The notes beneath the pieces are model-generated. The model saw nothing but the letters and a program-made list of their open reading frames with translations. It was not told the origin of the DNA and did not search any database. Shown here piece by piece: positions 1 to 64,000 of a stretch of DNA of 64,000 bases. The stretch covers positions 128,001-192,000 of the forward strand of contig CAVSHR010000003.1 of assembly GCA_963727625.1 (NCBI GenBank), written 5' to 3'. The stretch comes from an uncultured delta proteobacterium (GTDB lineage Bacteria > Desulfobacterota > Binatia > UBA9968). Position numbers and translations under genes: made by a program. Numbering within the stretch: the stretch's first letter is position 1; each line of letters opens with the position of its first letter.

Positions 1-381
1 CACATTCCGTTGGCGCGGACAGAGCATATGACCGTCGGGCTCAACTACTATATCCCCGGGCGGAAGAATAAGCTGCACACCCATCCGGGCGAAGATCACA
101 TCTTCGTGGTGATGGATGGGCAAGCGACATTCTACAACAAAGAACATCAACCGACCGTGCTCGACAAGGGCGAAGGCATCATGCTGCCGGAAAATCATTA
201 TTATTATTTTGCCAGCACGGGCGAGGTGCCGTTGGCGCTGTTTCGCGTGAACGCAAAGAAGGGCAACAAGCCCAAGGTCGTGCGCGTGGATTCGGAAGGC
301 AACCGGAGAACCGATGAGGAAGTCGATTTCGTCGTGGTCGACGGCGAGGTTGTCGAGGGACAGTTCTGGGAGATGAAATAA
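1..381 (+). CDS. Cupin-domain protein, 5'-truncated by window edge
   Basis: Frame is open from base 1; cupin motifs HTHPGEDHIFVVMDG and GEGIMLPENHYY. Confidence 0.75.
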   Translation, partial: HIPLARTEHMTVGLNYYIPGRKNKLHTHPGEDHIFVVMDGQATFYNKEHQPTVLDKGEGIMLPENHYYYFASTGEVPLALFRVNAKKGNKPKVVRVDSEGNRRTDEEVDFVVVDGEVVEGQFWEMK

Positions 382-387
382 CCACGG

Positions 388-1542
388 ATGAAAATCACCG
401 ACGTAAAGACGATCCGGCTGCGCGCGCAAATTCCGCCCGACGGCCAGGTGTTCAGCCGTTCCGGGGTGCGCAATACCCGCTCGGCGACTCTCGTGCGGGT
501 CAATACAGACGAGGGCGTTTCCGGTCTCGGTTCCTGTTCCGGAAACGGTGAGCTGATCGAGGCGATCGTCGGCAAGGTATTGAAGCCGTTATTGATCGGT
601 ATGGATCCGACGGCCATCGACGCGGTCTGGGACAAAGCTTACGTGCGAGGCGGCCATAAAGAATTCGGCACGCGCGGCATCGGCGTAGTCGCGCTGAGCG
701 GCATCGACGTGGCGCTCTGGGATATTCTCGGCAAAGTCCGGGGTGTGCCGCTCTATCAACTGCTTGGCGGCAAGTGCCGGGACAAGGTGCCGGTCTATGC
801 TACGGCGCTCTATCCCGAAGAACCGTCGAAAGTTGCGAAACGCGCCCGCGCGTTCGCTGAACAGGGTTTTCACGGCGTGAAGATCAAGGTCGGCTTCGAT
901 CTCGATCAAGATATTCGTATTGTGCGCGCGGTGCGCGACGAGCTCGGCGGAGATTTCATCGTCATGACCGATGCCAATCAGGGCTACAGCGTCGATGTCG
1001 CCTTGAAAGCTTCCGAAGCATTTGCCGACTGCGGTGCGTTCTGGCTCGAGGAGCCGCTCTTCGTCGAAGACATCGAGGGCCACGCGCTGCTCCGGGAAAA
1101 GGGCAAGACACCGATCGCCGTGGGCGAAAACCTGCACATGTCCTACGCCTTTGAAAACTTTATCGCGCGCGGCGCGGTGGATTTTATCCAACCGGATGTG
1201 GCGCGGGCAGGCGGCATCAGCGAGGTCTGCAAGATCACCGCGCTGGCGGCCAAGCACAACGTGCCGGTGTCGTTTCACACCTGGGGCGACGGCGTCGCGC
1301 TCGCCGCGAGCATTCATTTATCGACGGCGTTAAAAAATTGCATCGTGATGGAGCTCGATTACACCTACAACCCGCTGCGCGAAGAGTTGCTGAGCGACCC
1401 GTTCAAAGCACAAAATGGTTATCTCTCCGCGCCGGAAAGGCCCGGCTTGGGCATCGAGTTAGATCAAGCCGCGCTGACGCGCTTCGGGTTTTCCGGGACC
1501 GAAGAGCTCACGGTGCGCCGCAAGACCTTGGGCGCTGCCTGA
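388..1542 (+). CDS. Mandelate racemase/muconate lactonizing enzyme family (enolase superfamily)
   Basis: GIDVALWDILGK, KIKVG, DANQ, EEP, GEN and QPD motifs; 384 aa. Confidence 0.9.
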   Translation: MKITDVKTIRLRAQIPPDGQVFSRSGVRNTRSATLVRVNTDEGVSGLGSCSGNGELIEAIVGKVLKPLLIGMDPTAIDAVWDKAYVRGGHKEFGTRGIGVVALSGIDVALWDILGKVRGVPLYQLLGGKCRDKVPVYATALYPEEPSKVAKRARAFAEQGFHGVKIKVGFDLDQDIRIVRAVRDELGGDFIVMTDANQGYSVDVALKASEAFADCGAFWLEEPLFVEDIEGHALLREKGKTPIAVGENLHMSYAFENFIARGAVDFIQPDVARAGGISEVCKITALAAKHNVPVSFHTWGDGVALAASIHLSTALKNCIVMELDYTYNPLREELLSDPFKAQNGYLSAPERPGLGIELDQAALTRFGFSGTEELTVRRKTLGAA

Positions 1543-1954
1543 CCCTTTAAAGGCACTTGGTTTCCTGCTGTTCAATATTGCTTCCAAGATTTATTGGTTG
1601 ATCCAAATAGACGTCGACGTTTCGCTTCGGTCACAGCCGGTTTCGACGGCGGCGCAGCTTGCCTTAGCAGCACGGTATCGGCGTGCGCAACAGCATCATT
1701 AGCGATGCGGCGTGACATCATCTTGCGCGTCATGAGGACCCATCTTGGCGGTATCCATCGCTTTTAGACCAATGAGTCCGATCCCTTGTCAAAGTGATCG
1801 AGGGCAGCGGTTTTCGAAGCGATGGTATGGGAATTGGGCGCGGCACAATCTTAGATAAAATTTTCCGCGTTCATCCTCTGGCGCTTTGATTGCGCGTGGG
1901 CGCCGGTTCGTTATTGCCTTAATCCCCGAAGCTGTTAAGATTATGCGGCTTTTT

Positions 1955-3331
1955 ATGTATCGAGAAGATACCATAGCTGCCATCGCGACGCCGCCGGGAG
2001 AAGGCGGTGTGGCCATTGTGCGGATCAGCGGTGTCGATGCACCGTCGATTGCGGCGAGCATCTTTCGTCGCAATCATGGCGCTAACGATCGACTAAAATC
2101 TCACACTCTCTACCACGGCAAGATTCTTGATCCGAGCAACAGGCGCGTGCTTGACCAAGTGCTGCTGGTCATTATGCGTAAGCCTCGAAGCTACACCGGT
2201 GAAGACGTGGTTGAGATCCACTGCCACGGCGGGGCGTTTCTGAGTCAACAAATACTCGGCCTGGTTTTGACCCAAGGGGCGAGACAAGCCGAGCCGGGCG
2301 AATTTACCAAGCGTGCGTTTCTGAATGGGCGCGTGGATCTTTCTCAAGCGGAGGCAGTGCTCGATCTGATCCGCGCCAAAACCGAGAAAAGCGCGGTGCT
2401 CGCGGTTGGTCAGGTCGCTGGCACTCTGTCCCAGTGGGTCGACGAGTTGCGCGAGGAGTTGCTCGACATTCTGGTTCAAGTGGAGGCTGCCATCGACTTT
2501 CCAGAGGAGGAAATCGAGCTCTTGCGGCGCCAGGAGTTGATCGAGAAAATCTCCGCCTTGAATTCTAAAATTAATTATATTTCAGATACTTATGAATGGG
2601 GCAAGTTGTTTCGCGAGGGCGCTCGGGTATGTATCTGTGGCCGCCCCAATGTCGGTAAGTCGAGTTTGCTCAACGCCCTGCTAGGCGAAGACCGGGTCAT
2701 TGTTACACCATTTGCGGGCACAACCAGGGACGTGATCGAAGAGTCAATTAACCTAAACGGTCTCCCGGTAGTAATCTGGGACACCGCCGGTATTCGCGAT
2801 TCCGAAGATCAGATCGAGCGTATCGGCGTTGAGCTTAGCCGCCGGCATCTAGAAAAGGCCGATGCGGTAATCGTCGTGCTCGATGGCTCCGAGCGGTTAA
2901 CTCCGGACGACGAGGCGTTACTCTATGGCGCGGCCCGGAAGAAGCTTTTGGTCGCTGTCAATAAATCTGACCTGCCTCAGTTGCTTGATCCGGGCGACGT
3001 GGCGCGGTTTAGTTGCGAGAGTAAGGTTGGTGGCGTATCGGCTAAGACAGGCGAAGGGCTATTTTGGCTGAAGGAAAACCTCAGAGATCTTCTGGTCGAC
3101 ACCGAGGTCGAAACGCCAGTGGTGATAACTAATTTACGCCATCGCAGCGCACTGGAGCGGAGCCAAACTTCGCTACAACATGCGATGGCGGCATTAGAGG
3201 AAGGTTATGCCTCAGAATTTGTCGCCATCGACCTCAACGAAGCGCGCGATGGGCTCGAAGAAATTACCGGAATGATTCAAAATGATGATATTTTAGAACG
3301 TATTTTTTCGAATTTTTGTATTGGAAAATAG
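1955..3331 (+). CDS. mnmE: tRNA modification GTPase MnmE (TrmE)
   Basis: DTIAAIATPPGEGG N-terminus, GRPNVGKSS, GTTRD, DTAG, NKSD, C-terminal FCIGK; start moved to ATG 1955. Confidence 0.97.
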   Translation: MYREDTIAAIATPPGEGGVAIVRISGVDAPSIAASIFRRNHGANDRLKSHTLYHGKILDPSNRRVLDQVLLVIMRKPRSYTGEDVVEIHCHGGAFLSQQILGLVLTQGARQAEPGEFTKRAFLNGRVDLSQAEAVLDLIRAKTEKSAVLAVGQVAGTLSQWVDELREELLDILVQVEAAIDFPEEEIELLRRQELIEKISALNSKINYISDTYEWGKLFREGARVCICGRPNVGKSSLLNALLGEDRVIVTPFAGTTRDVIEESINLNGLPVVIWDTAGIRDSEDQIERIGVELSRRHLEKADAVIVVLDGSERLTPDDEALLYGAARKKLLVAVNKSDLPQLLDPGDVARFSCESKVGGVSAKTGEGLFWLKENLRDLLVDTEVETPVVITNLRHRSALERSQTSLQHAMAALEEGYASEFVAIDLNEARDGLEEITGMIQNDDILERIFSNFCIGK

Positions 3332-3388
3332 ATCGTTAAAACGAATTTGTTAAAGAACAAATAAGCTAAACAGGGATTAATCAACGAT

Positions 3389-3404
3389 TGTTTTACGTGA
3401 AACT
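3389..3404. promoter_or_regulatory. parS site, 2 mismatches (TGTTTTACGTGAAACT)
   Basis: Matches the parS consensus TGTTTCACGTGAAACA at 14/16 positions; directly before the mnmG ATG. Confidence 0.7.
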
Positions 3405-5282
3405 ATGACAGAATCGAACGGGAAGGTTTTCGATGTAATCGTTGTCGGTGCCGGCCACGCTGGGATCGAGGCATGCCTTGCTTCAGCCCGCATGGGCTGT
3501 TCAACCTTGATGCTGACGTTGAACCTCGATCATATTGGTCAAATGTCCTGCAATCCAGCGATTGGCGGAATTGGCAAGGGCCATCTGGTAAAAGAGATCG
3601 ACGCCCTTGGCGGCGAGATGGGCCGGGCAATCGACGAGACGGGGATTCAATTTCGTGTGCTCAATACCAAGAAAGGGCCGGCGGTTCGAGCTTCGCGGGC
3701 CCAAGCGGACAAGGCCTTGTATCGTCAGCGGATGAAACGGGTTTTAGAAACCTGCCCTAATCTGACGCTTCGACAGGGAAGCGTTGAGGCGTTGATCGTG
3801 AAGAGTGGCAAATTGCACGGGGTCGAGACTCAGATCGGCGAACGATTTTTTGGCAGGAAAGTTATTTTGACGACCGGCACGTTTCTGAAAGGGCTCATCC
3901 ATATCGGCGATCGAAATTATTCGGCCGGGCGTGCGGGTGATTTCGCAGTTCATGGGCTTAGCGAGTCTTTGGTTAATCTCGGCTTTAAGGTGGGCAGGCT
4001 GAAGACCGGCACTTGTCCTAGGCTTGACGCTAGGACGATCGATTTTACAAAACTGGTAGTTCAACCCGGTGATGACAATCCGATTCCATTTTCTTTTTCG
4101 AGCGAGAGGATTACCCAGCGCCAGGTGCCTTGCCATATTACTTATACAAATCCTCGCACTCATGAAATTATCCGATCGGCACTTCATCGATCGCCGATGT
4201 ATTCCGGCGTGATCAAGAGCCGGGGGCCGCGATACTGTCCCTCCATTGAAGACAAGATTCATCGATTTGCCGACAAGGAGAGACACCAAATCTTCCTTGA
4301 GCCAGAGGGGTTGGATACCGTTGAGATTTATCCTAACGGGCTATCTACGAGTTTGCCGTTGGATGTTCAGATTGAAATGGTTCGCTCGATCGAAGGCTTG
4401 GAGTCTGCTGAAATCATGCGTCCGGGCTACGCCATCGAATACGATTACTTCGAACCGACGCAGCTTCACCCGAGCTTGGAAACCAAGTTAATTCACGGGC
4501 TTTATCACGCCGGCCAAATTAATGGGACAACCGGTTACGAAGAAGCGGCGGCTCAAGGGATCATGGCGGGCATCAACTCGGTGCTCAGTCTTCGGGGGGA
4601 GAGTCCGCTGGTTTTCTCCCGCGAGCAGGCTTACATTGGAGTACTAATTGATGATCTGGTGACTAAGGGAACCGACAATGAGCCGTACAGGATGTTTACA
4701 TCTAGAGCTGAATATCGCTTGCTGCTGCGCGAGGACAATGCAGATCTTCGGCTAACCGAGATCGGTCACAAAATTGGTTTGGCCAGCACGGCTGCATTTG
4801 AAAAGGTCAGCAGCAAAGTTCGCGCGGTTGGCAATTTGACTAGTTTCCTGGAGCGACAACAGGCGGTACCGAGTCTCCAAGTTAATACTCTGCTTGACTC
4901 TTTTGGATCAGCGCCATTGCGCAATCAGGCCAAATTGGCTCAGATTCTTCGTCGCCCTGAAATTTCTTTGGCTAAGCTTAGGGCACTATGGCCAGATCTT
5001 CCGAATTGCAGCCACGATGTCGATGCCCAAGCAGAGATCCAGCTCAAATACCAAGGCTACGTCGAGCGCCAGCTTGAGATCGTCGAGCGCTCCCTGAAGA
5101 TGGAGCATGCGCGCTTGCCCGAGGACATTGATTACTCTCGAATTAGTGGGCTATCACGCGAAGTGTGCGAAAAGCTAATCAGGATAAAACCCCGGTCCCT
5201 CGGTCAGGCAGCGAGGATTCCCGGCATAACTCCAGCGGCGATATCGCGGCTTTCGTTTTATCTCAAGAAAAAGAGCGCCTGA
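3405..5282 (+). CDS. mnmG: tRNA uridine 5-carboxymethylaminomethyl modification enzyme MnmG (GidA)
   Basis: GAGHAG, MSCNPAIGG, GPRYCPSIEDK, AGQINGTTGYEEAAAQG; 625 aa. Confidence 0.98.
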   Translation: MTESNGKVFDVIVVGAGHAGIEACLASARMGCSTLMLTLNLDHIGQMSCNPAIGGIGKGHLVKEIDALGGEMGRAIDETGIQFRVLNTKKGPAVRASRAQADKALYRQRMKRVLETCPNLTLRQGSVEALIVKSGKLHGVETQIGERFFGRKVILTTGTFLKGLIHIGDRNYSAGRAGDFAVHGLSESLVNLGFKVGRLKTGTCPRLDARTIDFTKLVVQPGDDNPIPFSFSSERITQRQVPCHITYTNPRTHEIIRSALHRSPMYSGVIKSRGPRYCPSIEDKIHRFADKERHQIFLEPEGLDTVEIYPNGLSTSLPLDVQIEMVRSIEGLESAEIMRPGYAIEYDYFEPTQLHPSLETKLIHGLYHAGQINGTTGYEEAAAQGIMAGINSVLSLRGESPLVFSREQAYIGVLIDDLVTKGTDNEPYRMFTSRAEYRLLLREDNADLRLTEIGHKIGLASTAAFEKVSSKVRAVGNLTSFLERQQAVPSLQVNTLLDSFGSAPLRNQAKLAQILRRPEISLAKLRALWPDLPNCSHDVDAQAEIQLKYQGYVERQLEIVERSLKMEHARLPEDIDYSRISGLSREVCEKLIRIKPRSLGQAARIPGITPAAISRLSFYLKKKSA

Positions 5283-5347
5283 CGCTCTTTGCCACCTTTG
5301 CTTCAAAAATTTTCTTACTTATAGGAATTTACTGTCCCTAAGTTTAC

Positions 5348-5367
5348 GTTGTTTCACGTGAAACAAC
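5348..5367. promoter_or_regulatory. Perfect parS site within a 20-bp palindrome GTTGTTTCACGTGAAACAAC
   Basis: Exact TGTTTCACGTGAAACA at 5350-5365, just upstream of parAB. Confidence 0.92.
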
Positions 5368-5455
5368 AAATTCTGCTTTTAATTTCGCGATTATTGTGAT
5401 AACAATGTGAGGGAGGATTAAGTTATATAACTTATTGATTTATATAATGATTTTT

Positions 5456-6250
5456 ATGGGAAGGACGATTGCAATCGCAAATCAAAAAGGCGGCGTTGGC
5501 AAAACTACCACCGCTATCAACCTTGCTGCGTCGCTCGCCCTTGAGTCCAAACGAACCCTTCTCGTCGATATTGATCCGCAGGGAAACAGCACCACCGGCT
5601 TGGGGATCGACCGAAGCCAACTTACGGCGAGCCTGTACCATGTCATCGACGGATCCCGCTTCATCGGTGAAGTATTGTGCGAGACCGAATTGCCCAATTT
5701 GCTGCTCGTTCCGGCGACCAAAGATCTCGTCGGCACCGAAATCGAGCTGGTTGGCGGCGACCGACGGGAGTATCGTCTTAAAGAAGCGCTGGCCTCAGTT
5801 ACGAACCATTATGATTACGTACTGCTGGATTGCCCGCCGTCCTTGGGTTTGCTGACGCTCAATGCGCTCACGGCCGCTGAGTCGTTGCTGATACCGATTC
5901 AGAGCGAGTACTACGCTTTGGAAGGGCTGAGCGCGATCCTTGAAACCCTGCGGTTAGTCCAGCAAGGCTTGAATACCGCACTGTGTTTGGAAGGAATCGT
6001 GATTACGATGTTCGACAGTCGCAACCGGATCTCGCACCAAGTCGTGGAAGAAATCCGCGCGCATTTTCCCGATAAACTTTTTCACACGATTGTGCGCCGC
6101 AACGTGCGCCTGAGCGAGAGCCCAAGCTACGGCAAACCGATTTGTTTGTACGACGCGAGTTCGACGGGCGCGCAAGATTATCGAGATTTAGCCAAGGAGT
6201 TGATCAGTCGTGGAGAGTTCAATGTCGACGCCGAAAAAGGGTTTGGGTAA
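5456..6250 (+). CDS. parA: Chromosome partitioning ATPase ParA/Soj
   Basis: Deviant Walker [28 protein letters not shown]; ATG 5456. Confidence 0.96.
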
Positions 6251-7103
6251 AGGGCTGAGCGCGCTCATTCCGAGCGCCACCGAAACCAGAGTGGAAAGTC
6301 GCGATGAGCGCGCGACGCTCGAAGTCGCGGTGGATCGCATAACTGCCAGCCCGTTTCAGCCGCGGCGTCGTTTCGACGAAGCCAAAATCGACGAGCTCGC
6401 CGCGTCGATTCGCAATCAAGGCATCATTCAGCCACTGGTCGTCAGACCTAAGGGCGACGGTTTTGAGCTGATCGCCGGGGAACGGCGCTGGCGCGCTGCC
6501 ATGAAGGCGGGATTGGCCCGGGTGCCGGTGGTGGTGCGCGAAGCCAGCGATATTGAGGCGCTGCAGCTCGCGATGGTGGAAAATCTTCAGCGCGAAGATC
6601 TCAATCCGATCGAGGAAGCAGCGGGTTACCGCCGCCTGCAAGAAGAGTTTCACTGGAGCCAAGAGGAAATGGCCGAGAAGGTCGCGAAAAGCCGTCCGGC
6701 GATCGCTAATTCGCTACGCCTGCTCGCCCTTCCCGCCGAAGTGCAGCAGGAAGTTTCCGCGGGCAATTTGCCGGCCGGTCAAGCGCGCGCTTTGCTCGGT
6801 TTGCACGCCGAGGCTTTGATTCTTTCGGCAAGCCGCGAAGTGATTGCGAAGGGGCTTTCGACCCGTGAAACGGAAAAAATGGTCCGCCATTTGATCATCG
6901 GTCGCAAGCGACGCCGCCAAGTGCCGTTGCTCGATCCCGATTTGAAAACGATCGTCGAGGATTTGCAGCGGGCGCTCGGCACGCGCGTGCGCCTCTTACC
7001 CAAAGCGCGATCGACAAAGGGAATAATCGAGATCGAGTATTATGCTCCAACCGACCTCGAACGGATTATTCAGACAATCACGAAAAGCCCGGCCAACTCA
7101 TGA
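6222..7103 (+). CDS. parB: Chromosome partitioning protein ParB/Spo0J
   Basis: [11 protein letters not shown]-terminus, GERRWRA CTP-binding box, [14 protein letters not shown], helix-turn-helix. Confidence 0.96.
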
Positions 7104-7128
7104 GTTCAGTTGAGACTCGTGAAACGAC

Positions 7129-7151
7129 GCGCCAGAATCTACTTCTGGCGC
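7129..7151. terminator. Hairpin between the convergent parB and YyaL-like genes
   Basis: GCGCCAGAA-TCTAC-TTCTGGCGC 9-bp stem; no clear U-tract. Confidence 0.35.
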
Positions 7152-7161
7152 AGGGCGAAAA

Positions 7162-9219
7162 TTAACTTTGCAGCAAAGATTTTAATTCGCTTGGGCTGGT
7201 CACCGGCGCCGAGCAAGTAAGGTTGTGACAAACGTACGCCGTCGGCTTGCCGTCCATCTGGCTTTTCCCTTGCACCAGCGGCGGGAGATCGTCAAGCGGT
7301 GCGTCCGGCGCTGCCAGTTGCAAGACTTTGTTCGGTAGAAAAATCGCATGGACCTGGGCGATAAGCTCCTTAACTCCGGGCTCCGCCGGATTGCCCACGA
7401 TAACAATTTCTCGGGGATTCTCCAGATAAAAATCCAAGGCGCAAAGCATATGGGCAAAGCCGAACGGTTGGCGTTCCATGGCATCGTAGCAGGAGCGCAG
7501 CACTTTCTCGGCGCGGCCGCGGTAATCCGCGTTGCCGGTGATGTGAGAGAGGCGCAGCAGTAGCTGCGTCGCCAGGGCATTCCCGGACGGGATCGAAGCA
7601 TCAAACATCGGCTTGGCGCGGCTGATCAACTTTTCATGCGACTTGCCGGTGAAAAAGAAGCCGCCGTCGCGCTCATCCCAAAACTCTCGGAGCATGATTT
7701 CCGCGAGCTCAACCGCGCGCGCCAAATCAGCACGATCAAAACTCGTCTCATAGAGATCCAGCAAACCGACCGCTAAAAAAGCGTAATCATCAAGATAACC
7801 GAGCAGTTTTGCCTGCCCGTCTTTGTAGGTGTGCAAGAGAAAACCGTCGCGAAACAGTTTGCTGAATATAAACTCAACGGTTCGTCGCGCGGCTTCCCGC
7901 CATGCCCAATTATCTGAAAGTTTAATCGCTTCGGCCAAACCTGAAAGAAGCAGGCCGTTCCATGCGGTGATGATCTTTTGATCGCGAAAAGGTTTGACGC
8001 GTTTTTCTCTTTCGGCAAACAACACTCGTTTGGCATTGGCGATGAGCGCTTCGATTTCGGAGAGTTCCTTGCGAAACAATTTGCTCGCTTGCTCGGGAGT
8101 TAAGACCGGATGGAGAATATTCTTATCCTCAAAATTACCTTCATCAGTTACGTCAAAAATCCGGCAGAAGATCTCGCCATCCGCTTCGCCCAACAAATCG
8201 TTGATTTCATCCGCAGTCCAAACAAAAAATTTTCCCTCTTCGCCTTCGCTGTCGGCATCCTGAGTCGAATAGAATCCCCCCTCGCCGTGCAGCATCTCGC
8301 GCAGCAGGTAAGCGACGGTGTCTTCCACGACCGACTTGAAAAACGGCTCCCGGGTGACCGTGTGGGCGTGGGCGTAGGCGCGCAAGAGCTGAGCGTTGTC
8401 ATAGAGCATTTTCTCGAAGTGCGGCACCAACCATTTGGCGTCCACCGAATAGCGGTGAAAGCCGCCGCCCAGATGATCGTAGATGCCGCCCTGAGCCATT
8501 TTCGTCAGCGTGTGGACAACCATTTCACGGTAGCGTTCGCTCTTGGAGTGAGAATAGTGGCGCAGGAAAAGTTCATAGACGCCGGCGTTGGGAAACTTCG
8601 GCGCTTGACCCAAACCGCCGTTGTCCGAATCGTAGGAGCCGGCGATCTTCGCCGCGCCTTCGGCGATGCTCGCTGCTGAAAAAGCCTTGGCCGTTTCCGG
8701 AGGTTCCGACATCCGCTCCAAGGCGGTGAGGATTTGGCTGACGCTTTTCTCGACATCCTCCGGCCGCTCGCGGTAGGCCTGTGACACGCCCAAAAGTATG
8801 CGCGGGAATCCCGGCATGCCCTGGCGGTCTTCCGGTGGAAAATAGGTCCCGCCGTAAAAAGGCTTGCGGTCGGGCGTGAGGAACATGGTCATCGGCCAAC
8901 CGCCCCTCCCCGTCAGCATCTGCACCGCGTTCATGTAAATCTCGTCCAAATCAGGACGCTCTTCGCGATCGACTTTGATGCTGACGAAAAGCTCGTTCAT
9001 GAGCGCAGCGATCTTTTCGTTCTCGAATGACTCGTGCTCCATCACATGGCACCAGTGACAGGCGGAGTAACCGATACTCAAAAAAACCGGTTTGTTTTCG
9101 CTTTTGGCTTTTTTAAAAGCCTCCTCCCCCCAAGGGTACCAATCGACAGGGTTGTGGGCATGCTGCAATAGATAGGGACTGGTTTCGTGGATGAGGCGAT
9201 TGGTATGCTTGGCTTCCAT
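7162..9219 (-). CDS. Thioredoxin-domain protein, YyaL/SSP411 (DUF255) family
   Basis: [41 protein letters not shown]. Confidence 0.92.
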
Positions 9220-9405
9220 CAATCGGCCGCCTGCGTAGAAAGCTGCACTCACGCTAACACATTCGTTGGGGTGCCGAAACCGATTGATACGGAGTCTCGA
9301 GCCAGCGGAAATACAGCGGGGCTGGAAATTTCCTTTTCATAAGAAAACGCTTCAAGGCGGTCTTAACCCATCCAATGAACGCGGCGCCGGCGCGCCAATC
9401 GCTGC

Positions 9406-10563
9406 TTAGCCGCCGAGCGCGCGCGAGTGAATTTCTAGGTCGCTGAACAGCAGCGAATCGGTTTTGTGATTGTCGAAATGGATTATTAATTGGTTCTTCC
9501 CCGCGCTTACCGCTTTGCCGTCGATCGGAATTTGATAATCGCGCCAACCGTCCATTAAGATCAGCGTCTTGAGCGGGTGACCGTTAAAAGAAAATTCGAC
9601 CTGACGACAAGCGTGTTCGCCGGATGGAACCCGTGGGGTGGCCGCAAAAATCAAAAGGTAGTCCTTCCCTTGCGCAAGTGTGAGATCGATCGCGGTCTTT
9701 GCTTTCAGAAATCGCCAGATGGTCTGCCGCGGGCGACCGATGCCGAGACTCCGTTGGCGCGGCTGGATGGTCTCTGGGGGATACGCGGTTAAATTGATTT
9801 GGCTTACGGAAACGGACCACAAGTTTGTCGGTGAGGCGATCTTGACGCGATATCCTGGAACCAGCCACAAAGCGAGAAAGGCAGCGCCGAATCCGGCGCC
9901 GAGCGCCATGAAGGATCTTTTTCCGATGGATCCATGCAGCGCAGCAATCACGAAGAAAAACCAACTGGCGCCCAACAGGAGGCCGCCGATAACGTCGGTA
10001 AGCCAATGGCGCATGAAGTAGATGCGTTGATAGCCGATCGTCGCAACCAGCGCCATGGCAATGCCGATCCCAACAAATCGCTTCCACCGGCTAAAGGTAA
10101 GCGAAGGGGAAAATAAATAATAGATGGCTCCGAGTATCGTTACGGCGCTGATGATGTGACCGCTTGGGAAACTGCTGCCATAGTCTACGAAAGAAAGCGC
10201 GGCAGGGCGAGCTCGCGAGACAAAGGCTTTGACCCATTCGCCGAGTAATGCGGCGCCGACCGTGATAATAAAAAAACTACCGAGATCTTGCCAACGCCGC
10301 CGGCAAGCGAAGAAACCCGCCGCTCCCAAAACCAGAACCGCAGTCGCGTAGGGCGCCGTTGTCCAATCTTTCAAAATCCTTGCAACCTGATCGAGGGCGC
10401 AGGTGCGTTGTTCTTGTATCCAGCGATGAAACAGCAGATCGTAGGGAACCAGCAACTTCACCGAAGCGAGCTCTAGAACAAACAGAGCGATTAACAGGCC
10501 TGAAACAAATAACAAGCGGTGTTTTACACGACGCCGGTGGGTTTGACTAGGTTCGGGTTCCAT
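9406..10563 (-). CDS. PAP2-family membrane phosphatase with a C-terminal soluble domain
   Basis: K-x6-RP, FPSGH and R-x5-H-x3-D PAP2 motifs; multiple hydrophobic segments. Confidence 0.8.
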   Translation of the reverse strand: MEPEPSQTHRRRVKHRLLFVSGLLIALFVLELASVKLLVPYDLLFHRWIQEQRTCALDQVARILKDWTTAPYATAVLVLGAAGFFACRRRWQDLGSFFIITVGAALLGEWVKAFVSRARPAALSFVDYGSSFPSGHIISAVTILGAIYYLFSPSLTFSRWKRFVGIGIAMALVATIGYQRIYFMRHWLTDVIGGLLLGASWFFFVIAALHGSIGKRSFMALGAGFGAAFLALWLVPGYRVKIASPTNLWSVSVSQINLTAYPPETIQPRQRSLGIGRPRQTIWRFLKAKTAIDLTLAQGKDYLLIFAATPRVPSGEHACRQVEFSFNGHPLKTLILMDGWRDYQIPIDGKAVSAGKNQLIIHFDNHKTDSLLFSDLEIHSRALGG

Positions 10564-10719
10564 GTTGCTCTGGTAAGGACCTTCGAGTTAGATCCGTGAA
10601 CATCGGTTGTTGCGCTAGTAATTCGCCAACGAATTGGCCAGAGTTGCAACCGCAAACCAACGTGCTGTCGAACCGAACTAAAAAAAACTTCTTGCCAATG
10701 AGTCGTTTCCCACCCTTAC

Positions 10720-10923
10720 CTAGCGAATTTTTAAGTCCAGAGCGACCGGACCTTTCTCGCCTTTTCGAACCTGAAATTGAACGGAATCCCCCTCGTTCAA
10801 ATCTTCGATCTGACTGCGCGGCGCGAGGCTGCCGCGGTGAAAAAAAACATCCTCACTACCGTCATCCGGGGTAATAAAGCCAAAGCCCTTTTGCCGCATT
10901 ATTTTCTTGATCGTTCCGGTCAT
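10720..10923 (-). CDS. Cold-shock domain protein
   Basis: KGFGFI (RNP1) and DVFFH (RNP2); 67 aa. Confidence 0.92.
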   Translation of the reverse strand: MTGTIKKIMRQKGFGFITPDDGSEDVFFHRGSLAPRSQIEDLNEGDSVQFQVRKGEKGPVALDLKIR

Positions 10924-11027
10924 CGCGTTTTTCTCCTATCAAATGAACGCTTTCAAAAAAGGATTCTTGACATTTCGAGGTTGCGTACTTAGCCTAGGTT
11001 TTCTAACTTCATACAACCAAAACCAGC

Positions 11028-12116
11028 TTGAGATCAATTCTTTACTATATTACCGGTCACGGCTATGGGCATGCAGTACGTTCGAGCCAAGTGATTCGCG
11101 CTCTAAATCGGGCAGACGCCGATCTACAAATCCATGTCCGGACCGCGGCGCCCGAGTGGCTGTTCGACGACGCCGACCACCCGGTTTTGTATACCAACCA
11201 ACCCATCGATGTGGGCCTTATTCAACCCAACGGCTTGCAATTGGATTTGCGAGCCACCTTGCAGGCGTGCCGGGAGTTGTACGTCAACTCACCGGGCTTG
11301 GTTGCGCAAGAAATCCGCTTCATCAACGAAAATAAGATTGACGTGATCGTCGGCGATATTCCACCGCTCTGTTTTGAGATCGCTGCCCGAGCGGAGATTC
11401 CATCCGTAGCGATAACAAATTTTACCTGGGACGTGATCTATCAAGCCTACTCCGCGGAACATCCCGAGCTCGCGCCCCTGGTCGAAGACATGAGACGGTT
11501 TTACCGCGCGGCCAGCCTGGCTCTGACTCTTCCCTATCCCTGCGATATGAGTATGTTTCCGCGACGCCAGGCCATTCCCTGGGTCACCCGCGTTTCCAAG
11601 TTGACACGCGATCAGGCTCGAACGCGATTTGGGCTGCCGGCGACCGGCGCGGTGGTGCTGTTGAGTTTCGGCGGGCTCGGCTTGGAAACTTTGCCTTGGC
11701 AAAAGCTGCGGGAATTATCCGACTTTTTCTTTGTCACCACGGCAACGGTGGAAAAGGCACCGGATAACCTGCTCGTGCTTGCCGATGCCCAGCGATACTA
11801 CGAAGACCTGTTGCGTGCCGTCGACGTAATCGTTACGAAACCCGGTTATGGTATTGTCGCCGATGCGCTTTCACACCAACTGCCGGTTTTATACACCGAC
11901 CGCGGTGAATTTTCCGAGTATCCCCTTCTGGTTCAAGCGTTGAACGAACTCGCGACCGCCGAATACATTCCACAAGCTGCGCTGCTCACCGGCGACCTGC
12001 GGCCTTATTTGGAGAAAGTGTTGGCCAAGCCGTACCATTGGCCGGCAGTTCCGTTGCACGGCGCCAGCGCGGCCGCCGACGAGGTTTTGGCTTTGCTTGA
12101 CGAATCGCGCCTATGA
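11028..12116 (+). CDS. GT-B glycosyltransferase-like protein (L-arabinokinase N-terminal domain-like)
   Basis: YYITGHGYGHAVR, SFGG, TKPGYG and EYP motifs; TTG start. Confidence 0.7.
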   Translation: MRSILYYITGHGYGHAVRSSQVIRALNRADADLQIHVRTAAPEWLFDDADHPVLYTNQPIDVGLIQPNGLQLDLRATLQACRELYVNSPGLVAQEIRFINENKIDVIVGDIPPLCFEIAARAEIPSVAITNFTWDVIYQAYSAEHPELAPLVEDMRRFYRAASLALTLPYPCDMSMFPRRQAIPWVTRVSKLTRDQARTRFGLPATGAVVLLSFGGLGLETLPWQKLRELSDFFFVTTATVEKAPDNLLVLADAQRYYEDLLRAVDVIVTKPGYGIVADALSHQLPVLYTDRGEFSEYPLLVQALNELATAEYIPQAALLTGDLRPYLEKVLAKPYHWPAVPLHGASAAADEVLALLDESRL

Positions 12117-12200
12117 ATCCGCCGGGCGAGCATGCGCGCGCAGCAATTTTTGCTTCGGGTTGACACCCTGCGGTGAATCCTCCAGACTTAAATTTTCCGC

Positions 12201-13139
12201 ATGAGCGTTGAAAAAGTCATAATAGCTAAACCACGCGGCTTCTGTGCAGGCGTTGAAATGGCGATCGAAACCGTTGAGCGTGCCTTGGTACGTTATGGCG
12301 CGCCGCTCTACGTATTTCACGAGATCGTTCACAATCAGCATGTGGTAAGCGATTTTTCCACGCGCGGCGTGCGCTTCGTGAAGTCCGTGGATGAAGTGCC
12401 CTCCGATTCAAAGCTGGTTTTCAGCGCCCATGGCGTTGCTCCAAGCGTGTGGCAGCAGGCCAAGGAAAAACACGTGGAGATCATCATCGATGCAACCTGT
12501 CCGTTAGTCGAGAAAGTCCATCGCGAAGTCCGCAAGTTTGCCGCGCGGGGCTATTGGATTATTCTTGTCGGCCACGAAAACCATGATGAGATCGTGGGTA
12601 CGAGCGGCGAAGCGCCACAACGCATGCGAATTGTCGCCAACATCAATGAAGCAAAAAAAATCAGTATTTCTGACCCGGAGAAAGTCGTTGTGTTGTCCCA
12701 AACCACTCTGAGTGTCGACGACACCCGCGGCATCATCGAAGTTCTAAGAGCGCGCTTTCCCAAGCTGATCACTGCTGCCAAAGAAGATATTTGTTATGCG
12801 ACACAGAACCGTCAAGATGCGGTAAAGCAGCTCAGCAAAGAAGTGGATTTGGTACTCGTCATAGGCTCGCGCAACAGCGAGAACTCTAACCAGCTCTGCA
12901 AAGTTGCGGAGACCCAAGGCAAGAGAGCTTTCTTGATCGACGATCGGGACGCCATTGATCCCGCGTGGCTGGTCGGTGTCAAACATGTGGGTATTACTTC
13001 AGGTGCGTCAGTGCCGGAACGGCTGGTTCAAGAAACCGTTGACTATTTCAAGCAACAGGGGGCCGAGATTAGCCATATCGGATTTGACGAAGAGAATATT
13101 CACTTCGCTTTGCCGCCAAAATTCACCAACCCTTCATAA
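12201..13139 (+). CDS. ispH: 4-hydroxy-3-methylbut-2-enyl diphosphate reductase
   Basis: PRGFCAGV, IVHN, SAHG, DATCPLV, DICYATQNRQ, GAS. Confidence 0.97.
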   Translation: MSVEKVIIAKPRGFCAGVEMAIETVERALVRYGAPLYVFHEIVHNQHVVSDFSTRGVRFVKSVDEVPSDSKLVFSAHGVAPSVWQQAKEKHVEIIIDATCPLVEKVHREVRKFAARGYWIILVGHENHDEIVGTSGEAPQRMRIVANINEAKKISISDPEKVVVLSQTTLSVDDTRGIIEVLRARFPKLITAAKEDICYATQNRQDAVKQLSKEVDLVLVIGSRNSENSNQLCKVAETQGKRAFLIDDRDAIDPAWLVGVKHVGITSGASVPERLVQETVDYFKQQGAEISHIGFDEENIHFALPPKFTNPS

Positions 13140-13321
13140 ACTTGCCGTCAATATTACCGTCGCCAAACCGACTGCGGAGAGCCCTGCTCTCTTGATTATT
13201 TATCCCGGCTATTTGACCGCTTAGTTATTGACTCAGCTCAGCCCCGCATGAGATGAGCCGCGCTTGCGCGTCGCTTTTTCGCCAATTTCTAAAATCAAAA
13301 AGTCCGAGTCTCTACCTAAGT

Positions 13322-13357
13322 TGTTGAACATTTATGCAATTGCCATAAGTTTAGGCA
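13322..13357. promoter_or_regulatory. Putative NtrC-type enhancer sites (two 17-bp TG[C/T]-N11-GCA boxes)
   Basis: TGTTGAACATTTATGCA and TGCCATAAGTTTAGGCA, about 75-110 bp upstream of the sigma54 promoter, with an AT-rich spacer. Confidence 0.45.
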
Positions 13358-13430
13358 ACTCTTTTTGAGAACTTCCCGCCATTTGAATTTTAAGTGATTA
13401 ATAATATTAATTTTTATAATTTTATGCCCG

Positions 13431-13446
13431 TGGTATAGAGGTTGCT
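13431..13446 (+). promoter_or_regulatory. sigma54 (-24/-12) promoter of amt-glnA-glnB
   Basis: TGGTATAGAGGTTGCT = GG-N10-GC, 67 bp before the amt ATG. Confidence 0.75.
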
Positions 13447-13512
13447 TTCAGCGCTCAAGGACTGCCTTACCAGCAGTCAACCGCACGCTAAATCAGCACT
13501 GCAAGGGAGAAA

Positions 13513-14928
13513 ATGGTCGTGACGCAGGGAAAGAAACCATGGCTAGTTATTTGGATTTTACTGCTGATAGTCTGGGCGTCCAATGTGGTTGTAGGCATCG
13601 CGCAAGAAGTTCCTAAAACAGCCATGCCCGAGACGGCCGCCACATTGCTAGCGCAAACTATGCCCACCGCGCCGCCTACTCCGCCTGAACCGGCGGCTCC
13701 AGCGAAAATAGATAAAGGTGACACCGCATGGATGCTCACCTCGGCGGCGCTGGTCTTGATGATGACGATTCCCGGATTGTTCCTATTTTATGGCGGCCTG
13801 GTGCGCCGTAAAAATGTCCTTGGCACGATCATGCACAGCTTTATTATCGTCGCCGTGATCAGCATCCAGTGGGCGCTTTGGGGTTACACGCTAGCATTCG
13901 GGAAGGATGTCGGGGGGTTAATCGGCGATCTGAGCTGGTTGGGCTTGAACGGAGTCGGCCCCGAGCCCAATGCGGACTACGCGGCAACAATCCCACACGC
14001 GACCTTCATGGTCTACCAAATGATGTTCGCCGTCATTACACCGGCGTTGATCACAGGCGCGTTTGCGGAGCGGGTCAAGTTTAGCTCGTTTTTGGTTTTC
14101 ATCGTCATCTGGGCGACTTTCATTTATGCGCCGTTGGCCCATTGGGTGTGGGGTGTCAAAGGCTGGATGCGCGAGCTTGGCGCGCTCGATTTCGCCGGTG
14201 GCACTGTGGTTCACATTAGCTCGGGAGCATCGGCGCTGGTGGCCGCAATCATGTTCGGCAAGCGGATCGGATATGGACAGGAAGCCATGCCGCCGCATAA
14301 TCTGCCGTTCAGCGTGATTGGCGCGGGCCTCTTGTGGGTGGGCTGGTTTGGCTTCAATGCCGGAAGCGCGCTGGCCGCCGACGGCCTGGCGACCTCGGCG
14401 TTCGTAGCCACACATCTGGCGGCCGCAGCGGCAGCGCTTTCCTGGCTGGCGATGGACTGGACAATCAGAGACAAGCCCACGGTTTTGGGCGCTGCCAGCG
14501 GTGCCGTAGCGGGGTTGGTGGCAATCACCCCTGCGGCCGGGTTCGTAGGACCGATGTCGGCTATCCTGATCGGAATCGGTGGCGGCGTGCTTTGTTCCAT
14601 GGCGTGCAGCTTGAAACCTAGGCTGGGCTACGACGACTCGCTCGATGTTGTCGGCGTGCACGGCGTCGGTGGAACTTGGGGTGCTTTGGCAACCGGACTT
14701 TTTGCTTCGAAAGCGGTGAATGCGGCGGGCAACGACGGCCTGTTTTTTGGCAACCCCGGCCAGTTTGGCATCCAACTGGTCTCAGTGGTCGCTACCTTGA
14801 TTTTGGCGTTTGCCGGCACTTACATCATTCTGTCTATTGTTAAGGCGGTGATGGGTCTCAGGGTGGCCGACGACGAGGAGCGCATGGGCCTGGATTTGAG
14901 CCAGCACAACGAGCGCGCGTACGAATAG
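13513..14928 (+). CDS. amtB: Ammonium transporter
   Basis: DTAWML, DFAGGTVVH, LWVGWFGFNAGS, DDSLDVVGVHG; N-terminal signal peptide. Confidence 0.96.
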   Translation: MVVTQGKKPWLVIWILLLIVWASNVVVGIAQEVPKTAMPETAATLLAQTMPTAPPTPPEPAAPAKIDKGDTAWMLTSAALVLMMTIPGLFLFYGGLVRRKNVLGTIMHSFIIVAVISIQWALWGYTLAFGKDVGGLIGDLSWLGLNGVGPEPNADYAATIPHATFMVYQMMFAVITPALITGAFAERVKFSSFLVFIVIWATFIYAPLAHWVWGVKGWMRELGALDFAGGTVVHISSGASALVAAIMFGKRIGYGQEAMPPHNLPFSVIGAGLLWVGWFGFNAGSALAADGLATSAFVATHLAAAAAALSWLAMDWTIRDKPTVLGAASGAVAGLVAITPAAGFVGPMSAILIGIGGGVLCSMACSLKPRLGYDDSLDVVGVHGVGGTWGALATGLFASKAVNAAGNDGLFFGNPGQFGIQLVSVVATLILAFAGTYIILSIVKAVMGLRVADDEERMGLDLSQHNERAYE

Positions 14929-15005
14929 GTATGGCCCTGTAGTTTAGAATATGATAACAAACTTTCGGCTTTAAAATATTTGCAATCACCAGAGAGGAGC
15001 AATCG

Positions 15006-16825
<1,820 letters not shown>

Positions 16826-17286
16826 TTAACCGGCTAAACCTTCCAGAAATAAATTTCCAATTCGCTCGGGATCGATTCAGAAATTCGCAAGAGCTCAGCG
16901 GGCTGAACAGCGAACTCGCTGAGCTGTTGCGCTTTTGACCGGAAGCAAGGGTTCAACCCGCCCGCTGATTTTGGCGCTGAGGTATCTTCAAGTCCACAGA
17001 TAATCCAAGCCGCCAAAGATAAGATGACTGCGATAATTTCACCGCAAATTAAGAAACCGTCTCGGAAAAAATACAAGCTACCGATCGTTGGAAGACTTTT
17101 CGCCGCGGGCTGGTAACAAGATTAGAAACGAGGACCAGCTTCTTCGGCGAAAATCCCATGCCGATTGTATCACCATCGCACCGGCAAGCTATCGAACGTT
17201 GGCGTAAAGGCGGATTGGACTCGAAGACGGTGAGAACCGACTCACGGTGGCGATCAAGTGCCGATCGTCACCGTGAGCGGCGGGAA

Positions 17287-18876
17287 TTACTTTTTGTTTT
17301 CTTCACCGGGCTGCTTGCCGGGCTCAAAACCGCCGACTTCGTGGTAAACCACCTTCTTTTCTTCCTCGAAGGCGCGCACTGAGGGTACTTGGCCTGGGAG
17401 CCCAAGTTTTTTCCATTCAGCGGCCACTTTGTCGTACATTTCCCGGCGCAGTGCCGTGCGTTTTGAGAAGATAGGTAAATAGCGGTGCTCTTTGCAGGCG
17501 TTGATCAGAGCCTTGGAGCCGTACGGCCGTTTCTCGGGCGGGTTCTGCGTCGGATCGAGCCACGTGCTCCAGGTATTTCGTAATATATCGATATCGTCGA
17601 TCGGATTGCAGCGGCTGCTCATTGCCCAGATCACTTGTTCAATATCAGTCGGATCAACATCTTCATCCACGGCGATAATCCATTTCGTATAATACGCGCC
17701 GCCAGGCACCTGTGCCGCCAGGGCCAGCGATTGTGCTGCATGTCCTGCATAGCGTTGCTCGAGCGCAATCACGGTCATACCGAAACCCCCGGCACCGGCT
17801 GGGTGAGCATAAACGCCTTGGATTCCCGGAATCCCAAGCTTTTCGAGATCATCCCAAATGCGTGCCGAACGTATAATCGAAAAAAAGCCGCTTTGCTCGT
17901 TCGACGGATAATCCGCCATCAAGGCGTTAGTCAGGATCGGATTGGTGCGAAAGTGAACAGCGGTGATTTCGACCAAGGGGCAACCCGCCTCTGGTCTACC
18001 GTAATAGCCAGGGAACTCGCCGAACGGGCCTTCGCTCTTGACCGCGTTGGGCTTAATAATCCCTTCAATCATGAATTCAGCGTTTGCCGGCAGCAAAAGA
18101 TTAGTCATCTTGCCTTTAACCACTGGTATGGGCTCGCCTTTGATGCCGCCGAGGAACTCGTATTCGGAAACGTTTTTCGGAAAGGTTTGCGAGCCCACGA
18201 CCATGAACAACGGATCGATTCCCCACGCCGCGGCGACTTCCACAGGCTTGCCTTGTTGCCATGACCGGGTGATATGCAAGCGCGCGTCTTTTCCCGGCGA
18301 CAAATACAGACCTGCTTCCCGCTTGCCTTGCAACATCATGCGGTAAGTGCCGACATTGAGATAACCGCTGTCGGGGTCACGGGTGATGACGCAGTCCGCC
18401 GTGCCGGCGTAACGGCCGCCGTCTAAGGGCCAGTGCTTAGGGATCGGCAACTGGCTCAAATCGATCTGATCGCCTGTGAGTGTATTCTCATAAAAGCCGG
18501 CCTGTGCTTGCGCCACTTCCCGAGGCGCCATGCGGTTTTTAAGTTTATCCTTGACACGCTTAATTAACTCAACTATGGGCGTATCGGGAGATTCTTCCAT
18601 GGTCAGCGCGATGCGCGGAATGCTCGGCCCGAGGATATTCCATAGCGAACGAGCCTGGTACGGGCTTTTCTCGTAGCCTTTGATGTTATCAAAGAGAATC
18701 GCCGGGGACGGCTTCTGCTTAGCGACGAGGTAACCAATCGCGCTCATTTCTTCTTCACAGCTGACGGCCTCCTTAACGCGCACGAGGTCTCCTAGCTGCT
18801 CCACCCGGCCCAGCCATTCACGTAAGTCCTGAATCGGGCCTTTGGATTCGGTTGCCATCTCTTCTCGCTTAGCCAT
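17287..18876 (-). CDS. UbiD-family (prFMN-dependent) decarboxylase
   Basis: DLREWL, NVGTYRM, EGPFGEFPGYY, VDEDVDP; ATG 18876 after a GGAGG RBS. Confidence 0.9.
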   Translation of the reverse strand: MAKREEMATESKGPIQDLREWLGRVEQLGDLVRVKEAVSCEEEMSAIGYLVAKQKPSPAILFDNIKGYEKSPYQARSLWNILGPSIPRIALTMEESPDTPIVELIKRVKDKLKNRMAPREVAQAQAGFYENTLTGDQIDLSQLPIPKHWPLDGGRYAGTADCVITRDPDSGYLNVGTYRMMLQGKREAGLYLSPGKDARLHITRSWQQGKPVEVAAAWGIDPLFMVVGSQTFPKNVSEYEFLGGIKGEPIPVVKGKMTNLLLPANAEFMIEGIIKPNAVKSEGPFGEFPGYYGRPEAGCPLVEITAVHFRTNPILTNALMADYPSNEQSGFFSIIRSARIWDDLEKLGIPGIQGVYAHPAGAGGFGMTVIALEQRYAGHAAQSLALAAQVPGGAYYTKWIIAVDEDVDPTDIEQVIWAMSSRCNPIDDIDILRNTWSTWLDPTQNPPEKRPYGSKALINACKEHRYLPIFSKRTALRREMYDKVAAEWKKLGLPGQVPSVRAFEEEKKVVYHEVGGFEPGKQPGEENKK

Positions 18877-18912
18877 CAGTTTATCCTCCAAAATTGAAAA
18901 TTGACGATCGGT

Positions 18913-19659
18913 CTACAGCCGCGCGCTCTTGGGTAACAGCGACTTAAAATAAGCAAAAGCATCGTAGGACCGGAACATCATGTTTTCTTTCATATAATCG
19001 ATTTCGGACTTGGGCATGATGCTCGGTTTCCCGACACAGCTAGCGATAAATTGCATATACGCGGTCCGCTCCAAGTAAATCGCGTGAACGGTAGCATATT
19101 CTAAGCTATCACCGCATACAATAATGCCGTGTCCCTTGAGCAACATCGCCGTGCAATTGCCAAGGGTCTGGCAAATATCCTTGCCGTCTTGAACCGTGTA
19201 GATCAACCGTGGGCTAGGAAATATTGGGGTCTCCGGCGCAAACACGGCTGCCTGATTATAGATCGGCAATATCGGCGTGCCGGCCACTGAAAAGGCAGTG
19301 GCAACGGTTTGGTGTGTATGCACCACAGAGTTGACATCTGGACGGGCGTTGTAAATCGCCGCGTGGATCATGGTCTCGCGCGGCGGATTTTTTATTTTTG
19401 TCACGGCGCGCTTGTTTGCCGCTTTCGCGTAATTTTGCTCGCAGAAATCCATATACTCGTCGATGTCGACGAGTATCACATGCTTGGGTGCGATCTCACC
19501 AAGCGGCGCCAACACCGGTTTAATGAAGAACTTCCTGGTGCCGGGTATGCGCGCGCTCACATGCCCATGGTAGTCGGCCAGGCCTTGATAAAACATGATC
19601 CGATTGCCTAGGGCCACCTTTTTCTTCAGTTCCTCTATATCCTTTTTGGTGCTCTTCAC
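18913..19659 (-). CDS. Class II aldolase/adducin family protein
   Basis: GHVSAR, ETMIHAAIY, VVHTH, LKGHG; GTG start 19659. Confidence 0.88.
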   Translation of the reverse strand: MKSTKKDIEELKKKVALGNRIMFYQGLADYHGHVSARIPGTRKFFIKPVLAPLGEIAPKHVILVDIDEYMDFCEQNYAKAANKRAVTKIKNPPRETMIHAAIYNARPDVNSVVHTHQTVATAFSVAGTPILPIYNQAAVFAPETPIFPSPRLIYTVQDGKDICQTLGNCTAMLLKGHGIIVCGDSLEYATVHAIYLERTAYMQFIASCVGKPSIMPKSEIDYMKENMMFRSYDAFAYFKSLLPKSARL

Positions 19660-19681
19660 CTCAATCCCCCTTCTGATGTTA

Positions 19682-20623
19682 TTACGATGCTCCCCTGATC
19701 GCTTCGCCAGTCGCCGACGCATTTTCTTGTTGGTCCGCCCACCACTGAATATTCATCCAATTCCACTGCTCGGGATAACGGAGTACTGTCTGTTCGAGCC
19801 ACCGGGTAATTTTGATGGTATTTGCTTTAACTTGGAGTGCGCTCTTTCCAGAGCAGTCGAGGTCAAGCGCGGGCTCAATAACCATCTTCAAGCTTTTGTC
19901 AGGCTGCCGAACCATACAAACCGGGACCACCGCTGCCCCGGTTCTCAATGCCAGGGTTGCCGGTCCGCGCCGGGCAATTACCATTCGACCGAACAACGGA
20001 GCCTGAATGCCATTGCCCCGGCGATACTCATCGGCAATAATCACGGCGATTTCGTTTGCGCGCAATGCTTCGGTGAGTTTTCCGAGCGCTTGGCGTCGGG
20101 GCCGCGCGTGAATGGTTCTCTGGCGCACTTGCAGTCGATACTTATCCATCAGCTTGGCCAGATGACTGTCGCTGGGCTGGTTCACTAACACCGAAACCGT
20201 ATAACCTTCAACGGCCAAACGAGAGCCGAGCAGAAAAAAATTTCCCAAATGCGCGCTTAGAACCAGGACCCCAGCCCCCTTATCCAAGGCGGCATCAAGG
20301 TGCTCGCGGCCGATCATCGGTATTAGGCTGAGCAACTCGTTGTCAGAAAGCTCTAGCGCCACGCCCATCTCCACTATGTCGCGAAAGAAATTCTGCAGCG
20401 ACTTACAAGCCAAGTCTTCGACTTGCACGGGACTCAAACGCTCGCCGAAGACTGCGGCAATGTTACCGATGGATCGGGTTCGGAAGCCCTCGAAACATTT
20501 AAAGCAGACGCGCGCGACAAAATCCGCGAAGCCAAACAGCCACCGGTGCGGCAAAACTCTTACTGCCAGGCAGCCGATCGCGACGCCAAACCGGATACTT
20601 AGGTAAGCGACTCTGCCAGTCAA
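19682..20623 (-). CDS. Lysophospholipid/lipid A acyltransferase (LpxL/HtrB family)
   Basis: SAHLGNF, GPATLALRTGA, YPEQWNW. Confidence 0.85.
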   Translation of the reverse strand: MTGRVAYLSIRFGVAIGCLAVRVLPHRWLFGFADFVARVCFKCFEGFRTRSIGNIAAVFGERLSPVQVEDLACKSLQNFFRDIVEMGVALELSDNELLSLIPMIGREHLDAALDKGAGVLVLSAHLGNFFLLGSRLAVEGYTVSVLVNQPSDSHLAKLMDKYRLQVRQRTIHARPRRQALGKLTEALRANEIAVIIADEYRRGNGIQAPLFGRMVIARRGPATLALRTGAAVVPVCMVRQPDKSLKMVIEPALDLDCSGKSALQVKANTIKITRWLEQTVLRYPEQWNWMNIQWWADQQENASATGEAIRGAS

Positions 20624-20891
20624 CCAAGCGGTCCTTCAACTTCATTCATTTTACAGATTCAACGCCCGGGTTGAGCCCACCGAAGTACGCCAATCTACGA
20701 TACTTTTAATAGCGCCGCAAGAGCGAAGGAGCGCCCCAAAGGCCGTGCTCGAGTCCTTATGTAAATGAGAAAACATGCACAAATACAAACACTTAGTTAA
20801 GTCTAGAGAGCTTAGTTGGTGAGCGACGCTGTTTCCATCGAGGTGCTAGTATGCTAATTACACTTGACTAACATGTTTTTGGTGTCTTCGC

Positions 20892-21269
20892 ATGAGAATG
20901 ATCTTGCCGCCTCTCAAAGAACGTCGCTCGGTCGATCGCCTACTTTCGGCTTTTTTCCGCGACTACAAAGCAACCGACTTTAAAAAAGCCATCGCGGCGC
21001 TATGCCGCTTCTATCACTTGAAAAATCCCAGAGTCGAATGGTTCGAGTATATTGATTGGGGTAAGACCGCGGGTAAGACTTACGAGAACGGCGAAATTTA
21101 TTTGGTTCATCCGGAGAATTGGAAAAAGGGCCGAAAGTATAATTCAGAACGGCGCTGGATCAGCACGGTTTATCACGAGATGGGGCATTATGTCTTTTGG
21201 GCGGACGCGGAAAACAAAGCGGACATGTTCGCTTCTCGCATCGTGCGCGGACTGAATCATCACAAATAA
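20892..21269 (+). CDS. Small basic protein with a HEXXH zincin motif
   Basis: HEMGH followed by ENKADMFA; 125 aa; directly upstream of ileS. Confidence 0.7.
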   Translation: MRMILPPLKERRSVDRLLSAFFRDYKATDFKKAIAALCRFYHLKNPRVEWFEYIDWGKTAGKTYENGEIYLVHPENWKKGRKYNSERRWISTVYHEMGHYVFWADAENKADMFASRIVRGLNHHK

Positions 21270-21314
21270 TAGATTCTGATTGCGTTATCTTTCTGTTTCG
21301 AAAATTCGAAGGCT

Positions 21315-24218
21315 ATGGATTACAAAGACACCCTCAATTTACCGAAGACGAAATTCCCGATGCGTGCGAATCTGCCGCAGAACGAACCTAAGCAGGTCGA
21401 AAAGTGGCAGAGCGAGCGGACTTATTTTCAAGTTCTTGAGGCCAATCGAGACAGGCCGAAGTTTATTCTGCATGACGGACCGCCCTACGCCAATGGCAAT
21501 ATTCACATCGGCCATGCGCTGAACAAAATTCTCAAGGACATAATCATCAAGTACAGGTCCATGACCGGCCGTGCGTCGCCCTACGTTCCAGGCTGGGATT
21601 GTCATGGCTTGCCCATCGAGCTGCAGGTCGAAAAGAACGTCGGTAGAGCGAAGAAACTGACCATGAGCAAGGCGGTGATTCGCCGCCTGTGCAAAGAGTA
21701 CGCGGAAAAATATATCGCGATTCAGCGCGAAGAGTTCAAACGGCTCGGAGTGTTGGGGGATTGGGAGCGGCCTTATCGCACCTTGGACCCGAGCTACGAG
21801 GCCCAGGAGGTGCGCGAGCTCGGCAAGTTCGTCGCCGCAGGAACGCTCTACCGGCAAAAGAAGCCGGTGTATTGGTGTGCCTCGTGTGTAACCGCTCTAG
21901 CGGAAGCGGAAGTCGAGTACGAAGACCACACCTCGCCGTCGATCTACGTAAAATTTCCGGTCACGGATCCCAAAGGCCTGTTTCCTATCGATCCCGTGAA
22001 AGGAACGTCTTTTTTAATCTGGACTACGACGCCATGGACGCTGCCGGCTAACCAGGCGATCGCCGTTCAACCGAAATTCATGTACCGGCATGTTAGTACG
22101 CCCAAAGGCGAGTTAATCCTGAATCAAGAACTGATCCCGACGGTAATGAAGGCTTTGGGATTTGAGCCGAAGGGTTTTGAAATTACCGAAGGCGCCTGGG
22201 CTGGCGCCGACCTTGAAGGCATCGTTTGTCGCCACCCCTGGATCGATCGCGATTCGAAAGTCATTCTCGGTGAGTTCGTTACGCAGGACCAAGGCACCGG
22301 CTGCGTCCATATCGCCCCCGGCCATGGCCAGGAGGACTATGAAGTCGGACTGCGCTATGGCCTCGAAGTCTTAGCTCCGGTGGATGCCGAGGGCAGGTTC
22401 ACGAGCGAGGCCGGCGATCTTCAGGGCGAGTCCGTGTTCAAGGCCGATCCGCGCATCATTCAGAAACTGACCGAGCGCGGCGCGCTGCTCAAAGAGGAAA
22501 AACTTGCGCATAGCTATCCGCACTGCTGGCGCTGCAAGCGCCCGGTGATCTTCCGCGCTACCGAGCAGTGGTTTATTTCCATGGAAAAAAAAGGGTTGCG
22601 CCAAGCCGCGCTCGACGCCATCGATCAGGTGCGCTGGATCCCGCCTTGGGGCAAAGACCGCATCCGCGGCATGCTCGAAAGCCGACCCGATTGGTGCATC
22701 TCGCGGCAGCGCTCCTGGGGCGTGCCGATTCCGGCGGTCTATTGCCGCAAATGTAACCGTGCGGTGTTAAGTCAGGAGCTTTGCGACCATGTCGCCGCGA
22801 TCTTTGAAAAAGAAGGATCGGATGCCTGGTTTACTCGCCCCGTCGAGGAATTGCTGCCGGAAGCTCTCACCTGCCCCGATTGCGGCGGCCGGGATTTTTC
22901 CCGCGAGGAAGATATCCTCGACGTCTGGTTCGATTCCGGCGTAAGCTACGCCGCGGTCGTCGAGCAGGATCCCCGATTGGGGGGGCGCGCCGATCTCTAT
23001 CTTGAAGGCAGCGATCAGCACCGCGGCTGGTTTCACACCGCCCTTCTCACCTCGCTGGCGACGCGCGGTCGCGCGCCCTATGACAGCGTGTTGACTCACG
23101 GGTTTACTCTCGACGGCAAAGGCCGAAAAATGTCAAAATCCGTCGGCAACACTGTGGCGCCGCAGGAAGTCATAAAAAAATCCGGCGCGGAAATCCTACG
23201 GCTGTGGGTGGCCGCCGAGGATTTTCGTGAGGACGTGCGCATCTCGGACGAAATTCTCAATCGCTTGGTCGAAGCCTATCGGAGGTTGCGCAACACTGCG
23301 CGCTTTCTGATCAGCAATTTGTATGATTTCGACCCGGAAAAAGACGCGGTTCAAGCGGTACAGCTGGACGAAATGGACCGCTGGATTCTCCAGCGCACGC
23401 AGAGCGTTCTTGGTCGCTGCCGCGAAGCCTACGAGAACTATGAGTTTCATGTGGTCTATCACACTCTCAACAATTTTTGCGCCGTCGACCTGAGCGCCCA
23501 GTATCTCGACATCGTCAAAGACCGGCTTTACTGTGAAGGGGCGAAATCAAAAACGAGGCGCGCCGCTCAAACTACGCTGCACCGGATTCTCGAGGTCCTG
23601 GTCCACTTAATGGCGCCGATTGTCTCGTTTACGGCCGAGGAGATATGGGGTTATATGCCCGACCATGCCCGTCGACCTGCGAGCGTGTTTCTTTCGTCGA
23701 TGCCGAAGCCGAATGCCCGTCTAGCCGATCAAAAACTAGTGGACAAATGGGATCGGATCTTCCGCGAGCGCAGCGAGGTGCTGAAGGCCCTGGAACAAGC
23801 GCGGACGGCGGGAATTATTGGGCATTCGCTCGACGCAAAGGTAGTTTTACACAATCAAAACGGCTCACAACAGTCGCCATTGTTGGGCATGGCCAGCTCT
23901 GACCTAAAAAAGTTGGAAGACCTGCTCATAGTCTCTCAAATAGAAGCTATGGCTGATGTGGCGCCTTTTCTCGATCAGTTGATGGTTGCCAAAGATGCCG
24001 GAAATCGAGGGACACTTTCCATCGTTGATTTGCCCGATGGACGGAAAGTTGTTTCTTTCGACGCGGAACTTTTGGATAGTTTTGTCTTTGTTCTTAAAGC
24101 GGACGGCGCTAAGTGCGAACGCTGCTGGAAATACGACACCCAAGTAGGCAACGACTCCAATCATCCGACGGTTTGCGCCCGCTGTGCGTCGGTGCTCAAT
24201 GCCGGAGCCGCGACTTGA
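21315..24218 (+). CDS. ileS: Isoleucine-tRNA ligase (type 1)
   Basis: HIGH, KMSKS, WTTTPWT, C-terminal CERC...CARC zinc finger. Confidence 0.98.
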
Positions 24219-24712
24219 GCGCCAAATGGAAACTCGTTTCAGGCTGGCTCGCGATTATCATTATCCTCGATCAGCTGACAAAAATCATCGTCGATCGCTC
24301 CATGCCGCGGCACCAATCGATTGCGATCATCGACGGGCTGTTTAGTCTCACCTACGTGCGCAACACCGGCGCCGCTTTTGGCATCTTCGCCGGAAGCCAT
24401 GAAGCGTTTCGCCTGCCCTTTTTGATTGGCGTTTCGGTTTTAGCGATTGGCTTTATCCTGGTTATGCTAAAGCGCCTGCGCGACGACGCAATCGGACTTA
24501 TCACTGCGCTCGCGTTGATCCTCGGCGGCGCCGTGGGCAATCTCATCGATCGCATTATCTACGGCGAGGTCATCGATTTTCTCGATGTCTACTGGTCGGA
24601 TTACCACTGGCCCGCGTTCAATATCGCCGACAGCTGCATCACCGTCGGCGTGATCATCACGCTCTATGTCCTGATCACGGCGAAGGGCGAGGATCCATTC
24701 AAGGCGAATTAA
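24215..24712 (+). CDS. lspA: Lipoprotein signal peptidase II
   Basis: DQLTK, NTGAAFG, GNLIDR, VIDF, FNIAD; TTG start overlaps the ileS stop; conserved ileS-lspA order. Confidence 0.95.
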
Positions 24713-25008
24713 TCCGTATTTTTTAGCGCGACGAGGGTAGCGCCCCAACCGCCGGTTTCCCCGGGAGCGTCCCGGAAAGATAAAACCGCCGGATGTTTGC
24801 TCAGCAGAGAGCGGATGATATTGCGCTGCACACCGACGCCTTTGCCGTGAATCAAGCGCACTTCGAACAACCCGGCTTGGCGGCACTGCGCTAAATACTC
24901 TTCGACGACACTGGCGATCTCCTTGGGCTGAAAATGGTGCAAGTCGATGCTGTCAGATATCGGCAGAAGGATTGGATCGTCCACCGATGAAACATCGTCT
25001 TTTTTCAT
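24709..25008 (-). CDS. Smr/MutS2 C-terminal domain protein
   Basis: IDLH, IHGKGVG, GGWGAT. Confidence 0.9.
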   Translation of the reverse strand: MKKDDVSSVDDPILLPISDSIDLHHFQPKEIASVVEEYLAQCRQAGLFEVRLIHGKGVGVQRNIIRSLLSKHPAVLSFRDAPGETGGWGATLVALKNTD

Positions 25009-25100
25009 CTTGCGGTCATTTTAAAATCAGCCGTCGCCGGCCGTTATTGTCACGCAAAAACCGCGATCCATCATAATATAAATGGCGAAGACGGTTTCGT

Positions 25101-26279
25101 CTAGAATTCCGCGCTCTCCAAATATCCCTTGATCCGAGATAGAAAACGCGCCGCGATGGCGCCGTCGACGACTCGATGGTCGGCGGAAAGTGTCGCGGTC
25201 ATCAACGATTTGATGGCAAACATTCTGTCTTCGGCGACTACGCGTGGCGCTACCCGTCCAACGGCGAGGATCGCGCACTGCGGCGGGTTGATGATCGCGA
25301 CGAAGCTATCGACGCCGAACATACCGAGATTCGAAACGGTGAAAGTTCCGCCCTCGTAGCCGAGCGGCAAGAGTTTCTTGGTTTGGACCTTCTCGACCAA
25401 CTGCCGGCTCTGGGTTGCCAGTTCCGCCAAGCTCAGGCGATCGGCATTGCGAATTACCGGCACGACCAATCCCTCGTCAAGGGCGATGGCCATGCCGATA
25501 TTGATCTCCGCGAAGAGTTTGACACCGCGCTCTGCGTATCTAGAATTGATCGACGGGAAATCCTTCAGCGCGCGCGCGCAGGCCAGCAGGATAAAATCAT
25601 TGATCGACGGGACGGACTCATCAACGCGATCTCTCCCGTCGTTTCTGAATTTGCTCACGGCGCTCATATCGATGTCCGTGCTCAAGTAAAAATGCGGCGC
25701 GGTTTGTTTGCTTTGGGTCATGCGCGCGCCGACGATGCGGCGCGTCGGGCTGAAAGCGACAAAATCCGCCGCTCCATCATCGGCCTGCGGCCCGGCGCCG
25801 CTCGCTTGCAATACATCGGCGGCAAGTACGCTTCCCTGAGGCCCGCTACCCCGCAGAGTAGCCAACGCGATGCCCTTTTCTCGCGCGAGTCGTTTTGCCG
25901 CGGGCGACGCGAGGACGCGCCCGAGGCTTGGCGCGAGCGCGTCCTTTGCTGGAGTCGCCTTGGTTACGGGAGCCGGTGCAACAGACTTTATTGCCGCGGG
26001 TACCGCTGCGGCCAATTTTGTTTTTTCGGCCGACGATTCGCCGGGCGCCAGAATCAGTGCGATTCCCTGCCCTACGGGAACTTCATCGCCGGCCTTGGCG
26101 CACACTTGAGACAACACGCCGGAAGCCGGCGCTTCGATCTCCACCGTTGCTTTATCGGTTTCGATCTCCATAAGCGGTTCGCCTTTGGAGACCGCCTGGC
26201 CTTCGGTTTTTAGCCACTTGAGTAAAGTACCGGTTTGTTGCGCCACGCCGAGGGCGGGCATGATCACGTTGGTTGACAT
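25101..26279 (-). CDS. Dihydrolipoamide acyltransferase (E2) of a 2-oxoacid/acetoin dehydrogenase complex
   Basis: Lipoyl motif ETDKA, subunit-binding ASPAAKRLA, catalytic DHRVVDG. Confidence 0.92.
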   Translation of the reverse strand: MSTNVIMPALGVAQQTGTLLKWLKTEGQAVSKGEPLMEIETDKATVEIEAPASGVLSQVCAKAGDEVPVGQGIALILAPGESSAEKTKLAAAVPAAIKSVAPAPVTKATPAKDALAPSLGRVLASPAAKRLAREKGIALATLRGSGPQGSVLAADVLQASGAGPQADDGAADFVAFSPTRRIVGARMTQSKQTAPHFYLSTDIDMSAVSKFRNDGRDRVDESVPSINDFILLACARALKDFPSINSRYAERGVKLFAEINIGMAIALDEGLVVPVIRNADRLSLAELATQSRQLVEKVQTKKLLPLGYEGGTFTVSNLGMFGVDSFVAIINPPQCAILAVGRVAPRVVAEDRMFAIKSLMTATLSADHRVVDGAIAARFLSRIKGYLESAEF

Positions 26280-26645
26280 TGGATTAAGTACTCCAAAACT
26301 GTTCTGTTCACAAGATAATTTGACCGGCTGCGATGACGCTTCGGCAAGGTAACCAAGCCAGGTTTAGCTCGCGCCGCTCGCAACATTGCGGGGTGCAACT
26401 CTGGCAAGCGAGCAGCTGTTAGAGATGATGATCCGTAGGGCAACCTTAGGCGGTGTTTCCGCCACGCGCGGGGATTTTTATCTACGCTTGCGGGCGGCAA
26501 TTTTTCAATTTTGCCGAAACTTAAACATGAGACAGAATTGTGCTCCAACCGCGCCATCCCGCGACAACCGGGTGGGGTGGATTATGCGAAGCGGCCGCGA
26601 TCGAAGAAGTCCACCGTAAACCTGCGCATGGGGGAATAACAATAC

Positions 26646-29111
26646 CTAAAGCTCATGACGATGATCCAGCTCGGCCGTACCGTCCATTGGGAGCTGATTT
26701 AAAATTTCGACCAAAATTTCATACTTGGCCGGTTTGGTGAGATGGGTGTCGAAGCCGGCCTCCTTAGTGCGCTGACGATCCAGCTGCTGTCCCCAACCGG
26801 ATAGAGCGATCAGGAAAATGCCTTTGCCCCCCGGTAGTTGGCGGATCATACGCGCGGCGTCGTAACCATCGAGCTTCGGCATGGCGATATCGAGCACCGC
26901 TACATCGGGGCGAAATTGAGCCGCGGTCTCGACGGCTTCAATGCCGTCCTGAGCGATATGAACTTCATTGCCATCTTGGCGCAACAGACGCGCGAGGATG
27001 GCTGCGGATTGCGGGAAGTCGTCGGCCACCAAGATCCGCCGGCCGCGTTTTGCGGCGATCGGGCAAATCTCCTCTTTGGCACTTAAGCGGTCGGCCAGCG
27101 AAGCCACCGGCGACGCGGGCAAATAAACGATAAATTCGCTGCCACGGTTCAAGCCGTCGCTGTGAACTTCGACCTTGCCGCCGTGGATTTCGACCAGGCG
27201 GTGGACGAGCGTGAGACCGAGCCCAAGCCCGCCCTCGGCGCGGGTATACGAGCGGTCGACCTGGTAGAACAAATCAAACAAGTGCGGCAAATTTTCCGCG
27301 GCGATGCCGATGCCGGTGTCTTTGACGCGCACGACTACCGCGTCGCCCGCCTGCTCGACGTTTAGCCAAATATGGCCCGGGCTGGGCGTGTACTTGGCGG
27401 CATTATTCAACAGATTCATAAAGACCTGGGTCAGTCTAACGCGATCGGCTTCGACACCAATCGAATCTTGCGACATACTTACGGTCAAGTCATGCTGGCG
27501 TTGTTCGATCACCGGCCGGCTTGATTCCACCGCGGCGCGGATGACGTCGGCAAGATTCACCGGCTCTTTTTGCAACGCCAGCTTGTCGCGCGTGATGCGG
27601 CTAACATCGAACAGGTCATCGGTCAGCCGCGTAAGGTAGTTGACCTGGCGCTCGATGATATCTTGCCCCCAACTTGAATCCGTTGCCGGCTTGGCGGGGG
27701 ACTTTTGCAGCGTTGTCACGTTGCGAATCAGCGACAATGGATTACGCAATTCATGGGCCAGGGTTGCCAGAAACTCGTCTTTGCGCTGGTCGGCATCGCG
27801 CAAGGCGGCATCGCTTTCACGCAGCACATTGTCCAGGCGCAATCTTTCCACCGCTAACCAGGTGCGCTCGGCGACGATGTTGACCAAGGTGATTTCGCGC
27901 TCGGTCCATTCGTGCGCGTCACTGTCGGTGACGACAAGTGCCGAGAGTAATTTTCCATCGCGCAGCAAGGGCGTGACCACTAGGGCGCGAACACTGGTTT
28001 CTCGGTGGGGGCCAAATAATCGGGCGGTGCGCTCATCGTTTCCTACATCGGCAATGGCAATAATTTGGCCGGCTTTTGCCGCTATGATCAGAGAAGAGCT
28101 GAGCGCGCTGAAAGGGTATTCGCCGACCAAAGAGGGCGCATGGGGGTGGTAATCGCGTTGCACGGTGAGCCGTTCATGTTCGACGTCGACCTCGATAAAG
28201 CTGCAACGGCTCGACTTCAAATACTCGCCGAGGGCGACTGCGACGGCCCAGAGTAACTCGTCGGCATCGGCCGCGAAGCGAATGCCTTCGCCGAGATCAA
28301 GCAGAAAAAGCGTGTCGGCTTCGGCTTGCTTGCGCCGCGTGATATCCCTCACCGCCACGTTCACGCCGAGCAACTGGCCGGTTTCGGTGTGCACCGGATA
28401 ATAGCTGTATGTGTAGACGCGCCGCTCGCGGGAATGCTCCGGATGGCTGGTTTGAACTTCTTCGTCGATCACCGGTTGACCACTGTCGATCACGCGCCGG
28501 TAATGGGGCTCGATGCTGTCCGCGATTTGCGGCACCGCTTCCCGAACGGTCTTACCGACAAAAGATTCGGGCGAACTGCCGTTCATCTGCGCCAACGCGT
28601 TGTTAATCGAAACGTAGCGCAGGTTACGATCCACGAAACACAGACCGACGGGCGCCGAAGCGTAGATCGTCTTTAAGTGAGCCAACCGCTCATTGGCGAC
28701 TCGTTCGTTTTCGCGCATCACTTCTTGAGCGTGACGATGGCGCAGACTAAGGACGGTCACCGTCCAAATCATCAGCAGGGCTAGACCGTGGTCGAAAAGG
28801 TACACCCAATCCGGCGTGTTCGGCAGGGACGGCGACAAAACATAATTGATGATCATAAGTACGGTCGTCGTCGACGCCGCGACAATCTTTTCGTGAGGCC
28901 TGGGCAAAGCAACCACCAGAAGCAGGCCGGCGACATAACCGACCGGCATGGCGAGGCCCGCTGGTGTCCATAGATTCGCGGTAAAGATGGCGACCAACAG
29001 CAAAAGCACGAATAACCAAAGCAGCCCGCGAAAGACTTCGGATGTCGCTCTTTCCGGCTTGAAGGCAGGGGGAGAATGGGTGGTCGATGAAGATTGTGAA
29101 AGCGCGCTCAC
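26646..29111 (-). CDS. Hybrid sensor histidine kinase (TM-PAS-GAF-HisKA-HATPase-REC)
   Basis: LAHELRNPL, NLLNNAAKYT, DTGIG, GLGLGL, receiver DIAMP; start uncertain (29111-29171). Confidence 0.9.
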   Translation of the reverse strand: MSALSQSSSTTHSPPAFKPERATSEVFRGLLWLFVLLLLVAIFTANLWTPAGLAMPVGYVAGLLLVVALPRPHEKIVAASTTTVLMIINYVLSPSLPNTPDWVYLFDHGLALLMIWTVTVLSLRHRHAQEVMRENERVANERLAHLKTIYASAPVGLCFVDRNLRYVSINNALAQMNGSSPESFVGKTVREAVPQIADSIEPHYRRVIDSGQPVIDEEVQTSHPEHSRERRVYTYSYYPVHTETGQLLGVNVAVRDITRRKQAEADTLFLLDLGEGIRFAADADELLWAVAVALGEYLKSSRCSFIEVDVEHERLTVQRDYHPHAPSLVGEYPFSALSSSLIIAAKAGQIIAIADVGNDERTARLFGPHRETSVRALVVTPLLRDGKLLSALVVTDSDAHEWTEREITLVNIVAERTWLAVERLRLDNVLRESDAALRDADQRKDEFLATLAHELRNPLSLIRNVTTLQKSPAKPATDSSWGQDIIERQVNYLTRLTDDLFDVSRITRDKLALQKEPVNLADVIRAAVESSRPVIEQRQHDLTVSMSQDSIGVEADRVRLTQVFMNLLNNAAKYTPSPGHIWLNVEQAGDAVVVRVKDTGIGIAAENLPHLFDLFYQVDRSYTRAEGGLGLGLTLVHRLVEIHGGKVEVHSDGLNRGSEFIVYLPASPVASLADRLSAKEEICPIAAKRGRRILVADDFPQSAAILARLLRQDGNEVHIAQDGIEAVETAAQFRPDVAVLDIAMPKLDGYDAARMIRQLPGGKGIFLIALSGWGQQLDRQRTKEAGFDTHLTKPAKYEILVEILNQLPMDGTAELDHRHEL

Positions 29112-29421
29112 GTTGCCCTTTCGATTGCGACCGTCTAATGAGGCCAAGGACCTAAAGCTCAAGTGTATCAAACCGGCTGAGCGCCGTACAAGGATTCATT
29201 TGCCCAATGAGCGCCAAATCTTTGCCCGCTCCGACACGCAACCGCAAGCTTAGGACAGATCAAAGGCTTGCCGCCGCGGTGCTTTTGCAAGCGGTCAACT
29301 TTGCAACCGTTTTTGGGGACATTTACGCCCTTTCGCGCGGTCGTTTTTGCTTTAGCGACTGCTTGACAACCCGGGCGGCGCGGTTGATAGATGGCAACAG
29401 CATAACCAAAGGGAGTCGTGC

Positions 29422-31020
29422 ATGGCGAGCAAGAGCAAGTACTATAGAGATTTTCGCGAGCATCTAAAGGCCCTCGAAGAACGCGGCCAATTGCTGCGAA
29501 TAAAACGGGAGATCAACAAAGATACCGAACTGATGCCGCTGGTGCGCTGGCAGTTTCGCGGCTTGGATGAGCGTGAGCGCAAGGCGTTCATGTTCGAAAA
29601 TGTGGTCGACTCCAAGGGACGACGCTACGCTATGCCGGTGACGGTGGGAACCCTGGCGGCGACCACGGAAATCTACGCCATCGGCATGATGTGCCGGCCC
29701 GAGGAGATCCACGAGCGTTGGACGCGGGCGCAAATGAATCCCATCGAGCCGGTTAAAGTGACCAGCGCGGCGGCCCAAGAAGTGGTGTGGCAAGGACAGG
29801 AATTGCTCGACGGCCACGGCCTGGACATGATTCCGGTGCCGATTTCGACGCCGGGCTTCGACAACGCGCCCTATCTCACTTCGGCCAACTGGATCACCAA
29901 AGATCTCGAAACCGGAATTTATAACATCGGCAACTACCGCAGCCAGATCAAATCCGCCAACCGCACGGGCGGATTGTTCACGTCGCAGCATATGGGGCAG
30001 CATTGGCGCAAGTGCAAAGCCAAGGGCAAGCGGCTGGAAGCCTGCATCGCCATCGGTGTGGTGCCGAGCATCGCCTATTCGGCGACCGCGAAGATTCCCT
30101 ACGACTTCGACGAATATCGGCTCGCCGGCGGTCTGGCCGGGGCGCCGGTGGAAGTGGTTCAGGCGAAGACCGTCGACCTCCTGGTACCGGCGACGGCGGA
30201 AATCATAATCGAAGGAACCATTCCCACCGATGTCGTCGAACCGGAAGGACCATTCGGCGAATATCCCGGTTACATGGGCCACCGCACGGTTTCACCGTTC
30301 CTTGAAGTCACCTGCGTCACGCACCGCCGCGACGCGATCTACACGGCGTTAATGAGTCAATTCCCGCCCAGCGAGTCGAGTAAGATCAAACATACCGGCA
30401 CGGAAAAAATCATCTACAAATTTCTCCGCCACGACAGCGGCAATGCGGCGGTGGTCGACGTGGCGTTGCACGACGAGGTGAGCGGCAGCGGCCAGGCGTA
30501 TTGCGTAATCAAGATGCGTAACGCCACCAAGGCCGATGCCTGGCGCGCCTTGAATGCGTCAGCCGGCTTTACCGGCAGCTATGCCAAGGTCTGCGTCGCG
30601 GTGGATGAAGACATCGACATTCAAGACCCGGCGATGATCAATTGGGCGATCTGTTACAACATGAGACCGGACGAAGACGTGGCGATCGCCAAGGGAAAGC
30701 CGCCCGGTCTCGACCCGTCGACATATCCACCCGGAATGGAGACCGAGGAAAAACGGCCGGGTTCGACCTCCGCGCTGCTGCTCAATGCCGTGCGTCCATG
30801 GCCTTATACGCCGGTATCGTTGCCGAAGAAAGAGTTCATGGAAGGTTCTAAGCAAATCTGGGAGGAGCTTGAGTTGCCGCCGCTCAAGCCGCGCATGCCT
30901 TGGTATGGTTACAGTCTCGGCGCTTGGACCGCACAGGACGAGGAGGAAGCCGACTTGGCCGTGAAGGGGGATTATTTCGCCACGGGAACCAAGCAGGTCG
31001 GGCAACGAAAGAAAACCTGA
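29422..31020 (+). CDS. UbiD-family (prFMN-dependent) decarboxylase
   Basis: DFREHL, NIGNYR, EGPFGEYPGY, VDEDID. Confidence 0.9.
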   Translation: MASKSKYYRDFREHLKALEERGQLLRIKREINKDTELMPLVRWQFRGLDERERKAFMFENVVDSKGRRYAMPVTVGTLAATTEIYAIGMMCRPEEIHERWTRAQMNPIEPVKVTSAAAQEVVWQGQELLDGHGLDMIPVPISTPGFDNAPYLTSANWITKDLETGIYNIGNYRSQIKSANRTGGLFTSQHMGQHWRKCKAKGKRLEACIAIGVVPSIAYSATAKIPYDFDEYRLAGGLAGAPVEVVQAKTVDLLVPATAEIIIEGTIPTDVVEPEGPFGEYPGYMGHRTVSPFLEVTCVTHRRDAIYTALMSQFPPSESSKIKHTGTEKIIYKFLRHDSGNAAVVDVALHDEVSGSGQAYCVIKMRNATKADAWRALNASAGFTGSYAKVCVAVDEDIDIQDPAMINWAICYNMRPDEDVAIAKGKPPGLDPSTYPPGMETEEKRPGSTSALLLNAVRPWPYTPVSLPKKEFMEGSKQIWEELELPPLKPRMPWYGYSLGAWTAQDEEEADLAVKGDYFATGTKQVGQRKKT

Positions 31021-31197
31021 CCGAGACCGAGCCTCAAGAGCGGAGTATCAGCTTCTCGTTATTAGGCTCGGCAGTCCGATTCATCGACGAGCACCGGGAA
31101 TCGACCACCTCACCCGCATCAAATAACTTGCTTAAAGCCGCGCGGCGATGAACGAGTTGCTTGTCTTGATGAAACCGCACAGCTTAGCAAACCCAGT

Positions 31198-31947
31198 ATG
31201 CCGTTCGATGCCACTTACTTGATTGTCGGCCTCAGTCTGCTGTTGGCCGCCTTTGTCAAAGGCGCTACGGGCCTGGGCTTCCCCCTGATCGCGACGCCGA
31301 TGATCGCGCTGCTCTTAGACATCCGCACCGCCGTGACGGTGCTGATTTTACCCAATCTGTTCATGGACTCGGCTCAGGTGGTGCGCGACGGCCTGCCCTA
31401 TGAAATCTTTCGGCGCTTTAAAGCGCTAATCGTCCCCACGATCATCGGCGTGTTTCTCGGCACCCTGGTCTTGGTCAAGCTGCCCTTGTGGATCCTCAAT
31501 GCCTGCCTCGGTGTGATGGTGCTGGTCTTCGTGATTTCCAGCGTGCTCAAGTTCGAGTTTACGGTTTCACCGCGCAGCGAAAAAGTGCTTTCGCCGATCT
31601 GCGGTTTTGTCAGCGGCTTTTTAAACGGTATGACCAACGCGGCAGGGCCGACCCTGGCGATCTATCTCTACAGTCTCAAACTCGAGAAGCGCAACTTCGT
31701 CAAATCGATCGCGACTATTTTCGTCACCACGAAACTGAGCCAGCTGGTGGCGATCTCAACCTGGAATCTGTTCAGCTGGTACACGATCAAACTCTCGTTG
31801 CTGGTGCTCTTGTTTGCCTTGGCGGGATTTTATGCCGGCATCAAAGCCCAAGATCGCGTCAACCAACAGACCTTTAACCGCGGGCTGATGACGCTCTTAT
31901 CTTTGGTCGGAGCCACTTTGATCGCGCGGGCGTTCACGCAGGCGTGA
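31198..31947 (+). CDS. Sulfite exporter TauE/SafE family protein
   Basis: About 250 aa with about 8 hydrophobic segments; KGATGLGFPLIATP; repeated Gly-rich halves. Confidence 0.85.
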   Translation: MPFDATYLIVGLSLLLAAFVKGATGLGFPLIATPMIALLLDIRTAVTVLILPNLFMDSAQVVRDGLPYEIFRRFKALIVPTIIGVFLGTLVLVKLPLWILNACLGVMVLVFVISSVLKFEFTVSPRSEKVLSPICGFVSGFLNGMTNAAGPTLAIYLYSLKLEKRNFVKSIATIFVTTKLSQLVAISTWNLFSWYTIKLSLLVLLFALAGFYAGIKAQDRVNQQTFNRGLMTLLSLVGATLIARAFTQA

Positions 31948-31955
31948 AATTTCAC

Positions 31956-33059
31956 TCACGGCCAGATCTCCGCGGCGGCGTGGACAACGAGATCGAGCTT
32001 GCGCTTTTGATCGCTCGGTGAAATGCGATTGCCGAAAATTGAAGAAGCGAAGCCGCACTGCGGGCTCAGTCCTAGCCGGTCTTTTGAAATGTACCGGGTG
32101 GCTTCGGTGATGCGTTCCGTCAACACTTCGATCGATTCCAAATCCGGTTTTTTCGTCGTTACCAGTCCTAAGACGACAAATTTTTCGCTCGGCACATCCC
32201 GCAACGGCTCGAATGACCCGGAGCGAGCATCGTCGTATTCCAACAGCAGCCGCTGGGCTTGAATGCCGCGGAACAAGTTGCGGCTGATCGCTTCATAACC
32301 CCCTTGTGACAGCCACCGGCTGCCCTGGTTGCCGCGTCAAATGTGAAACCCGAAGGTGACATCATTAAAGCCCTTGATTACGGCGTTGTCGAGTTCGATG
32401 CCGAGGGAAAGCCATTTTTCCAAACTCCAGCCGAGTCCTTCATAGAAGGCGCGGGTGCTAGGATCGACCAGCAACCCGTAATGCGGCGCATCGATCTGAA
32501 TGTATGCTGCGCCGAGGCGATTCAATTCCGCGACCTCATCGCGCAAGATTTTTACAATATCGGCGAGAAAGCCGTCGAGCGTCGGATAGGCAGCGGAAGA
32601 ATATTTCGGCGACCAAAAATTGGCCCATAAACTGGGACTCGGAAGCGTCACTTTCGGAATTTTCCCGGTTTTGCTCTTGAGGTAAGAAAATTCAGACGCC
32701 GAGAGAAAACGAAGGCGATTCAGTTTGGCGACGGCGCCGAGGCGGCGCGGCCGTCGAGTCTTGTGCACGCCCCCGTCGTCGCGCCAATCGCCCCACAGAA
32801 AAGCGTCGAGATTGAATCGGCCGAAGCCGCTCACCGCGGCGGTCATTTGAGTTTGAAACGACTGGCGGCGCATCTCGCCGTCGGTGACGATTTCCAGGCC
32901 GATACTTTCTTGCAAAGCGATGGCCTCGTCGACGGCGCGGTCTTCTATGACTTTGAACTGAGCAGCCGTTATGACTTCGGCAGCAAGTTGCTTTTGAGCC
33001 TCCAGCAGTTCGGCCGGGCGAAGTAAGCTGCCGACAACGTCGGTATGAGTGGTAATCAC
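31956..33059 (-). CDS. Cobalamin-independent methionine synthase II (half-size MetE-like) family protein, probable selenoprotein; in-frame TGA at 32339-32337 (residue 241 of 367)
   Basis: VGSLLRP, TDGEMRR, QIDAP, then FGFHI-TGA-RGNQGSRWLSQGGYE continuing in frame into LLLEYDDARSGSFEPL and LSPQCGFAS; the two ORF-track pieces are the same frame. Confidence 0.85.
32308..32339 (-). promoter_or_regulatory. UGA plus bacterial SECIS-like hairpin
   Basis: mRNA UGA-CGCGGCAACCAG-GGCAGCC-GGU-GGCUGUC: a 7-bp stem after a 12-nt spacer from UGA, with a GGU apical loop. Confidence 0.65.
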
Positions 33060-33182
33060 AGCACTTTCCCAGCCGTAAAAACCGTCGCGGTGATTCGCCC
33101 TGAATTCACGCGGACCAGAAAATTGTTACAGAAGGTTTTGCTCTTCGAAATTCGCTAGAGGCCGATTGCTATTTCGCTCGGC

Positions 33183-34319
33183 TCAAAATCCCGACAAGCG
33201 ATAAAACGTCGCCGGGTTCGATTCCAAAATTCTAATTTTAGCCGCATCGCTGATATCGGTTCTGTCACGCAGCATTTTCTCAGCGAAACGCTCCCGGTCG
33301 CCGTGCGGCATGTCCGAGCCGAACAGGATCTGGCCGTGGCCGACCAAATCCAAGACTTGCGGCAACAGCACGTCTTCGACTTCAGCGCTGAAATAGAGAT
33401 TGCCCTTCTTGATATAGTCCATGGGCTCGACCTTCTGGACTGGCGCCGTGCGCGAGACCACGTTGGCGAGATTTTTCCCCGAGTGTTGGTAGCGATGGTG
33501 CAATCTTTCGAGGATGAAGTGCACCCAGAGACAGCCGGCTTCCAAATAGACCACGCGGAGACTCGGGAAGCGATCAAAAATCCCGCCGCTCATCATCGAC
33601 ACCAGGCCCATCAGTACCGGCATGGAGAAGGCGATCACGCCGGACGGATAGATATGGCTGTACAGATTATTGATCGACGGGCAGGCCCAGCCGACGTGAA
33701 CGGCGAGCGGCAAATCAACCTCGGCCACGGCTTCATAAAACGGTAGCAAGCCCGGGTCGTCGAGCAAGCGGTCGCCGGCAGTGCCCAGAATCATCATGCC
33801 CACCGCGCCGAGCTTTTTCGATTCCCTAACTTGTCTGACCGCGGCCGGAATATCGTCGAGATTGACCACGCCGACCCATTTGAGCCGCTCTTGGCCCGAT
33901 AGCACGTCGCCAAGCCAACGGTTGTAGGCGTCGCACATGGCGCTGACGTAAGCCGGATTGCAGCTCAGGGGATAGGCTAGAAATAACGTCGGATAAAGTA
34001 CCTGGAGCCAGATGTTCTCTTCGTCCATGATCGCCAGGCGCTCGCTCAAGTTCGTCAACTCCATGCCGCCGACAGTGTCGGGCTTGCGCCGCGCGTGGCG
34101 CACGGGCTTGCCTTGATAGCTCACCGGCGTGCCGAGGTTGTTGCAGCCGCGGCCGACGCGGCGCGGAAAGAGCTGCTCATCGATCATCCAATAGGCCAAA
34201 CCGTCTTCTGCGCCGCTGACCACCTGGGGGCGCTGGGAGCGAAAGGCGGGAGCGAAATATTTGTCGCTGAATGTTGCCAGGTTTTCTTCGACGTGACCGT
34301 CGGCATCGATGACGCGCAT
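33183..34319 (-). CDS. Amidohydrolase-2 family protein
   Basis: IDADGHV, VHVG, LEAG, FGSDMPH; ATG 34319. Confidence 0.9.
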   Translation of the reverse strand: MRVIDADGHVEENLATFSDKYFAPAFRSQRPQVVSGAEDGLAYWMIDEQLFPRRVGRGCNNLGTPVSYQGKPVRHARRKPDTVGGMELTNLSERLAIMDEENIWLQVLYPTLFLAYPLSCNPAYVSAMCDAYNRWLGDVLSGQERLKWVGVVNLDDIPAAVRQVRESKKLGAVGMMILGTAGDRLLDDPGLLPFYEAVAEVDLPLAVHVGWACPSINNLYSHIYPSGVIAFSMPVLMGLVSMMSGGIFDRFPSLRVVYLEAGCLWVHFILERLHHRYQHSGKNLANVVSRTAPVQKVEPMDYIKKGNLYFSAEVEDVLLPQVLDLVGHGQILFGSDMPHGDRERFAEKMLRDRTDISDAAKIRILESNPATFYRLSGF

Positions 34320-34589
34320 GAACAATTCCTCCAGTCGAGTGCTCAGGTTCTTATAACAAGCCTGCTTTGCGCCATTCAACCCGCGTTTTGAATGGAATCC
34401 GGCTCAAGGGAAGCAACGCCGTCTCCGACGATTCGCACGACGACTCTCCGGAGGTGGAGACTATTTCGATGACGCCTACGGAGGCCAAACGCAGGCGAAA
34501 TCAGCGTTGCTCAGTGGGATCGTTCAATCGTGCTCCGCGAGTTTAACATGAGGCGGAAATGGAATTTCAAGCAAGCCAATTTGCGCGGC

Positions 34590-35594
34590 TTACGGCCAGC
34601 CGTAAAAGCGCTTGGCGTTTTCACCCAAAATTTTTGCTTTGGCTTGTTCGGAAATGTCCTTGCGCTCGCGGATGGTGGCGGTGACGAAGGGAAACATTCC
34701 GTCCCAGTGGGGGTAGTCGGAAGCGAAAAGGATTTTGTCGTCGCCGATACGGTCGATGACATAGGGCACCGTTTCTTCTTCGGGCTCCATGGCAAAGAAC
34801 CAGTTGCCATGCTTGATATACTCGCTCGGTTTGCTTTTACAGAGCGGCGCTTCGGCTTTGCCGCGCTTCTCCCACTCTTCGTCCATCCGTTCCGTCCAGT
34901 AGGGCACCCAGCCGACGCCGCATTCGAGAAAAGCGATGCGCAGTTTGGGAAAACGCTCCGCGACCCCGCCATACATCAAGCCGGCAAATTGGATAAATGT
35001 CTCCACGGGACGACCGATGGTGTGCATGAAGATAAAGCTGTCGAAGCGGATTTCACCCGCCGGTCCCTCGCGCCGGTTATGCACGCAGAACGGCACGTCG
35101 AGGCGCTCAAGCTCTTCATAGAGCGGCCAGAAGGTTTTCGAGCCCAAGTGTTCTTTCATGCCTTGCGTAGCCACGGCGATCGAAGCCAAGCCGAGCTTGG
35201 TGACGGCGCGGTTGGCTTCTTCAACCGCCGCTTTCGGGTCTTGCAGCGGCACTAGAGCAACTGCCTTGAGCCGCGGACTTTGGCTGCACACTTCGGCGAT
35301 GAAATCGTTGTAAGCGCGCGCGTAGGCGACCGCGTAGTCGTGTTCGAGCATGCCGTTGACGGCAAAACTGCTGGTGGGAAACAGGACGGAAACATCGATC
35401 TTTTCTTTGTCCATGTCCCGGAGGCGAGTGGGCAGATCGTTTTTCTCCAAGCCACCCAATAATCCCCCCATGTTGGTATCCATGCCGTCGGACGGCAACA
35501 GTCCGCCGGTGCGTTTTGAATACGGTTCTGGCAGGCGTTTACGTATATCGGTATCTTTTTCGACGATGTGGCCGTCGGCATCGATCGTGTTCAT
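34590..35594 (-). CDS. Amidohydrolase-2 family protein
   Basis: IDADGHI, FLECGVGW, FASDYPHWD, ILGENAKRFY. Confidence 0.9.
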   Translation of the reverse strand: MNTIDADGHIVEKDTDIRKRLPEPYSKRTGGLLPSDGMDTNMGGLLGGLEKNDLPTRLRDMDKEKIDVSVLFPTSSFAVNGMLEHDYAVAYARAYNDFIAEVCSQSPRLKAVALVPLQDPKAAVEEANRAVTKLGLASIAVATQGMKEHLGSKTFWPLYEELERLDVPFCVHNRREGPAGEIRFDSFIFMHTIGRPVETFIQFAGLMYGGVAERFPKLRIAFLECGVGWVPYWTERMDEEWEKRGKAEAPLCKSKPSEYIKHGNWFFAMEPEEETVPYVIDRIGDDKILFASDYPHWDGMFPFVTATIRERKDISEQAKAKILGENAKRFYGWP

Positions 35595-35723
35595 GGCGCT
35601 TCCTCCGCAGTGATAGTCGTCGAAGAAATCTTCGACGGCCCGGAGCTTAGTCGGAGGACCGTGCCGCTGTCAACGCTAAAACCGTAGAATAAATTTCGAA
35701 TGTAAATCGGGAAAGGGCTAAGC

Positions 35724-36044
35724 TTAGCGCCGCCTTGAGCCGGTGGACGCAGTGGGGATTTGATTTGACGCAAGCTCTTGCGCCTCTTCTTCACTCAAGG
35801 TGCGGGTCTTTTCGACCTCCGCTTCGCGCGCCACCAACACGCGCACTTGTCCCTGCGCCATCGGCTTGGCGTAGGTCTTGATCAGCCAGACTTTGCCGGT
35901 GAAGCGGTTGATTTTATAGGCGGCGTCGACCGGCCCGCTCGGCGGAGTGACTGTGTACACTCCGCCGAGCAAGAAGGCGGCTAGCAACAAGATTGCCGCG
36001 CCAGCGCCGGCCCAAAGAAACCTTTTCATCGCGGCTGAATTCAT
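35724..36044 (-). CDS. Small membrane-anchored or exported hypothetical protein
   Basis: AAGGGAG RBS before ATG 36044; N-terminal hydrophobic helix; YKINRFTGKVW. Confidence 0.6.
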   Translation of the reverse strand: MNSAAMKRFLWAGAGAAILLLAAFLLGGVYTVTPPSGPVDAAYKINRFTGKVWLIKTYAKPMAQGQVRVLVAREAEVEKTRTLSEEEAQELASNQIPTASTGSRRR

Positions 36045-36081
36045 TGGCGCTCCCTTCGCCGGCCCGACGGTCGCGGGCAAG

Positions 36082-36438
36082 TTAGTATTCACTGCGCTGG
36101 CGCTGTAACCGCTGAATCTCCTGCTGGTTGCGGTTAATCTCGGTTTGATTGCGGTAGAGCTGCTGCTGTTGCTGATAGTTGGTATTTTCCTGACCCTGCA
36201 ACTGATCCCCGACCAAGGCGCCGGCGCCAAGACCGAGCGCACCACCGATCGCCGCCCCCGCGCCTGGATGCCCAACTGCCGCGCCGACGATGCCGCCGGC
36301 CGCCGCCCCGCCAAGCGCGCCGATGCCGGCCCCCTTTTCTCGCGTGCTGAGCGGTCCGCCCGCGCAGCCGGTCAGCAAAAGCGTTCCAGCAACAAACGTC
36401 ACTGCCGTGGCATTAAGAATTTTCTCACTGGCAAACAT
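36082..36438 (-). CDS. Glycine-zipper lipoprotein
   Basis: GGAGGAG RBS; lipobox LTGC; GAGIGALGGAAAGGIVGAAVG; Gln-rich coiled tail. Confidence 0.85.
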   Translation of the reverse strand: MFASEKILNATAVTFVAGTLLLTGCAGGPLSTREKGAGIGALGGAAAGGIVGAAVGHPGAGAAIGGALGLGAGALVGDQLQGQENTNYQQQQQLYRNQTEINRNQQEIQRLQRQRSEY

Positions 36439-36460
36439 AAGCTCCTCCACTTTCCTTCCG

Positions 36461-36766
36461 CTAAAACTTGTTGGGTTTTCCCTCGCCCTTTGCTTTGCCG
36501 TTGTTTTGTTTAACCCGGTCCGCACCGCTTTCTTTTTCGTCGTGCATTTTGTGGCGTTCCTCGGCACGCATCCAGCCCCGCTCGGGATCGGCAGACCATT
36601 GGCTATTGGTATTCAAAGTGCCGTTTTCGCTCCTGTGCGCGGTAGCCTTACCGCCACGCGGTTTTCCGGCGTCTTTGCCGGCGCCTGCGGCCTCGGAGGC
36701 GTTAGACCATAAGACCAGCAGCCCGCTGAGCAGGACTGCAACTAAAACGTTGCCAGACGCTTTCAT
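36461..36766 (-). CDS. Small secreted hypothetical protein
   Basis: Signal peptide ending ASEA; low-complexity G/K-rich body; GGGGAG RBS. Confidence 0.7.
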   Translation of the reverse strand: MKASGNVLVAVLLSGLLVLWSNASEAAGAGKDAGKPRGGKATAHRSENGTLNTNSQWSADPERGWMRAEERHKMHDEKESGADRVKQNNGKAKGEGKPNKF

Positions 36767-36777
36767 CTCTCCCCCTT

Positions 36778-36981
36778 TCAGGCTTTTGAAGGCTCCCCGC
36801 CGGACTGTGTCGCTTTAATGGAACCAGTCGCGGTCAAGGCTTCGTGCAAGGGTTGCAGTTGAACCTTATTGATATTCTCATTTATGCGCCGGGCCATTTC
36901 GGTTACCAGCCCGAGGATCGCCATGAAATTGCCTGATTTCAGTGACCGTTGCTGACTATTGTCGGATGTTTTTGTTTTCAT
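36778..36981 (-). CDS. Hypothetical 67-aa protein, first ORF after a sigma54 promoter
   Basis: AAAGG RBS; lies between the promoter at 37018-37033 and the next gene. Confidence 0.35.
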   Translation of the reverse strand: MKTKTSDNSQQRSLKSGNFMAILGLVTEMARRINENINKVQLQPLHEALTATGSIKATQSGGEPSKA

Positions 36982-37017
36982 AACTTTGCCTTTCTCGCTT
37001 TCCCGATCACCCTGAAC

Positions 37018-37033
37018 GCAACGCCGATGCCAA
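37018..37033 (-). promoter_or_regulatory. sigma54 (-24/-12) promoter
   Basis: Minus strand TTGGCATCGGCGTTGC = TGGCA...TTGC with GG-N10-GC spacing. Confidence 0.75.
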
Positions 37034-37183
37034 GCGAACTTATCATGCTATTTCAATCACTTATGACAAATCCGTAGTACTTATCACCAAGTAAATATGT
37101 CGGCTAACCGGGAGAAATTACCGGGCGTGCCAACCGCTGCCGCAACCGCACCACCGGCGGGATCTACGAGTGGGCTGGGAAAA

Positions 37184-37852
37184 CTATCTGAGGGCACGTA
37201 GTGCTTGGATACGTTCTGAAGTCGCGGGGTGAGTTGAAAGGATGCCGCCACCGGTGTCGCCGTTGCGGCGCACGAGCCAGGTCAAGGTGTCGATCATAGT
37301 CTTTTTTGAATAGCCGGCTCGTTGCAAAAGAGTGACTGCGTGTCGGTCGGCTTCAAGCTCGAGCGGACGGGTGTAACTGTTGCTGATCAATGTGCCGGCA
37401 ATCGGGGTTACCGAACTGCTGCCGGGAATAAGTTCTTCCAACAACGCAACTCCCATGCTAACGCCGGTGCCGATGATCTGTGCCTTGGCAGGATGACCGA
37501 GATCCTCATGAGCGATCTCATGGGCGAGCACGCCGCGCAGTTGCTCATCGTTGGCGCGATGCAACAGGCCGGAGGTGACGTAGTAATGGCCGTTACCCGC
37601 GCTCGCGGCATTAATCGCCGGATCATCGACGATGGACAAGCGGACCTCCTCACGCGCTAGGCGCTGATCTGTGACGCGCAGTAGCGGCAGCATGACCGAG
37701 CGCAGCCGGGCCGTCTGTTGTTCCGCGCGGGCCGAAGAGTAGTCGCGCCGATCTTCCCGCTCATTGCGAAATGCGCCGGCTTGGGACGCGGCGCTGAGAA
37801 AAAACACGGCGGTTAAAAAGACCAGCCACCGGGTCGGTTGGTTCATCGTCAT
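37184..37852 (-). CDS. M48-family zinc metallopeptidase, exported
   Basis: INA, LRGVLAHEIAH, ELEADR, STHPATSERI; signal peptide; alternative start 37885. Confidence 0.88.
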   Translation of the reverse strand: MTMNQPTRWLVFLTAVFFLSAASQAGAFRNEREDRRDYSSARAEQQTARLRSVMLPLLRVTDQRLAREEVRLSIVDDPAINAASAGNGHYYVTSGLLHRANDEQLRGVLAHEIAHEDLGHPAKAQIIGTGVSMGVALLEELIPGSSSVTPIAGTLISNSYTRPLELEADRHAVTLLQRAGYSKKTMIDTLTWLVRRNGDTGGGILSTHPATSERIQALRALR

Positions 37853-37910
37853 AGCCTCTGACTTGGCGCTTGTAAGGGTGGACATAATTCTATCCAGAAT
37901 TTAAATTAGA

Positions 37911-37925
37911 GCAATGCCCATGCCA
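37911..37925 (-). promoter_or_regulatory. sigma54 (-24/-12) promoter
   Basis: Minus strand TGGCATGGGCATTGC = GG-N10-GC, upstream of the M48 gene. Confidence 0.75.
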
Positions 37926-38006
37926 CCGAACAGTCCCGGTAATGACGAGAGTTGCGCGAAGATGGCCGTCGCCGGCCGGGAATAAATGTTCGGCGCCGGG
38001 GAAAAA

Positions 38007-39362
<1,356 letters not shown>

Positions 39363-40898
39363 TTATTGTATCGCCTCCAGGGGCAGCGTGATTCGGAAAG
39401 TCGCGCCGTTCCCGTCACCGTTACGATCATGATAGACCAGCGAGCCGCCATGGGATTCGACAATCAACTGGCTGAGCGGCAAGCCGATTCCGCTGCCGCC
39501 GACTTTAGTGGTTTTGCCGAATTCAAACAATTCCGCGCGCCGTTCAGGCGGCACGCCCGGGCCCGCGTCGCTGATTTCGACGACCAACTCCCGGTCGTTG
39601 TAATTGGCCGACACGTGAATTTCGCCGCCGTCGGGCTGCGCTTCCATGGCGTTGCGCAACAAGTTATCAAAGCTCTGACGCAGCCGGGTCGCATCCCCCT
39701 GGATTGGCCATGGTCCGGGCGCGAGCGTGGCCGCAAGCTTGATCTTTTTTACCGCGCAGGCCGAGCCCGCCGCCTCCAAGCTCTTGCCCAGTACTTCGCC
39801 GACATCGATCGGTTTTTTTTCCATCGCCACCGGCGCCGAGTAGTCGGTAAAGTCGCGCACCAAGCGATCGACTTGACGTATGCTCGAATCCAGCGCCGAA
39901 AGCGAGCGGCGTGATTGCGCGTCGTTATCATCTTCGGCGCTGACCTTGTTGCGCAGCACCTCGAGATGAATCGTTAGCGCGTTGAGCGGGGTTTTCACCT
40001 CGTGAGCGAGAGTTCGCGCGGCGATCGCCAGGCGCTGCACCGGCGCCGGCACACCGACGATTTTGCGCTGCTTCATCACCAAGCGGTCGATCAAATCCAG
40101 GCTCGCGCCAACTTCGTCGTCGCTGGCGTAGGTGGGGCGAGCGGCGTAGGTGCCTGCTTCGGCCTGGCGCAGGGTATCGCTGATCAGGCGAAAGCGGCGG
40201 GTGTAGAGCGCGGTGGTGACGAAAGCGCTGAGCAGCGCCACGACTCCGCCGAGGATGAAGAGCAAAATAAACTGGTGCCATAGCCCCGACAAGAGTCCGG
40301 TCCAATCGGCCGGATTAATCCAAAGTCGCAGGCCTCCCGGGCTGCTCACGCCGGCGGGCATTTGTAAGGGAACCCAAATGTCGTAGTATGGGATATTGCC
40401 TTGGCGTTTGGCGTTGACGACCGTCTCCCCAGCGCGCAATTTGTCGAGCAGGGTTTCACTAACGAGCGTTCGGTCCCGATCCCCTTCCACCGAGCTGTAG
40501 AGCAATTTCCCTTCCGCGTTGACCACCCACATGGCTGCGATGCTCGCGCTGCGATCGAGAAACGCCTGTATCAGCCCTTTCACTTCGGCCTGGCGCGGCG
40601 GAGTATAGCGCAGGGGCCTGCTCGACGAGCTTCCGGTGCTTTTTCCAGGTAAAAGATTGCCTAGAAAATCCCAAAAAGACGAAGATCGTTGTCCTTGCCG
40701 GGGCTGGACGACAATCGAGCGCTCGCGCAAACTGTCGGCCAGGGCGATTTCTACTTGCCGCGCCATTAACAACGCGGTCTGGAGCGTCGCCTCAGTAGTG
40801 AGGCGCTGGGCGATCAGCCAGATGCCCGCGCCGAGAATGCTGAAAATTACCACGACCGTGCCGCAAAAAACCGCGATTTGTTGCTGGCGTAGACTCAT
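39363..40898 (-). CDS. Membrane sensor histidine kinase
   Basis: Two TM helices, AHEVKTPL, NLLRNAMEA, DAGPG, GSGIGL; abuts the response regulator. Confidence 0.92.
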   Translation of the reverse strand: MSLRQQQIAVFCGTVVVIFSILGAGIWLIAQRLTTEATLQTALLMARQVEIALADSLRERSIVVQPRQGQRSSSFWDFLGNLLPGKSTGSSSSRPLRYTPPRQAEVKGLIQAFLDRSASIAAMWVVNAEGKLLYSSVEGDRDRTLVSETLLDKLRAGETVVNAKRQGNIPYYDIWVPLQMPAGVSSPGGLRLWINPADWTGLLSGLWHQFILLFILGGVVALLSAFVTTALYTRRFRLISDTLRQAEAGTYAARPTYASDDEVGASLDLIDRLVMKQRKIVGVPAPVQRLAIAARTLAHEVKTPLNALTIHLEVLRNKVSAEDDNDAQSRRSLSALDSSIRQVDRLVRDFTDYSAPVAMEKKPIDVGEVLGKSLEAAGSACAVKKIKLAATLAPGPWPIQGDATRLRQSFDNLLRNAMEAQPDGGEIHVSANYNDRELVVEISDAGPGVPPERRAELFEFGKTTKVGGSGIGLPLSQLIVESHGGSLVYHDRNGDGNGATFRITLPLEAIQ

Positions 40899-41002
40899 CC
40901 GGCGATAAGGATAGCAGATCGGGCAAAGCCAGCAAAGTTTCTTGTTTGTGCCAAACAGGTTCGCCTTGCGCCCCCTAGCCCTTTATTGCATATTGAAGTG
41001 TA

Positions 41003-42013
41003 ATGCTCGTCGATATTTTCAAACGCCCGCTCAAGGACCTGCGCATCTCAGTGACTGACCGGTGCAATTTCCGTTGCACCTATTGCATGCCGTTGGATGA
41101 GTACGAGTGGATCGACAAAAAAGAAATTTTGACCTTCGAGGAGATCACCCGGTTAGCGAAGCTTAGCGTCGAGTTCGGCGTCGAGAAGATTCGCCTGACC
41201 GGTGGCGAGCCACTGGTGAGGAAGGATTTGCCGGTGCTGATTGAAAAGCTTGCCGTGCTCCGAGGATTGGAAGACCTCTGTCTCACGACCAACGGCGCCT
41301 TGCTGAGCGAGCGGATTCAGGCGCTTAAGGCAGCCGGCCTGCAGCGCATCAACATCAGCATCGACAGCCTGGACCCCGACAAGTTCAGGCGCATGACCAA
41401 GCGCGGTGATCTCAACAAAGTGCTGGACGGGATCTTCGCGGCTAAGCAGGCAGGCCTGGCACCGATCAAGCTAAACGCTGTAGTCGAGCGCGGCGTCAAC
41501 GACGATGACATCATTCCGCTGGTCGAGTTTGCCCGGGAACATGGCTTTGCCATGCGCTTCATCGAGTACATGGACGTCGGCAACGCCAACAATTGGACTT
41601 CGGCGAAGCTGGTGCCGAAAACGGAAATCATCGAAAAGATTCACGCGCGCTATCCGCTCAGAGAAATGGGCCGGGATCAGGGTAGCGCACCGTCGGTGGA
41701 TTATGAATTCGTCGACGGACGCGGCGACATCGGCGTGATCGCGTCGGTGACCGAGCCTTTTTGCGGCAGCTGCACGCGCTTGCGTCTAACCGCGGACGGA
41801 AAATTTGTCACCTGCCTGTTCTCCCAGGTGGGACACGACGTCAAAGCCTTGCTACGGGGCGGTGCTACCGATGGCGAGATCAGAACCTTTCTCGCTTCGA
41901 TCTGGCAGAACAGGACGGACCGATATTCCGTCGAACGCCTGGAAGCGATGAAATCGGCTAACTACGACCCCAAGAGCCACCGCAAGATCGAAATGATCTC
42001 GCTAGGCGGTTAA
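41003..42013 (+). CDS. moaA: GTP 3',8-cyclase MoaA
   Basis: LRISVTDRCNFRCTYC, C-terminal CxxC-x13-C cluster, terminal GG. Confidence 0.96.
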   Translation: MLVDIFKRPLKDLRISVTDRCNFRCTYCMPLDEYEWIDKKEILTFEEITRLAKLSVEFGVEKIRLTGGEPLVRKDLPVLIEKLAVLRGLEDLCLTTNGALLSERIQALKAAGLQRINISIDSLDPDKFRRMTKRGDLNKVLDGIFAAKQAGLAPIKLNAVVERGVNDDDIIPLVEFAREHGFAMRFIEYMDVGNANNWTSAKLVPKTEIIEKIHARYPLREMGRDQGSAPSVDYEFVDGRGDIGVIASVTEPFCGSCTRLRLTADGKFVTCLFSQVGHDVKALLRGGATDGEIRTFLASIWQNRTDRYSVERLEAMKSANYDPKSHRKIEMISLGG

Positions 42014-42033
42014 TTCGATCAGGTTTTTTTCCG

Positions 42034-42318
42034 CTAATCTTTCGGCAGCAAGCCGCGGCGCTCCAGACTCGCACGCTCCTCCGGGGTCAAGCGCGGGATG
42101 GTAACGTAGCCACGGTTTTCGTAGACGCGGGCACAACTATCCATAAAGCTTTCGCTAAAAAGAGGTCCGATGCCGACACTTGAACCGCTGCACTCTGCGG
42201 TAGCGCCGGTCTGCGGCTGAATCATTTTTATGGTTTGACTCGCACAGGCAGAAATCGCGAGCAAGCTAAGGGCAAAAACAATCCGTTCGGTGTAAGCGTG
42301 CAACTTTGGGTCTTTCAT
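42034..42318 (-). CDS. Small hypothetical lipoprotein
   Basis: Lipobox ISAC; two further Cys; GAGG RBS. Confidence 0.65.
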   Translation of the reverse strand: MKDPKLHAYTERIVFALSLLAISACASQTIKMIQPQTGATAECSGSSVGIGPLFSESFMDSCARVYENRGYVTIPRLTPEERASLERRGLLPKD

Positions 42319-42473
42319 TTGCCAGGCTTCCTCGTGAGCGAACTTGCGCGGCCCTCTGCAAATGACTAATACCATTTAGGCGCACGATTTAGAACCCCGC
42401 TAACGCGCCGGCGAGGATCGCTGAGCGCCATCGATAGGAATAGCTAGAGTCAACAATTGTCCAGAGGGCGGGA

Positions 42474-42536
42474 ATGTTACTCAAAGACAAGATCGCGCTG
42501 GTCACCGGCTCGACCCACAATATCGGGGCCGATTGA
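42474..42536 (+). pseudogene. N-terminal stub of a short-chain dehydrogenase/reductase
   Basis: Translates MLLKDKIALVTGSTHNIGAD*, a Rossmann TGxxxxIG start; GAGGG RBS. Confidence 0.6.
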
Positions 42537-42577
42537 GTGCGTATCCGCAACGCCCCCTCCGCCAAAGTGAACAATCG

Positions 42578-43360
42578 ATGCGAACTCCGGCGTCACGCCA
42601 ATTGTCACCTCCAACACTTAGGCTCGCGATCGTCGCATGTCTAAGCACCGCGACCGCGACGTTTGGCGCCAGTTACGACGAATTGAGGTCGGAGGCGGTT
42701 CAGCGCTGCCAAGCGATCGATCCCGGCGCCTATCAGACTGGCCTGTTTTTCAATTCCGACGGCTATCGTTCCTACTATGTTCGATCGGAGTGTTTTCAAA
42801 GAATTGCAGTGGAGTTTCGCGACGAGACGCTTTGTGCCGAAGTCAAGCAGCGATATTCGCTGTTTTCGTCCAGCTGGGGTTATTCGCTCGCGCAATGCCA
42901 CAAGCTGGTCCACGGAGGCATTGCTGTGGATGAAAATACTTTGACGGAGATCAAGCAGCGCTATCGCCAGGGAGCGGTGCGACTGCGCGATTTTCGCCTC
43001 GAACGAAACGGCAACGGCCGCGACTTCGACATCATTCCATCGTTCACCGGCGCATTCGGTCATGGCTACAATCTGCGCTTTGAGCTTTTTCCAACCGCAG
43101 CCGCTAACCCCCCCGTGCTCTTACATACCTCTGGTTATTATGTAGACGGCAACAGCAACCTGCGCATTTTTGTCAGACAAGAGGAGATCCGCCAACCCTT
43201 TCCCGACCTTGTCCTGGGGCGGCCCTATACGGTGCGCGCGACTTTGACGCTTAATATTGGCAACGGCGGTCAAGCCGGGAAGTGGAGCGATGCATTCATC
43301 GAACGTATCTTCCCGGCGCGAGAGCGCAGCCAATCTTTGGACAGAGAAGTTAAGTTCTGA
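42578..43360 (+). CDS. Secreted Cys-containing hypothetical protein
   Basis: Signal-like N-terminus; four Cys in the helical N-terminal half; beta-rich C-terminal half. Confidence 0.65.
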   Translation: MRTPASRQLSPPTLRLAIVACLSTATATFGASYDELRSEAVQRCQAIDPGAYQTGLFFNSDGYRSYYVRSECFQRIAVEFRDETLCAEVKQRYSLFSSSWGYSLAQCHKLVHGGIAVDENTLTEIKQRYRQGAVRLRDFRLERNGNGRDFDIIPSFTGAFGHGYNLRFELFPTAAANPPVLLHTSGYYVDGNSNLRIFVRQEEIRQPFPDLVLGRPYTVRATLTLNIGNGGQAGKWSDAFIERIFPARERSQSLDREVKF

Positions 43361-43448
43361 CTGCGAGGGGAAAACCCGTCGGCGAAAAATAGCAGGCCGA
43401 TCGCTGATATAGAAACCGTGATTCACTATTCTCAACAGGTTCTGACCT

Positions 43449-44663
43449 ATGCCATTTCCATTGAGTCGTGACGGCTGGCTGCTTTTCATCACCTGCGGGG
43501 TCCGTTCGTTTGCTTATGGTTTTCTCTCGGTCATTCTAGGGCTGTACCTCGATTCCGCCGGACTTAGCCCCGGCACAATCGGCTGGATATTTACCGCGGC
43601 GCTCGCGGGCGGTGCCGTCATGACGATCCTCGTCACCAGTGTAGCCGACCGCTTCGGGCGCGGAATATTTTTGATCATTGGTGCAATCCTAATGGCTTTG
43701 GCGGGCTGCGTGTTTGCCGTCAGTCACGATCCTATTTTTCTCGCGATCGCTGCGATCTTTGGCACTATAAGCCCTTCCGGCAAAGAAGTCGGTCCATTTC
43801 TTTCCATCGAACAGGCGATTTTGCCGCAGACGACTCCCGCTCAGCACCGTACAGCTATTTTCTCCGCGTATAATCTCGTCGGCTCGTTCGCCGGGGCAAT
43901 CGGCGCGCTAGCGGTCGGGTTACCCACGCTTTTCGCGCTGTCGGCGGCGGCGGGTTATCGACTGCTCATTTGGAGTTATGTCGCGGCGGCACTGATTCTC
44001 GCGATGTTATTCACTTTGCTCTCGAAAGACGTGGAAACTCGGCAGCCGGTCGGCTCTCAACGCCTGCGAATCGGCGTGCACAAGTCGCGCGGCATCGTCG
44101 CTAAATTGGCCGGCCTGTTTGCGCTGGATGCTTTCGCCGGTGGGTTCATCGTACAAAGCATCATCGCTTACTGGTTTTATCTTCGTTTCAAGACAGACTT
44201 GAACGTTTTAGGCGGCATCTTTTTCGGCACGAATATCCTCGCTGCCTTGTCGTTTCTCGCAGCTCCCGCGATCGCGCGCCGGATTGGCTTGCTGAATACG
44301 ATGGTGTTCACTCACCTGCCGTCGAATTTTCTGATTCTTCTGGTGCCGCTGATGCCGAACCTCAAGCTCGCTGTGGTCATGCTGCTGCTGCGCAATTCTC
44401 TGTCGCAGCTCGACGTGCCGACGCGCCAATCGTATACGATGGCAGTGGTTGATGCCGATGAACGGGCGGCGTCAGCGGGCATCCTATCGGTTGCCCGTAA
44501 CGCCGGCGCCGCGCTGGCGCCGTTGTTTACCGGGGCAATCCTCGCTCGGCCAACTTGGGGCCTGCCTTTCTTACTCGCGGGAGGGTTGAAGGTTGTTTAT
44601 GACCTATGGATCTTCGTAGTGTTTCGGCGTGTGAAGCCGCCGGAAGAGAACGAACCACGTTGA
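43449..44663 (+). CDS. MFS transporter
   Basis: About 12 TM segments, ADRFGR motif A, LDVPTRQSY. Confidence 0.9.
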   Translation: MPFPLSRDGWLLFITCGVRSFAYGFLSVILGLYLDSAGLSPGTIGWIFTAALAGGAVMTILVTSVADRFGRGIFLIIGAILMALAGCVFAVSHDPIFLAIAAIFGTISPSGKEVGPFLSIEQAILPQTTPAQHRTAIFSAYNLVGSFAGAIGALAVGLPTLFALSAAAGYRLLIWSYVAAALILAMLFTLLSKDVETRQPVGSQRLRIGVHKSRGIVAKLAGLFALDAFAGGFIVQSIIAYWFYLRFKTDLNVLGGIFFGTNILAALSFLAAPAIARRIGLLNTMVFTHLPSNFLILLVPLMPNLKLAVVMLLLRNSLSQLDVPTRQSYTMAVVDADERAASAGILSVARNAGAALAPLFTGAILARPTWGLPFLLAGGLKVVYDLWIFVVFRRVKPPEENEPR

Positions 44664-44691
44664 TCCTGCAAAGCTGTGACACTGAAGCTCT

Positions 44692-45504
44692 TCACGAATC
44701 GCTGTACGAGTATCCGTCCAAGAAAGAAAATCCGCGCATCCGCTGCTTCACCGCATCGATCAACTCCTGATTCCACTCCACGTCCGTGCGAGATTTATGG
44801 GAAGATTTGTAAATAACGCTGGCACAATCACTCAAATAACTTTCGTCAGAGCCCATGCCAAGGGAAGCACACAGCGCCATAAGCGTGCTCTTGGGATTAT
44901 TGATGAGGGATTCATGATAAATATTATGGACGGCGCCGGTCGCTACCTGAGGCTTCAGCGTTTCGACTATCTCGCACATGGAAAAGTATCTGTTGATCGC
45001 ATTCGGCAGAAATTCTCCGCTTCTGATTTTCATGGTGCTGATGTTGTCATAAGGATTTCTGATGACATGAATGAGCTTGAGGTCGACCCCTTTTAGCTTT
45101 TGCCGCAGTGATTTCAGGAGGGATGGGTTCCGACGCAGTCGAGTCAGTCCGGTTGACTCGCCGATGACCCGCGGCTTATCAAACCTGCCTTGCCACTGAT
45201 TAGGGACTTCGTAAGAGTACCGACGCTGTTTCCTACCTGTTCTGGCGACCTGCCGAGAATTTTGCATCAACAAGTAGAAAATTTGTTGTTTACCAAACCC
45301 ATACTTAAGATACCTGAGTGCGCTGGTTTGGCTGGCCACGATCATATTTGGATGGGCATCCAGCAGAAATCCGATGAGAGTGTGGCCGCTGCGTGGATAA
45401 CCAATAAACATAACAAAGGTTTTGATGTCATTAAAAATTCTTGGCTCGTAAACGGTGTGGCAAAGAGAGGTAAAGAACCGATAAGGAATGGTCAGTAAAT
45501 CCAT
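44692..45504 (-). CDS. Sulfotransferase-family protein
   Basis: PAPS-binding GYPRSGHTL, LDAHP, IRNPYD, YESLI. Confidence 0.8.
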   Translation of the reverse strand: MDLLTIPYRFFTSLCHTVYEPRIFNDIKTFVMFIGYPRSGHTLIGFLLDAHPNMIVASQTSALRYLKYGFGKQQIFYLLMQNSRQVARTGRKQRRYSYEVPNQWQGRFDKPRVIGESTGLTRLRRNPSLLKSLRQKLKGVDLKLIHVIRNPYDNISTMKIRSGEFLPNAINRYFSMCEIVETLKPQVATGAVHNIYHESLINNPKSTLMALCASLGMGSDESYLSDCASVIYKSSHKSRTDVEWNQELIDAVKQRMRGFSFLDGYSYSDS

Positions 45505-45708
45505 GGGGTAAAACTCCTAACAATTATGATCCGAAACTGATTAGAACGCGAAGTTGGAGCAATCGGTTTCAGAATTGTATTAACGAGACCGGCTCCAAAC
45601 TCGACGAATTCAATCTTTATTGAAATAGCGGATATTTGGCAAAGGACGCAAGCGCCAGGGTAGAATTGAACGGCACTATCATCAACGAACCAAGGCATTC
45701 ATTCTCCT

Positions 45709-45988
45709 ATGAGCCGTTCTATTCTCGAAGTCCTCACAGTCGCTTTGCGGAGAGGCCCGACTTACTTCGGCGGGCCGATGGCGCACTTGGGATATTTTCG
45801 TGATGAATTGGGAGACCGGCGCAGGCGGCTGGAGGAGCGGAGCCGCGCTGGCGCCATTGTTTGCCGGGGCAATTCTTGCTCGGCCAACTTGGGTGTTGCC
45901 TTTCTTAATGCCGGGAGGCTAAAAATTTATTTTTGACCTGTGGATTTTCACGGTCATTCGCAACGTGTAGCCGCCGGAAGAAATGAAG
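45709..45988 (+). pseudogene. Chimeric remnant: chrA 5' end joined to a decayed MFS 3' end
   Basis: ILEVL...FGGPMAHLGYF resembles the intact ChrA N-terminus; from 45842 another frame reads AALAPLFAGAILARPTWVLPFLMPGG*KFIFDLWIF, matching the C-terminus of MFS 43449-44663. Confidence 0.8.
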
Positions 45989-46015
45989 ATTGCAGGATGG
46001 TAGGCCGCGATCAGA

Positions 46016-46763
46016 TTAATCCGGTGGGCATATAGATTCCGGGATTCTAAACTTGCGCTGATAGGCCCCCGCGATCATTCCAGTGATGCGTTTGAATAAA
46101 CGCCGGAAAAAAGCTGGCTCCTCATAGCCGACTTGCCAGCTGATCTCGTCAACCGGCGCCTCGGTGCGCTCGAGCCGGCGCTTGGCTTCTTCGACGCGCA
46201 AACGTTGCACGTAGGCGATAGGCAAATAGCCGGTAGCCACCTTGAACCGACGTTTGAAGCTCCGTAGGGCAACGCCGGAACGGCGTACGGCTTGCTCGAC
46301 GGGGTTGGCGACGGAAAAATGGCTGCTCTGCCATCGCTGCGTGAGTTGGATTGCGGTGTCCCGATGATCGGTGACCGGTTCGAAGACGACCAAGGGCTAT
46401 AGCCCTTGGTCGTGCGACTGAAAGGCATAAAATTTGGCGATTGCCCTGCGCTGCTGTCGGTCCCGCATACCGGGAGATGAGATAGAGCACCAAATCGTGC
46501 CAAGAGGTCGAAGCGCCCGACATGACGAACTCCTCGTGAGGTCCCGCTGCAACAAGTGTTCGCTCGGGCACTAATCGGACATTCGGAAAGTTCTTGCGAA
46601 AAGTTTGCGCATAAATCCAGTGAATTGTTGCGTCCTTTTCATTCAGTAGTCCGGTCTCCGCGAGCAACGGCACTCCCGAACAAGTGGAACATAACGTCGC
46701 GTCGCGTGCATGCATCGCCGCCCCAATCATCGCTATGATCATAGCCAACAACGGCTTAATCAT
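46016..46763 (-). pseudogene. GlxA-type (DJ-1/PfpI plus AraC) transcriptional regulator, frameshifted and 5'-truncated
   Basis: CSTCSG...ATIHW (DJ-1 part) and QRLRVEEAKRRLE...VGYEEPAFFRRLFKR (AraC HTH) lie in different frames. Confidence 0.8.
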
Positions 46764-46919
46764 CGCGTTCTCACGTACTAGGAACCCCTGACCTGGTAGT
46801 TTGTACGGTGCGCTCGTTTTTGTCGCAGTGACTTTGAATTACAAAAAGTCCAGCGTGGCCTCGACGTAATACAAGGCTTTCCGCGACGTGCCGACAATTT
46901 GTAGACTCTGGCTAGACAA

Positions 46920-47348
46920 TTAGGCGCGCGGATGCCGTTCCGCCAATTCAATCTCGTGGCCGTCCGGGTCGCGGATCCAAGCGCTCAGGCCCATGCCGTC
47001 GGATCTCTGCTTCAGCGGGCGAATGAAAGCGACGTCTTTCTTTTCGAGAATCGCGCAAAGCTTGCGAAGATCGCTCGTGTCAATGCCAATGTGAATGTTT
47101 GCCGGCGTTACCTGAGTTGGTGCTCTCTCACTGATGTCTTGAATCAATTCGAGGAATGGCGTGCTCGCTTCGTCGCCGTAACCGATCAAGCCGACTTCCA
47201 CCTTGCGGGCGTCACTGGCGTGGCGCTCTTTCACTTTCATGCCGAGCAGGCGCTTATAGAACGCAATGGATCGATTGAGATCGGCCACCGGCAACATCGT
47301 GTGGTGGACGCGGAAACCAAGGTCCTTGACCAAACAGTCATTCTTCAT
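46920..47348 (-). CDS. VOC/glyoxalase I (lactoylglutathione lyase-like) protein
   Basis: HTMLPVADLNRSIAFY, LEL, HIGI, RDPDGHEIEL; GGAGG RBS. Confidence 0.88.
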   Translation of the reverse strand: MKNDCLVKDLGFRVHHTMLPVADLNRSIAFYKRLLGMKVKERHASDARKVEVGLIGYGDEASTPFLELIQDISERAPTQVTPANIHIGIDTSDLRKLCAILEKKDVAFIRPLKQRSDGMGLSAWIRDPDGHEIELAERHPRA

Positions 47349-47401
47349 AACACCTCCTCCGTCAGACTTCGACGTGACGCCGCTTTTTTTGGCGTTTCAT
47401 T

Positions 47402-48634
47402 TCAAATACGGGCTACCATCTCCCCCCCCAGAGCGGTCATAACAACGACCAGCCAAGGGGGACATTTCCAAAACATCAAAAGCCCGAAGGCGAGGAGTCC
47501 AAGCCCGAAGTCGGCGGGAGAATAGATCGCGCTGCTCCACACCGGTCTGTAGAGCGCGGTCAGCAGCAAACCAACCACTGCTGCGTTGATACCTTTCAAA
47601 GCAGATTGGAAGACCGGCACCGAACGAAGCAGGTCCCAAAATGGCAAAGCGCCGGCGACCAACAAAAAAGAAGGAAGGAAAATCGCAACCAGAGTTAGAA
47701 ATGCTTCTGGCAAACCGTTCAGCTCCGTGCCCATGACAGCACCGAGGTATGCAGAAAAAGTAAAAAGCGGTCCGGGCACGGCTTGAGTAGCTCCATAGCC
47801 CGCCACGAATTGCTCGTTCGTGACCCAACCCGGACCCACGACCTCGGATTGAAGCAGCGGAAGAACGACATGACCGCCGCCAAAAACGAGTGAGCCGACG
47901 CGAAAAAAACTGTCAAAAACTTCAACCGCATGAACCGCCCATACTTGTCTCAAAAGAGGCAGGCCTAAGAGGAGCGCAAAAAAAATAATCCAGGCGGTCA
48001 ATCCAGTTTTTTTGCCGACAGGAAAACGCATGTGAGAGACCGAAGAAGAAGCCGCACCGGGAAAAATCATTAAACCAATGATGGCGGCGATGGCGATCGA
48101 TGAAAGCTGCCCTATGGCAGTTGGCCATGCGAGCGTGACTATCGAAGCGAGAACTGCAATCGTGGCGCGCTCCCGGTCCGGACAAAGCGAACGGGCCATT
48201 CCCCAGACTGCTTGGGCAACGACGGCAACTGCAACAACTTTAAGCCCGTGTAGCCAACCCGTATCTGCAGCGCTCGCGAACGCGCCGATACCGAAGGCAA
48301 ACACGATCAGCGCAAGCGCCGACGGCATGGTAAAGCCCAGCCATGCGGCAACACCGCCGAGGAGCCGCGCACGGGCAATGCCGATCGCGATGCCAACCTG
48401 GCTGCTGGCTGGCCCAGGCAGAAACTGGCAGAGCGCGACGAGGTCGGCATAACTTTGCTCATCAATCCACTTTCTGCGCTTGACGTACTCTTCGTGAAAA
48501 TAACCGAGATGCGCGATCGGACCGCCGAAGGAGGTCAGTCCGAGGCGGGTCGAAACCCAGAGGACTTCAAGAAGGGAACCGCGGTGGCGACCGAGAGTCA
48601 CTTGATCAGTGACAATTTCAGGTTGCTCACTCAT
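47402..48634 (-). CDS. chrA: Chromate efflux transporter (long-chain CHR)
   Basis: FGGP, CQFLPGPASSQ, FGGGHVVLPLL, AVPGP; two homologous halves. Confidence 0.93.
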   Translation of the reverse strand: MSEQPEIVTDQVTLGRHRGSLLEVLWVSTRLGLTSFGGPIAHLGYFHEEYVKRRKWIDEQSYADLVALCQFLPGPASSQVGIAIGIARARLLGGVAAWLGFTMPSALALIVFAFGIGAFASAADTGWLHGLKVVAVAVVAQAVWGMARSLCPDRERATIAVLASIVTLAWPTAIGQLSSIAIAAIIGLMIFPGAASSSVSHMRFPVGKKTGLTAWIIFFALLLGLPLLRQVWAVHAVEVFDSFFRVGSLVFGGGHVVLPLLQSEVVGPGWVTNEQFVAGYGATQAVPGPLFTFSAYLGAVMGTELNGLPEAFLTLVAIFLPSFLLVAGALPFWDLLRSVPVFQSALKGINAAVVGLLLTALYRPVWSSAIYSPADFGLGLLAFGLLMFWKCPPWLVVVMTALGGEMVARI

Positions 48635-49004
48635 AGTGCTCAGCCACCTCTTCCAATGACCCCTCGGCGATTTTTAAAGCCTTAAGGGCAGTTTCCAAAT
48701 CCTCGCTCGGATGAGTCTTGAGAAACTTGCTTCCCTGATTTTTTATGCCCTTGACGATCTTGTGCCATTGCTTTGCCCGCCGGTGCGCTTTGAGATTTCG
48801 CTTGTGCCGAATCTCTCCGCCGAGTCCGGTATGTTCCAGCGTCTCTTCTACTGTATGTTCAGCGATTTCGAGCGCTAATAAGCCGTGCGCGAGATCTTCG
48901 TATCCTGTTTTTTTATAGATTGCCTTCAGCTGTTTTTGAAGTCGTTTGAATTCCTTTCTCAACGCTGTCATCTGAGTCTTTTGAGCTTGTCCAACTTGAG
49001 CCAT
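48627..49004 (-). CDS. Hypothetical helical protein with an internal duplication
   Basis: AGGAGG RBS; EDLAHGLLALEIAEHTVEETLEH and EDLETALKALKIAEGSLEEVAEH; overlaps the chrA start. Confidence 0.75.
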   Translation of the reverse strand: MAQVGQAQKTQMTALRKEFKRLQKQLKAIYKKTGYEDLAHGLLALEIAEHTVEETLEHTGLGGEIRHKRNLKAHRRAKQWHKIVKGIKNQGSKFLKTHPSEDLETALKALKIAEGSLEEVAEHYE

Positions 49005-49046
49005 TCTTCGAGTTCCTCCTTTGGGTTTGTTGGTTGGTTATTTTAC

Positions 49047-49606
49047 TCACATTTCCCATTTCTGATTGGTTACAGGTGGAGCAGTCGGCTGTGCGATATA
49101 AATGAACCTATAGCCCCTCTCGGTATGGCATCCGTTGCCCGCGCTTAACGTCTCGTCATACGATTTTTGAAACGCTGCTGGACTCCTGTGCTTTATGGCC
49201 TCGGCCAACTGGGCAATCTGAGTCTGAAGGACGGAATCTAATACAATTGAGATTTTGATCCCGTTCTTCTCTGCGTTCAGCGCCTTCGGAGCCTCCATGG
49301 TTTTCCTAAGTTCATCGAGCTCGTATTTTGATAGCTCCCAATTCCTGGCTTTGGACGCGAATCAGTAATTACCCGCGTGCAGTTGAATCGTGGTCATGGA
49401 CTCTCCCAACCGGGCGTGCGATCTTTGGCTGCTGCGAGTTCGGATTGCATCCGCTGGAGGGAATTTTGCAGCGCGACAAATCCGCCGTCGGTAGCCTTGT
49501 CCGAACCGCGGACTGGACTCTCCAAGCTCAGAACTCGGACGAAGAGAACCAAAATAAGAACTGCGTACAAAATTACACCGCCCTTGAGGTAAACCGCAGG
49601 CTTCAC
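49047..49606 (-). pseudogene. Decayed exported helical protein, cytochrome c'-like (C-terminal CxxCH lost)
   Basis: Signal/TM segment, frameshift near PG-LGESMTTIQLHAG, in-frame stop (NY*FASKARNWEL), C-terminal AGNGCH. Confidence 0.65.
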
Positions 49607-49651
49607 ACTTTTTTCCTTTGACCAGGTGCCGCCGGATTTGCCACCGGCAGC

Positions 49652-49990
49652 TCACTCATCCTCCAGCAACTCGCCGAAAAGCTCGCTAACTTTTTGTCTC
49701 GCGGCGAGCAAAGCCTTCCGGCCTAGGGGGGTCGCTTCATACAACCGCCGCAGACTTTTCCCAGACCGCTCGCTGGTCGATCGCAGGTACCCCTTGTGCT
49801 CAAGCCCGTGCAGCAATGGATAAAGAGTGCCCGGGCTAAGTCGGTAACCGTGTCGGCCCAATTCCTCGATGAACCATAGACCGAAGACGGGACGCTTCGA
49901 GGCGTGGTGAAGGATGTGAAGGCGGATCAGTCCTGCATAGAGATCCTGGTCCCGTGCTTCTTGGCTTTGGTTCTTCTTAGCTTTCTGCAT
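49652..49990 (-). CDS. PadR-family transcriptional regulator
   Basis: IRLHILHHA, LSPGTLYPLLHGLE, YEATPLGR. Confidence 0.9.
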   Translation of the reverse strand: MQKAKKNQSQEARDQDLYAGLIRLHILHHASKRPVFGLWFIEELGRHGYRLSPGTLYPLLHGLEHKGYLRSTSERSGKSLRRLYEATPLGRKALLAARQKVSELFGELLEDE

Positions 49991-50359
49991 TTCGTTATCG
50001 AAATCCGATATAGAATGATTTCGATCACCTGTCAATGACGTTGAGCCGGTCCGTCAATAGCAGAGCTCTGTTTGTGTGGTCAGGGCAGTTGACGTCCGAT
50101 ACGCTGCATTCGCCGAACTTAAACGGTGGTTGTTGGATGACTCTTCCGCGCTTTCGATAAACCGGTGCGGTCGCGTGATTGGCGCGCCGGTTACCTCCGC
50201 GCTTCAGCTCAGCCATTCGAGTCCATAAGGTAAAGCAATGGAGGCTTGTCGCTGTTTCTCTTCAAATATGCAACGATACTGTCGTTACGAATAAAGATTT
50301 TAGATTGTTAATTTCGATGTTTCTCCCGGGCTAGCCGCCTGGGGGAAGGAGTAAGAGTA

Positions 50360-51709
50360 ATGTCGGGGTCGGACATCGGTAACGAAGTTCTCGCAATCGG
50401 TTTGTTAATCGTGGCCAATGCTTTCTTTGCGATGTCGGAGTTGGCCGTGATCAGCGCACGAAAGTCCAGGCTGCAAAAGTGGGTGAAGATGGGCAATCGG
50501 CGCGCCAAGGCCGCCCTGGATCTCGCGATCACGCCGAGCAAATTTTTGTCGACCATGCAGATCGGAATCACTTTGGCTGGCATTCTGACCGGCGCCATCG
50601 CCGGACGCAGTCTTGCCGACCGCATGGCGGCTTATCTCGAATCGCTGCCGCTGATCGCGCCCTATCACCGCGAAGTTGGTTTAGTTCTCGTGGTTCTCGT
50701 AACGACCTTCACCGTGTTGGTGCTCGGAGAATTGGTGCCGAAGCGTCTCGCGCTGCGACATCCCGAGATGATCGCAACATTTATTTCACTACCCCTGCGC
50801 TGGTTCACGAAACTTTGCGCACCCCTGCTGCGCTTGCTTAACTTCTCGACCGAGGCGGTCTGCCGGCTATTCGGCAGAACCGCCAACGATGAGCCACCGG
50901 TCACCGAAGAAGAGATCAAGAGGCTGGTGCGCCAGGGTGCCGCGGCCGGAGTCTTCGAAGAAGCGGAGCAGGATATGGTGGAAGCGGTGCTCCGGCTGGG
51001 CGATAAGACGGCGCGCGCGCTTATGACTCCAAGAACTCAAATCGCTTGGCTCGATCTCGAAACTGGCGTCGACAAGATCCGCGAGAAAATTATTTCCAGC
51101 GGCCATTCTTGTTTGCCCGTCGGTAAGGGCAGCCTGGATAAGGTTGCCGGCGTGGTCCACGCCAAGGATTTGCTCGGGCTCCATCTCGGCGGCGGTTCTT
51201 TGAATTTAAAGTCGGTGATTCAAGAACCTTTTTTCGTGCCCAGATCGGTGAGCATTTTAGAGGTGTTGGATGCGTTTAAGCAATCGGGACAGCATGTCGC
51301 GCTGGTGGTCGACGAGTACGGCGGCATCGAAGGTTTGCTGACCCCTCACGACGTTCTTGAAGCGATCGCCGGCGACATTCCTTTCGACGGCAAACCGGCG
51401 GACCCCAAGGCAATACAGCGCCAGGATGGCTCTTGGCTGCTCGACGGCATGTTGTCGATAGAGGAGTTCAAAGAGATTTTTCACGTCGAGAACCTCCCGG
51501 GAGAGAAACGCGACGCCTACCAGACCCTCGGCGGTTTCATCTTTACCCGGATGGAAAGGGTGCCGTCGGTCAGCGAAACTTTTGAATGGAATGGCTTGCG
51601 CTTTGAAATTGTCGACATGGATGGCAAGCGTATCGACAAGGTATGGGTCGGTAATATAGCCCATAGAGTCGAGGATCTCCCGGTTTCATCGTCGGTCGAA
51701 CTAGATTGA
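50360..51709 (+). CDS. CNNM/CBS/CorC (TlyC-like 'hemolysin' family) protein
   Basis: NAFFAMSELAVISARK, GELVPK, MTPR, VVDEYGG, TLGGF, DGKRIDKV. Confidence 0.92.
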   Translation: MSGSDIGNEVLAIGLLIVANAFFAMSELAVISARKSRLQKWVKMGNRRAKAALDLAITPSKFLSTMQIGITLAGILTGAIAGRSLADRMAAYLESLPLIAPYHREVGLVLVVLVTTFTVLVLGELVPKRLALRHPEMIATFISLPLRWFTKLCAPLLRLLNFSTEAVCRLFGRTANDEPPVTEEEIKRLVRQGAAAGVFEEAEQDMVEAVLRLGDKTARALMTPRTQIAWLDLETGVDKIREKIISSGHSCLPVGKGSLDKVAGVVHAKDLLGLHLGGGSLNLKSVIQEPFFVPRSVSILEVLDAFKQSGQHVALVVDEYGGIEGLLTPHDVLEAIAGDIPFDGKPADPKAIQRQDGSWLLDGMLSIEEFKEIFHVENLPGEKRDAYQTLGGFIFTRMERVPSVSETFEWNGLRFEIVDMDGKRIDKVWVGNIAHRVEDLPVSSSVELD

Positions 51710-52291
51710 TGGTACCCGGTCAGCGACGGGGTTGGCATCTCGCATCGTGAGACAGAAGTTTATGGAAACCGATCTTACAGCGCGCTGAGGAGCGTCAAAG
51801 ATCGATTTTCGCTGCCGCGAAAGCGCTTCACAGCCGCTATACGGGGGCGCGGGCGCACGACTGCCTGTCGAAGCGCTGAATTAAAAGCCGTCATTGCTGA
51901 TAAATCCGCTAAGCAGTTTGATTTAAGGCGACGTAAATTGATCAATGCTCGGCATGGAGGAATTTCTTGAATCGCAGTTTTTTATTGTCGGATAAGGGTT
52001 TAAACGCCACCGTTCGCGTTGCCGGCGAAACTGTGCCTGACATCGATCTCAAGATGCAAAATTCGAGCTTGCGGAGTGCGCCGGAATTGAACTTCTACTC
52101 GGCGGCATCGCCATGTCGCACCAGGATGACGAGGCGCTCGGTCACAGCGCAGCGCCGCAGTTTTTCGATAATATATACGAATATTATCCGCATAAACGCC
52201 GATGAACGAAGCGCCCCGAGAGCCTGGACAAATCGGTTTTGGTGAGAATATATTCTATTATAAAAGAAAATCCGAAGAGGAAACCGCCCGA

Positions 52292-53281
52292 ATGCTTAAA
52301 GTCATTCCCGTTGAAGAAGCCGTGGGGTTGCCCCTGGCCCATGACATCACCGAGATCGTGCCTGGCAAACATAAAGGGCCCGCCTTTCGCCGCGGACATA
52401 TCGTGCGCCAGGAAGATATCTCCAAGCTTTTGGATGTCGGCAAGCGCCATCTCTACGTCATGGAGCTCGAAAAAGACGAGCTGCATGAGGAGGACGCGGC
52501 GCGCCGGCTCGCCAGGGCGGCCGCTGGGCCTAATCTAAAAATGACCGATCCGAGCGAGGGCCGGATTAATTTAGTCGCGGAAATTTCGGGACTGCTCAAA
52601 GTTGACGCCGAGCGGCTCTATAGATTCAACTCCTTAGGCGATCTGATGATGGCGACTCTGCCGGGCAACCGTTACGTCAGAAAAGGCACGGTGGTGGCCG
52701 GCACCCGGACGATTCCGGTCATCGTAAAAGAAGAATTGATCCAAAGAGCCGAGGCAGTATGCAAGGCTAAACCGATCGTCACCTTGCTGCCGATGCCGCC
52801 GAAGAAAGTGCATTTGGTCGTGACCGGCAGCGAAGTTTTTACCGGCCGGATAAAGGACGGTTTTGGCCCGGTGGTAACGCGGAAGATCGGCGAGCTCGGT
52901 TCGATGGTAGAGTCAGTCAAGTTGGCGCCCGACGACCCCGATGTGATCGCCGGCGAGATTGAGGCCGCCAAGCAGGCTGGCGCCGACATCATTCTGGTGA
53001 GCGGCGGCATGTCCGTTGACCCCGACGATAAAACGCCGGAAGGGATCCGGCGCAGCGGCGCGAAATTTGAAACGCACGGTTTTCCCGTCCTGCCCGGCTC
53101 GATGTTTGTCATGGCCTATCTCGGTGAAACTCCGGTCATGGGTCTTTCAGGCTGCGTGCTTCACGACCCGTTCACGGCGTTCGATGCTCTGCTGCCGCGC
53201 ATGCTCGCCGGGGAAAAAATCACGCGCGCCGACATCATGGCCATGGGCCACGGCGGTTTGCAGCGCAAGCACGACCATTGA
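52292..53281 (+). CDS. Molybdopterin-binding (MoeA/MogA-like) protein
   Basis: AVGLPLAHDIT, TGSEV, SGGMSVDPDDKTP, PVLPG; ATG 52292. Confidence 0.85.
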   Translation: MLKVIPVEEAVGLPLAHDITEIVPGKHKGPAFRRGHIVRQEDISKLLDVGKRHLYVMELEKDELHEEDAARRLARAAAGPNLKMTDPSEGRINLVAEISGLLKVDAERLYRFNSLGDLMMATLPGNRYVRKGTVVAGTRTIPVIVKEELIQRAEAVCKAKPIVTLLPMPPKKVHLVVTGSEVFTGRIKDGFGPVVTRKIGELGSMVESVKLAPDDPDVIAGEIEAAKQAGADIILVSGGMSVDPDDKTPEGIRRSGAKFETHGFPVLPGSMFVMAYLGETPVMGLSGCVLHDPFTAFDALLPRMLAGEKITRADIMAMGHGGLQRKHDH

Positions 53282-53351
53282 AACAGCGAGTCGTGATCAG
53301 CGATTAGTCGATGAGCAAAAGTAACGTGGGAGCAACTGACCGGAGGAAACC

Positions 53352-54002
53352 GTGGATATTCTGCGAACCCTGAAAGAGCGGTGCGATCCCAAATACGCGG
53401 CGTTAGTTGTCGTCGACGTGCAGAATGACTTCGTCAGTCCAGACGGCAGCGCTGCCAAGCGCGGTGAGGACGTGAACGCGGCGATCGCCATCATGCCAAC
53501 GCTGCAGCGTCTGATCCACGAAGCGCGGCGCGTGGGTCTCACGATCGTCTACATCAGAACGACCCACAGCGAGTGGACCGATACACCGTCGTGGATCTAT
53601 CGCACATCGCAGAAAGGCGGACTTTCTACTTGCCGCGAGGGTGCCTGGGGCGCCGAGTTCTATCAGGGGATTTCTCCGTTGCCATCCGAACGGGTGGTGG
53701 TGAAACATCGCTACAGCGCCTTTATCAACACGGATCTCAATACGGTGCTCAAGGCGCGCAATATCCAGAGCGTGCTGGTCTGCGGCGTGGCGACCAATGT
53801 CTGCGTCGAAACGACCGCGCGCGACGCCTACATGTTCGATTATTACGTCACGATGATCGATGATTGCTCGGCGGCCTACGAAGCCAAGTTGCACTTTGGC
53901 ACGCTGGACAATATACGCCGCCACTTTGGCTTAGTCGCTTTGTCCAATGAAATTATCGACACCTGGCGCGATTTAACGACAAAACCGGCGGCCGGGATTT
54001 AA
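53352..54002 (+). CDS. Isochorismatase/cysteine hydrolase family protein
   Basis: VVDVQNDF, KHRYSAF, GVATNVCVETTARDA (Asp-Lys-Cys triad). Confidence 0.92.
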   Translation: MDILRTLKERCDPKYAALVVVDVQNDFVSPDGSAAKRGEDVNAAIAIMPTLQRLIHEARRVGLTIVYIRTTHSEWTDTPSWIYRTSQKGGLSTCREGAWGAEFYQGISPLPSERVVVKHRYSAFINTDLNTVLKARNIQSVLVCGVATNVCVETTARDAYMFDYYVTMIDDCSAAYEAKLHFGTLDNIRRHFGLVALSNEIIDTWRDLTTKPAAGI

Positions 54003-54029
54003 ATTAAAAAGATAGCCATCGTTCAATAG

Positions 54030-54068
54030 AAAACGGCCTGGCAGGAGCTTTTCTGCCAGGCCGTTTTT
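54030..54068. terminator. Bidirectional intrinsic terminator
   Basis: AAAACGGCCTGGCAG-GAGCTTTT-CTGCCAGGCCGTTTTT between convergent genes. Confidence 0.85.
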
Positions 54069-54086
54069 GTCGAGTATCAAGCGAGA

Positions 54087-55115
54087 TCACTTCATCAGGT
54101 CGGCATTAATGCGTTCGAGAGCTTCGAGGGGCGGTTGCAGATCGTCTTGTGTAAGCTCCGAGAGCGGAACGTCGCACAAGTTGAGCTCGTCGGCGAACTC
54201 CTTGCGGTTCGGATTATAATAGATCAAGCCAGTCAAGAATTTTCCCTCGGCGATGGCGCCATGGATGGCCTGGATCGCTTGCGCCTTGCTGGTCGGATCG
54301 TAATCCTTACCGAGTTTGTGCAGGATGATGTGCGAGCCGTCGTGCAATTGCACCTCGTGGTCCGTGCCCTCGTCGTAGTCGGCTTCGATGTTCTCGTACG
54401 GCGGAATAAAGTCGAGTTCATGGATCGGGTCGAGATGGCCTTTGACGTATTTTAAACTCTTGGTCGAGCCTTCATGATTATTGAACGTAACGCAGGGGCT
54501 GATGACATCTAAAATCGCGCTGCCCTTATGCGCTAGGGCGCCCTGAACCAGCGGCGTTAGCTGTTTGCGATCCCCGGAGAAACTCCGCGCCACGTAGGTA
54601 GCGCCCAACGTAATCGCCAGCTCCGCCAGATCGATGGCTGGAATATCGTTGACTTTACCCCCCTTCATGACCGAGCCGACATCCGCCGTGGCGGAAAACT
54701 GCCCCTTGGTCAAGCCGTACACGCCATTGTTCTCGATAATGTACGTGATATTCACGTTGCGCCGCATCATGTGGCAAAAATTACCCAAACCGATGGCAGA
54801 GGTGTCACCGTCGCCGGAGACACCGATTGGCAGCAACGTATGATTCGCCAAATTGGCCCCGGTCGCAACCGCGGACATCCTGCCGTGAACGGCATTAAAG
54901 CCGAATGATTGACTCAGAAAATATGCCGGAGTTTTAGAAGAACAACCGATGCCGCTCAATTTAACCACTTTGTGAGGGTCGATGCTGTTTTCGAAGTAGG
55001 CCCGTTGCACCGAGGCTGATATTGCGTCGTGGCCGCAGCCGCGGCACATCGTCGAGGGCGCGCCATTGTAATCTTTTTCTGTTAGGTTAATACGATTGAG
55101 TTTTGCTTCTGCCAT
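54087..55115 (-). CDS. korB: 2-oxoacid:ferredoxin oxidoreductase beta subunit
   Basis: CRGCGH, SGIGCS, HGR, TPP motif GDGD...ENNGVYGLTKGQ, SPC. Confidence 0.92.
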   Translation of the reverse strand: MAEAKLNRINLTEKDYNGAPSTMCRGCGHDAISASVQRAYFENSIDPHKVVKLSGIGCSSKTPAYFLSQSFGFNAVHGRMSAVATGANLANHTLLPIGVSGDGDTSAIGLGNFCHMMRRNVNITYIIENNGVYGLTKGQFSATADVGSVMKGGKVNDIPAIDLAELAITLGATYVARSFSGDRKQLTPLVQGALAHKGSAILDVISPCVTFNNHEGSTKSLKYVKGHLDPIHELDFIPPYENIEADYDEGTDHEVQLHDGSHIILHKLGKDYDPTSKAQAIQAIHGAIAEGKFLTGLIYYNPNRKEFADELNLCDVPLSELTQDDLQPPLEALERINADLMK

Positions 55116-55145
55116 TGCCCCTGTTCCTTTTGTTTTTGAACTTAA

Positions 55146-56966
55146 TTAAGCGGTTTTCGCCGTCTGCGCCGCCTCGAAAATCTGTTTGACGACTTCCCCG
55201 GGGGTGATGGGGAGGCCGTTGTAAACTAGAATACTGATGATCTTCGCACCCAGCGTGGGGTTTTCATCCTTGATGATCGCGGCCACCTGCGCGTCACGGT
55301 TTTGCTCAACCAGATAGATGGTGTCATGCTCGGCCAAAAATTCCATCACTTCGGCGGTGAGCGGTAGAGCACGAATCAGCATATGGTTGGTCTTCAACCC
55401 GTGCGTTTTCAAGCGATCGCGCGCCTCTCGCACCGATTCATAGCTCGAGCCGTAGCAGATAATCCCGGTCTTGACGCCCTTCTCTTTTTCAATGATCGGC
55501 TTGGGAACAAATTTCCGCGCGGTATCGAATTTTTTGCGCAGTCTGTCGAGGATGTACTTGTAATCGTGCTCGTCCTCCGAATAATTGGCGTCCGCATTGT
55601 GGCCAGAGCCGCGAGTGAAATATGACGCCGTTCGGTTTTGATTCCCCGCTACGGTACGGTACGGAATGCCGTCGCCGTCTTGGTCATAGTAGCGGCGAAA
55701 CTTCTTGCCGGCCTTCACCCATTCATCGAGCTGTGCGGCGCTCAAACGTTTGCCGAAATCGAACGGCTCCTGGTTCAGTTTCAGCGGCTCCGAAGGCCAA
55801 AAATTCATACCAAGGTCAAGATCCATGGCCATGAAAACCGGAGTCTGGAAGCGATCGGCAAAGTTGAAACTCTGACGCGCGAAGTCGAAACAGGAATTCA
55901 TGTCGTGGGGAATCAAGATGATATGGCGCGTATCGCCGTGCGACGCGCCGTACATGAGCGAAATGTCGGACTGCTGGGTGCGAGTCGGCAAGCCGGTTGA
56001 CGGCCCGCCGCGCTGGATAATGAAAAACACGCAGGGAATCTCGGCGAAATAAGCCAAGCCGATGGATTCATTCATGAGCGAAAGCCCCGGCCCGGAGGTC
56101 GAAGTCATGGCACGCGCGCCGGCCCAGCCCGCACCAACGATCATTCCCACCGAGGCGATTTCATCTTCGGCTTGAACGATGGCGTAAGGTTTTTTGCCAT
56201 CCTTGGGCTTGCGCAGTCGGGGTAGATAGTACTCCATCGTTTCGGCGAGCGAGCTCGAAGGCGTGATGGGATACCAGCAAACGACCGATGCGCCGCCATA
56301 AATTGCGCCGAGCGCTGCCGCGGTGTTGCCTTCCGTGATGATTTTGCCTTTGTTGCCGTCCGGGATGGTTTCGAGGCGGGCGATGCTTTGTTTGAAATTT
56401 TGTTCCTTGCAGTATTGATAACCGGCGTCGATACAAATCAAGTTGGACTCGATGACCGCCGGCTTCTTGCCGAAAGTATCTTCGAGCACCGCTTTGATCA
56501 CCGACATGTCGATGCCGAAGAGATAGGCCAGCGCGCCGACATAGACCATGTTGCGCTGTTTGGCGCGCAGCGGCGATGCCGGCACCAGCTTGGCAACCAG
56601 CTTGCTCGCCGGAAATCCGACGTACTGGACGCCGTCGCGCTTTAAAGCTGCCGTCAGAGGCGTGGAGTCGTCGTGTAGAATCAGGCCGCCGTCGCGCACG
56701 CGGTAGATATCCTTCGCGGCGGTGGCGTCGTTGAACATCACCATTACGTCAATGACATCTTTGCGACTTAAATAGCCGTCTGCCGAAGCGCGGATCTGAT
56801 ACCAAGTCGGCAAACCCTGGATATTGGAAGGAAACATATTCTTCGATGAGCAGGGGATGCCCATTTTGAAGATCGCCTTGAAAAGAATGTTGTTCGATGA
56901 GGCGCTTCCTGACCCATTCTCGGTGGCGACGCAGATGTTGAGATCATTGATTAACGGTGTGTCCAA
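55146..56966 (-). CDS. korA: 2-oxoacid:ferredoxin oxidoreductase alpha subunit (gamma-alpha fusion)
   Basis: YPITP, QAEDE, TSGPG, QRGGPSTGLPT. Confidence 0.92.
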   Translation of the reverse strand: MDTPLINDLNICVATENGSGSASSNNILFKAIFKMGIPCSSKNMFPSNIQGLPTWYQIRASADGYLSRKDVIDVMVMFNDATAAKDIYRVRDGGLILHDDSTPLTAALKRDGVQYVGFPASKLVAKLVPASPLRAKQRNMVYVGALAYLFGIDMSVIKAVLEDTFGKKPAVIESNLICIDAGYQYCKEQNFKQSIARLETIPDGNKGKIITEGNTAAALGAIYGGASVVCWYPITPSSSLAETMEYYLPRLRKPKDGKKPYAIVQAEDEIASVGMIVGAGWAGARAMTSTSGPGLSLMNESIGLAYFAEIPCVFFIIQRGGPSTGLPTRTQQSDISLMYGASHGDTRHIILIPHDMNSCFDFARQSFNFADRFQTPVFMAMDLDLGMNFWPSEPLKLNQEPFDFGKRLSAAQLDEWVKAGKKFRRYYDQDGDGIPYRTVAGNQNRTASYFTRGSGHNADANYSEDEHDYKYILDRLRKKFDTARKFVPKPIIEKEKGVKTGIICYGSSYESVREARDRLKTHGLKTNHMLIRALPLTAEVMEFLAEHDTIYLVEQNRDAQVAAIIKDENPTLGAKIISILVYNGLPITPGEVVKQIFEAAQTAKTA

Positions 56967-57043
56967 AGTACGACCTCCTTAAAGCTGTTCCAAAACTCTT
57001 CAATTTTATCACATACCCCTGGAAAGACAACAACTTAGATATT

Positions 57044-57904
57044 TTACCCCGGAGTGTATTGATCTTCGTTATCGAAAAATTCGGCTACTTCCTTCCAGCT
57101 GCGACGAACTTGTTCGTCGACGTTAAATGCGCGCGCGTATTGAAGAATTTCCGGCATGGCGATCAAACCGGTCAATTCGCCGCCGGTGCCGCTGACCGGC
57201 ATGTTGCGGATATCCCGCCGGTACATCTCCGCAAGCACATCGCCGATCAAGGCTGAATGCGGCATGGTAATCAACGGCGCTGTCATGACCTTTTGAATAG
57301 GGGTTTCTTTTACCGGCAGCTCTTTCGTCGCCACGCGTTTGAGAGCATCGCGCTCGGTAAAAATCCCGCTTGGTTTTTCACTGGCCGTGACTATCACAGC
57401 GGTGGAACTTTTTTTGTTCATTAACTCAATGGTTCCATGCACCGAAGCGTTTTCATCCAACGTCACAATTGTCGCGGCGGCGATATCGCCTAAAGTTTTG
57501 GTCTCGCTTAGACCCTGGCCGAGCTCGACCGCAATGCTGAGAATACGCCGCATGGAAACGACGCCGATAATCTTGCCGCGCCGGCCGCGCACCAGCAGGT
57601 GGCGGAATTTGCCCCGATACATTTTTCCGAAGGCATCAATGATGTGAGTTTCCTCGCGCACGGCGCGGACGGGGGTGGTCATCACACTTCTAATCGCCGT
57701 TTTACGCGTATCGATGCCGGTGTTGAGGATGCGCTTCAAGACGTCTTTCTCGGTGAAGATGCCGATCGGAATGTCATCGTCGGTCACGATAATACGGCCG
57801 ACGTCCTCTGCCACCATGATTTCCATGACGTGAAAGATCGACGACGATGCCGGCGCCGTCGTGAGATGGGTCGTCATGACTTCGCTGACTTTATTGGAAA
57901 GCAT
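57044..57904 (-). CDS. Four-CBS-domain protein
   Basis: Repeated GIFTE[KR]D...VMT motifs; GGAGG RBS before ATG 57904. Confidence 0.88.
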   Translation of the reverse strand: MLSNKVSEVMTTHLTTAPASSSIFHVMEIMVAEDVGRIIVTDDDIPIGIFTEKDVLKRILNTGIDTRKTAIRSVMTTPVRAVREETHIIDAFGKMYRGKFRHLLVRGRRGKIIGVVSMRRILSIAVELGQGLSETKTLGDIAAATIVTLDENASVHGTIELMNKKSSTAVIVTASEKPSGIFTERDALKRVATKELPVKETPIQKVMTAPLITMPHSALIGDVLAEMYRRDIRNMPVSGTGGELTGLIAMPEILQYARAFNVDEQVRRSWKEVAEFFDNEDQYTPG

Positions 57905-58092
57905 CCGGTCACCTCCTTCGAAGTGGTTACAGAAACGGCAGCGATTGAACAACTTGACGGATTATAATTATAGCACCTGTCCGGCCGGAGAACACAAGCT
58001 TCCGGCGATTTCTTTAAAGCCGGCAAAACATTGCGGCCCGGTGTGCCGGCATGTTAGATTTGCACTTGTTCTCCTTGGGGGGATATTTGATC

Positions 58093-58407
58093 ATGAGCCG
58101 GCGGGAAAACGAATTCGACCACGGATTGGTCACCGAGACCAAAAAGAAGGTCAAACGCCCGCCGCTTTATAAAGTTTTGCTGCATAACGACGATTACACG
58201 ACTAAGGAATTTGTTGTGCAGATCCTGCAGTATGTGTTTCACAAGGAGCAAACCGAAGCCGTTCAAATTATGCTCCACGTACACAAAAAAGGCATCGGCG
58301 TGGCCGGTGTTTACAGTTATGAGATTGCCGAAACCAAGGTTTCTCTGGTTGATGAACTCGCGCGGCAGCATGAGTATCCGCTGAAATGCACGATGGAAGA
58401 GGCTTAG
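58093..58407 (+). CDS. clpS: ATP-dependent Clp protease adaptor
   Basis: YKVLLHNDDYT, MLHVH, IAETK, YPLKCTME. Confidence 0.96.
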   Translation: MSRRENEFDHGLVTETKKKVKRPPLYKVLLHNDDYTTKEFVVQILQYVFHKEQTEAVQIMLHVHKKGIGVAGVYSYEIAETKVSLVDELARQHEYPLKCTMEEA

Positions 58408-58408
58408 A

Positions 58409-60688
<2,280 letters not shown>

Positions 60689-60715
60689 ATTGTTCTTGCC
60701 GCGCCGCACAGCCGG

Positions 60716-61981
60716 ATGGAACAACGGGTCGTCACGTCATTTCTGATATTCTTTGCACTCGATTTCCTGGTTGAATTTGTACTCAACGAATTGAATCTCC
60801 GCTACGTGCGCGCCTGCTGGGCGCAAAAACGGATCCCCGAGCTTTTTCGCGACAAGCTGAACGCGGAAGGATATCAAAAGTCAGTAGAGTACACCCTGGC
60901 CAAAGGCCGCTTCGGCCGCTGGGTCGAAATTTATCATCGAACCATCAACCTGGTGATTTTATTCAGTGGAATTTTGGCCTTTCTCGATCAATTCGCAGAC
61001 GCGATTGCGCGAGAGTTTTCCCTGGGCCTTTACGGCCAGGGAATTATATTCTGTCTCGCCGTTGGCGGCCTCTTTTCGGTGGCGAGTTTGGCGAGCGATG
61101 TTTACTCGACCTTCGCTCTCGAGGCCAAGTTCGATTTCAATAAGACGAGTGTCGGTCTTTACGTTAGCGATAAGCTCAAAGGTTTGTTGCTCGGGGTCCT
61201 GATCGGCATCCCGTTTCTCCTCGTCGTGTTCTGGCTGATGGATGTGATGGGCCGTTTCTGGTGGATCTGGGCGTTTGTCTTTATTACAGCTTTTCAGCTC
61301 CTAATGGTTGTCATTTTTCCGACGTTCATCGCGCCCTGGTTCAATAAATTCGAGCCGCTCAAGGAAGGAGAGTTTCGCGAGCGTATCCTGGCGCTAGCGG
61401 ACAAGGTTGGTTTCAAGACAAGCGGCATCTATTCGATGGACGGCTCGAAACGGTCGTCCCATTCGAACGCTTATTTCACCGGTATCGGCAAATCTAAGCG
61501 CATCGTGCTGTTCGACACGCTGCTCGAGCAGATGAGCATGGCGCAGGGACTGGCCGTGCTCGCCCACGAGATGGGCCATTACAAAATGAAACATATCCGC
61601 AGAATGCTGATCGTCCAGACCGTTTTTTTATTAATCGGCCTTTTTATTCTCAATTTATTGTTGGACTACCGGCCGCTCTACGCCGGTTTCGGTCTGGAAC
61701 CGAGCCACCACGCCGCTCTGATGCTGTTCAGCCTGCTATCGGGTCCATTTACCTTTTACCTTGGGCCGCTGATGAACTTTCTATCGCGAAAGCATGAGTA
61801 TGAAGCGGACCGTTTTGCCGCGCTCACCTTGGGCGATGGCAAAGCGATGGAAGAGGCGTTGGTCAACTTGACGGTGAAAAATTTATCGAACTTGACACCC
61901 CACCCCTGGTATTCGGCCTACCACTATTCCCACCCCACACCCACAGAACGCATCAGCGCGCTTCGGCAGTCGGCAACTTAG
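60716..61981 (+). CDS. M48 (Ste24-like) membrane metallopeptidase
   Basis: DGSKRS, NAYFTG, LAHEMGH, EYEADRFA, SHP. Confidence 0.92.
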   Translation: MEQRVVTSFLIFFALDFLVEFVLNELNLRYVRACWAQKRIPELFRDKLNAEGYQKSVEYTLAKGRFGRWVEIYHRTINLVILFSGILAFLDQFADAIAREFSLGLYGQGIIFCLAVGGLFSVASLASDVYSTFALEAKFDFNKTSVGLYVSDKLKGLLLGVLIGIPFLLVVFWLMDVMGRFWWIWAFVFITAFQLLMVVIFPTFIAPWFNKFEPLKEGEFRERILALADKVGFKTSGIYSMDGSKRSSHSNAYFTGIGKSKRIVLFDTLLEQMSMAQGLAVLAHEMGHYKMKHIRRMLIVQTVFLLIGLFILNLLLDYRPLYAGFGLEPSHHAALMLFSLLSGPFTFYLGPLMNFLSRKHEYEADRFAALTLGDGKAMEEALVNLTVKNLSNLTPHPWYSAYHYSHPTPTERISALRQSAT

Positions 61982-62022
61982 CGCTTCGGTCCGCTTTTCG
62001 GTAAGATTCAGCAGATGGGAAA

Positions 62023-62046
62023 TGGTCGGGGCGAGTGGATTTGAAC
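62023..62046 (-). repeat. tRNA-Pro 3'-end fragment, putative att site
   Basis: Minus strand GTTCAAATCCACTCGCCCCGACCA (T-loop, T-stem 3' arm, acceptor 3' arm, CCA); no matching 5' portion. Confidence 0.7.
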
Positions 62047-62490
62047 TCCGATGAGCGTAACAAGGCCGAGGATGATCACTAAGTAGCGATGTTTTTAAGG
62101 TAAGTGCTTGCCACATCAACCGGGGTTGAAACCCAAAATTTACCTCAAAACACGGCTAACCCCCCCAAGACCCGAAACCGTCCAGAGCGGCAAAAATGTG
62201 AGGGTCATTGAGTCCCTATTTCAACGCTCAAGGCCTAATCGGGGATAGAGCTAAAAATATATAAGAGCGCTTGTAGCGAAGCCATTTTAATGGTTCAAAT
62301 ATTTCCAAAGCTCCACATCACCAGCTCACCCATCTAGAATTCTCAACCGGCAATCTCTTCGTTCCTTGCGCGATTCACAACTTGTGCGCGGGACCCTCAA
62401 GGGTCCCCAAACACTCCCATCGCAGAATTCACTGAGATCCTGTCAAATCCATGGAGCTGCTCCTTTGATCACTTCATCGTTCGTGGCAAG

Positions 62491-63315
62491 TTAGAATACT
62501 TCCGCTGGTACACCGGTGCGCCAGCGCACTTCACCGGCGATCCATTGCAGCGTGATCACACTGACTTTTTCAATTCCTTTGTCTGGGGGCTCACGATCCA
62601 GGCTATAAATCTGAACGCCGGCGGGATGAATCTCCCGGATTTTCTGAATCCACATCGAAACCGATTCAGGGTCGGTGTTGGTGACTCTTCCCTGGATAAA
62701 ACAGGACTGGAGGTAAATATTCTTGAGTGCTTTCAATCCAACGATAATTTCGCCCATGTACACCGGCGCCGTAGGATGGTTGAGCTGGCAAAACATTTCC
62801 TCGCTGCCAGCGTCGAATTTCATGATTTTTACATCGATAAGTTCCAGCGCGGCGCGAACGGATGGTTCGCCTAAGGTCGACGAGTTTGACAGAATCGAAA
62901 TGCACGCATCGGGTTGGTAACGGTCACGAAGCTCTTTCATTTTGACAATGATTTCGGTGAGTGCCGGATAGACCGTAGGTTCGCCATTGCCGCAGATGGT
63001 GATGGAATCGAGCGTTTTTTTCCCACGGGACAGATCCGCCAACACCTTCTCGACAGCCGTTCCAACCTCATCAACCGTTGGTAGATTATCCAGCCCTCCG
63101 GAAGCGGGCGTCGTGTCTTCAGTCCAGCCGTATTGGCAGTAAATACAATTGAACGAACAGAGTTTATACGCGGTTGGCAGCAAGTTGATGCCGAGAGAAA
63201 TGCCGAGGCGGCGCGATTGAACGGGGCCGTAGACGATCTCCGGTTGCGGCGAATATTTATTCAGCAGTTGCGGCGGCCGGTGGCCTGTGCGTGATCTTAC
63301 CGTGATACGGTTCAT
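62491..63315 (-). CDS. Radical SAM protein of unknown function
   Basis: VYGPVQSRRLGISLGINL, CSFNCIYC, GNGEPT. Confidence 0.88.
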   Translation of the reverse strand: MNRITVRSRTGHRPPQLLNKYSPQPEIVYGPVQSRRLGISLGINLLPTAYKLCSFNCIYCQYGWTEDTTPASGGLDNLPTVDEVGTAVEKVLADLSRGKKTLDSITICGNGEPTVYPALTEIIVKMKELRDRYQPDACISILSNSSTLGEPSVRAALELIDVKIMKFDAGSEEMFCQLNHPTAPVYMGEIIVGLKALKNIYLQSCFIQGRVTNTDPESVSMWIQKIREIHPAGVQIYSLDREPPDKGIEKVSVITLQWIAGEVRWRTGVPAEVF

Positions 63316-63340
63316 GCCGATTCCGGTCGCAACCGATGGC

Positions 63341-64000
63341 TCAGCGGTTTGCCTTTCGGTAACCCAACACGTCTTGCGCGATAATGAGCTTTTGAATGTT
63401 CACCGAACCTTCGACGATTTGATAGGACTTGGCATCGCGGTAATAACGTTCAACGGGAAATTCCGTCGAATAACCGTAGGCGCCGAGCATTTTGAGCGCG
63501 GCGTCGGCGGAGAATGCCGCGGCTTCGGCACCGGCGTATTTCGCCATCGAGGCCTCCCAGTTGTAGGGTTGGCTGCGGTCAGCTAGACAGGCTGCGCGGT
63601 AAACCAGCAGACGGGCCGCTTCTTCCTGTACGATCATCTGCGCGATGAGATCTTGGTTCATTTGAAACTGGCCGATCTTTTGACCGAACTGCTCGCGCTG
63701 ATTGGCATAGCTCACTGCCGCCTCGCGGGCGGCCTTGGCGAGTCCGATGGCGCCGGCGGCGCAGCCTAGGCGCGTGTGATTCAAGTGGCGCATGCAGATT
63801 TTGAAGCCGTCGCCTTCTTGACCGATGAGATTCTCCGCGGGAATTTTAAAATTGTCGAAGGTTAACTCGCCGGTGGGCGAGGCATGCGCGCCCAACTTGT
63901 CGAGGTCGCGGCGGGTCACACCGGGCTGATTCAAGTCCGCATAGAAGGCCGACATGCCGCGATGCTTCTGCGCGCGGTCGGTGTACGCAAAGAGGATGCC
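63341..64000 (-). CDS. Acyl-CoA dehydrogenase, 5'-truncated by window edge
   Basis: KLG, REQFGQKIGQFQ, ASMAK, ERYYRDAK, EGS; frame is open to base 64000. Confidence 0.92.
   Translation of the reverse strand, partial: GILFAYTDRAQKHRGMSAFYADLNQPGVTRRDLDKLGAHASPTGELTFDNFKIPAENLIGQEGDGFKICMRHLNHTRLGCAAGAIGLAKAAREAAVSYANQREQFGQKIGQFQMNQDLIAQMIVQEEAARLLVYRAACLADRSQPYNWEASMAKYAGAEAAAFSADAALKMLGAYGYSTEFPVERYYRDAKSYQIVEGSVNIQKLIIAQDVLGYRKANR

What the first reader, a model, noticed from the sequence alone, without database searches (positions are those of the whole stretch)
31956..33059. Hidden selenoprotein candidate: MetE-like zinc enzyme with UGA at the Zn-ligand Cys and a SECIS-like hairpin
Seen: the 240-aa ORF (33059-32337) and the 106-aa ORF (32276-31956) are one frame. 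It reads ...FGFHI-TGA-RGNQGSRWLSQGGYEAISRNLF...LLLEYDDARSGSFEPL...LSPQCGFAS, with no other stop or frameshift. After a 12-nt spacer from the UGA lies the stem-loop GGCAGCC-GGU-GGCUGUC, with a possible lower AACC/GGUU helix. Known: cobalamin-independent methionine synthase II proteins bind Zn through His-x-Cys (HxCRGN), a Glu and a later Cys (here SPQCG) to activate a thiol. Bacterial SECIS elements, such as that of E. coli fdhF, lie just 3' of the UGA with a G(U)-containing apical loop at similar spacing. Inference: residue 241 is selenocysteine, giving a Zn-selenolate thiol-alkylating enzyme. Most characterised selenoproteins are redox enzymes and I do not know of a characterised Sec member of this family, though I cannot check the literature. 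Standard pipelines would call it a pseudogene or two fragments.
Basis: partly seen in the sequence, partly recalled or inferred. Interest (0 to 1): 0.92.

Follow-up and report, generated by a model that had tools for sequence, protein, structure and literature searches.

The report
Selenocysteine-containing MetE-like zinc enzyme gene
The two "fragments" are one gene for a methionine-synthase-like zinc enzyme in which a UGA codon very probably inserts selenocysteine in place of a zinc-binding cysteine, a kind of selenoprotein missing from the published inventory we read, and whose relatives often sit next to selenium-metabolite genes.

Summary
Window 33059-31956 (- strand) is one 367-codon frame with a single in-frame TGA at 32339-32337, and the hairpin GGCAGCC-GGU-GGCUGUC starts 12 nt after it.

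The selenocysteine reading is strongly supported by computation:
- The genome has selA, selB, selD and one tRNA-Sec.
- The TGA sits at the same column in 23 of 60 related genomes. It is also there in 45 of 80 genome loci and 51 of 80 metagenome loci, from several phyla. All the other loci have Cys.
- dN/dS downstream (0.11) matches upstream (0.10).
- All 56 Sec forms have a G[G/U]U loop, against 14 of 35 Cys forms.
- A profile alignment puts U241 on the zinc ligand Cys643 of E. coli MetE. The other three zinc ligands and three homocysteine-binding residues are conserved.

A 2026 inventory of 119 prokaryotic selenoprotein families lists no PF01717 member.

New lead: orthologues lie beside selD and the selenoneine genes senA/senB in Poribacteria, Acidobacteriota, Latescibacterota and Gammaproteobacteria. 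selD is present in 28 of 29 orthologue-bearing genomes tested.

The substrate, the methyl donor and actual selenium incorporation are untested.

The parts
31956..33059 (-). Complete gene for a 367-residue MetE-like (PF01717) selenoprotein. GTG start at 33059-33057, Sec codon 241, terminal TGA at 31958-31956.
   Evidence: The predicted fold matches MetE catalytic barrels. Full-length Cys orthologues of 367-369 aa start at the same position.
32337..32339 (-). In-frame UGA, read as selenocysteine (U241). It stands in place of the H-x-C zinc-ligand cysteine.
   Evidence: Same column in 56 distinct genome-derived orthologues and 51 of 80 metagenome loci, with Cys in all others. hhalign places it on C643 of E. 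coli MetE.
32308..32324 (-). SECIS-type hairpin. 5' arm 32324-32318, loop GGU 32317-32315, 3' arm 32314-32308. It starts 12 nt after the UGA, with 19 nt between the UGA and the loop.
   Evidence: It meets the published bSECIS constraints quoted. The loop is G[G/U]U in 56 of 56 Sec forms against 14 of 35 Cys forms.
32343..32345 (-). His239 codon, predicted zinc ligand (equivalent to E. coli MetE H641).
   Evidence: Invariant in 55 aligned homologues.
32238..32240 (-). Glu274 codon, predicted zinc ligand (equivalent to E665).
32055..32057 (-). Cys335 codon, predicted zinc ligand (equivalent to C726).
31198..31947 (+). TauE/SafE-family membrane protein gene, convergent, ending 8 nt from the selenoprotein gene's stop. 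A possible functional partner; this is inferred only.
   Evidence: Pfam PF01925. It is adjacent in 28 loci (27 Binatia-type loci plus L094) and in 27 of 80 metagenome loci. It lies between selD and the Cys orthologue in Acidiferrobacterales L094.
33183..34379 (-). Amidohydro_2 (PF04909) gene on the same strand, ending 123 nt upstream of the selenoprotein start. A second copy lies at 34590-35594. This is context; any link is weak.
   Evidence: A PF04909 gene also directly precedes the Sec orthologue in six Poribacteria loci, but it belongs to a different subfamily because BLAST gives no cross-hit.

Best explanation
Window 33059-31956 (- strand) is one intact gene. During translation the UGA at codon 241 is read as selenocysteine. 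SelB carrying Sec-tRNA(Sec) is recruited by the hairpin that begins 12 nt downstream (7-bp stem, GGU loop), as in other bacterial selenoprotein genes.

The product is a single-barrel, MetE-catalytic-domain enzyme of the YxjG/1YPX-like branch. Its metal site is His239, Sec241, Glu274 and Cys335, so a selenolate replaces one of the two cysteine thiolates that hold the catalytic zinc.

By homology the zinc activates a thiol or selenol substrate for alkyl (methyl) transfer. That substrate probably carries an amino-acid moiety like homocysteine. The methyl donor is unknown, because the folate-binding N-terminal domain of MetE is absent.

Shown by computation: one frame, a conserved Sec/Cys column, the Sec machinery, purifying selection downstream, the fold and the ligand positions.

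Inferred: actual Se insertion, Zn binding and the chemistry.

Further inference, at about even odds: the enzyme works in selenium small-molecule metabolism (the selenoneine pathway or selenide supply). Orthologues lie beside selD, senA and senB in several phyla and occur almost only in selD-bearing genomes.

The confidence given is for the selenoprotein and zinc-ligand core.
For: Frame and codon:
- One frame with a single internal TGA.

Sec machinery in the same genome:
- selA 607.5 bits, selB 397.5 bits, selD 377 bits (selD itself carries one TGA) and tRNA-Sec 76.7 bits, all over their cut-offs.
- ARAGORN finds 49 tRNAs and only one UCA anticodon, a tRNA-SeC with an 8-bp acceptor stem and G73.

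Conservation of the TGA:
- It is at the H-x-U-R-G-N column in the window and in 23 of 60 relatives: 16 of the same genus, 4 of other genera of the family, 3 of another family of the order. Identity runs from 79% down to 62%. One same-genus orthologue has TGC.
- 45 of 80 genome-contig loci have TGA and 35 have Cys. Depositors' titles name Binatia, Poribacteria, Thermoanaerobaculia, Desulfobacterales, Latescibacterota, Acidobacteria, Caldilineaceae and Anaerolineales among the TGA forms.
- 51 of 80 metagenome loci have TGA.
- The tree needs at least 9 Sec/Cys changes, of which at least 3 are forced by well-supported branches.

Selection:
- Median dN/dS is 0.100 upstream and 0.108 downstream of the TGA (30 Sec forms, 203 of 435 pairs usable).
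- The 12 residues after U241 are among the most conserved.

SECIS:
- It meets the published constraints of loop 3-9 nt, G in the first two loop positions, 16-37 nt spacing and MFE <= -7.5. Here the values are a 3-nt GGU loop, 19 nt and -9.5 kcal/mol.
- The loop Arg codon is CGG in 49 and CGT in 7 of 56 Sec forms, and never CGC. In 35 Cys forms it is CGC 21, CGG 11, CGT 3.
- In metagenomes the counts are CGG 42, CGT 8, AGG 1 of 51 Sec forms, against CGC 16, CGT 8, CGA 2, CGG 2 and one other of 29 Cys forms.
- The full 7-bp stem forms in 36 of 56 Sec forms against 3 of 35 Cys forms.
- Pair 24-36 shows CG to AU (2 sequences) and CG to GU (2 sequences) double changes.
- The genome's own selD SECIS also has a GU-starting 3-nt loop.

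Sec trait in other genomes:
- selA is over its cut-off in 10 of 11 Sec-form genomes outside the order.
- The same-genus Cys form (G009, 93% complete) shows no selA and no tRNA-Sec above threshold.

Enzyme:
- PF01717 scores 66 bits against a cut-off of 21.
- The AF2 model has pLDDT 88.7. Its best Foldseek hits are MetE structures with TM 0.73-0.77, and 1YPX.
- hhalign gives probability 98.9 and the pairs H239=H641, U241=C643, E274=E665, C335=C726, S11=S433, E62=E484, D190=D599. Residue roles come from PMC7857596.

Selenium link:
- selD is over its cut-off in 28 of 29 orthologue-bearing genomes tested. The published background is 33.7% of bacteria (PMC5029168).
- Orthologues adjoin selD+SenB (6 Poribacteria loci), SenA (L091, L223, L236), SenA+SenB (L106), a SelD-fusion+SenB+SenA (L150), selD+SenB+SenA (L227) and selD+TauE (L094).
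Against: General:
- No experiment exists. Selenium in the protein, the Zn-Se bond and the activity are all untested.

Hairpin:
- It is not exceptional on energy against shuffles (z = -0.44).
- Covariation is weak because the region encodes the invariant R-G-N-Q-G-S-R-W-L. Three pairs have double changes, and 72 of 500 shuffles reach that value.
- The 5-bp core and even the G[G/U]U loop also occur in Cys forms (14 of 35), so part of the structure is a by-product of the protein sequence.
- The phylogeny-aware test of Sec against loop type has only 3 independent pairs on supported branches and is not significant. The raw Fisher p of 1.4e-11 ignores relatedness.

Data quality:
- Rfam gives no hit.
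- The genome is a 15-contig assembly with 6.3% estimated contamination. The sel genes are on another contig (C5) than the window (C3).
- No public contig laid on the gene bridges the TGA.

Selenium-pathway inference:
- In this genome senA and senB are on contig C11, not beside the gene.
- SenA is over its cut-off in only 18 of 29 orthologue-bearing genomes.
- In the window's order SenA is near-universal (52 of 61), whether or not the orthologue is present.
- The conserved Ser/Glu/Asp triad fits plain homocysteine as well as any selenium compound.
Confidence: 0.9

Rival explanations
1. The TGA is a real stop. The locus is a pseudogene, a sequencing or assembly error, or two separate genes of 240 aa and 106 aa.
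For: Standard gene callers would split it. No public contig bridges the TGA to confirm the base independently in this strain. Assembly contamination is estimated at 6.3%.
Against: The same TGA stands at the same column in 56 distinct genome-derived orthologues and 51 of 80 metagenome loci, at 58-80% protein identity. There is no further stop or frameshift. dN/dS is 0.108 after the TGA against 0.100 before it, with saturated dS. The 20 codons between the TGA and the first possible restart (TTG at 32276) encode the most conserved motif of the family. Two zinc ligands, Glu274 and Cys335, lie downstream, so neither half could form the site alone.
Confidence: 0.02
2. The UGA is recoded, but not to selenocysteine. 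It could be read as Cys by a UCA-anticodon Cys tRNA, read by near-cognate read-through, or reflect a reassigned genetic code.
For: Cys is the residue in all non-TGA orthologues, so Cys insertion would give a working enzyme. Computation cannot tell which residue is inserted.
Against: Only one UCA tRNA is found among 49. It scores 76.7 bits on the tRNA-Sec model and has the 8-bp acceptor stem and G73 of bacterial tRNA-Sec. A full selA/selB/selD set is present. TGA also ends this gene itself, so the code is not reassigned. Sec forms lie in genomes with selA in 10 of 11 cases tested, and the missing case is a fragmentary genome. The same-genus genome without detectable selA or tRNA-Sec carries TGC instead. 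All Sec forms keep a SelB-type G[G/U]U loop.
Confidence: 0.04
3. Function-level rival, which accepts the Sec reading. The enzyme is simply one more folate-independent methionine synthase (homocysteine to methionine) with no special tie to selenium metabolism. Sec was recruited only because these organisms decode it. The neighbourhood with sen genes would then reflect demand for methionine/SAM recycling, or chance.
For: All three homocysteine-binding residues and all zinc positions of MetE are conserved. They are equally conserved in the ~43%-identical paralogues. The closest NCBIfam models are methionine-synthase models. In the window the gene is not beside sen genes. SenA is missing from 11 of 29 orthologue-bearing genomes.
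Against: The genome already has a full MetH at 1663 bits. It also gives six further full-length MetE-like matches among the 11, so this copy is unlikely to be the housekeeping enzyme. selD is present in 28 of 29 orthologue-bearing genomes, against a published 33.7% background. Direct adjacency to selD, senA or senB recurs in different gene orders in Poribacteria, Thermoanaerobaculia, Latescibacterota and two Gammaproteobacteria, and in three metagenome contigs. The NCBIfam scores fall below the family cut-offs: 239 against 313, and 227 against 576.
Confidence: 0.35

Closest known systems
Cobalamin-independent methionine synthase MetE, catalytic C-terminal barrel (E. coli, T. maritima, C. albicans structures)
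   Same: Pfam PF01717. The predicted fold matches at TM 0.73-0.77. The zinc-ligand positions H/C/E/C and the homocysteine-binding S/E/D are all aligned (roles from PMC7857596).
   Different: It has only one barrel of 367 aa and no folate-binding N-terminal domain. TIGR01371 scores 35.5 bits against a cut-off of 929.95. About 16-20% of aligned residues are identical. The first cysteine ligand is encoded by UGA. An 11-residue insertion follows the H-x-U motif.
YxjG/YxjH-like 'vitamin-B12 independent methionine synthase family' proteins (PDB 1YPX, Listeria; NCBIfam NF004875 / NF005085)
   Same: This is the closest solved sequence relative (E 2.5e-40, aligned over residues 5-366, same H-I-C-R-G-N motif). 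It has a similar length (375 aa) and the same single-barrel architecture.
   Different: 1YPX has Cys at the position. Its function is also uncharacterised, and the name comes from the depositors. The window protein scores below both NCBIfam cut-offs and belongs to a separate, well-supported orthogroup (branch support 100).
'Core' folate-independent methionine synthases MesA-MesD (Price et al. 2021, PMC7857596)
   Same: [quoted passage not shown] The same conserved zinc and homocysteine residues are used to argue function (passages read).
   Different: No Sec forms are described in the passages I read. The best NCBIfam hits are the YxjG-type models, not the archaeal-type methionine synthase models.
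Selenoproteins in which Sec binds a catalytic metal: formate dehydrogenase (Mo/W-Sec) and [NiFeSe] hydrogenase (Ni-Sec)
   Same: Sec replaces Cys as a direct ligand of the catalytic metal, and Sec/Cys homologue pairs exist (review PMC13188914, section 7).
   Different: Those are redox enzymes with redox-active metals. Here the metal would be redox-inert zinc in an alkyl-transfer enzyme. The review's table of 119 families and subfamilies lists no PF01717 or methionine-synthase entry.
Selenoneine biosynthesis cluster senA/senB/senC (Kayrouz et al.; bioRxiv 10.1101/2022.04.13.486033)
   Same: Orthologues of the window gene lie directly beside SenA (NF041186), SenB (TIGR04348) and SelD/SenC in several phyla. 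The window's genome has SenA and SenB over their cut-offs.
   Different: The described cluster has three genes. [quoted passage not shown] In the window's genome the gene is on another contig than senA/senB.

Membership tests
Bacterial selenoprotein gene (Sec-UGA plus bSECIS) | In-frame UGA aligned with Cys in homologues (Sec/Cys pair) | tested here: met
   56 Sec and 35 Cys forms share one column among 91 distinct genome-derived orthologues. In 80 metagenome loci the split is 51 and 29.
Bacterial selenoprotein gene (Sec-UGA plus bSECIS) | Stem-loop just 3' of the UGA that meets the bSECIS model: 3-9 nt loop, 4-16 bp upper stem, G in the first two loop positions, 16-37 nt from UGA to loop, MFE <= -7.5 kcal/mol (criteria quoted from PMC13188914) | tested here: met
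   The window has a GGU loop, a 7-bp stem, a 19-nt distance and -9.5 kcal/mol. Across Sec forms the 17-nt hairpin alone reaches -7.5 in 27 of 56. The 47 nt after the codon reach it in 55 of 55. bSECISearch itself was not available.
Bacterial selenoprotein gene (Sec-UGA plus bSECIS) | selA, selB, selD and tRNA-Sec in the same genome | tested here: met
   All four are over their curated cut-offs. There is a single UCA tRNA with tRNA-Sec architecture.
Bacterial selenoprotein gene (Sec-UGA plus bSECIS) | Coding constraint continues past the UGA | tested here: met
   dN/dS is 0.108 downstream against 0.100 upstream.
Bacterial selenoprotein gene (Sec-UGA plus bSECIS) | Selenium shown in the protein | not testable with these tools
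   This needs 75Se labelling or mass spectrometry.
MetE catalytic domain family (Pfam PF01717, Meth_synt_2) | Profile match above the gathering score, and the TIM-barrel fold | tested here: met
   66 bits against a cut-off of 21. The AF2 model has pLDDT 88.7. Foldseek's top hits are MetE structures and 1YPX.
MetE catalytic domain family (Pfam PF01717, Meth_synt_2) | Zinc ligands His, Cys, Glu, Cys (E. coli H641, C643, E665, C726) | tested here: met
   H239, U241 (Sec codon in place of Cys), E274 and C335 align by hhalign at probability 98.9. All four are invariant in 55 homologues.
Canonical MetE (TIGR01371, 5-methyltetrahydropteroyltriglutamate-homocysteine methyltransferase) | Two-barrel protein of about 750 aa with the N-terminal folate-binding domain | tested here: not met
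   The protein has 367 aa and one barrel. TIGR01371 scores 35.5 bits against a cut-off of 929.95. It should not be filed as MetE.
NCBIfam NF005085 (PRK06520) / NF004875 (PRK06233, YxjG-like) | Score above the curated cut-off | tested here: not met
   239.4 against 313, and 226.5 against 576. It is related to these families but not a member by NCBI's thresholds.
Core methionine synthases MesA-D | Clustering with a Mes family, and a genomic link to its methyl-donor partner (MtrA, CoFeSP, MesX) | not tested
Only the shared functional residues could be compared.
Accessory gene of the selenoneine (sen) cluster | Adjacency to senA/senB/senC(selD) | tested here: inconclusive
   Not met in the window: SenA and SenB are on contig C11. 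Met for orthologues in 6 Poribacteria loci, L091, L106, L150, L094, L223, L227 and L236. Absent from most other loci, many of which have short flanks.

The most novel reading that the evidence does not exclude
This orthogroup may be an unrecognised enzyme of selenium small-molecule metabolism that travels with the selenoneine genes. It would be a zinc enzyme, with a Sec or Cys ligand, that methylates or demethylates a selenol. Candidate reactions are making Se-methylselenoneine or a methyl-selenosugar, or stripping methyl groups from Se-methyl compounds to return selenide to SelD. In the Sec forms it would be the first natural enzyme with a catalytic Zn-selenolate site.
Probability: 0.3. Interest if true: 0.9.

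Novelty: new variant of a known kind. Interest (0 to 1): 0.78.

Why it matters
Most known selenoproteins are redox enzymes in which Sec is the redox-active residue or binds a redox metal. This one would put Sec on the redox-inert zinc of an alkyl-transfer enzyme. That is a chemically different use of selenium.

It is also a natural Sec/Cys pair that has switched state at least nine times on the tree. This makes it well suited to asking what Sec buys at a Lewis-acid site.

The family is widespread in soil and marine phyla: Binatia, Poribacteria, Acidobacteriota, Latescibacterota and Chloroflexota. Gene callers split it into two fragments, so it is miscounted in selenoproteome surveys.

It is missing from the 119-family inventory of May 2026 that I read.

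Its recurrent position beside selD, senA and senB gives a concrete, testable lead to a missing step in selenoneine or selenide metabolism.

Tried and rejected
Searches that gave nothing:
- The Rfam scan of the window and the tRNA scan of the window found nothing.
- FdhA (TIGR01553) has no match over its cut-off in the genome, so it could not serve as a second SECIS for comparison. I used selD instead.

Structure and alignment:
- Single-sequence AlphaFold gave a useless model with pLDDT 33.8. I repeated it with a 55-row alignment.
- The MAFFT alignment to E. coli MetE misplaced the H-x-C motif by two columns. The hmmsearch local alignments skipped the middle of the protein. Only global hhalign gave a coherent map.

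Statistics that were underpowered or uninformative:
- A class-wide search around the Acidiferrobacterales genome found the orthologue in only 3 of 400 genomes scored. One more genome could not be scored. This was too few for a co-occurrence statistic.
- SenA across the window's order is near-universal at 52 of 61, so it does not discriminate there.
- The phylogeny-aware sign tests of Sec against loop type and against stem were underpowered, with 3 independent pairs.

Leads that did not hold:
- The SenA match in G014 flagged '1 TGA' is not a Sec candidate. The TGAs lie upstream of the conserved start region.
- tRNA-Sec searches in five genomes lacking a selA hit gave only borderline scores of 43.8-50.5 bits. 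That is close to the cross-hits seen in the window's genome, so they settle nothing except that G009 has none over threshold.
- The Amidohydro_2 neighbours of the window and of Poribacteria share the Pfam family only, with no BLAST cross-hit.

Public sequencing runs:
- Four runs hold parts of the gene and no contig bridges the TGA. One 202-nt contig from an RNA library matches 32842-33043 exactly, which does not show transcription.

Literature:
- Searches found no paper describing a Sec-containing MetE-like protein.
- Searches found no 'methionine synthase', 'MetE' or 'homocysteine' in the main texts of PMC13188914, PMC12013277, PMC13326102 and PMC2398784. PF01717 was searched for only in the first of these.
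- One search found 'methionine synthase' in PMC9402790 only as the B12 enzyme MetH.
- PMC9879109 (Haft and Gwadz 2023) is not held. I did not open its bioRxiv version, which was listed.
- Supplementary tables of all these papers were closed and could list candidates that I did not see.
Full report
**1. The observation**

On the minus strand, the ORF 33059-32337 (240 aa, GTG start) and the ORF 32276-31956 (106 aa) lie in one frame. Read through, the frame gives 367 residues with one internal TGA (codon 241, window 32339-32337) and a terminal TGA. Twelve nucleotides after the TGA lies GGCAGCC-GGU-GGCUGUC (32324-32308). It folds as a 7-bp hairpin in the MFE and centroid structures, and alone at -9.5 kcal/mol. 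On energy alone it is unremarkable in this G+C-rich DNA: z = -0.44, and 61 of 200 shuffles fold as well. The case therefore rests on comparison with other sequences.

**2. The decoding machinery**

The window is contig C3, positions 128001-192000, of a 6.6-Mb, 15-contig genome estimated 98.45% complete with 6.3% contamination. Contig C5 carries four Sec components, all over their curated cut-offs:
- selA, 607.5 bits
- selB, 397.5 bits
- selD, 377 bits, itself with one in-frame TGA
- tRNA-Sec, 76.7 bits, about 50 kb further along the contig

ARAGORN finds 49 tRNAs in the genome. Only one has a UCA anticodon, and it is called tRNA-SeC. Its sequence shows an 8-bp acceptor stem and G73. TGA also terminates this very gene, so the genetic code is not reassigned.

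**3. The TGA is conserved and alternates with Cys**

Among 60 relatives, 23 carry an orthologue (62-79% identity) with exactly one TGA. Sixteen are of the same genus, 4 of other genera of the family and 3 of another family of the order. In every case the TGA is the residue after H-x in H-x-U-R-G-N. One same-genus orthologue (G009) has TGC there. Paralogues at about 43% identity all have Cys.

A scan of one genome per species returned 80 loci, 45 with TGA and 35 with Cys at this column. By the depositors' record titles, the window's clade is Candidatus Binatia. Several rows in that clade carry other labels such as 'Deltaproteobacteria'. TGA forms also occur in six Poribacteria and in rows titled Thermoanaerobaculia, Desulfobacterales, Latescibacterota, two Acidobacteria, Caldilineaceae and Anaerolineales.

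After removing duplicates there are 91 distinct orthologues, 56 Sec and 35 Cys. A metagenome scan added 80 loci, 51 with TGA and 29 with Cys. The protein database holds thousands of full-length Cys homologues at 63-78% identity, named 'cobalamin-independent methionine synthase II family protein' where they are named at all.

I built a maximum-likelihood tree of 90 orthologues and 3 paralogues. Rows under 300 aa were dropped, and the Sec/Cys column was masked. The orthogroup sits on a branch with support 100. The tree needs at least 9 Sec/Cys changes, at least 3 of them forced by well-supported branches.

**4. Translation continues past the TGA**

For 30 full-length Sec forms, median dN/dS is 0.100 for codons 2-240 and 0.108 for codons 242-366. 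Only 203 of 435 pairs were usable, because dS is saturated at about 1.8. There is no other stop or frameshift in any of them. The residues right after the TGA (R-G-N-Q-G-S-R-W-L) are invariant or nearly so. They lie upstream of the first possible restart codon, which rules out two separate genes.

**5. The hairpin as a SECIS**

The 2026 review gives the bacterial model as a 3-9 nt loop, a 4-16 bp upper stem, a G in the first two loop positions (mostly G[G|U]), 16-37 nt from UGA to loop, and MFE <= -7.5 kcal/mol. The window element has a GGU loop, 7 bp, 19 nt and -9.5 kcal/mol.

Results across the 55 aligned Sec forms (alignment A1):
- The five upper pairs are kept.
- Pair 24-36 changes CG to AU in 2 sequences and CG to GU in 2, and is broken in 7 that can use a bulged register.
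- Overall covariation is weak. Three pairs have double changes, a value reached by 72 of 500 shuffles.
- 89.7% of cells are paired, against at most 70.9% when the partners are slid.

The sharper signal is differential codon use:

| Feature | Sec forms | Cys forms |
|---|---|---|
| Loop Arg codon, genomes | CGG 49, CGT 7, CGC 0 (of 56) | CGC 21, CGG 11, CGT 3 (of 35) |
| Loop Arg codon, metagenomes | CGG 42, CGT 8, AGG 1 (of 51) | CGC 16, CGT 8, CGA 2, CGG 2, other 1 (of 29) |
| G[G/U]U loop | 56 of 56 | 14 of 35 |
| Full 7-bp stem | 36 of 56 | 3 of 35 |
| Residue at codon +5 (5' arm of the stem) | Gly in 53 of 56 | variable |

The genome's own selD has a hairpin with a 3-nt GUC loop 33 nt after its UGA.

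Two cautions apply. The 5-bp core arises from ordinary codons for G-S-R-W-L and also forms in many Cys homologues, so the element probably evolved from a pre-existing hairpin. The association of loop type with Sec is significant only if relatedness is ignored (Fisher p = 1.4e-11). With 3 independent pairs on supported branches, it cannot reach significance.

**6. The Sec trait tracks the Sec form**

Outside the window's order, selA is over its cut-off in 10 of 11 genomes with a TGA form. The exception is a fragmentary 3.6-Mb assembly. It is over its cut-off in 12 of 16 genomes with a Cys form. The same-genus Cys genome G009 (93% complete) shows no selA and no tRNA-Sec above the gathering score. 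This fits conversion to Cys after loss of Sec decoding.

**7. What the protein is**

Sequence and fold:
- Pfam gives PF01717 (Meth_synt_2) at 66 bits against a cut-off of 21.
- NCBIfam's nearest models are NF005085 and NF004875, both below their cut-offs. The full-length MetE model scores 35.5 against 929.95.
- The closest solved sequence is 1YPX, a Listeria structural-genomics protein of unknown function (E 2.5e-40).
- With a 55-row alignment, AlphaFold gives pLDDT 88.7 and pTM 0.90. Foldseek's best hits are MetE structures (TM 0.73-0.77) and 1YPX, followed at a distance by MtaA-type methyltransferases and uroporphyrinogen decarboxylases.

Functional residues:
- Global hhalign against E. coli MetE (fetched) has probability 98.9.
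- It pairs H239 with H641, U241 with C643, E274 with E665 and C335 with C726.
- It also pairs S11, E62 and D190 with S433, E484 and D599.
- PMC7857596 names the first four as the zinc ligands and the last three as the homocysteine-binding residues (passages).
- All seven are invariant in 55 homologues.

The UGA therefore stands exactly at a zinc-ligand cysteine. The enzyme keeps the apparatus for activating an amino-acid thiol, or selenol, for alkylation. It lacks the folate-binding domain, so the methyl donor is unknown. The genome has a full MetH at 1663 bits and no full MetE. It also has further full-length MetE-like matches among the 11. This copy is therefore unlikely to be the housekeeping methionine synthase.

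**8. An unexpected neighbourhood**

In the window the gene follows two Amidohydro_2 genes on the same strand. It converges on a TauE/SafE membrane-protein gene 8 nt away, with a UbiD-family gene beyond. TauE adjacency is kept in 28 loci (27 Binatia-type loci plus L094) and in 27 of 80 metagenome loci.

Outside Binatia the neighbours are more informative:
- Poribacteria, all six loci: Amidohydro_2, then the Sec orthologue, then selD. SenB follows in the five whose held flank reaches that far. Scores are TIGR00476 349 bits for selD, and TIGR04348 402.6 bits against a cut-off of 300 for SenB.
- Thermoanaerobaculia L091: SenA starts 33 nt after the Sec orthologue.
- Latescibacterota L106: Sec orthologue, a transglutaminase-like gene, SenA, SenB.
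- A second Latescibacterota genome (G085): SenA lies about 3.3 kb downstream of its Cys orthologue, by coordinates.
- Gammaproteobacterium G437: the Cys orthologue is followed after 2 nt by an oxidoreductase-SelD fusion, then SenB and SenA. SenA scores 522 bits on NF041186 against a cut-off of 420.
- Acidiferrobacterales L094: selD, TauE, then the Cys orthologue.
- Three metagenome contigs add SenA directly downstream (L223, L236) or selD-SenB-SenA directly upstream (L227).
- One Anaerolineales locus instead has an MttB-family methyltransferase gene directly upstream.

Co-occurrence:
- selD is over its cut-off in 28 of 29 orthologue-bearing genomes tested. Three of these lack selA. The published background is 33.7% of bacteria with SelD and 21.5% with the Sec trait (PMC5029168).
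- The window's genome has SenB and SenA side by side on contig C11.

Evidence against a strict tie:
- SenA is over its cut-off in only 18 of the 29 genomes.
- In the window's order, SenA is near-universal whether or not the orthologue is present (52 of 61).
- Most loci show no sen gene in the flanks held.

I therefore give about even odds that the orthogroup acts in selenium small-molecule metabolism. It could methylate or demethylate a selenol, or supply or recycle selenide for SelD. The rest of the odds go mostly to an ordinary homocysteine methyltransferase with an unknown donor.

**9. Novelty**

Five full-text searches found no description of a Sec-containing MetE-like protein. The May 2026 review tabulates 119 prokaryotic selenoprotein families and subfamilies. 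I read the whole table, and it has no PF01717, methionine-synthase or homocysteine entry. The main texts of the deep-Sep and BSepDB papers and of the GOS analysis do not mention one either. NCBIfam release 20.0 has no selenoprotein-specific model that hits this protein.

Three limits apply:
- Supplementary tables were closed.
- PMC9879109 (Haft and Gwadz 2023) is not held, and I did not open its preprint.
- Database annotations of U-bearing records cannot be looked up here.

I rate the finding a new variant of a known kind. It is a known enzyme family and a known recoding mechanism, but Sec is at a zinc-ligand position of an alkyltransferase, and there is a new genomic tie to selenoneine genes.

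**10. Verdict**

- Observation: confirmed.
- Confidence that this is a genuine Sec-decoding gene with Sec at the zinc-ligand position: 0.9.
- Confidence that the family is linked to selenium small-molecule metabolism: about 0.5.
- Interest: 0.78.

Genomes G005 and G035 are unpublished. They contribute 2 of the 56 Sec forms, and no claim depends on them.

Noticed in passing
Own genome contig C11:371327-373640 (loci L155, L163), outside the window: SenB (401 bits, cut-off 300) and SenA (482 bits, cut-off 420) lie side by side, so this organism is predicted to make selenoneine. SenA is over its cut-off in 52 of 61 genomes of the order.
   Followed up: partly
Own genome contig C5:715112-719466 and 768830-768924 (L001, L005, L006, L014): selA, selB and selD form one cluster. 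selD is itself a selenoprotein (G-U-A-A-K), with a hairpin bearing a GUC loop 33 nt after its UGA. tRNA-Sec lies about 50 kb away.
   Followed up: partly
L137:1409-2965 (Anaerolineales chromosome): An MttB-superfamily methyltransferase gene (PF06253, 703 bits; below the pyrrolysine-type TIGR02369 cut-off) sits directly upstream of the Sec orthologue on the same strand. This hints at a corrinoid-linked methyl donor in that lineage.
   Followed up: no
L150:9676-12030 (Gammaproteobacterium G437), and G236 contig C2: SelD is fused to an N-terminal pyridine-nucleotide-disulfide oxidoreductase (TIGR03169 plus TIGR00476). The fusion starts 2 nt after the Cys orthologue's stop and is followed by SenB and SenA.
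   Followed up: partly
window 29422-31020 (+), 33183-34379 (-) and 34590-35594 (-): A UbiD-family decarboxylase and two Amidohydro_2 (PF04909) genes flank the selenoprotein gene. UbiD and TauE synteny is kept in many Binatia loci. This may be an aromatic-acid or other decarboxylation module, but I did not study its function.
   Followed up: no
Own genome, 11 matches to P0001: C4:1306199-1308593 (two in tandem), C6:63162, C2:626044, C9:41899, C9:460953, C4:17345 and weaker ones: There is a large paralogous family of short MetE-like genes, all with Cys at the ligand position. Relatives carry up to 24 matches. C9:460953-461270 is a 106-residue fragment 75% identical to the N-terminus of the window protein, possibly a gene remnant.
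   Followed up: no
window 32842-33043: A 202-nt contig from a salt-marsh metatranscriptome library matches this part of the gene without a mismatch. Soil metagenome contigs match other parts. None bridges the UGA.
   Followed up: yes
window 37184-40898 (-) and 26646-29171 (-): The surroundings hold an M48 peptidase, a sigma-54-dependent response regulator with its histidine kinase, and a PAS/GAF hybrid histidine kinase. I examined no link to the selenoprotein gene.
   Followed up: no
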